Source: an uncultured virus (IMG/VR IMGVR_UViG_3300029705_002947)
Lineage: Duplodnaviria; Heunggongvirae; Uroviricota; Caudoviricetes
DNA: 20,000 nucleotides
Virus record (IMG/VR): IMGVR_UViG_3300029705_002947
Reading direction: 5' to 3' (one strand)
The notes below the pieces were generated by a model that did no database searches, was not told the DNA's origin, and saw only the letters and a list, made by a program, of their open reading frames with translations. The translations under genes and the position numbers were made by a program. Positions within the stretch are counted from its first letter, which is position 1; each line of letters starts with the position of its first letter. Below, one piece after another: positions 1-20,000 of this stretch.

Positions 1-2739
1 TAAAACGTTTTCACTACTAGCTTCACCTTCATTATAATAAACTATACAAGGGAAACCATCTATAGCATCATGATACCCGTCTTTTTTAGCTGGAGACATA
101 CCACCTAATTCGTCTATAACTTGATTATAGAATCTTGCAGTAGGTGTATTATTTTTATGTGATTGCTCCATATAGTCACATTTCAATGTATAGCAGCTAT
201 CTTCTACCCAATCAGGTGCGTTAGGAGGAGCAAATTTAAATTTAGATGTTTTTTCTTGATCTACCCATGTTTTTATTTTATAGTTTTTAACAGGATATTG
301 TAGTGAAGATGTACCTTGTAAATATACGTCAACATTATCAAAAACTATAATATTACCTTCACCATCATCATATTCCATTACACAGTCAACAAATGTCTTT
401 TTAGATTCTTTTTTATCTTTAATTGAGTGTAATGTAGCAAATTTAGCGTTTCCTTTAAATTCTTCTCCACCTTTTCTTTTAAATACTATTGTAGGTAAAG
501 ATGCAATTTCTAAGTTATTTTTATCATTTTTTTTCTGTTGTTCTTCACTATCATATATATGAGATATGTAGTTTTGTAATACTTCAGAAGATTTTAAGAA
601 ACTATTATAAATACGTATGAATTTTATTTCACATTCCCCAAAGTTCTCAAATGATATTTCGCCAGCAGCATTAATCATTCTACAAGCATTAAGAATCAAT
701 GGATAAGCTTGTTTTGAACCATCTAAGAATTCATCTTTTTCCGATAATGTAGTACAAGAACAAAGAACACCGTTTATATATACACGAAGTGTTTTTGTAG
801 GGTTAGCATCTTCTATCATGGCTTGCCCGACATGATCGAATGTTCTGACATTATTATCTACTACTAATGTTATATGAACCCATTCATCTTCCACGAATTG
901 TAATTTGTTTACTTGTAAGTTAGATCCTATAGCCATAGTATCATATGATATAGCAACACCTGGGTCGCCTATAGAGTCTGCTTTCATACATGTCATGACT
1001 CTAGCATTTAATTCCCCTATATTTCTAGTACGTATAGCTGTTTCAAGTGTAAATCCTTGTTGACCACCCATACTAAATATTGAGAATGGACTATAAGGAC
1101 GTGGTTCCCCATTTACCATTTGAACCAGTTCCCCATATGACTCACCTGTAAATTTAAGCATCATTTCTCCGTCATCTTCATCAGTTAATGTTTCATCAAT
1201 ATGTTTCCATCCATTAGATGAATAGTTTAATCCATGAAGTAATATTCTATATTTATCCCCTGTATGTCTAGAAGAGTTTTGCCATACATCTGGAGAACCG
1301 TCATTATTTCTTTTTGCATTAGCATCGAAATATGCGATTAAGTTAGGGTTATCTATATAAGGAACTTTTTGATATGTTGATGTAACTACTGTCATAACTT
1401 TTATAGCTGGTTCTTTTGTTTCAACAAGTCTATCGACAGTATATGCTTTTAAAATATATCTATAAGTACCTTCTTCTAATTTACCTACTGACCAATAGTT
1501 AGTTATATTAACCCTAGAAGAAATTCCTGCATCGGCAGTTTTAGCAACTAATTCCCATGATCCTAAGTTATCTTTATAAAGTTCACCTGTCATTACAAAG
1601 TAATCTGCTATTTTAGATATAACCCTAAAAGGAATAGAGAAATACATATTAGTATCAACTTGTTGGTCTTTAGCTTCATCTATGATAGCTATTTCATTTT
1701 CTTCAAGAACTCTAAATACATATTCTAGTTTATTAGATGTAAACACACCTTCAGTAGTATCATTTACACTTTCACCTGTATATGCTTGAGCATGTAATCT
1801 ATATAATCCACGTTTAGGTATTCCAGTTGAAGTCCATACAGATTCCATATATGTTCCTTCTAACACTTCTGTAGTTTCTGCTACAGTTTCACCAGTTTCA
1901 ACATTTACGATTCCTATGTTTAATTTCATATTAGCACTAGCATCTGCTAATGAAGCTATATATGGGAATTCTACAGAATCACCTTCTTCATAAATAGCAG
2001 TTAATAAGGTTTCTTCAAATGTACTTGTTAATTTTAATCCTCCGACTATAACTTTAAATGTTAATGTTTCTGGAGCAGGTATAGTTAAATAATCAGTAGC
2101 AGTTACTGTTATAGTATATGAACCATCAGTAGTTATTCTACCTAAGTTAGCTATAACAGAACCTTTAGCTCCATTCCATGCTTTTACTAAAGAACCATCT
2201 CTATACACACGATACTTACCATCACCATATGTATTACTCATAAAGTTAAATTTTATAATTAATTCTTCATCGTCTTTTAAATATATTTTAGTACCCTCTG
2301 GCATACTAGCATCATATGATAAAGTTGGTATTGATGATTCTTTTTTATTTATTTTATCCCAAGTTGCTGGTACTTTTTTACCATTTTCATCTTCTTTAAC
2401 AGAAGTTACTATATAAAATCCTGGATTGTCGTCATCAGACTCATCTGAAATTATATAAAATATAGATCCAACATTAGCTTTACTTTTAAGCATATCTCTA
2501 TAATTTGGAACTATAGTTGTACTTGTACTACTTACTGAACTCCATACACCTGGTGTACCACCTTCATTACAAATCCATATAGGTTCATCTACAGAAGTAG
2601 CACTGTCATTAATAATCATATCCCCAGTTAAATAAGTACCTTCAGTTGGAATAGAACTACCTCTCATTATTCTATTCTCTGTAAAATAGGTATTATTTTT
2701 ATCAGAGATTAATTTATTCTTTTTATTATTCTCAGACAT
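1..2739 (-). CDS. Large probable virion (tail/baseplate-associated) protein with LamG-like and CotH-kinase-like domains; 3' part runs off the window start
   Basis: Not in the ORF track because it is truncated by the edge. ATG at 2739, GGAG RBS at 2751-2754, late-type promoter at 2782-2793. Manually translated segments: N-terminal IPTEGTYLTGDMIIND..PIWICNEGGTPGVW (tail-fibre/spike-like motif); EWVHITLVVD..LRVYING..IKFIRIYN (LamG-like); LQGTSSLQYPVKNYKIK..YTLKCDYMEQSH..DAIDGFPC (CotH-like N-lobe). Start and window-edge segments are in the same frame; the middle was spot-checked only. Confidence 0.85.
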   Translation of the reverse strand, partial: MSENNKKNKLISDKNNTYFTENRIMRGSSIPTEGTYLTGDMIINDSATSVDEPIWICNEGGTPGVWSSVSSTSTTIVPNYRDMLKSKANVGSIFYIISDESDDDNPGFYIVTSVKEDENGKKVPATWDKINKKESSIPTLSYDASMPEGTKIYLKDDEELIIKFNFMSNTYGDGKYRVYRDGSLVKAWNGAKGSVIANLGRITTDGSYTITVTATDYLTIPAPETLTFKVIVGGLKLTSTFEETLLTAIYEEGDSVEFPYIASLADASANMKLNIGIVNVETGETVAETTEVLEGTYMESVWTSTGIPKRGLYRLHAQAYTGESVNDTTEGVFTSNKLEYVFRVLEENEIAIIDEAKDQQVDTNMYFSIPFRVISKIADYFVMTGELYKDNLGSWELVAKTADAGISSRVNITNYWSVGKLEEGTYRYILKAYTVDRLVETKEPAIKVMTVVTSTYQKVPYIDNPNLIAYFDANAKRNNDGSPDVWQNSSRHTGDKYRILLHGLNYSSNGWKHIDETLTDEDDGEMMLKFTGESYGELVQMVNGEPRPYSPFSIFSMGGQQGFTLETAIRTRNIGELNARVMTCMKADSIGDPGVAISYDTMAIGSNLQVNKLQFVEDEWVHITLVVDNNVRTFDHVGQAMIEDANPTKTLRVYINGVLCSCTTLSEKDEFLDGSKQAYPLILNACRMINAAGEISFENFGECEIKFIRIYNSFLKSSEVLQNYISHIYDSEEQQKKNDKNNLEIASLPTIVFKRKGGEEFKGNAKFATLHSIKDKKESKKTFVDCVMEYDDGEGNIIVFDNVDVYLQGTSSLQYPVKNYKIKTWVDQEKTSKFKFAPPNAPDWVEDSCYTLKCDYMEQSHKNNTPTARFYNQVIDELGGMSPAKKDGYHDAIDGFPCIVYYNEGEASSENVL

Positions 2740-2781
2740 TTATTTTTCAACTCCTTTTAAAAATAAATTATATTTATTCAT

Positions 2782-2793
2782 TACAAAATTGTT
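2782..2793 (-). promoter_or_regulatory. Late-type phage promoter AACA-N6-TA
   Basis: Minus strand AACA-ATTTTG-TA about 45 nt upstream of ATG 2739; context almost identical to the motif at 12093. Confidence 0.7.
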
Positions 2794-2809
2794 TCTGTGA
2801 TGAAAACAA

Positions 2810-2840
2810 GTATTAGATAAGCCAATGGCTTATCTAATAC
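2810..2840 (-). terminator. Intrinsic terminator after the 96-aa coiled-coil gene
   Basis: 14-bp perfect stem GTATTAGATAAGCC/GGCTTATCTAATAC directly after the stop at 2843, followed by TTGTTTTC on the minus strand. Confidence 0.8.
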
Positions 2841-2842
2841 AA

Positions 2843-3133
2843 TTATTTTTTATCTATTAATTTATCTATTTCTCCTAATAATTCTTCTAATTGTGCAACT
2901 CTGTTTTGTAATTGCACAATCTCTTTGTCTTTATTATCTTTAGCTACTCTTTCTTGTTCTAAAGCTTTTTCTAATTCTGCTATTTTTTCATCTCTTGCTT
3001 CTACATCATCTTTAACTGCTAAAAATTGTTCTTTAAGCATATCAATATTAGCAAATAATTCTTCCACCGATAAAATTTTCATTGGTTCTAATTCAGGTTC
3101 TACTTCTTTTTTCTTTTTAAAAAATAATCCCAT
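2843..3133 (-). CDS. Small coiled-coil protein (96 aa, MGLFFKKKKE...), paralog of 4158..4631
   Basis: GGAGGT RBS at 3141-3146 and promoter at 3170-3181 indicate the start is ATG 3133, not the track's 3250; E/K-rich heptad sequence. Confidence 0.8.
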   Translation of the reverse strand: MGLFFKKKKEVEPELEPMKILSVEELFANIDMLKEQFLAVKDDVEARDEKIAELEKALEQERVAKDNKDKEIVQLQNRVAQLEELLGEIDKLIDKK

Positions 3134-3169
3134 ATATAAAACCTCCAATTTTTTATTATTGATATTCAT

Positions 3170-3181
3170 TATAAGATTGTT
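3170..3181 (-). promoter_or_regulatory. Late-type phage promoter AACA-N6-TA
   Basis: Minus strand AACA-ATCTTA-TA followed by ATGAAT, as at 2782. Confidence 0.7.
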
Positions 3182-3190
3182 TCTAATGAT

Positions 3191-3318
3191 AAATATAAAG
3201 ATTGGAGTATACCCCGTACTTAAACGAAGTATACTACAATCATCAACCATGGTTATAAATTTCTATCTTCGTCAACTCGAGGACAGATCTCTGTGGCATA
3301 GACTTGTATGCCTAACTT
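3191..3318 (-). ncRNA. Candidate structured small RNA (~128 nt)
   Basis: Own AACA-N6-TA promoter (3318-3329), three hairpins whose G-U pairs favour the minus strand, terminal stem followed by UUUAUAUUU, no RBS-supported ORF. Confidence 0.55.
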
Positions 3319-3329
3319 ACTATATTGTT
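3318..3329 (-). promoter_or_regulatory. Late-type phage promoter AACA-N6-TA
   Basis: Minus strand AACA-ATATAG-TA just downstream of the hydrolase stop codon. Confidence 0.6.
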
Positions 3330-3333
3330 AGTA

Positions 3334-4158
3334 TTAATATAATTTTATATAATCACCACAAATAAATGCTTGTTTTCCTTTATATATAACACCAAACCAA
3401 TTGTTAAGACAATATTTAACTGTAACAACTTCTCCTTTTTTATATTGACCAAGGATTTTTTTATATTCTGCAGTTCCAGGTCTTCCTGCTCTAACATTTA
3501 ATGCTGATGCAGTTATAACTGCTTTTTTATTATAAGTTCCATTTTTAAACTTACCATCGGCATTTTTATGTGGATCTACAGGTTCTTTCGGTTTAGTTAC
3601 TTCAACAACTGGTGCTGGAGTTGCTTCTATTTTAGCAATTATAGATTTTAAAGTTACTGCATATTTTTTATCCGTAGCCCATGTTCCAGATAAGCCTTCT
3701 ACTGTAGGACACTTACCATATAAATAGGTAAAATGTCTTGGATCTAATGTTGTACCATTGGCTTTGTATTTATCATTTGGATAATTTTTAGTTTCAGGTG
3801 AATACTTAGGACAATTCTTAGCTCCTGCATATAATCCAAGATGATCAGCATGGGCTTGAATTCCATCAGCCCATGATTTAAATCTCATATGTGCGTTAGC
3901 TTCATAATCTCCTCCACCTTTTGTAGTTTTTAATCCACACGTGTTATGGAATGAAGCATTTAATACTCCACCAAAATTAAAATATCCTGTCTCACAACAA
4001 ACTTGTGCTAACATAACAACAGGATTTATTCCATTACCTTCTGCAGCTTTCCATATTATTGGTAAGTTTTGTAATAATAATTTATTTGCTGTTTTTATTG
4101 ATTTAACCCATGCTTCTGCTTGTGCATATGTTGCTGTTGCTTTTCCTAATATATTCAT
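3334..4158 (-). CDS. Peptidoglycan hydrolase/endolysin: GH73 glucosaminidase-type domain + C-terminal SH3b domain
   Basis: AQVCCETG (catalytic Glu), HNTCGLK, FKSWADGIQAH and WATDKKY motifs; Pro-rich linker; ITASALNVRAG..W..GDYI SH3b signature; TAATG overlap with the upstream gene. Confidence 0.85.
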   Translation of the reverse strand: MNILGKATATYAQAEAWVKSIKTANKLLLQNLPIIWKAAEGNGINPVVMLAQVCCETGYFNFGGVLNASFHNTCGLKTTKGGGDYEANAHMRFKSWADGIQAHADHLGLYAGAKNCPKYSPETKNYPNDKYKANGTTLDPRHFTYLYGKCPTVEGLSGTWATDKKYAVTLKSIIAKIEATPAPVVEVTKPKEPVDPHKNADGKFKNGTYNKKAVITASALNVRAGRPGTAEYKKILGQYKKGEVVTVKYCLNNWFGVIYKGKQAFICGDYIKLY

Positions 4159-4631
4159 TATTCATCATCTCCATCTTCTCTTATTATACCACATATACTA
4201 TTTATTTTTCTTAATAAATCATTCTTCTCATTTACTACATCAATAAGTTTATCTTTCAATTTACAATTATCTTCATATCTTTCTTGTGCTTCAGATTCCA
4301 ATCTTTTTATTTTATTATCTCTTTCTTCTATTCTATTTTGTTGTTCTTTTATAACATTATTCAACTCATTTATATTTTCTTCTTTCACAGCAAGCTCATT
4401 AATATAACCTTGCATATCTTCTGTAAGTTTTGCTATTATATCATTTAAAGCTAGTTTATCATTCTCAAGTTCTATAACTAAGTTGTCTCTTTTTTTAACT
4501 TCTTCTAATATTAAGTTTAACTGTTCAGACATAACATCTACACCAGCTATTAGTTCTTTTACTGTTAAGTTATTAATTTTGTCATCATCTTTTTTACTTT
4601 TTGTGTTTGTTATTTCCAATCTATAACCCAT
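4158..4631 (-). CDS. Coiled-coil protein (157 aa, MGYRLE...), paralog of 2843..3133
   Basis: AAGGAG RBS just after the rnr stop supports ATG 4631 over the track's 4688; long heptad pattern. Confidence 0.8.
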   Translation of the reverse strand: MGYRLEITNTKSKKDDDKINNLTVKELIAGVDVMSEQLNLILEEVKKRDNLVIELENDKLALNDIIAKLTEDMQGYINELAVKEENINELNNVIKEQQNRIEERDNKIKRLESEAQERYEDNCKLKDKLIDVVNEKNDLLRKINSICGIIREDGDDE

Positions 4632-4647
4632 TATTACCAACTCCTTT

Positions 4648-6771
4648 TTATAATTCGAATGTAATTTCTCTTGCTTCAACATTAACATTTGTTAGTTTAA
4701 CTGTTACCTCATCCCCAACTCTGAACGCTATTATGTGCATTTCATCACTATGTCCTTGACCTATTAATTCATGTGTATTTTCATTATATTCATAATAGTC
4801 ATCTTTTAATGTTTCTATAGGAACTAATCCTTCTACTGTATCTGGAAGTTCTACATAAAATCCGTAATGTGTTACACTTGAGATAAATCCTTTAAATTCT
4901 TGACCAATTTTATTTTCCATATATAAACATTTGTAATATTTATCAATATCTCTTTCAGCGACTTCTGCTTTTCTTTCCATCTCAGAAGATTGTTCTGAAG
5001 CTTTTAAAACTATAGCATCTAATTTATTTTGTCTTCCTTTACTTATACCACCATTAATAAATTCTTTTATTATTCTATGGATTTGTAAATCTGGATATCT
5101 TCTTATAGGTGATGTAAAATGACAATAAAACTTAGCAGCTAATCCAAAATGACCACTACAATCAGGAGAATATTTAGCTTGTTTTAAAGATCTTAATACT
5201 AAAGAACTTATAGCCCTTTCTTCTTTCTTCCCTTCTATAGATTTTAATATTTTTTGGATTGCTTTTGGATGAACTTCTTCCGTATCACCTTTTATCAATA
5301 AATTATAGTTGTGTATAAATTTATTTAAAGCTTCAACTTTACTTGAACTAGGTGTTTCATGTATTCTATAAACAAAAGGCATGCCTAACCAATAAAAATA
5401 TTCAGCAACTGTTTCGTTAGTTACAAGCATGAACTCTTCTATTATTTTATTAGCAATTCTTCTTTCATAAGGTTCTATATCATAAGGTATCCCATTTTCA
5501 TCTAAATGTATATAAGGTTCTGGGAAGTTAAAATCCAGAGCACCTCTCTTCTCTCTTTTCTTCATAAGAATTCTAGCAAGTTTTTCTGCTAATCTAAAAT
5601 CATCTACTAAATCAGCATATTTAATCTTTAATTCTCTATCGTTATTTTCTAATATATCTGAAACGTCTGTATAAACCATTCTAGCTTTAGATTTGATTAC
5701 AGTTTCTTCTATACTAGAATTAACAACTTCTCCTTTCCCAGTTATTTCCATAAATACAGATAAAGTTAATTTATCCTCATCAGGATTTAAACTACAAACA
5801 CCATTTGATAATTGTTTAGGTAACATAGGGATTACTTTATCTACAAGATAAACAGATGTTGCTCTTTTTAAAGCCTCTTTATCTAAGTTAGACTTTTCTT
5901 TAACATAATGTGTAACATCTGCTATATGAACTCCTAATAAATAGTTACCGTTATCTAACATTTCTACTTGTATAGCATCGTCTAAATCTTTTGCGTCAGC
6001 TCCATCCATTGTAAATATATGTTTATCTCTTAAATCTCTTCTTCTTTCATATTCTTCTTCAGGTATAGGAACTGCTACATGATTTGCATTATCTAATACT
6101 TTTTGTTCAAACTCTAAAGGTAATCCATGTTCTCTTATAATAGATTCTATTTCAATTCCTCTATTGTTTTTATTTCCTAATACTTCTATTATTTTACCTT
6201 CAGGTTTTTTGTTATCAACTTCCCATTTAGTTATTTCTACTAATACCATATCGTCTTCTTCGGCACCATTAAAATATTTCTCTTGTATATAAATATCTGA
6301 TTTAAATTCAGTTCTTTTAGGAACTACGAAAGCGAAATGTTCATGAGGTTTAAATACCCCAACTATTTGTGTAACATTTCTTTTTATTATCTGAACAACT
6401 TTACCTTCTGCTCTTTTATACCCTGAAGCTTCTTTAGTTATTTCTGCAACTACTCTATCGCCATGAACTGCTCCATTAACATCTTTAGATTGTATATATA
6501 AATCACGCTCATTTTCATTATCAGATTCTATAAAACCAAATCCCTTTCTATGAGATATAAACTTACCTACAAAAAGACCAACTTGAGATGGAGGGATTAT
6601 TCTCCCTTTTTTAGTTTCTATAAAATACATGTCTTTTTCAAGTTCATCTAACATTTTATAAAACTCTTCAACATTTTCAATCTTTAATTGAGCTACAAAT
6701 TCTTTTCGTGTTAAAGGTTTATATAAAAAACTATTAATTATGCTAATAAATGATTTCTTAGCTTCTTCCAT
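4648..6771 (-). CDS. rnr: Ribonuclease R (RNB-family 3'-5' exoribonuclease)
   Basis: Cold-shock domains (HRKGFGFI, GAVHGDRV), catalytic TMDGADAKDLDDA, IEEFML, YRIHE, HFGLA..YCHFTSPIRRYPDL, C-terminal S1 domain; AGGAGG RBS. Confidence 0.96.
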   Translation of the reverse strand: MEEAKKSFISIINSFLYKPLTRKEFVAQLKIENVEEFYKMLDELEKDMYFIETKKGRIIPPSQVGLFVGKFISHRKGFGFIESDNENERDLYIQSKDVNGAVHGDRVVAEITKEASGYKRAEGKVVQIIKRNVTQIVGVFKPHEHFAFVVPKRTEFKSDIYIQEKYFNGAEEDDMVLVEITKWEVDNKKPEGKIIEVLGNKNNRGIEIESIIREHGLPLEFEQKVLDNANHVAVPIPEEEYERRRDLRDKHIFTMDGADAKDLDDAIQVEMLDNGNYLLGVHIADVTHYVKEKSNLDKEALKRATSVYLVDKVIPMLPKQLSNGVCSLNPDEDKLTLSVFMEITGKGEVVNSSIEETVIKSKARMVYTDVSDILENNDRELKIKYADLVDDFRLAEKLARILMKKREKRGALDFNFPEPYIHLDENGIPYDIEPYERRIANKIIEEFMLVTNETVAEYFYWLGMPFVYRIHETPSSSKVEALNKFIHNYNLLIKGDTEEVHPKAIQKILKSIEGKKEERAISSLVLRSLKQAKYSPDCSGHFGLAAKFYCHFTSPIRRYPDLQIHRIIKEFINGGISKGRQNKLDAIVLKASEQSSEMERKAEVAERDIDKYYKCLYMENKIGQEFKGFISSVTHYGFYVELPDTVEGLVPIETLKDDYYEYNENTHELIGQGHSDEMHIIAFRVGDEVTVKLTNVNVEAREITFEL

Positions 6772-6797
6772 ATTATCTTACCTCCTAAAAATTTAAT

Positions 6798-6809
6798 TAC
6801 ATAATTGTA
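6798..6809 (-). promoter_or_regulatory. Variant late-type promoter (TACA-N6-TA) upstream of rnr
   Basis: Minus strand TACA-ATTATG-TA between the upstream terminator and the rnr RBS; one mismatch to consensus. Confidence 0.4.
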
Positions 6810-6820
6810 GATAAAAAAAT

Positions 6821-6849
6821 AAAATACTAGGAATCAATCCTAGTATTTT
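6821..6849 (-). terminator. Intrinsic terminator after the 155-aa gene
   Basis: AAAATACTAGGA/TCCTAGTATTTT inverted repeat followed by ATTTTTTT on the minus strand. Confidence 0.8.
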
Positions 6850-7315
6850 ATACAATATATTTCCACTTCCATCCATATAATTCAGCTTCAATTCCATTAC
6901 CATACGTATATTTACGACCAGGTAATCCATCATCATCTATAACTTTTATTTTTCCAAGACATTCTATTTTAACAGGCTCGCATACCCACGTTTCTCCTGT
7001 AATATGAACATCAGGAACTTGTGCTTTAGTTGGATGAATAACATTAAATTGCCCTACTGGTGTATGAACGTAAAATATTTTCCCTTTACAATTCATAGAT
7101 AATCCTAATAAACATTTATCAATAGATTGTGCAAAACACACTCTTTTCGTTTTATTATCTTCAAACCCATTATCTGTTAAAAAGTTTCTTGGTATTCTTG
7201 GTATTAACGTTTTACCATGCATATTAGTTTCTGATAGGAAAATTAAACCTTTATTTGCTCGTCTAACATTATTTCGTGTTTGTTGTTCTTGTAAATATCT
7301 AAAATAATCATTCAT
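6848..7315 (-). CDS. Phage hypothetical protein (PRIP..ED..RVCF..VPD..TGETW type; possible ADP-ribosyltransferase-like fold)
   Basis: 155-aa ORF with GAGGTG RBS; motif pattern resembles a recurrent phage hypothetical family; fold assignment is tentative. Confidence 0.75.
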   Translation of the reverse strand: MNDYFRYLQEQQTRNNVRRANKGLIFLSETNMHGKTLIPRIPRNFLTDNGFEDNKTKRVCFAQSIDKCLLGLSMNCKGKIFYVHTPVGQFNVIHPTKAQVPDVHITGETWVCEPVKIECLGKIKVIDDDGLPGRKYTYGNGIEAELYGWKWKYIV

Positions 7316-7361
7316 TTTTCACACCTCATTTTAGTATATTTTTTTTTATTATAATTTGTTA

Positions 7362-7481
7362 CTATTTTTTCTTAGTTATTTTACATGCTATTATATTAGA
7401 TATCTCATTCATTAACCATAAAATAATTATAGGTGAAAATATTACTAATATAAATAATCCAAATTCTAAAATTTCTTGCAT
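7362..7481 (-). CDS. Small single-pass membrane protein, 39 aa (MQEILEFGLFILVIFSPIIILWLMNEISNIIACKITKKK)
   Basis: Below the ORF-track cutoff. ATG overlaps the helicase stop (TAATG), GAGGT RBS upstream, hydrophobic stretch plus basic tail. Confidence 0.65.
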   Translation of the reverse strand: MQEILEFGLFILVIFSPIIILWLMNEISNIIACKITKKK

Positions 7482-8914
7482 TAATAATCAACCTCACTTA
7501 TACTATAACATTTTTCTTTAAATACTTTTAATCTCTTCTTATACATATCTTTTACTTTAGGAAACCCTATATCTATAAGTTCTATGTGGTACGTATATTG
7601 TTCAGGTATTTCTCTTAATCTACCACATACTTGATTTGCTGTTATTGTAGCATTATAAGGTTCTAACATTATGTTATATCTTAAACCAGGAACATCAAAT
7701 CCTGTACCACAACTCTGTGGAGTTGAACTTATTATATCCCATGTTTTTACTCCTTCTTTATCAGCTTTAGATATTTTAGAATGATATATTCCAACATCTT
7801 TACTAGGATACCATTCAACTATTTTATCCTTAAGAATATCGGCACTTTCTATCTTAGAACTTAATACTAATGCTTTACCTTCTAATTTACCAAAGGTATC
7901 CATGACATATTTAACGACTTCAAATATCATCCCATTATTCAATTGGTAATCCATATACGCATGTCTATTGAATCCCATTTTAGTTTTTATTGACATCTGA
8001 TCTTCTAATGTTGGTTTGCTATTAAATAAAACTGCAACGTATTTAATATGTTTTCTTTTCTCTCCTCTTGTTTCATAACCATATTTAGCTATATTTTTAA
8101 AACATAAATGGAATACTCTATCCTCACCTATATCAGTTCTTTCAAATGTAGCAGTTAAATAAAATGTTTTATATACATTCGTATTTAAATCTACATTCAT
8201 AATCGATTTAAAATGTAAATGTGCTTCATCAAATACCTTTATACCAACATTTATTATTTCAAAGAATCTATTTAATGAATCCCATCCATACTTCTTAGCA
8301 TATGCTTGTATTGTACCATGATTCACTAAATACATATCATATCCTTTAGAATCTTCATCAAACATATCATCCATTTTTTTCGTACCTGATAAATCACAAA
8401 TTCTTCTCGGGTCTATATTCGTAAACTTTATTAAAGATTTCTTCCACTGATCTTTTATATTTTCTGTATGTGTTATTATAATTGCTTTTGTTTGGAGCAT
8501 ACAAAGTGATGCTATAACACAATACGTTTTACCATCGCCTGTATCTAAATTTAATGATAACTGTGAATAATCTTTAGTATATTTAAATTTACCATTTCCC
8601 GTTAAAAATGCTAGAGACTTAATTTGAATATCGTCTCTAGGTTCCATTTTTAACTTAAGATTTATCTTTTCGTATTTATTGTAATTTTTGTCAACATGTA
8701 CTGGACATTTTAGTTTCTTTTCTAGGAAATCGATATCTATACCCCTTGGTACTGATAATATCTCTTTTTCTTCATTATATTGTAAACCCCTAGGTTCCAT
8801 TCTAAAATATACTTGATTCCATACACATAAACTATTTTCTAATTCTTCACAATCACCTATTTTATAATCATGTATATCTATTCTTGTATTATATAAAACT
8901 ATCTTACTAGCCAT
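7481..8914 (-). CDS. Superfamily 2 DExH helicase (UvsW/Rad25-like, jumbo-phage type)
   Basis: Walker A LDTGDGKT, Walker B VFDEAH, motif III LTAT, motif V GTGFDVP, motif VI QVCGRLR. Confidence 0.9.
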   Translation of the reverse strand: MASKIVLYNTRIDIHDYKIGDCEELENSLCVWNQVYFRMEPRGLQYNEEKEILSVPRGIDIDFLEKKLKCPVHVDKNYNKYEKINLKLKMEPRDDIQIKSLAFLTGNGKFKYTKDYSQLSLNLDTGDGKTYCVIASLCMLQTKAIIITHTENIKDQWKKSLIKFTNIDPRRICDLSGTKKMDDMFDEDSKGYDMYLVNHGTIQAYAKKYGWDSLNRFFEIINVGIKVFDEAHLHFKSIMNVDLNTNVYKTFYLTATFERTDIGEDRVFHLCFKNIAKYGYETRGEKRKHIKYVAVLFNSKPTLEDQMSIKTKMGFNRHAYMDYQLNNGMIFEVVKYVMDTFGKLEGKALVLSSKIESADILKDKIVEWYPSKDVGIYHSKISKADKEGVKTWDIISSTPQSCGTGFDVPGLRYNIMLEPYNATITANQVCGRLREIPEQYTYHIELIDIGFPKVKDMYKKRLKVFKEKCYSISEVDY

Positions 8915-8916
8915 AT

Positions 8917-9261
8917 CTATCTCCCTTCTTTTCCAAATATTCCATCTCCTATTACATCTTCAAGTTTTCCTATATATTCAAATTTACCACCTATATAATT
9001 TAATACGTACAACTGATCTCTAAATACAGCTATGCACATACTATACGTGTCTTTTACATCGAATCTGCAAACTACACCTACTTCATTATAAGCGTCCATT
9101 TCTTCAGGAGTTAAGAATAACATATTCTTACCAGTTATTTCTTTAAATAACTCTGTATTCTTATTAAGTTCTTCTTCCTTAAATTTTCGCATTTCATCTG
9201 CTAATTGTTCTTTTAGTTTTTTATCTCGTTTAGCTTCAAAATCAATAAGATTATCTTTCAT
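8917..9261 (-). CDS. Hypothetical protein (114 aa)
   Basis: ORF with AAGGAG RBS; ends 2 nt before the helicase start. Confidence 0.8.
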   Translation of the reverse strand: MKDNLIDFEAKRDKKLKEQLADEMRKFKEEELNKNTELFKEITGKNMLFLTPEEMDAYNEVGVVCRFDVKDTYSMCIAVFRDQLYVLNYIGGKFEYIGKLEDVIGDGIFGKEGR

Positions 9262-9280
9262 CTTACCAACTCCTTTAAAA

Positions 9281-9316
9281 AATATAAGGTATTACACTAT
9301 TGTAATACCTTATATT
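9281..9316 (-). terminator. Intra-operon hairpin/terminator
   Basis: 16-bp perfect stem AATATAAGGTATTACA/TGTAATACCTTATATT, 4-nt loop, T-run on the minus strand. Confidence 0.7.
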
Positions 9317-9321
9317 AAATA

Positions 9322-9597
9322 CTATAACATTAATTTTATTTCTCTTGCAATTAATATACAGGGAACTATATTAGGTGCTTTATTAAACCAGATTTCGAAT
9401 ATATAATGTATCTTTTGTGCTAATATATCTAATTTAACTTCGTAATCTTGTTGTTCTAAATACCTTACTATAGTTCTAGCTTCAGGACCATATTCATCAT
9501 ACGGTCTGTTCTTTTCTTCAATTAATCCCATCATATCGTAATCAGCTAATAACACTGTTACCATAAATTCTAGCATTTCCTTGTTTCTTTCGTCCAT
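9322..9597 (-). CDS. Small helical protein, YugE/DUF1871-like
   Basis: YDMMGL..PYDEYGPEARTI..LAQKIHYIFEIWF resembles the DUF1871 pattern; AGGAG RBS. Confidence 0.7.
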   Translation of the reverse strand: MDERNKEMLEFMVTVLLADYDMMGLIEEKNRPYDEYGPEARTIVRYLEQQDYEVKLDILAQKIHYIFEIWFNKAPNIVPCILIAREIKLML

Positions 9598-9607
9598 AAT
9601 TTATCTC

Positions 9608-11662
9608 CTATTCTACATCAGCTAGAGATTTCATAAACATTAAATCTAATGGTGAATGTTTATGCTTCTTAAATGTTGTATGTGTATATAGTTGAGATTT
9701 TAGATAATCGTATGCTAAACTATTTGTTATAGATGGATTATCTGCTAATGATGCGTGCATACCTAATACAACATAATCTACAAATAATTTATTGAAATTA
9801 GGTCTTTCTAAATAATTATTAGCATCTCTAACAAATGATCTTAATATTGTTGCTGCATGTATTGATAATACACTGATTTTAGATTCTATTAATAATTCTA
9901 TAAATCTTTGTTCCATCATATCTAATGTTGGATTCATTCCTTTGAAATAAGATCCACTTAGAAGTTTATCCATTTCTTTTAATGGTTTAGTTAATTCGTT
10001 GTTCTCTATGTTTATTGTGAATAATGTTTCTTCAGATAATCTGCTAAACGGTATTAATATAACTCCATCTTCATCAGATTCTGTTTTCTTAATTATAGCA
10101 TCTAAATCTGGATGTATAAATAATTCTTTTCCATCGTTTTCAACTATCTCATAATATTCATCATGATTCTTAATGTTTCTCACTTTAACAAATTGTACAA
10201 ATTTATTAAAATCTGCATTGTCTAATAATTCATCAATTTGTATTATATTATCAAATACCATTTCATATTGACTTAAATCAACATCAGTTTCATTATCACT
10301 TAACATTTTAACTTGGTTTGCTTCAAGTTTAAATGATTTATCAAATGCATCATTAAACTCTATAAGACAACTATTAGTTGTGTTAAGATGTTTTGTTGAT
10401 AATATATTTTGTGATAATGGTCTTGATATAATCGTTGCTGCAAATATACCAACATCCATTCCTTTATTAACTTTAGATAAAGCTCCATAACATGTTTTAC
10501 ATACTCCATCTTTACATCCACATTTACCTGGGTCTCTAACTAATATAGTTCTTCCTATTAAATGTGTATCAGATTTCTTTAATAATTTAAACTCTCTCAT
10601 ACCTGGTAATCTATAATATCTTCCAACACACATTTCTAAGAATTTACTATCATTAATTGTTAATTTAACTGTATGTGGTGTATGACAATCTTCTGTTTCA
10701 CTGATATAAGTTCCAACACAAGATAATTTCATTAATAACGCCATATGTCCTGAACTACCCATTTTCTCTTTATTAGCTATTAATGATTTTCTTGAAGCTC
10801 CAGCATCTATAAAATAGTTTGTTATGTTACTAAAACCTCCAACTATTAAGTTACTATTGATAGGTATTGGAATTGTGTTACCTAATAGGTCTGATTTTAA
10901 TCCTCCGTTAATTGAGAACTCTCTAAGTTGTTCTTCTTTAATTGCTCCACCTGCTATTAACATTGGTTGGAAACAGTTTGGAGTTTCTTTTAATATCTCA
11001 ACTTCTTCTTTCATTAATTTATTAAGATGATTTTCTATATCTTTTGGTTGCATATCTTCTGGTATCTTAGTTCTTATTAATTCATTAAATCTTTTATTTT
11101 CTTTTGCAACTTTTATAAAACTATTCTCAAGATTTATTGTTATTCCCATAAGACTATTAAAATCTTTTGGTATCTTGTTTAATCTGTAGATTATATCATG
11201 TAATACTATATTCAATTCCATAAAACCTTCTTCAGTTTCTGTAAATTGATCTTTAAATGGAATTATTATTTTTTCATCTATATACTGTTTGATATACTTA
11301 TTAGAAATCTTTCTAGCATCAAATAAATATGTTATATCTAATTCTACTTCAACTTCTAATTCTACAAATGCTCTTAAGAATATCATATTTATTAATAAAT
11401 GTCTAATTTCCATTTCAACATAATGTTCATTGTTTTTATCAAATGTTACTTTTACTGGAAATTTTCTTATAGCTTCTATCTCAAATCCTTCTTCTAATAT
11501 ATAATATATATGTCCGTACATTGTTTTAAACTCATCATAATCGGATATGATTTTGTTTAAATCGAATATTTTATCTCCACCATAAATTTCTTCTACTTCA
11601 TTTAAAATTTGATTTTCAAATTCAATATATTTATTTAAATCAAAATTAAAATTATTATTCAT
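9608..11662 (-). CDS. rpoC: DNA-directed RNA polymerase beta-prime subunit, C-terminal half (split jumbo-phage RNAP; probably the non-virion enzyme, phiKZ gp74/AR9 gp154-like)
   Basis: Bridge-helix-like KEKMGSSGHMALLM, EDC, Zn-binding KCGC..VCKTCYG, trigger-loop-like VGIFAATIISRPLSQNILSTKH; no NADFDGD motif. GGAGG is 9 nt from ATG 11662 but only 3 nt from the track's 11668. Confidence 0.88.
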   Translation of the reverse strand: MNNNFNFDLNKYIEFENQILNEVEEIYGGDKIFDLNKIISDYDEFKTMYGHIYYILEEGFEIEAIRKFPVKVTFDKNNEHYVEMEIRHLLINMIFLRAFVELEVEVELDITYLFDARKISNKYIKQYIDEKIIIPFKDQFTETEEGFMELNIVLHDIIYRLNKIPKDFNSLMGITINLENSFIKVAKENKRFNELIRTKIPEDMQPKDIENHLNKLMKEEVEILKETPNCFQPMLIAGGAIKEEQLREFSINGGLKSDLLGNTIPIPINSNLIVGGFSNITNYFIDAGASRKSLIANKEKMGSSGHMALLMKLSCVGTYISETEDCHTPHTVKLTINDSKFLEMCVGRYYRLPGMREFKLLKKSDTHLIGRTILVRDPGKCGCKDGVCKTCYGALSKVNKGMDVGIFAATIISRPLSQNILSTKHLNTTNSCLIEFNDAFDKSFKLEANQVKMLSDNETDVDLSQYEMVFDNIIQIDELLDNADFNKFVQFVKVRNIKNHDEYYEIVENDGKELFIHPDLDAIIKKTESDEDGVILIPFSRLSEETLFTINIENNELTKPLKEMDKLLSGSYFKGMNPTLDMMEQRFIELLIESKISVLSIHAATILRSFVRDANNYLERPNFNKLFVDYVVLGMHASLADNPSITNSLAYDYLKSQLYTHTTFKKHKHSPLDLMFMKSLADVE

Positions 11663-11708
11663 AGACATTTACCTCCTATTAATATATATTTATTGTTATT
11701 GCTTAATT

Positions 11709-11746
11709 AATATTTCATTAATGATTTAAATCATTAATGAAATATT
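11709..11746. repeat. Perfect 38-bp palindrome in the beta-prime leader
   Basis: AATATTTCATTAATGATTTAAATCATTAATGAAATATT equals its reverse complement and contains two TCATTAATGA palindromic units. Confidence 0.9.
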
Positions 11747-11785
11747 CACTTTTATAATATATAATTGAAATTTAACCTTTTTACA
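11744..11785 (-). promoter_or_regulatory. Early-type phage promoter, copy 1
   Basis: Minus strand TGTAAAAAGGTTAAATTTCAATTATATATTATAAAAGTGAAT; 36/42 identical without gaps to 18120-18161; contains TATATTAT. Confidence 0.75.
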
Positions 11786-11947
11786 CAGCAAAAATAAACG
11801 TAACTTCCCAACCATATTTTTATTTTAACAACTTCTTCACTCACCTCTTAAGGAGGTTCGTTTTATTCTTAATGCTGCTATCGCATTAAGAAGTTGTTGG
11901 TATGTTGATAAATTATAATAAGGTTTTTATAAAATTTAATTTAGTAT

Positions 11948-11959
11948 AACAAATTAGTA
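11948..11959 (+). promoter_or_regulatory. Late-type phage promoter AACA-N6-TA
   Basis: AACA-AATTAG-TA; followed by a structured non-coding unit and terminator. Confidence 0.6.
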
Positions 11960-12069
11960 AGTAAAATGATGGTATCGGAATCATCATATTACTTGAAACA
12001 TAAACATCTTACCTCTTATTGTTATTGTTTTGACATATACCCTATGCCTATGATTGGCATAGGGGTTTT
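11959..12069 (+). ncRNA. Candidate small RNA (~110 nt) with anti-Shine-Dalgarno loop
   Basis: Promoter, 5' hairpin, middle hairpin with loop UCUUACCUCUUAU, terminator CCCUAUGCC/GGCAUAGGG-GUUUU; no RBS-supported ORF on the plus strand. Confidence 0.6.
12040..12069 (+). terminator. Intrinsic terminator of the candidate sRNA
   Basis: 9-bp GC-rich stem CCCTATGCC/GGCATAGGG, 7-nt loop, GTTTT tail. Confidence 0.65.
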
Positions 12070-12092
12070 AACCGTCGATTTTTCAAGGCAAA

Positions 12093-12104
12093 AACAATTT
12101 TGTA
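12093..12104 (+). promoter_or_regulatory. Late-type phage promoter AACA-N6-TA for the beta gene
   Basis: AACA-ATTTTG-TA-AGTGAATAAA, near-identical to the 2782 promoter context. Confidence 0.7.
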
Positions 12105-12141
12105 AGTGAATAAAGAGTAAATAACGAAAGGGTGAGATTTA

Positions 12142-15100
12142 ATGATTACTAGTAATAAATTACCATTATTAAAAAGAACTAGATTAAGACCTGTTATACA
12201 ATATGACCAAAAGAATAAAAGATATGGTTCATTAGTTATAATGAATACAATGGATACTAAAAACTTAAAACTTAAATTAGGTACTATTAATCTAGAATAT
12301 AATAACGTGGTTACTATGTGTTATGCTAAAAGATTAGAACAAATCAAGATAAGAAGTAAGTTAGTTAGAGAAAATAGATTACAAGGACGTCAAGCTTACT
12401 ATGATCAAATACGTGCAGAATTACCTTATTTAAATGGTATAAATGAAGGTAAACTTAATATGGGATTTAACGTATTCTTTGAACTTTCGTATGCAAATAC
12501 AGCATTTAGTACTAACTCATCTATGATAACAAGAATAGTTAAACCTAAAGAGTATTGGGAATTTATCATGCGATATATAGGTGAATTACCATTAGATAAA
12601 TATCCTATGAAATCAATGATAATGAACGTTGAAGAGTTTAGTAATGATTTAGTTAATGATTTAAACAATAGGGGAGAAGCTGTAAACCCTATGACTTATT
12701 TATATATCTTAATGAAAAGAGAACCCGAAGAATTTTTTAAATTAGGTGATATAGATTTTTTAATAACTTCTAAAACAGGTTGGACATTAAGAGTTAACCC
12801 TGCTGAGTGTAAGAGAACTATGAATACTGATGCAAATAAAGCTAATATTGCAGCATTATACAGAAAAGAATTATTTAAAATGCTGAATAGAGAAGATCCT
12901 GAAGAAGGAAGTGTATCTGCTGAAATAGATTCTATATTAGCACAAAATAAAGCTGATATAAGTAAATCCTTAATAGATAAATATGTTTTTGGTGCTACTG
13001 GTGATGCAGGTGTTCCTGAAGATGTTAAAAATAAAATAGAAGCTGAAGTTGAAAAAGTTTTAGATAAAAACCAAGAAATGGATGAAAATGATGTTAAGAA
13101 AGAAATAGAAAAAGACGAAAAACTTATGAAAGAAATAGTTATGGCTAATAATAAAAATATAGCTAAAACTGCTGCATCAAACAAACGTGATGAATTACTT
13201 AGAGAAAAACAGTTAGAAATCGCTGTAAGAGGAAAGACTCTTGAAGAAATATTAAATATGAAATCAGAAGAAGTAGAAGTTCCAGTTAATGATGTATCAA
13301 GTCACGTGGATACTATAAATAAAAATGTTACTGATATAAGATACCCAAATATAGATAAAGCATACGTTGAACAACTTATGGAAAAAGACATGGTTTCAAT
13401 GTTTACTGATATGAATAATAAATCTATAAAAGTATTTGTAAGAAATATATCTGTAGAAGATACTTCTGATATATCAAACTATAAAGAAACGTGGACTATT
13501 GAACTTGAAGACGAATTAAGGGTTAGACATAAAGTAGTATTTGACGTTCCTAAAATAATAGAAGGTAGATATCTATATTTAGGAGGTAATAGAAAATATA
13601 TAAATAATCAACAACTACTTTTACCGATAGTTAAAGTTGATCCTGATACAGTTCAATTAGTTAGTAATTATAACAAGATATTCATAAGACGTTACGGAGA
13701 AAAAGTTTCTCAAACTAATGAAAAACTTAAAAAAGCTTTATCAGAAGAAATAAAAGGTATTAGAGTTCAACGTGGTAAATTCGACTCTGAGAATGAAGGT
13801 TTTGTTACAACTATAGATTATGACGATTTATCTAAATTATTTAAAGAAGTTAATATAAACGGTACTAGAATAATATTCGACCAAAAGGAAATAAGACATA
13901 TATTATTAGATAGAAACATAAAAGGTTTAGAAGGAAGATTAGATGTTGAATTACTTCCTTTAGGAATTAAAGGTAATGAATATTATTGTATAGATTTAAA
14001 ATCTGACAATGTTGTTATTATAAACGCTCAAGGTAAAACTCAATCAACAGGAAAAACATTAGTTGAATTCATATTATCATTATCTCCAGCATTAAGTGCT
14101 AAAGTTGGAGAACAATCTGCTGGTAAAAAATATATGTACAGTAGAGCAACTATAATGAGTAAACAAGTACCAATAGTTTTATTATTATGTTACTTTGAAG
14201 GTATAGATGGATTCTTAAAAAGAGCGGACATAAAACACTATTTCTCAGATACTAGACCAAGATTAGCACCTGATGAAAACTGTATACAATTCCAAGATGG
14301 TTATTTAATATATACAAATAAACCTATAGCAACATCATTATTAATGAATGGGTTTATAGATATACCAACTAAAAATTATAATTACAGTGATTTAAATGAT
14401 AAGTTTGTTTATCAATCAATGTTTGAAACTATGTTTGGTAGAAGAAATATAGCAAATGCATTTGATAACTTCCAAGATAACTTTATAGATCCAATGACAT
14501 TGGATGTGTTAAAGAGATTAAATTTACCAACAGATTTAACTGGTATGGTATTATATGGAAATGAGTTATTAGCAGATAATCAATATACACATGAAATAAC
14601 TGTATCTAGAATAAGATGTGCTGAAGTTGTAAATGCTATAGTTTATAAAAACGTTGCAAGTGCTTATGAAAAATATAAAGAAACTGCAAACTTTAATAAC
14701 CCTACTAAGATAAGTATAGAACGTGGAGCTATAATCAAAGATATAATGAAACAACAAACAGTAGAAGATTATTCGGAACTTAATCCTATATATGAACAAC
14801 AAAACTTAAGAAAATGCTTAAGAAAAGGTCCTAGTGGATGTAACTTAGCACAAGCTTATACAGAAGAACAAAGATCTTACCATCCTGGTATGGCTGGTGT
14901 ATTCACATTATCTTCTTCTCCTGATGCTAACGTTGGTGTTAATAGATTCCTTACATTAGAACCACCTATAACAGATCCTCGTGGATTTATAGACAATAAA
15001 GCTTTACAAGGTAAAGTTACAGAATATAATGACGCAAACTTATTCGGTGTTGCTGAGCTATTAACTCCAGGTTGTGCATCTGGGGATGACAGTGTTAGAA

Positions 15101-16284
15101 CTACAATGTCATGTAGACAATCAACTCACTGTGTTGCTGTTGCTAAATCTTCTCCAGTTTTAGTATCAAATGGTGCAGAAAGAGTTATGCCTTATCATTG
15201 TACTAAAGACTGGGTATTTGTTGCTAAAGACAATGGTGAAGTAAAAGAATATGATGAAAAATTAGGTTTATTAATAGTTGAATATAAAAATGGGGAACAT
15301 GATGCTATAGATATAAACCGTATAGCTAAGAATGGTGCTGGTGGATTTAATATATCTAAACATATGGCTGTCAATGTTAAGAAAGGTGATAAATTTAAAA
15401 AGAATGATATATTAGCATATGAAGATAAATTCTTTAGTGAGAACTCAGCGTTTGGTAATAGATTTAATGTTGGTTCATTACAAAAAGTTGCATTATTATC
15501 TTCTTCATTAACTTATGAAGATAGTTCTTATATAAGTAAAAAACTTTCTAGAGAAATGGCTACTGAAGTAGTTATGCAAAAACAAGCGGTACTTGGACCT
15601 AACACAACTGTTGACTATATGGTTAAAATAGGTGATAAGGTTCAAAATGGAGACGAACTAATAAGATTTGAGAAGTCATTCAGTGAAGATGTAATCAACC
15701 AATTATTATTTAATGTTGGTGATGAATTCAAGGAAGAAATTATAATGAGTGGTAAAGAAAAAATAAAATCTAAATATTCAGGTGTTATAGAAGATATAAA
15801 AGTTTTCTGTACAGTTGAACTAGATGAACTTTCTCCGTCATTAAGACAAATAGTAAATCAATATTATAGTAAAATAAAGGCAAGAAAAAAATTATTAGAA
15901 AAATATGATGATAATGGTTCTGTAGTTAAATGTAATATGTTATTCAACGAACCAACAGGTAAAGTAGAAGCTAAAGATGGTAAATTTAGAGGTGCTATAG
16001 TTAACGAAGGTGTGTTAATAGAATTCTACATTAAAATACATGATGAAGTTGGTGTAGGAGATAAAATAGTTTTCTTTAGTGCATTAAAAAGTATCGTTGG
16101 TAGTATAATACCTGAAGGACAAGAAGCTTATACATTATTTAGACCAGATGAAGGAATAGATGCTGTTCTAAGTTGTAACTCATTAATAGCAAGGGGTGTT
16201 ACATCTGCTCCTAAAATGATAATGGCTAATAAATTATTAGTTGAGTTAAGTAGATCGTTGGAAGAAATTTATAAAAGAAAATAA
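12142..16284 (+). CDS. rpoB: DNA-directed RNA polymerase beta subunit (large fragment of a split jumbo-phage RNAP; probably the virion enzyme, phiKZ gp178-like)
   Basis: Diverged RpoB motifs: KGPSG, RSYHPGMAG, SSPDANVGVN, DDSVRTTMSCRQSTHCV, YEDSSYIS, VGDKIVFFSALKSIV, IDAVLSCNSLIAR. Long N-terminal extension; ends before the normal RpoB C-terminus. Confidence 0.92.
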   Translation: MITSNKLPLLKRTRLRPVIQYDQKNKRYGSLVIMNTMDTKNLKLKLGTINLEYNNVVTMCYAKRLEQIKIRSKLVRENRLQGRQAYYDQIRAELPYLNGINEGKLNMGFNVFFELSYANTAFSTNSSMITRIVKPKEYWEFIMRYIGELPLDKYPMKSMIMNVEEFSNDLVNDLNNRGEAVNPMTYLYILMKREPEEFFKLGDIDFLITSKTGWTLRVNPAECKRTMNTDANKANIAALYRKELFKMLNREDPEEGSVSAEIDSILAQNKADISKSLIDKYVFGATGDAGVPEDVKNKIEAEVEKVLDKNQEMDENDVKKEIEKDEKLMKEIVMANNKNIAKTAASNKRDELLREKQLEIAVRGKTLEEILNMKSEEVEVPVNDVSSHVDTINKNVTDIRYPNIDKAYVEQLMEKDMVSMFTDMNNKSIKVFVRNISVEDTSDISNYKETWTIELEDELRVRHKVVFDVPKIIEGRYLYLGGNRKYINNQQLLLPIVKVDPDTVQLVSNYNKIFIRRYGEKVSQTNEKLKKALSEEIKGIRVQRGKFDSENEGFVTTIDYDDLSKLFKEVNINGTRIIFDQKEIRHILLDRNIKGLEGRLDVELLPLGIKGNEYYCIDLKSDNVVIINAQGKTQSTGKTLVEFILSLSPALSAKVGEQSAGKKYMYSRATIMSKQVPIVLLLCYFEGIDGFLKRADIKHYFSDTRPRLAPDENCIQFQDGYLIYTNKPIATSLLMNGFIDIPTKNYNYSDLNDKFVYQSMFETMFGRRNIANAFDNFQDNFIDPMTLDVLKRLNLPTDLTGMVLYGNELLADNQYTHEITVSRIRCAEVVNAIVYKNVASAYEKYKETANFNNPTKISIERGAIIKDIMKQQTVEDYSELNPIYEQQNLRKCLRKGPSGCNLAQAYTEEQRSYHPGMAGVFTLSSSPDANVGVNRFLTLEPPITDPRGFIDNKALQGKVTEYNDANLFGVAELLTPGCASGDDSVRTTMSCRQSTHCVAVAKSSPVLVSNGAERVMPYHCTKDWVFVAKDNGEVKEYDEKLGLLIVEYKNGEHDAIDINRIAKNGAGGFNISKHMAVNVKKGDKFKKNDILAYEDKFFSENSAFGNRFNVGSLQKVALLSSSLTYEDSSYISKKLSREMATEVVMQKQAVLGPNTTVDYMVKIGDKVQNGDELIRFEKSFSEDVINQLLFNVGDEFKEEIIMSGKEKIKSKYSGVIEDIKVFCTVELDELSPSLRQIVNQYYSKIKARKKLLEKYDDNGSVVKCNMLFNEPTGKVEAKDGKFRGAIVNEGVLIEFYIKIHDEVGVGDKIVFFSALKSIVGSIIPEGQEAYTLFRPDEGIDAVLSCNSLIARGVTSAPKMIMANKLLVELSRSLEEIYKRK

Positions 16285-16286
16285 AA

Positions 16287-16320
16287 AAAATAGAGATAAC
16301 CAAATGGTTATCTCTATTTT
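16287..16320. terminator. Bidirectional terminator between convergent genes
   Basis: AAAATAGAGATAACCA/TGGTTATCTCTATTTT inverted repeat with A/T tails on both sides. Confidence 0.85.
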
Positions 16321-16323
16321 AAT

Positions 16324-17223
16324 TTACATATATCTTTTATAATCATCTACATCTTTTTGAGAAACTTCTTGTCTAGGTCTCATTCTTTCTTCTGTGTATT
16401 CTAATTCATCATTATGAGTTGCATTATCAAATATCTCACTTATTACACTTGTGTTCTTTGGTGCACTATATTTAATTCTTCCTGTTTCAACATCTTGTAA
16501 TGCCATATTAAGAGCAGTTGTTGTAAATACTTCTACACCATAAACTCCTACATCACTATAATTTAATATATATGATGCAACTTTACAACAATATGCAAGT
16601 TTATCATATTCAAAATCTGTCATATAATCACTTAGATATTCTTCATATAACATACTATGTTCATATCTTAATGATTCTACATCTCTACCAAATACTATAT
16701 TTGTCATAGCATTTGCAACTTCAAAATATAGATTATCTTCATATACATTTAATCTATAAGCTGCTTCTGATAATGCTTTTGAATCGAAAGTTATTGCAAG
16801 ATTTTTCTCATCATTTTTTCTTCTATCATAATGTGTGAATTCTGGATGAGGAACATACACACCATATCTGATTATTATACCTTTTGCAGTTCTTAAGAAT
16901 GTTGTAAATTCTTTAACTTTAAGTTTACTACTTAATTCAATTACATAATCTATATTGATAGGTTTTTCATATAAATAATCTGCTATAATATAATTATCAT
17001 AACATTTTAATGCTTGACTTATACAACCTTGTTTATCTAATAGGTAAACGAAATCTTCCATAGATTGTAAATAACCAAAATCTTTACTATGAACATTTTG
17101 CATAACGTATAATATATCTTGTGCATTTACATATACTTCATTTAAACCTGTTGTATATTCTATTACTGCACCTTTGTATTCCATCATTCTTCTACATTCT
17201 AAAACATCATTTAATTTTAACAT
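16324..17223 (-). CDS. Hypothetical protein, weakly BRO-N/antirepressor-like
   Basis: 299 aa, GGAGGT RBS. EVYVNAQDILYVM and IIRYGVY recall BRO-N; YFEVANAMTNIVFG..LR..LSDY recalls DinD/antirepressor C-terminal domains. Function tentative. Confidence 0.75.
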   Translation of the reverse strand: MLKLNDVLECRRMMEYKGAVIEYTTGLNEVYVNAQDILYVMQNVHSKDFGYLQSMEDFVYLLDKQGCISQALKCYDNYIIADYLYEKPINIDYVIELSSKLKVKEFTTFLRTAKGIIIRYGVYVPHPEFTHYDRRKNDEKNLAITFDSKALSEAAYRLNVYEDNLYFEVANAMTNIVFGRDVESLRYEHSMLYEEYLSDYMTDFEYDKLAYCCKVASYILNYSDVGVYGVEVFTTTALNMALQDVETGRIKYSAPKNTSVISEIFDNATHNDELEYTEERMRPRQEVSQKDVDDYKRYM

Positions 17224-17284
17224 AAACAGTTACCTCCATTAATTTTATATTTTTTTATATTAACTGTATTTCTACAGATGTTAC

Positions 17285-18064
17285 CTAATTTGCATTACAA
17301 ACTTGTGGCTTTAACATTAAACCTTCAGATGTTGCTATTACTTTTACATATGTGTTATCTACAGTTACATCTGAGAATGATAATTCTCTTTTTGCTTCAT
17401 GATATATATCTGATACATAATTAACTTGATGTATTAAATGATTATCTGATAACCATTCATACAGTTTACTTATGTTTATTGATTTTAATGCGAATCCTTT
17501 TACTGTTCCATCATCTTGTATAGCTGCATATCTTATGAATCTTATCATTTTCTTATAACAATTTTCAAATTCTTTCATTTTGCTTTCTGGTACTTTACTT
17601 ACTATTTCTCTATATTGTTTTGTCTCTTCGTAATCTTTGTAATGAACCCATATATCATCTCTTCTATCTAAACAGAAGTTCATACTATTGAATCCATATT
17701 CTATGAAATTTTCTTTAGCACATGTATATATTTTATTCTTTAATGTAAAATCTTCATCTGTATATCCTTTTGTATAAAGGAATTGTTTTAATAAATCTAT
17801 TGTAAAATTACTATAAACTTTATGTTTTTTGATTTTTTCAAATATTGATGATATGTGTAATAGTTCATTAAAACCTTTATCTAATTTAGATACAAAATCC
17901 ATTCTATTTTTATCTTTACATACATAAGTTCTATTGAATAATGCTTGAACTGGTCCTAAATAAATATTATTATTTTTGACAAACATTTTTAGTTTTCTTT
18001 CTACACCATTTTTGTCAACTAATGTAAATCTTTCAAATTCAGAAACAGCACTAACTCTTATCAT
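17285..18064 (-). CDS. Hypothetical protein (259 aa), probable early gene
   Basis: ORF with AGGGGG RBS downstream of early-type promoter copy 2; no recognised motif. Confidence 0.8.
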   Translation of the reverse strand: MIRVSAVSEFERFTLVDKNGVERKLKMFVKNNNIYLGPVQALFNRTYVCKDKNRMDFVSKLDKGFNELLHISSIFEKIKKHKVYSNFTIDLLKQFLYTKGYTDEDFTLKNKIYTCAKENFIEYGFNSMNFCLDRRDDIWVHYKDYEETKQYREIVSKVPESKMKEFENCYKKMIRFIRYAAIQDDGTVKGFALKSINISKLYEWLSDNHLIHQVNYVSDIYHEAKRELSFSDVTVDNTYVKVIATSEGLMLKPQVCNAN

Positions 18065-18119
18065 AATTTGTACCCCCTAGATTCATAATATTTTTATGAA
18101 TGATAATATATTTATTATC

Positions 18120-18161
18120 ATTCACTTATATAATATAGTTTTGAAATATTACCTTTTTACA
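18120..18161 (-). promoter_or_regulatory. Early-type phage promoter, copy 2
   Basis: Minus strand TGTAAAAAGGTAATATTTCAAAACTATATTATATAAGTGAAT. Confidence 0.75.
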
Positions 18162-18168
18162 TTAACGA

Positions 18169-18180
18169 AACAATTCTATA
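18169..18180 (+). promoter_or_regulatory. Late-type phage promoter AACA-N6-TA
   Basis: AACA-ATTCTA-TA about 44 nt upstream of ATG 18224, back-to-back with the early promoter. Confidence 0.65.
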
Positions 18181-18223
18181 TTATTGTAAATAACTTAATA
18201 GAAAATAATAAAGGAGTGATATT

Positions 18224-18592
18224 ATGGATTACGAAAATTACTATGCTGAAAGATTAATAGGTATGTATTCATTATTAGAAGCATCAGATAGTGTTTGTTT
18301 AGAAGGATTTAAAGACAGTAAAAAGAAAAAAGTTAGTAAAGAAGAAGGTGAACGTGCTAGAAATAGTTTTATTAAGTTTGCTAAAAAACATGATCCTGAA
18401 AAAGGTGCTAAACTTGAAAAAGAACCTAGTCTTGCTAAACAAGCAGTAAAACAAGAATGGGATGTTTATAAAGAATGGAGAAAAGAACATGCAGCATTAA
18501 ATGAAATATTAATATTATTTTTATTCGGTCTTGTTGGTGTTGCAGGTCAAGAAATAGTAAGAAGAAAAGCAAGAAAAAAAGGTAACTGGTAG
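18224..18592 (+). CDS. Hypothetical basic protein with C-terminal hydrophobic segment; possible virion head protein; paralog of 18616..19038
   Basis: AAGGAG RBS; SLLE..VCLEG N-terminus; LNEILILFLFGLVGVAG hydrophobic helix. Confidence 0.8.
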   Translation: MDYENYYAERLIGMYSLLEASDSVCLEGFKDSKKKKVSKEEGERARNSFIKFAKKHDPEKGAKLEKEPSLAKQAVKQEWDVYKEWRKEHAALNEILILFLFGLVGVAGQEIVRRKARKKGNW

Positions 18593-18615
18593 AATAATAA
18601 AAGGAGAATGAAAAT

Positions 18616-19038
18616 ATGGATAAATCGTATCAAAATTTTTTAGATAACGTAAGTGATAGAATTGATGGTGTTAACTCATTATTAGAATCACTAGATATAG
18701 TATTAGAAAAAGCTGGTGATGAAATAAAATTTAGAAAAGCTAAAGCAAGTTTTTTAAATTATCTTAAAAAACATAATCCTAAAAAAGCGAAAGAATGTGC
18801 AGAAGATTTTAAAAAATTATACAAAGAAGCAAAAAGTAAAACACCTGATTTCCAAACATGGGCTAAGAAAAATCCACAACACGCTGCAATGTTTTATGCT
18901 GGAATAGGAATGAGTCCTGCTGCAGTTAAAAATTATGCAACAATGATTCAAATAGACGCAATTAAAACTACACATAAAAATAATAAAAAAATCATGGATG
19001 AATATAAAACAAAATACGGACTTAATAAAAAGAAATAG
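18616..19038 (+). CDS. Hypothetical basic protein; possible virion head protein; paralog of 18224..18592
   Basis: AAGGAG RBS; shares SLLE, LE, SF..KKH.P.K and a conserved W with the upstream ORF. Confidence 0.8.
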   Translation: MDKSYQNFLDNVSDRIDGVNSLLESLDIVLEKAGDEIKFRKAKASFLNYLKKHNPKKAKECAEDFKKLYKEAKSKTPDFQTWAKKNPQHAAMFYAGIGMSPAAVKNYATMIQIDAIKTTHKNNKKIMDEYKTKYGLNKKK

Positions 19039-19059
19039 GCATATGCCTATTTCTTTTTA
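19026..19059. terminator. Perfect 34-bp palindrome / bidirectional terminator overlapping both stop codons
   Basis: TAAAAAGAAATAGGCATATGCCTATTTCTTTTTA equals its reverse complement. Confidence 0.8.
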
Positions 19060-19652
19060 ATTTGTATTAAATAATCATGTTTTACATTTACAGGATCATA
19101 CTTAAATAATTTATAAAATATCTCTGTTATTTTACCTGTAACGAAAACTAATATTATTGTTAATAATGTTAAATGTTCTCTAGCTGTTAATATTGCTACT
19201 ATATAATAACAACCTTCTATTATAGTTCTTATAAATGAAACTGATTTACCAGTTTGCTTAACTAATGTTGTTGTTAATATATTAGTTGCACCTTCACCTA
19301 ATTCAGCTGTTGCTGTTATAGCCCAACCTAACATTGTACATAAACCAAATATTAACATTAACGGATGAGATGGTAATATTGATTTAAATACATCTATCAA
19401 TATACTTACATATGAACATGCTAATATTGAAGATACACCTATACCTTCTCTTTTATAACAAACATAAACTAACATTAAACCTTCTACTATTAAACTTACC
19501 ATACTGAATGGTATACCTGTTACTTTAGATAAACCTAAATAAGCTGCAGTTATTCCAAAGCAACCTAAACCAGAATTAATTAAAGAAGCTATACCAAATG
19601 CAGATATAGCTCCACCTACTAAAGTTGTTATTATTCTTTTAAACATATTCAA
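19047..19652 (-). CDS. YczE/YyaS/YitT-family multi-pass membrane protein
   Basis: GGAISAFGIASLINSGLG and repeated AELGEG pattern, about 6 hydrophobic segments; TTG start 9 nt from an AAGGGG RBS. Confidence 0.85.
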   Translation of the reverse strand: MNMFKRIITTLVGGAISAFGIASLINSGLGCFGITAAYLGLSKVTGIPFSMVSLIVEGLMLVYVCYKREGIGVSSILACSYVSILIDVFKSILPSHPLMLIFGLCTMLGWAITATAELGEGATNILTTTLVKQTGKSVSFIRTIIEGCYYIVAILTAREHLTLLTIILVFVTGKITEIFYKLFKYDPVNVKHDYLIQIKKK

Positions 19653-19679
19653 TTGTCATTACCCCTTTATTATTTTTTA

Positions 19680-20000
19680 TTAATCACATTTACTATAACC
19701 ACAATTTGTGCATTGCATACAACCACCTGACATTTGTAATGTCTTTTCTTTACATTCTGGACATTCTTTTAAGCCCATAATATCAGATTCTTCTTCATGA
19801 TCTTCGTCTATTTCTTTCATAGCTTTGAATATTACTTGGAATTCTTTATTTAACTCTATTAAAGCTTTACCTACTGCACCAGCACATGAAGAACCTGGTG
19901 ATAATATTATTCCTTTAGCTCTTGAACTTGCAAATGAAGGACAGTTTATAGTTGATGCTAATTGATCTGCTACATCTTTAACATCTACACCTGCTCTTAA
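19680..20000 (-). CDS. nrdJ: C-terminus of class II (B12-dependent) ribonucleotide reductase: TSCPD-type domain + Zn ribbon (partial)
   Basis: Manual translation LRAGVDVKDVADQLASTINCPSF..PGSSCAGAVGKAL..ECPECKEKTLQMSGGCMQCTNCGYSKCD*; 5' part outside the window. Confidence 0.85.
   Translation of the reverse strand, partial: LRAGVDVKDVADQLASTINCPSFASSRAKGIILSPGSSCAGAVGKALIELNKEFQVIFKAMKEIDEDHEEESDIMGLKECPECKEKTLQMSGGCMQCTNCGYSKCD

Follow-up and report, generated by a model that had tools for sequence, protein, structure and literature searches.

A candidate late non-coding unit downstream of the endolysin gene in an uncultivated relative of jumbo phage AR9

Background

Is the structured segment that follows an endolysin gene in an uncultivated phage genome a small RNA in its own right, or only the tail of the endolysin mRNA? 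The question was raised by an initial annotation of one stretch of DNA, hereafter the window, which is 20,000 nucleotides long and corresponds to the minus strand of positions 59803-79802 in a 202,636-bp IMG/VR virus record (IMGVR_UViG_3300029705_002947). Coordinates below are those of the window unless stated otherwise. The annotation proposed an independent structured RNA of about 128 nt, transcribed from its own late promoter and belonging to no recognised class.

The phage is present in faecal and bovine gut metagenomes from 16 studies. The window contains genes of two RNAP beta-like subunits (9608-11668 and 12142-16284). The nearest GenBank relatives of both proteins are found in the Bacillus phages PBS1 and vB_BsuM-Goe21 and in other jumbo phages of the AR9 group, with about 34% identity. 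By protein similarity, this uncultivated virus is a jumbo phage and a distant relative of AR9/PBS1, and it encodes its own multisubunit RNAP.

Results

Gene neighbourhood

All genes near the element are on the minus strand. One gene run consists of a full-length exoribonuclease of the RNase R / RNase II family (4648-6771; RNB 1.8e-115, cold-shock and S1 domains, PHROG 13933), a 176-aa gene (4158-4688), and an endolysin gene with glucosaminidase and SH3 domains (3334-4158; Pfam Glucosaminidase 5.1e-15, SH3_3 3.5e-05; PHROG endolysin 1.5e-48). The endolysin stop codon TAA (3336-3334) is followed by a gap of 200 nt (3333-3134), in which the element lies. Next comes a gene encoding a 96-aa coiled-coil protein (2843-3133, start codon ATG 3133 behind GGAGG), situated 3' of the element and outside the RNA; it is missing in the diverged relative L007 described below. 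A terminator scan places a hairpin terminator after this gene (2840-2810). Further downstream are a promoter motif (2796-2775) and a large gene with no assigned role (2739-1). The 96-aa gene has a candidate late promoter separate from that of the element, with the motif at 3184-3163 and the predicted start at A3170, in agreement with the initial annotation.

Candidate hairpins and terminator

Folding of the minus strand of region 3333-3185 by RNAfold yields exactly three hairpins. Hairpin 1 (GGCAUA/UAUGCC, 3295-3312) has six pairs and a 6-nt loop. Hairpin 2 (UCUGUC-C-UCG/CGA-A-GAUAGA, 3262-3287) has nine pairs, one C.A mismatch and the loop AGUUGA. The 42-nt terminal stem-loop (3200-3241) is formed by five pairs, a U.C mismatch and twelve further pairs (17 in all) and is closed by the loop UUAAGU. 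It is followed by the U-rich tail UUUAUAUUU (3191-3199), the predicted 3' end. Thus both hairpins, the long terminal stem and the tail listed by the annotation were recovered, on the same strand and at the same positions.

The energy of this fold is -41.3 kcal/mol (z = -3.73), with none of 200 shuffled sequences as stable, and every pair of the three helices has probability 0.88-1.0. The opposite strand gives -35.4 kcal/mol (z = -3.08), since two U-G pairs in the terminal stem and one G-U pair in hairpin 2 are lost there; the suggestion that wobble pairs favour the minus strand is thus borne out. The segment is also richer in G+C than its flanks, as had been noted (0.38 in 3200-3319 versus 0.20-0.26 in neighbouring non-coding DNA). 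One structural suggestion is weak: a helix GUUA/UAAC that would close hairpins 1 and 2 into a three-way junction is absent from the minimum-energy fold, has pair probability about 0.15, and, when forced, leads to -37.4 versus -38.3 kcal/mol. The same bases are not kept in L007, and the junction was rejected.

Region 3241-3191 has the features of an intrinsic terminator, that is, a stable G+C-containing stem-loop (17 pairs, one mismatch) and an immediate U-rich run. A simple terminator scan does not list 3241-3200, presumably because the U.C mismatch splits the stem. No terminator was found between the endolysin stop codon and 3241, so endolysin transcripts must run into the element, which is certain on sequence grounds. 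For this reason, the RNA cannot be fully independent: the last hairpin would double as the endolysin terminator, and the RNA would exist as a 3'UTR and, probably, as a free late RNA of about 125 nt. The length predicted from the positions of the motif and the hairpin is 124-128 nt in the window and 185 nt in L007.

Candidate late promoter

Late promoters of AR9, recognised by the non-virion RNAP, are described in the transcriptome paper on this phage as AACA-(6N)-TA/G, the last base being the TSS, and AR9 operons as ending at predicted terminators (PMC5312081). The sequence AACAAT-N4-TAAG at 3329-3316 (minus strand) begins 5 nt past the endolysin stop codon. Positions 3329-3318 fit the published consensus, with AACA at 3329-3326, a six-base spacer at 3325-3320, T3319, and the predicted start at A3318. 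The annotation had reported the same AACA-N6-TA string directly after the hydrolase, that is, endolysin, stop.

The strict form of this motif, AACAAT-N4-TAA[TG], occurs 21 times in the genome versus 7.3 +/- 2.5 in 100 dinucleotide shuffles. Of the 21, 20 are followed by an SD-like motif and a start codon, which begin 25-84 nt (in 19 cases 25-42 nt) from the first base of the motif. The remaining copy, the only one without a gene behind it, is 3329-3316. The relaxed consensus has 391 genome matches, 47 of which are located 20-49 nt upstream of sites with an RBS and a start codon; other 10-nt bins contain about 1-6 matches. At core scores of at least 10 bits, 59 matches fall in the 15.4 kb of non-coding DNA versus 18 in the coding 92%. 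By these counts, the AACA-type motif is a real and heavily used class of predicted promoters in this genome.

How good is the copy behind the endolysin gene? Scored by the core PWM (positions 0-13), it exceeds 85% of the 55 gene-proximal promoters, and 6 of 335 other matches equal it. Scored by the wide PWM (-4..+20), it is at the 15th percentile of the gene-proximal promoters, and 65 of 336 other matches equal it; at -2/-1 it has C,T in place of the A,A found in most promoters. From the match densities we estimate that about 1.5-3 chance matches of this strength are expected over all non-coding DNA, so a single orphan could be due to chance. Taken as the sole evidence for a promoter at 3318, the motif is good, but not decisive.

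These numbers bear on the simplest alternative, namely, that the element is a structured 3'UTR and terminator of the endolysin mRNA only, and that AACA-N6-TA is accidental or silent. It is favoured by the few chance matches expected, by the ordinary score of the motif under the wide PWM, and by the read-through into the element. The hairpins might then protect the mRNA tail against 3' exonucleases, e.g. the phage RNase R homologue two genes upstream, whose RNB-family gene is the one at 4648-6771. On the other hand, the other strict motifs always precede a gene (20 of 20), and the motif is depleted in coding DNA. The comparison with related loci, given below, adds to both sides.

Two further observations concern the promoter repertoire as such. 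The strict late-promoter word is enriched about threefold genome-wide (21 versus 7.3), yet has 0 copies inside true coding sequence, which suggests selection against stray promoters within genes. The promoter-like motif preceding the RNase R-endolysin run (about 6809, minus strand) starts with TACAAT instead of AACAAT, and the same promoter in a relative with 83% identity (L004, about 5960) starts with GACAAT. These may be variants of the late promoter or a different temporal class.

Related loci

A metagenome scan with the endolysin produced seven loci: two remote ones (26-27% identity), one ending inside the gene, and four with downstream sequence (L007, L008, L009, L011). In addition, there is a near-identical contig, L002, whose sequence over this region matches that of the window completely (100%). 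L007 is a diverged relative, the identity being 99% (amino acid) and 91% (nucleotide) for the endolysin, 81.5% (nucleotide) for RNase R, and 79% (nucleotide) for the large gene. The endolysins of L008, L009 and L011 are 73%, 69% and 64% identical to that of the window at the protein level.

Of the four diverged relatives that extend past the endolysin, only L007 has the element; the near-identical contig L002 has it as well. The L007 motif is located 4 nt past the stop codon, and its 14-mer and three further bases are identical to those of the window, whereas 6 of the 11 preceding bases differ. It is followed by an extra 5' hairpin, hairpin 1, hairpin 2 and the terminal stem, directly behind which lies the large gene's late promoter. 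Sixteen nucleotides that make up the tip of the terminal hairpin in the window, with the loop UUAAGU, are repeated exactly in the extra 5' hairpin of L007. Hence the tip, a stem CGU/ACG with the loop UURAGU, occurs once in the window and twice in L007. The RNA is 78-87% identical between the two, no higher than the neighbouring genes (79-91% at the nucleotide level).

In L008, L009 and L011 a simple terminator hairpin, unrelated to that of the window, is all that lies between the endolysin stop codon and a late promoter with the large gene behind it; these loci lack hairpins 1 and 2, and their stop codons have no promoter motif behind them. U/A tails like UUUAUAUUU stand behind the hairpins of L007 and of these three loci. 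As three relatives have a plain terminator only, the element is an accessory insertion. It lies between the endolysin stop codon and the terminator and is confined to one sub-lineage, and the terminal stem stands at the site of the ancestral endolysin terminator.

The same holds at the level of strains. DNA contigs from two metagenomes contain joints 3242/3243-3332, 2841-3333 and 2797-3332. From their positions, these are candidate strains in which the promoter and hairpins 1-2, or the whole module together with the 96-aa gene, are absent or replaced. Missing from three of four relatives and from some strains, the element has to be dispensable. The junction between the endolysin and the large gene (window 2798-3333, and L007-L011) is in itself a hot spot of gain and loss, with at least three different joints in metagenome strains. 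Within this set (the window and L007-L011), only the window carries the 96-aa gene, and the RNA module is confined to the window and L007.

Wider scans added little. When the endolysin, RNase R, the 176-aa protein and the product of the large gene were each searched for in viral contigs, only the near-identical contig and one contig ending inside RNase R came up, and a profile of the N-terminus of the large protein found no new homologue. DNA patterns matched only the near-identical contig among viral contigs; among genome contigs they matched nothing, or gave two chance matches in coding DNA of unrelated MAGs. The 18-nt promoter word had chance matches to three unrelated contigs of 45-47% GC.

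For the reading as a 3'UTR and nothing else, the related loci cut both ways. The terminal stem stands where the relatives have their endolysin terminator, and termination alone would explain it. However, not one base of the motif has changed in L007, where the flanks have diverged, and for the relatives about 5-30 nt of 3'UTR and a hairpin suffice. We regard this explanation as doubtful, although it deserves to be weighed seriously.

The layout of a promoter, a short structured RNA and a terminator directly upstream of a gene, as in phiKZ, brings up another explanation. The element may be a leader with a conditional terminator. Most transcripts, whether begun at the 3329-3316 promoter or in the endolysin operon, would stop at 3241-3191, and some would reach the downstream structural genes. 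The proportion would be controlled by a factor bound to the conserved tip of the hairpin, and the short RNA would be a by-product, as proposed for the 5'UTR-derived RNAs of phiKZ. The 16-nt tip repeated in L007 does suggest a recognised site, but no candidate binding protein was identified. Moreover, a separate late promoter serving the downstream gene stands 10-20 nt past the terminator in all five genomes (the window, L007, L008, L009 and L011), so this gene needs no read-through. This weakens the explanation, and we consider it unlikely.

Conservation of base pairing

The helices had been defined by the initial annotation from the window alone, which permits a test on L007. In the alignment of these two sequences, for which RNAalifold predicts the same helices, 34 pairs in three helices were counted. 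Twenty-six pairs are invariant, three have a one-sided change to a wobble pair, two are changed on both sides and still paired, two are mismatches in the window but paired in L007, and one is lost. Hairpin 1 is kept, with U-A changed to U-G. Hairpin 2 has a compensatory change from U-A to C-G, one wobble change, the C.A mismatch repaired to C-G, and the lost pair. In the terminal stem there are a compensatory change from C-G to U-A, one wobble change, and the U.C mismatch repaired to G-C. The loops AGUUGA of hairpin 2 and UURAGU of the terminal stem are kept.

Compensatory changes in a homologue, which the annotation had named as a test, were therefore observed, as two two-sided changes in an alignment of two sequences. 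A covariation shuffle control was not significant (131 of 500), a comparison that has no power with two rows. Because the helices were fixed beforehand, one can also ask how often random substitutions would spare the 32 canonical pairs. These contain nine substitutions, with one pair lost and two changed on both sides. When nine substitutions were placed at random, at most one broken pair was seen in 0.1-0.6% of 20,000 trials (transition share 0.5-0.67; the observed share is 14/25). For hairpins 1 and 2 alone, the same test gives P = 0.02-0.11 (transition shares 0.5-0.8).

The element might also be the decaying remnant of a moron-like cassette that once comprised a promoter, a small gene and a terminator; it would then be functionless today, and its hairpins incidental. 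In favour of this are the frequent gains and losses at the locus (the 96-aa gene only in the window, the extra hairpin only in L007), the lack of the whole module in L008, L009, L011 and some strains, and conservation no higher than in the neighbouring genes. Against it, the fold is more stable than shuffled sequences, the substitutions preserve pairing, both loops AGUUGA and UURAGU are kept, and there is no trace of a common reading frame. We consider this explanation highly improbable.

Coding potential and known families

The ORFs that cover the segment are spurious, as had been supposed. On the minus strand, ORF 2843-3250 extends the 96-aa gene in frame beyond its real start, ATG 3133; the other artefact, ORF 2925-3365, is on the plus strand. 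The sole internal ORF (18 aa) has no SD. Short ORFs of the window and L007 occupy different frames over the common segment and also have no SD. A peptide-coding function was rejected, as the frame is not conserved and SD is absent.

The RNA had been said to belong to no recognised class, and a covariance-model search of Rfam 15 found no family: there were 0 matches at the gathering score over the whole window, and the best weak matches in 3100-3400 had E = 4 and 9.6, far below gathering. ARAGORN identified 0 tRNA or tmRNA genes in the window. No DNA match of the intergenic region to GenBank phages was better than E = 0.2. The covariance model R1, constructed from the window and L007, finds one copy only in the phage genome, has no match in the 66-kb record of the 83% relative, and gives only weak terminator-like matches on all retrieved loci. 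With no Rfam match and no homologue beyond two close lineages, the putative RNA family is itself new.

Metatranscriptome contigs and possible targets

Metatranscriptome contigs from two runs of one study cover the endolysin ORF, one spanning 3332-4167 with 32 differences from the window and the other 3332-3894 with 11 differences. Both end about 9 nt past 3332, within AACAAT, and none lies on 2700-3303; the ends of RNAs cannot be read from assembled contigs. Since several DNA strains part from the window at this point, an assembly break is the simplest explanation of the stop. The gap over the element neither supports nor refutes transcription from 3318.

Possible targets were sought by computing duplex energies against 151 putative translation-initiation regions. 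The best value, -37.1 kcal/mol, is within the range of minima for 20 shuffled RNAs (-30 to -40 kcal/mol).

Discussion

A model of the unit

Our preferred interpretation, to which we assign a probability of about one half, is an accessory late non-coding unit embedded in the endolysin 3'UTR, its RNA existing both as a UTR and as a free species of about 125 nt. The originally proposed independent RNA of about 128 nt is retained here in part. The promoter class, the conservation of the motif and helices in L007, and the lack of a conserved ORF or a known family speak for it; less favourable are the terminator in common with the endolysin gene, by which the RNA is not fully independent, the weakness of the junction, and the three of four relatives without the element.

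In this model the phage non-virion RNAP would start at A3318 from the AR9-type late promoter 5 nt past the endolysin stop codon. Transcription would stop at the 3241-3200 stem-loop with its U tract, which would also form the end of the endolysin mRNA. This would yield a stable RNA, about 124-128 nt in length, with hairpins 1 and 2 in its interior. Late in infection it would be made in two forms, one as the tail of the mRNA for endolysin and one as a free small RNA, the latter probably being the more abundant. As a best guess, the RNA may act through the exposed conserved loops AGUUGA and UURAGU, binding a protein or RNA partner. Since the hairpin tip is duplicated in L007, a role in docking a protein or an RNA is the most concrete suggestion that can be made.

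A bolder version, which we regard as a long shot, sees the element as an RNA "moron" that varies between strains of AR9-like jumbo phages of the gut. Such an RNA would be a bulk late product of the phage polymerase, its hairpin tip would sequester an RNA-binding protein of the host or the phage, and it would be one of at least three units of this kind in the genome. Its role might be that of an RNA decoy against host defence, or of a lysis timer beside the endolysin gene.

Other candidate units in the genome

The layout of a late promoter, a structured RNA, a terminator and the next late promoter recurs at 11948-12075 of the window and at about 87152-87447 of the genome, which counts in favour of the model. 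The former, probably the first of the two candidates to which the initial annotation alludes, (plus strand) has AACA at 11949-11952, a hairpin-rich segment of about 110 nt, and a 9-bp G+C-rich hairpin with a U run. It is followed by a real late promoter (about 12093) of the RNAP beta gene (ATG 12142). The fold of 11955-12095 has an energy of -38.0 kcal/mol (z = -4.12). The latter (L021 1153-1448, plus strand) consists of a late-promoter motif and a very stable 285-nt RNA, richer in G+C, whose 3' end is a 20-bp terminator, and lies in an intergenic gap of about 450 nt. Its MFE is -98.9 kcal/mol (z = -8.05), and it has no Rfam or tRNA match.

Another repeated element, of about 150 nt, has three copies, at about 11780-11925 of the window (minus strand) and at about 22440-22600 (plus) and 173100-173310 (minus) of the genome. 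Each copy is 220-280 nt upstream of a gene start and contains an A/T-rich head, a long-range stem and an inner hairpin, whose arms differ between the copies while complementarity is kept. It could be a promoter class with a structured leader, or another family of non-coding RNAs.

Comparison with known systems

Short intergenic and 5'UTR-derived non-coding RNA candidates of phiKZ and other Pseudomonas phages have been described by ONT-cappable-seq (PMC10914365). According to that report, phiKZ has 17 promoter-to-terminator candidates, two of which were confirmed by northern blots, and in the phiKZ cases more than 90% of transcripts stop at the 5'UTR terminator. The candidates were defined there by less than 250 nt between the TSS and the terminator, no SD-led ORF of at least 10 aa, and conservation in related phages. 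The element described here has no SD-led ORF of at least 10 aa, and its length is 124-128 nt, both ends being predicted from the motif and the hairpin. Like the reported phiKZ RNAs, it would combine a phage promoter with a terminator within 250 nt and a short structured RNA without an SD-led ORF, and it adjoins a protein gene in a phage with its own multisubunit RNAP. The differences are that the RNAs of phiKZ were detected directly, by long reads and northern blots, whereas this element is predicted from sequence, and that the promoter is of the AR9 type, AACA-N6-TA, unlike the late motif reported for phiKZ. There is no sequence similarity between the element and the phiKZ RNAs. Also unlike phiKZ, the terminator here ends an upstream gene, that of the endolysin, and a second promoter lies behind it.

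The non-coding RNAs reported for PAK_P3 are likewise late small RNAs in 3'UTRs of phage genes; they are described as having no TSS of their own and being made by processing, whereas our element has a full promoter motif at its 5' edge (PMC10914365). With the AR9 late units, as published, the element has in common the promoter consensus, the TSS at the final A/G and the hairpin terminators, and the RNAP subunits are about 34% identical (PMC5312081). The same paper lists 124 late protein genes and one tRNA gene for AR9, and the terms "noncoding" and "small RNA" occur 0 times in its main text. A 2026 review, in the part available, states only that phiKZ expresses non-coding RNAs (PMC13282480), and a term search of a 2025 review of phage sRNAs yielded no passage on jumbo phages. 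Our literature searches found no report of such small RNAs in the AR9/PBS1 branch. AR9 infects Bacillus, whereas the phage considered here comes from animal gut metagenomes.

In bacteria, sRNAs of the DapZ/MicL type are embedded in 3'UTRs, being transcribed from an internal promoter and using the terminator of the mRNA. They act by Hfq-dependent base pairing through a defined seed. The element resembles them in having a candidate promoter near the stop codon, an intrinsic terminator in common with the mRNA, and predicted UTR and free forms. It differs in that no seed or target was found, and in that the polymerase would be a phage enzyme.

Significance

The cataloguing of small RNAs of virulent phages is just beginning. 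Should the element be nothing more than a 3'UTR, we are dealing with a terminator region of the ordinary kind. If our preferred reading, a late non-coding unit in the endolysin 3'UTR, is correct, the very short late promoter of the nvRNAP would let non-coding genes of uncultivated jumbo phages be predicted by sequence analysis alone. It would also mean that such RNAs are swapped between close strains like accessory genes, and it would provide a compact structured RNA with a repeated loop motif, well suited to a search for its partner.

What the first reader, a model, noticed from the sequence alone, without database searches (positions are those of the whole stretch)
11948..12069. Candidate late sRNA with an anti-RBS loop matching the phage's own RNase R, beta-prime and 299-aa genes
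Seen: an AACA-N6-TA promoter, ~110 nt with no RBS-supported plus-strand ORF, then a GC-rich terminator, with a separate promoter for the downstream beta gene. The RNA can fold into a 5' hairpin (AAGUAAAAUGAUGGU/AUCAUCAUAUUACUU), a middle hairpin (AAACAUAAACA/UGUUAUUGUUU) exposing loop UCUUACCUCUUAU, and the terminator. Segment 11999-12020 (CATAAACATCTTACCTCTTATT) resembles the plus-strand, i.e. antisense, sequence at three minus-strand gene starts: rnr 6775-6787 ATCTTACCTCCTA (13 contiguous pairs, one G-U), beta-prime 11660-11680 CATAGACATTTACCTCCTATT, and 299-aa gene 17221-17240 CATAAACAGTTACCTCCATT. In the last two the match extends over the start codon. Known: Firmicute sRNAs such as RNAIII and RsaE use C-rich loops to block SD sequences. 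Inference: a late sRNA could feed back to shut down synthesis of the polymerase that transcribes it, or repress host RBSs. Caveat: any anti-SD sequence matches many RBSs.
Basis: partly seen in the sequence, partly recalled or inferred. Interest (0 to 1): 0.85.

Follow-up and report, generated by a model that had tools for sequence, protein, structure and literature searches.

The report
Conserved late anti-RBS small RNA unit
Just upstream of a giant gut phage's late RNA-polymerase beta gene lies a small, protein-less gene with its own late promoter that related phages keep; it displays the mirror image of a ribosome-binding site, so it is probably a small RNA that damps translation, though no transcript or specific target has been shown.

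Summary
It has an AR9-type late promoter (11948-11959), a 5' hairpin, an exposed UUACCUCUU, a perfect hairpin (12040-12064) and a second late promoter (12093) for the 1380-aa beta gene. The same layout lies upstream of the beta gene in all 8 related loci that hold upstream DNA. These give 7 distinct sequences in two clades, down to 38-41% beta identity. The 9-mer is kept in 6 of 7 sequences and the 8-mer in all. The hairpin is perfect in all 7 despite many base changes. No frame on either strand is conserved.

The specific claims are not established. The three named targets rank 2, 3 and 12 of 156 gene starts. An RNA with the same core and shuffled flanks finds equally good best targets (41% of shuffles), and no target co-varies with the RNA. 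The middle hairpin is found only in the window. The terminator's U-tract is weak in the relatives.

Most likely this is an independent late small RNA with a generic anti-Shine-Dalgarno seed; early-gene starts pair slightly better than late ones. No RNA evidence was obtained. The scan noted similar late anti-RBS RNAs in five other AR9-like gut phage genomes, but not this locus. This genome holds at least one more such unit.

The parts
11948..11959 (+). P1: AR9-type late promoter AACAAATTAGTA. The predicted transcription start is the last A, at 11959.
   Evidence: Motif found. The TSS rule comes from the AR9 dRNA-seq paper PMC5312081 (passages). The motif is enriched and positioned before genes. 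The same extended sequence, TATAACAAATTAGTAA, precedes ordinary genes elsewhere in the genome. It is conserved in all 7 homologous sequences.
11959..11994 (+). 5'-terminal hairpin (AAGUAA.AUGAUGGU / AUCAUCAU.UUACUU).
   Evidence: Minimum-energy folds. L007 keeps a 5' hairpin with a different inner stem and loop. L008 can form a different 5' hairpin (AAAUACAU/AUGUAUUU), seen by eye in the sequence, but its minimum-energy fold takes an alternative. Clade B has no local 5' hairpin.
12003..12017 (+). Exposed anti-Shine-Dalgarno core. AACAUCUUACCUCU is invariant in clade A. UUACCUCU is present in all 7 sequences and UUACCUCUU in 6 of 7.
   Evidence: Mean unpaired probability is 0.98 in the window and 0.59-0.93 in 5 relatives. 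The 9-mer is expected about 2.5 times per genome on both strands and is seen 3 times, so finding it in the same slot in distant relatives is not chance.
12022..12031 (+). UUAUUGUUUU, invariant in clade A (window, L007, L008). Its role is unknown. It is the reverse complement of AAAACAAUAA.
   Evidence: It is absent from clade B.
12040..12064 (+). Perfect 9-bp G+C-rich hairpin (CCCUAUGCC-UAUGAUU-GGCAUAGGG) followed by GUUUU (12065-12069). Probably a leaky intrinsic terminator.
   Evidence: The stem is perfect in all 7 sequences (9, 11, 11, 13, 15, 13 and 13 bp) although the bases differ at most positions. RNAalifold on clade A finds 3 pairs with changes on both sides. It falls below the threshold of the simple terminator scan. 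Other terminators of this genome have 4-9 T.
12076..12083 (+). Conserved CG followed by a U-run, 10-16 nt after the hairpin (CGAUUUUU). An alternative 3' end, or of unknown role.
   Evidence: Read from the sequences: L007 has CGUUUUUU, L008 CGGUUUUU, and clade B CGUUAUUUG. Pairing of this tail with the 5' region is not supported in clade A.
12093..12104 (+). P2: late promoter AACAATTTTGTA of the beta gene, 49 nt before the ATG.
   Evidence: It is conserved in all 7 sequences. This distance is typical for the genome's late promoters.
12126..12144 (+). Translation start region of beta (GAAAGGGUGAG ... AUG).
   Evidence: It pairs with the RNA's linker at -19.0 kcal/mol in the window; 5.2% of 400 flank shuffles do as well.
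12142..16284 (+). The 1380-aa RNA polymerase beta-like gene. Inferred to be the virion RNAP beta subunit, a late gene.
   Evidence: ORF. It is 34% identical to the PBS1-group 'RNA polymerase beta subunit' genes. It matches no PDB chain, including the AR9 and phiKZ non-virion RNAPs. Only late-type promoters lie upstream. The virion assignment is an inference.
11745..11770 (-). AR9-type early promoter (TTCAATTATATATTAT-N6-G) for the divergent 686-aa beta' piece (9608-11668, minus strand).
   Evidence: Motif family. The AR9 early consensus comes from PMC5312081 (passages). The beta' piece matches chain D of 7S00 at E 8e-50.
11790..11898 (-). A neighbouring, divergent minus-strand late unit (CCAACAACTTCTTAA plus hairpins). 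It is a separate repeat family and not part of the finding.

Best explanation
This is an independent late transcription unit that makes a small non-coding RNA.

Shown from sequence and comparison: the phage's non-virion RNA polymerase would start at A11959 from promoter P1. The RNA would run about 110-125 nt, to the hairpin at 12040-12064 or the U-run at 12079-12083. It has a 5' hairpin and a 3' hairpin, with a single-stranded linker between them that displays UUACCUCUU.

Inferred: this stretch pairs with Shine-Dalgarno regions of the type (A/G)(A/G)GAGGUAA and blocks 30S binding. The U residues beside the CCUC core can pair with either A or G, which gives it a broad range rather than one dedicated target.

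The most plausible role is to damp translation of strong-SD messages late in infection. These would be phage early mRNAs, such as the non-virion RNAP beta' piece and RNase R, and possibly host mRNAs. That would be an RNA counterpart of early-gene shut-off.
For: - P1 is a bona fide late-promoter sequence.
- The cassette form (promoter, RNA, hairpin, then the next gene's own promoter) is how ordinary genes of this genome are arranged.
- The unit is conserved in 9 loci holding 7 distinct sequences, in two clades. Conservation holds down to 38-41% beta identity, where other intergenic DNA no longer aligns.
- The 8-mer UUACCUCU is invariant and predicted unpaired.
- The hairpin is perfect in all 7 sequences with many changed pairs.
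- No ORF is conserved on either strand.
- The window RNA folds far better than shuffles, z = -5.59.
- A second unit of the same design stands alone between two minus-strand genes, so it cannot be a leader. It has a late promoter, 5' hairpins, an exposed UUUUACCUCCAAU and a strong terminator. It is 80% conserved over 214 nt in the 59%-identity relative.
- Early-class gene starts pair better with the RNA's 20-nt core than late-class ones. In the window's genome the means are -12.1 against -9.7 kcal/mol (n = 27 and 114, p = 0.001). In relative G002 they are -11.9 against -9.8 (n = 53 and 169, p = 0.0002).
- A generic ACCUCCUU motif shows no such difference (p = 0.31 and 0.43), while the 9-mer does (p = 0.035 and 0.037).
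Against: - No transcript has been seen. No listed run is on record as RNA, and only contigs could be laid.
- No gene start in this genome carries the exact complement AGAGGUAA.
- The best predicted targets are no better than those of flank-shuffled controls.
- The best combined rank across two genomes is within chance; 22% of simulations reach it.
- No compensatory change links the RNA to any target.
- In relative G002 the natural flanks give no better pairing to gene starts overall than shuffled flanks.
- The early-versus-late difference is about 2 kcal/mol. It rests on my own crude gene calls and promoter-based classes, and the two genomes are related.
- The tails after the hairpin are poor U-tracts in the relatives, so read-through into beta is likely.
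- A generic anti-SD RNA would need to be very abundant to matter.
Confidence: 0.45

Rival explanations
1. The unit is a regulator dedicated to the downstream beta gene. It could act in two ways. As a leader, P1 transcripts would read through the weak hairpin and carry an anti-SD that closes the beta ribosome site. Alternatively, as in P1/P7 c4 RNA, the short RNA encoded just upstream would pair in trans with the beta start region.
For: - The unit sits directly upstream of beta in every locus, while the gene on its other side varies. Beta' lies within 3-4 kb upstream in the window and L007 only, and not in L008 or clade B.
- Folds of the read-through RNA pair AUCUUACCU...UUAUU with AAUAA..GGGUGAGAU in the window and L007.
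- Duplex energies are -19.0 and -19.4 kcal/mol, reached by 5.2% and 5.5% of 400 flank shuffles. With a shorter window the figures are 1.8% and 1.0%.
- U-tracts after the hairpin are weak.
Against: - P2 lies between the hairpin and beta in all 7 sequences, so most beta mRNA would lack the leader.
- Pairing is weak in L008 (-14.1 kcal/mol, 21% of shuffles; -10.3, 36%) and in clade B (15-20% of shuffles).
- The cross-matrix shows no preference for the cognate partner.
- The beta start ranks only 17-18 of 156, 5 of 54 and 200 of 253.
- The A-to-U change in the L008 SD has no compensating change in the RNA.
- A sibling unit of the same design stands alone.
Confidence: 0.2
2. It is a structured RNA whose conserved single-stranded stretches bind a protein rather than mRNAs. 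One version is a mimic of the 16S rRNA 3' tail. Another is a uracil-bearing look-alike of the template strand of a late promoter (CUUAC...UGUU) that would titrate the non-virion RNA polymerase.
For: - UUAUUGUUUU is invariant in clade A and is unexplained by SD pairing. It is the reverse complement of the promoter core AAAACAAUAA.
- A second CUUAC follows the hairpin in L008 and clade B.
- AR9 non-virion RNAP reads the template strand of uracil-containing promoters (title and abstract of PMC5449584 in the listing).
Against: - The spacing between UA and UGUU is 8 or 13 nt, against 6 in real promoters.
- Clade B has no UGUU before the hairpin.
- There is no evidence for any protein partner.
- The idea arose after seeing the data.
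Confidence: 0.1
3. The unit has no trans function. P1 would be a spare upstream promoter of beta. The hairpin would be a stabiliser or a terminator for other traffic. The anti-SD would be a relic of an inverted gene start, or a minus-strand ribosome site with a micro-ORF.
For: - The reverse complement of the window's linker looks like a typical gene start of this phage: AAUAAGAGGUAAGAUGUUUAUG.
- Clade A keeps AGAGGUAAGAUG on the minus strand.
Against: - The minus-strand peptides are not conserved, and clade B has no start codon in 3 of 4 sequences.
- No consistent minus-strand promoter lies upstream. AACA-N6-TA fits only in L008 (read from the sequences).
- A relic would not keep an invariant 8-mer and a perfect hairpin across lineages at 38-41% protein identity.
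- U-G pairs in the L007 5' hairpin and the clade B hairpin favour the plus-strand RNA.
Confidence: 0.1

Closest known systems
AR9 (Bacillus jumbo phage) late transcription units read by the non-virion RNA polymerase
   Same: The promoter consensus AACA-(6N)-TA/G, with the last base as the start site, is the same. So are the AT-rich early-promoter type and termination at hairpin terminators (PMC5312081, passages). The window's beta' piece matches the AR9 non-virion RNAP chain.
   Different: No counterpart of this unit lies upstream of the beta homologue in PBS1 or in Staphylococcus phage SA1. DNA similarity to any deposited phage is nil. The passages of the AR9 paper that I read mention antisense and internal late starts, but no small anti-SD RNA.
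RsaE/RoxS-type and RNAIII-type base-pairing sRNAs of Bacillota (C-rich unpaired motifs that block SD sites; recalled knowledge)
   Same: It is a short RNA with an unpaired pyrimidine-rich anti-SD stretch, flanked by hairpins and ending in a terminator-like hairpin.
   Different: There is no Rfam match at gathering scores, and nothing meaningful at E <= 5. The seed is UUACCUCUU rather than a CCC/UCCC run. It is phage-encoded and driven by a phage RNA-polymerase promoter in a lytic late programme. Its targets are unknown.
Prematurely terminated 5'UTR-derived and intergenic sRNAs of Pseudomonas giant phages 201phi2-1 and phiKZ
   Same: In giant phages with their own multisubunit RNAPs, a start site is followed shortly by a terminator upstream of a late gene. 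One such RNA is conserved by position across genera, and its function is unknown (PMC11512511, passages).
   Different: That is a different phage group and host, with no sequence relation tested. Those RNAs share the gene's promoter, whereas here the gene has its own second promoter. No anti-SD motif is described in the passages read.
c4 antisense RNA of phages P1/P7
   Same: It is a phage RNA encoded upstream of the gene it represses. It pairs around the ribosome-binding site through exposed loops (review PMC12197685, passage).
   Different: c4 belongs to a temperate-phage immunity circuit and has defined complementary sites. Here the complementarity to the downstream beta start is marginal and not conserved.
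T4 RegB/RegA shut-off of early mRNAs at their ribosome sites
   Same: The proposed logic is the same: a phage product made after the early phase inactivates early messages at their SD or start region.
   Different: Those are proteins (an endoribonuclease and a translational repressor). Here the proposed agent is an RNA, and the effect is only predicted.

Membership tests
AR9-type late transcription unit | An AACA-(6N)-TA/G promoter with the start at the last base. | tested here: met
   AACAAATTAGTA lies at 11948-11959. The motif is enriched and correctly placed before genes in this genome: 47 of 62 intergenic hits lie 25-65 nt upstream of a gene start, against 3.6 in shuffles. The consensus is from PMC5312081.
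AR9-type late transcription unit | A mapped 5' end, late timing, and dependence on the non-virion RNAP. | not testable with these tools
   No RNA run on record holds the stretch, and only contigs could be laid.
Trans-acting anti-SD sRNA (RsaE/RoxS kind) | Homology to a described family model. | tested here: not met
   Rfam 15 gives 0 matches at gathering scores over the window. At E <= 5 there are only sub-threshold chance-level hits.
Trans-acting anti-SD sRNA (RsaE/RoxS kind) | An unpaired, conserved anti-SD seed. | tested here: met
   UUACCUCU is present in 7 of 7 sequences. Its mean unpaired probability is 0.59-0.98 in the 6 sequences tested.
Trans-acting anti-SD sRNA (RsaE/RoxS kind) | Non-coding: no conserved ORF. 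| tested here: met
   Plus-strand and minus-strand ORFs differ in length and frame among the 7 sequences.
Trans-acting anti-SD sRNA (RsaE/RoxS kind) | Specific mRNA targets supported beyond chance or by covariation. | tested here: not met
   Flank-shuffle nulls reach the observed best energy in 41% of 150 shuffles and the top-3 mean in 27%. The combined two-genome ranking is within chance, at 22%. There is no cognate preference.
Trans-acting anti-SD sRNA (RsaE/RoxS kind) | An intrinsic terminator that defines a short RNA. | tested here: inconclusive
   The hairpin is perfect and conserved. However, only 4 U follow it in the window, the simple scan does not call it, and the relatives have UUAC tails.
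Cis-acting leader or attenuator of the downstream gene | The gene depends on the upstream promoter, and the leader is continuous with the mRNA. | tested here: not met
   A separate late promoter, P2, lies between the hairpin and beta in all 7 sequences, at the distance typical for the genome.
Cis-acting leader or attenuator of the downstream gene | A conserved anti-SD:SD pairing with the downstream start region. | tested here: inconclusive
   The fraction of flank shuffles that pair as well is 0.052, 0.055, 0.21, 0.15, 0.16 and 0.20 in 6 sequences. No covariation was found.
Giant-phage 5'UTR-derived sRNAs (201phi2-1 sRNA005 / phiKZ) | Sequence or structure homology to those RNAs. | not tested
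   Their sequences were not fetched. Only passages of PMC11512511 were read.

The most novel reading that the evidence does not exclude
AR9-like gut jumbo phages carry a set of late, polymerase-specific small RNAs. This unit, the stand-alone sibling in the same genome, and the units noted earlier in other genomes would all belong to it. These RNAs imitate the anti-SD tail of 16S rRNA and act as broad sponges for strong ribosome-binding sites. Late in infection they would switch translation away from early phage messages (and perhaps host messages) towards late messages. This would be an RNA-based equivalent of the T4 RegA/RegB early shut-off, and it has not been described for any phage.
Probability: 0.2. 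Interest if true: 0.8.

Novelty: new member of a known kind. Interest (0 to 1): 0.55.

Why it matters
Small RNAs of lytic giant phages are barely charted, and none has a known mechanism. A conserved late RNA with an exposed anti-ribosome-site sequence sits in front of the virion RNA-polymerase gene and recurs elsewhere in the genome in the same design. It gives a concrete, testable candidate for RNA-based control of the early-to-late switch in phages that run their own transcription. The conserved 8-mer, the two promoters and the hairpin define exactly what to mutate. If it proves to be only a leader or a stabiliser, it still maps a conserved promoter-terminator-promoter cassette that is useful for annotating this uncultivated clade.

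Tried and rejected
- RNA evidence: no RNA holder was listed. Of 20 runs, all are on record or guessed as DNA apart from two guessed RNA runs, both kept as contigs. Laying 4 runs gave only contigs. One guessed RNA run has no contig over 11964-12035. This says nothing about expression. Strain variants in those contigs changed 11973, 11988 and 12089, and nothing between 11989 and 12088.
- DNA similarity to deposited phages: none.
- Rfam: none. tRNA or tmRNA: none.
- A strict DNA pattern scan of the viral contigs found only the 4 records already known. The 4 that lie on contigs over 150 kb are unrelated, so nothing was gained, and that scan was not exhaustive.
- The protein-guided scan of bacterial and archaeal genomes found no relative. 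The metagenome scan found one, L014.
- Pairing between the RNA's 5' region and the tail after the hairpin is supported only in L014 and L049 (5% and 2% of shuffles). It is not supported in the window (21%), L007 (11%), L008 (72%) or L047 (33%).
- The idea that the RNA is a mirror of the consensus gene start holds in the window's genome only. There the mean energy over 156 starts beats 59 of 60 shuffles, but in G002 it does not (38%).
- MAFFT misaligned the hairpins and clade B. I therefore counted stem pairs from per-sequence folds and built no covariance model.
- One search folded L007 and L008 from wrong start coordinates. replace it.
- The minus-strand micro-ORF, the plus-strand ORFs and a minus-strand promoter in UUAUUGUUUU were all rejected (and the sequences).
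- Literature: searches listed no paper on anti-SD small RNAs of AR9-like or other jumbo phages. Only listings and the passages named above were read. Supplementary tables of the AR9 paper were not opened and may list orphan late starts.

Full report
**Setting.**
The window is the minus strand of 59803-79802 in a 202,636-bp virus record with 28% G+C. A near-identical 227.5-kb record also exists.

The phage is a distant relative of the AR9/PBS1 group. The 1380-aa gene at 12142-16284 is at most 34% identical to their "RNA polymerase beta subunit" genes; tblastn matched 313 phage records, all below 60% identity. The window also encodes an RNase R (RNB domain, E 1.8e-115).

The 686-aa gene at 9608-11668 (minus strand) matches chain D of the AR9 non-virion RNA polymerase structure 7S00 at E 8e-50. 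The 1380-aa protein matches no solved chain. DNA holders of the stretch are animal gut and faeces metagenomes.

**The two promoter types hold in this genome.**
Passages of the AR9 transcriptome paper (PMC5312081) give two consensus sequences:
- late: AACA-(6N)-TA/G, starting at the last base;
- early: AAATATATATTAT-(6N)-G.

In this genome AACA-N6-TA occurs 62 times in 12,248 intergenic bases, against 21.0 +/- 4.4 after shuffling. Of these, 47 lie 25-65 nt upstream of a same-strand gene start, against 3.6 +/- 1.8 (the gene calls come from my own simple ORF caller).

A family TTCAATTATATATTAT-N6-G also marks a set of gene fronts. One copy lies about 100 nt upstream of the beta' piece. So beta' looks like an early gene of the non-virion polymerase. 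The 1380-aa beta has only late-type promoters. By analogy with AR9 it would then be the virion polymerase subunit; this is an inference.

**Checking the observation.**
All quoted strings and coordinates are correct. The RNA predicted from A11959 to 12069 folds into three parts:
- a 5' hairpin;
- a middle hairpin with the anti-SD in its loop;
- a 9-bp G+C-rich hairpin.

The fold is -35.1 kcal/mol, z = -5.59, and 0 of 200 shuffles fold as well. The second promoter at 12093 is 49 nt from the beta ATG, which is a typical distance. P1 at 11948 is 194 nt away; it is one of only 15 of the 62 hits that are not placed directly before a gene.

**Conservation.**
Protein-guided scans found the beta gene in eight further loci that include upstream DNA:
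- L006, identical to the window;
- L007, with 69% beta identity over the first 500 aa;
- L008 and L009, with 59%;
- L014, L047, L049 and L050, with 38-41%.

All carry the same layout directly upstream of beta. In order it is P1, a short structured region, UUACCUCU, a strong hairpin, P2, and the start of beta.

In clade A (window, L007, L008), AACAUCUUACCUCU and UUAUUGUUUU are invariant. Across all 7 distinct sequences UUACCUCU is invariant, and UUACCUCUU is present in 6. That 9-mer is expected only about 2.5 times in a whole genome on both strands.

The hairpin before P2 is perfect in all 7 sequences (9-15 bp), with different bases at most stem positions. RNAalifold on clade A keeps it, with 3 pairs changed on both sides. 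The 8-mer is predicted mostly unpaired, with probability 0.59-0.98 in the 6 sequences tested.

No frame is conserved on either strand. The minus-strand micro-ORF reads MFMFQVI, MFK, a 30-mer, a 13-mer from TTG, and is absent in three sequences. The plus-strand ORFs differ in length and frame.

The gene on the other side of the unit varies. Beta' is nearby only in the window and L007. PBS1 and Staphylococcus phage SA1 have no such unit before their beta genes.

**What is not conserved.**
- The middle hairpin exists only in the window, where a CATAAA insertion and a TTATTG duplication create it.
- The 5' hairpin is present in the window and L007. L008 can form a different one, but its minimum-energy fold takes an alternative that pairs GGAUGU with ACAUCU. 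Clade B has no local 5' hairpin.
- Only the window has a U-run right after the hairpin (GUUUU). The relatives have UUAC-type tails, with a CG plus U-run 10-16 nt further on.
- The simple terminator scan does not call this hairpin. Genuine terminators of this genome carry 4-9 T and are often followed at once by the next late promoter.

So the unit has the form of a normal mini-gene cassette, but its terminator is probably leaky.

**Targets.**
I ran RNAduplex between the 45-nt linker and 156 start regions (-30 to +12).
- Beta' ranks 2nd, the 299-aa gene 3rd, rnr 12th-13th and beta 17th-18th. A first run with other window limits gave 2, 4, 6 and 26 of 160.
- When the core UUACCUC is kept and the flanks are shuffled, the best energy is matched in 41% of 150 shuffles and the top-3 mean in 27%. 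So some very good targets are expected for any such RNA.
- In the relatives, the orthologues rank as follows: beta' 4/54 and 11/253, rnr 5/253, the 299-aa gene 3/54 and 79/253, and beta 5/54 and 200/253.
- A combined ranking over 90 reciprocal-best pairs puts beta' 2nd, rnr 4th, the 299-aa gene 10th and beta 27th. The best product is reached in 22% of simulations.
- No gene start carries the exact complement AGAGGUAA. The usual GGAGGUAA pairs through one G-U.
- I found no compensatory change between the RNA and any start region.

The named targets are therefore plausible members of a broad class, but they are not demonstrated.

**A weak but consistent trend.**
Genes assigned to early units pair better with the RNA's 20-nt core than genes assigned to late units. 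This holds in the window's genome (p = 0.001) and in G002 (p = 0.0002). A generic ACCUCCUU motif shows no difference, while the conserved 9-mer shows a small one. The effect is about 2 kcal/mol. It depends on crude classes, and the two genomes are related.

**The beta-specific rival.**
Read-through folds pair the linker with the beta start region in the window and L007. About 5% of flank shuffles do as well. The pairing is weak in L008 and in clade B, there is no preference for the cognate partner, and P2 lies in between. The constant linkage to beta keeps this rival alive.

**Siblings.**
The same genome holds, between two minus-strand genes, another late unit with 5' hairpins, an exposed UUUUACCUCCAAU and a strong terminator. 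It is 80% identical over 214 nt in G002.

A further unit has a late promoter, a structured RNA, AAACCUCCCAU, a strong terminator, and then the next gene's promoter.

Earlier notes of this scan describe similar late anti-RBS RNAs in five other AR9-like gut phage genomes. None concerns this locus. These are leads, not evidence. The sibling units I saw myself support an independent, trans-acting reading.

**Comparison and verdict.**
- The unit works most like the anti-SD base-pairing sRNAs of Bacillota, but it matches no Rfam family.
- By position it resembles the prematurely terminated sRNAs seen in Pseudomonas giant phages (PMC11512511, passages).
- It also resembles the c4 RNA of P1/P7 (PMC12197685, passage).
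- My three literature searches listed nothing on such RNAs in AR9-like phages.

I rate the existence of a conserved, structured, non-coding late unit as very likely. I put a trans-acting generic anti-SD function at about 0.45.

Noticed in passing
G000:C1:87363-87550 (minus strand of the record; about 7.6-7.7 kb before the window's first base in window orientation): A stand-alone late unit lies between two minus-strand genes. It has the promoter AACATATCTATA, two 5' hairpins, an exposed UUUUACCUCCAAU and a 20-bp terminator. It is 80% identical over 214 nt in relative G002, with the anti-SD unchanged.
   Followed up: partly
window 11790-11898 (minus strand); also G000:C1 around 22415-22470 and 173074-173285: A repeat family with 3 copies in this genome and 2 in G001. 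It begins with the late promoter CCAACAACTTCTTAA, fused to a hairpin. There follows a CCUCC...GGAGG self-paired hairpin and AGUUGUUAA. The outer inverted repeat AACAACUUCUU/AAGAAGUUGUU changes to AACAACUCC/GGAGUUGUU in clade B. One copy continues into AAACCUCCCAU, a strong terminator and the next gene's promoter.
   Followed up: partly
window 11703-11745: A 17-bp A+T-rich perfect inverted repeat (AATATTTCATTAATGAT/ATCATTAATGAAATATT) lies in the 5' leader of the early beta' transcript, just downstream of its early promoter.
   Followed up: no
window 11743-11787: The early-promoter block (TTCAATTATATATTATAAAAGTGAA) attracts many short contigs at high depth in all four gut metagenome runs laid. 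It is therefore a word shared by many phages or many sites in those samples.
   Followed up: no
window 9608-11668 (minus strand): The listed ATG at 11668 lies only 3 nt after GGAGGU. A second ATG at 11662 has normal spacing and is the more likely start, giving a protein of 684 aa.
   Followed up: no
L007 2849-2878: In L007 the 3' arm of the 5' hairpin (CAUCUUACUU) nearly duplicates the anti-SD stretch (CAUCUUACCU). The 5' arm could therefore pair with either, which suggests a possible two-state fold. In L008 the minimum-energy fold pairs GGAUGU with ACAUCU.
   Followed up: no
G000 gene at window-relative -111532..-109136 (minus strand) and its G002 orthologue 8029-10431: A conserved in-gene site AAAAGAGGTAATATGAG encodes KRGNMS. 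It is a perfect 14-nt complement of the clade B form of the RNA (AUAUUACCUCUUUU). It is probably kept by protein coding, but it could be an internal start.
   Followed up: no
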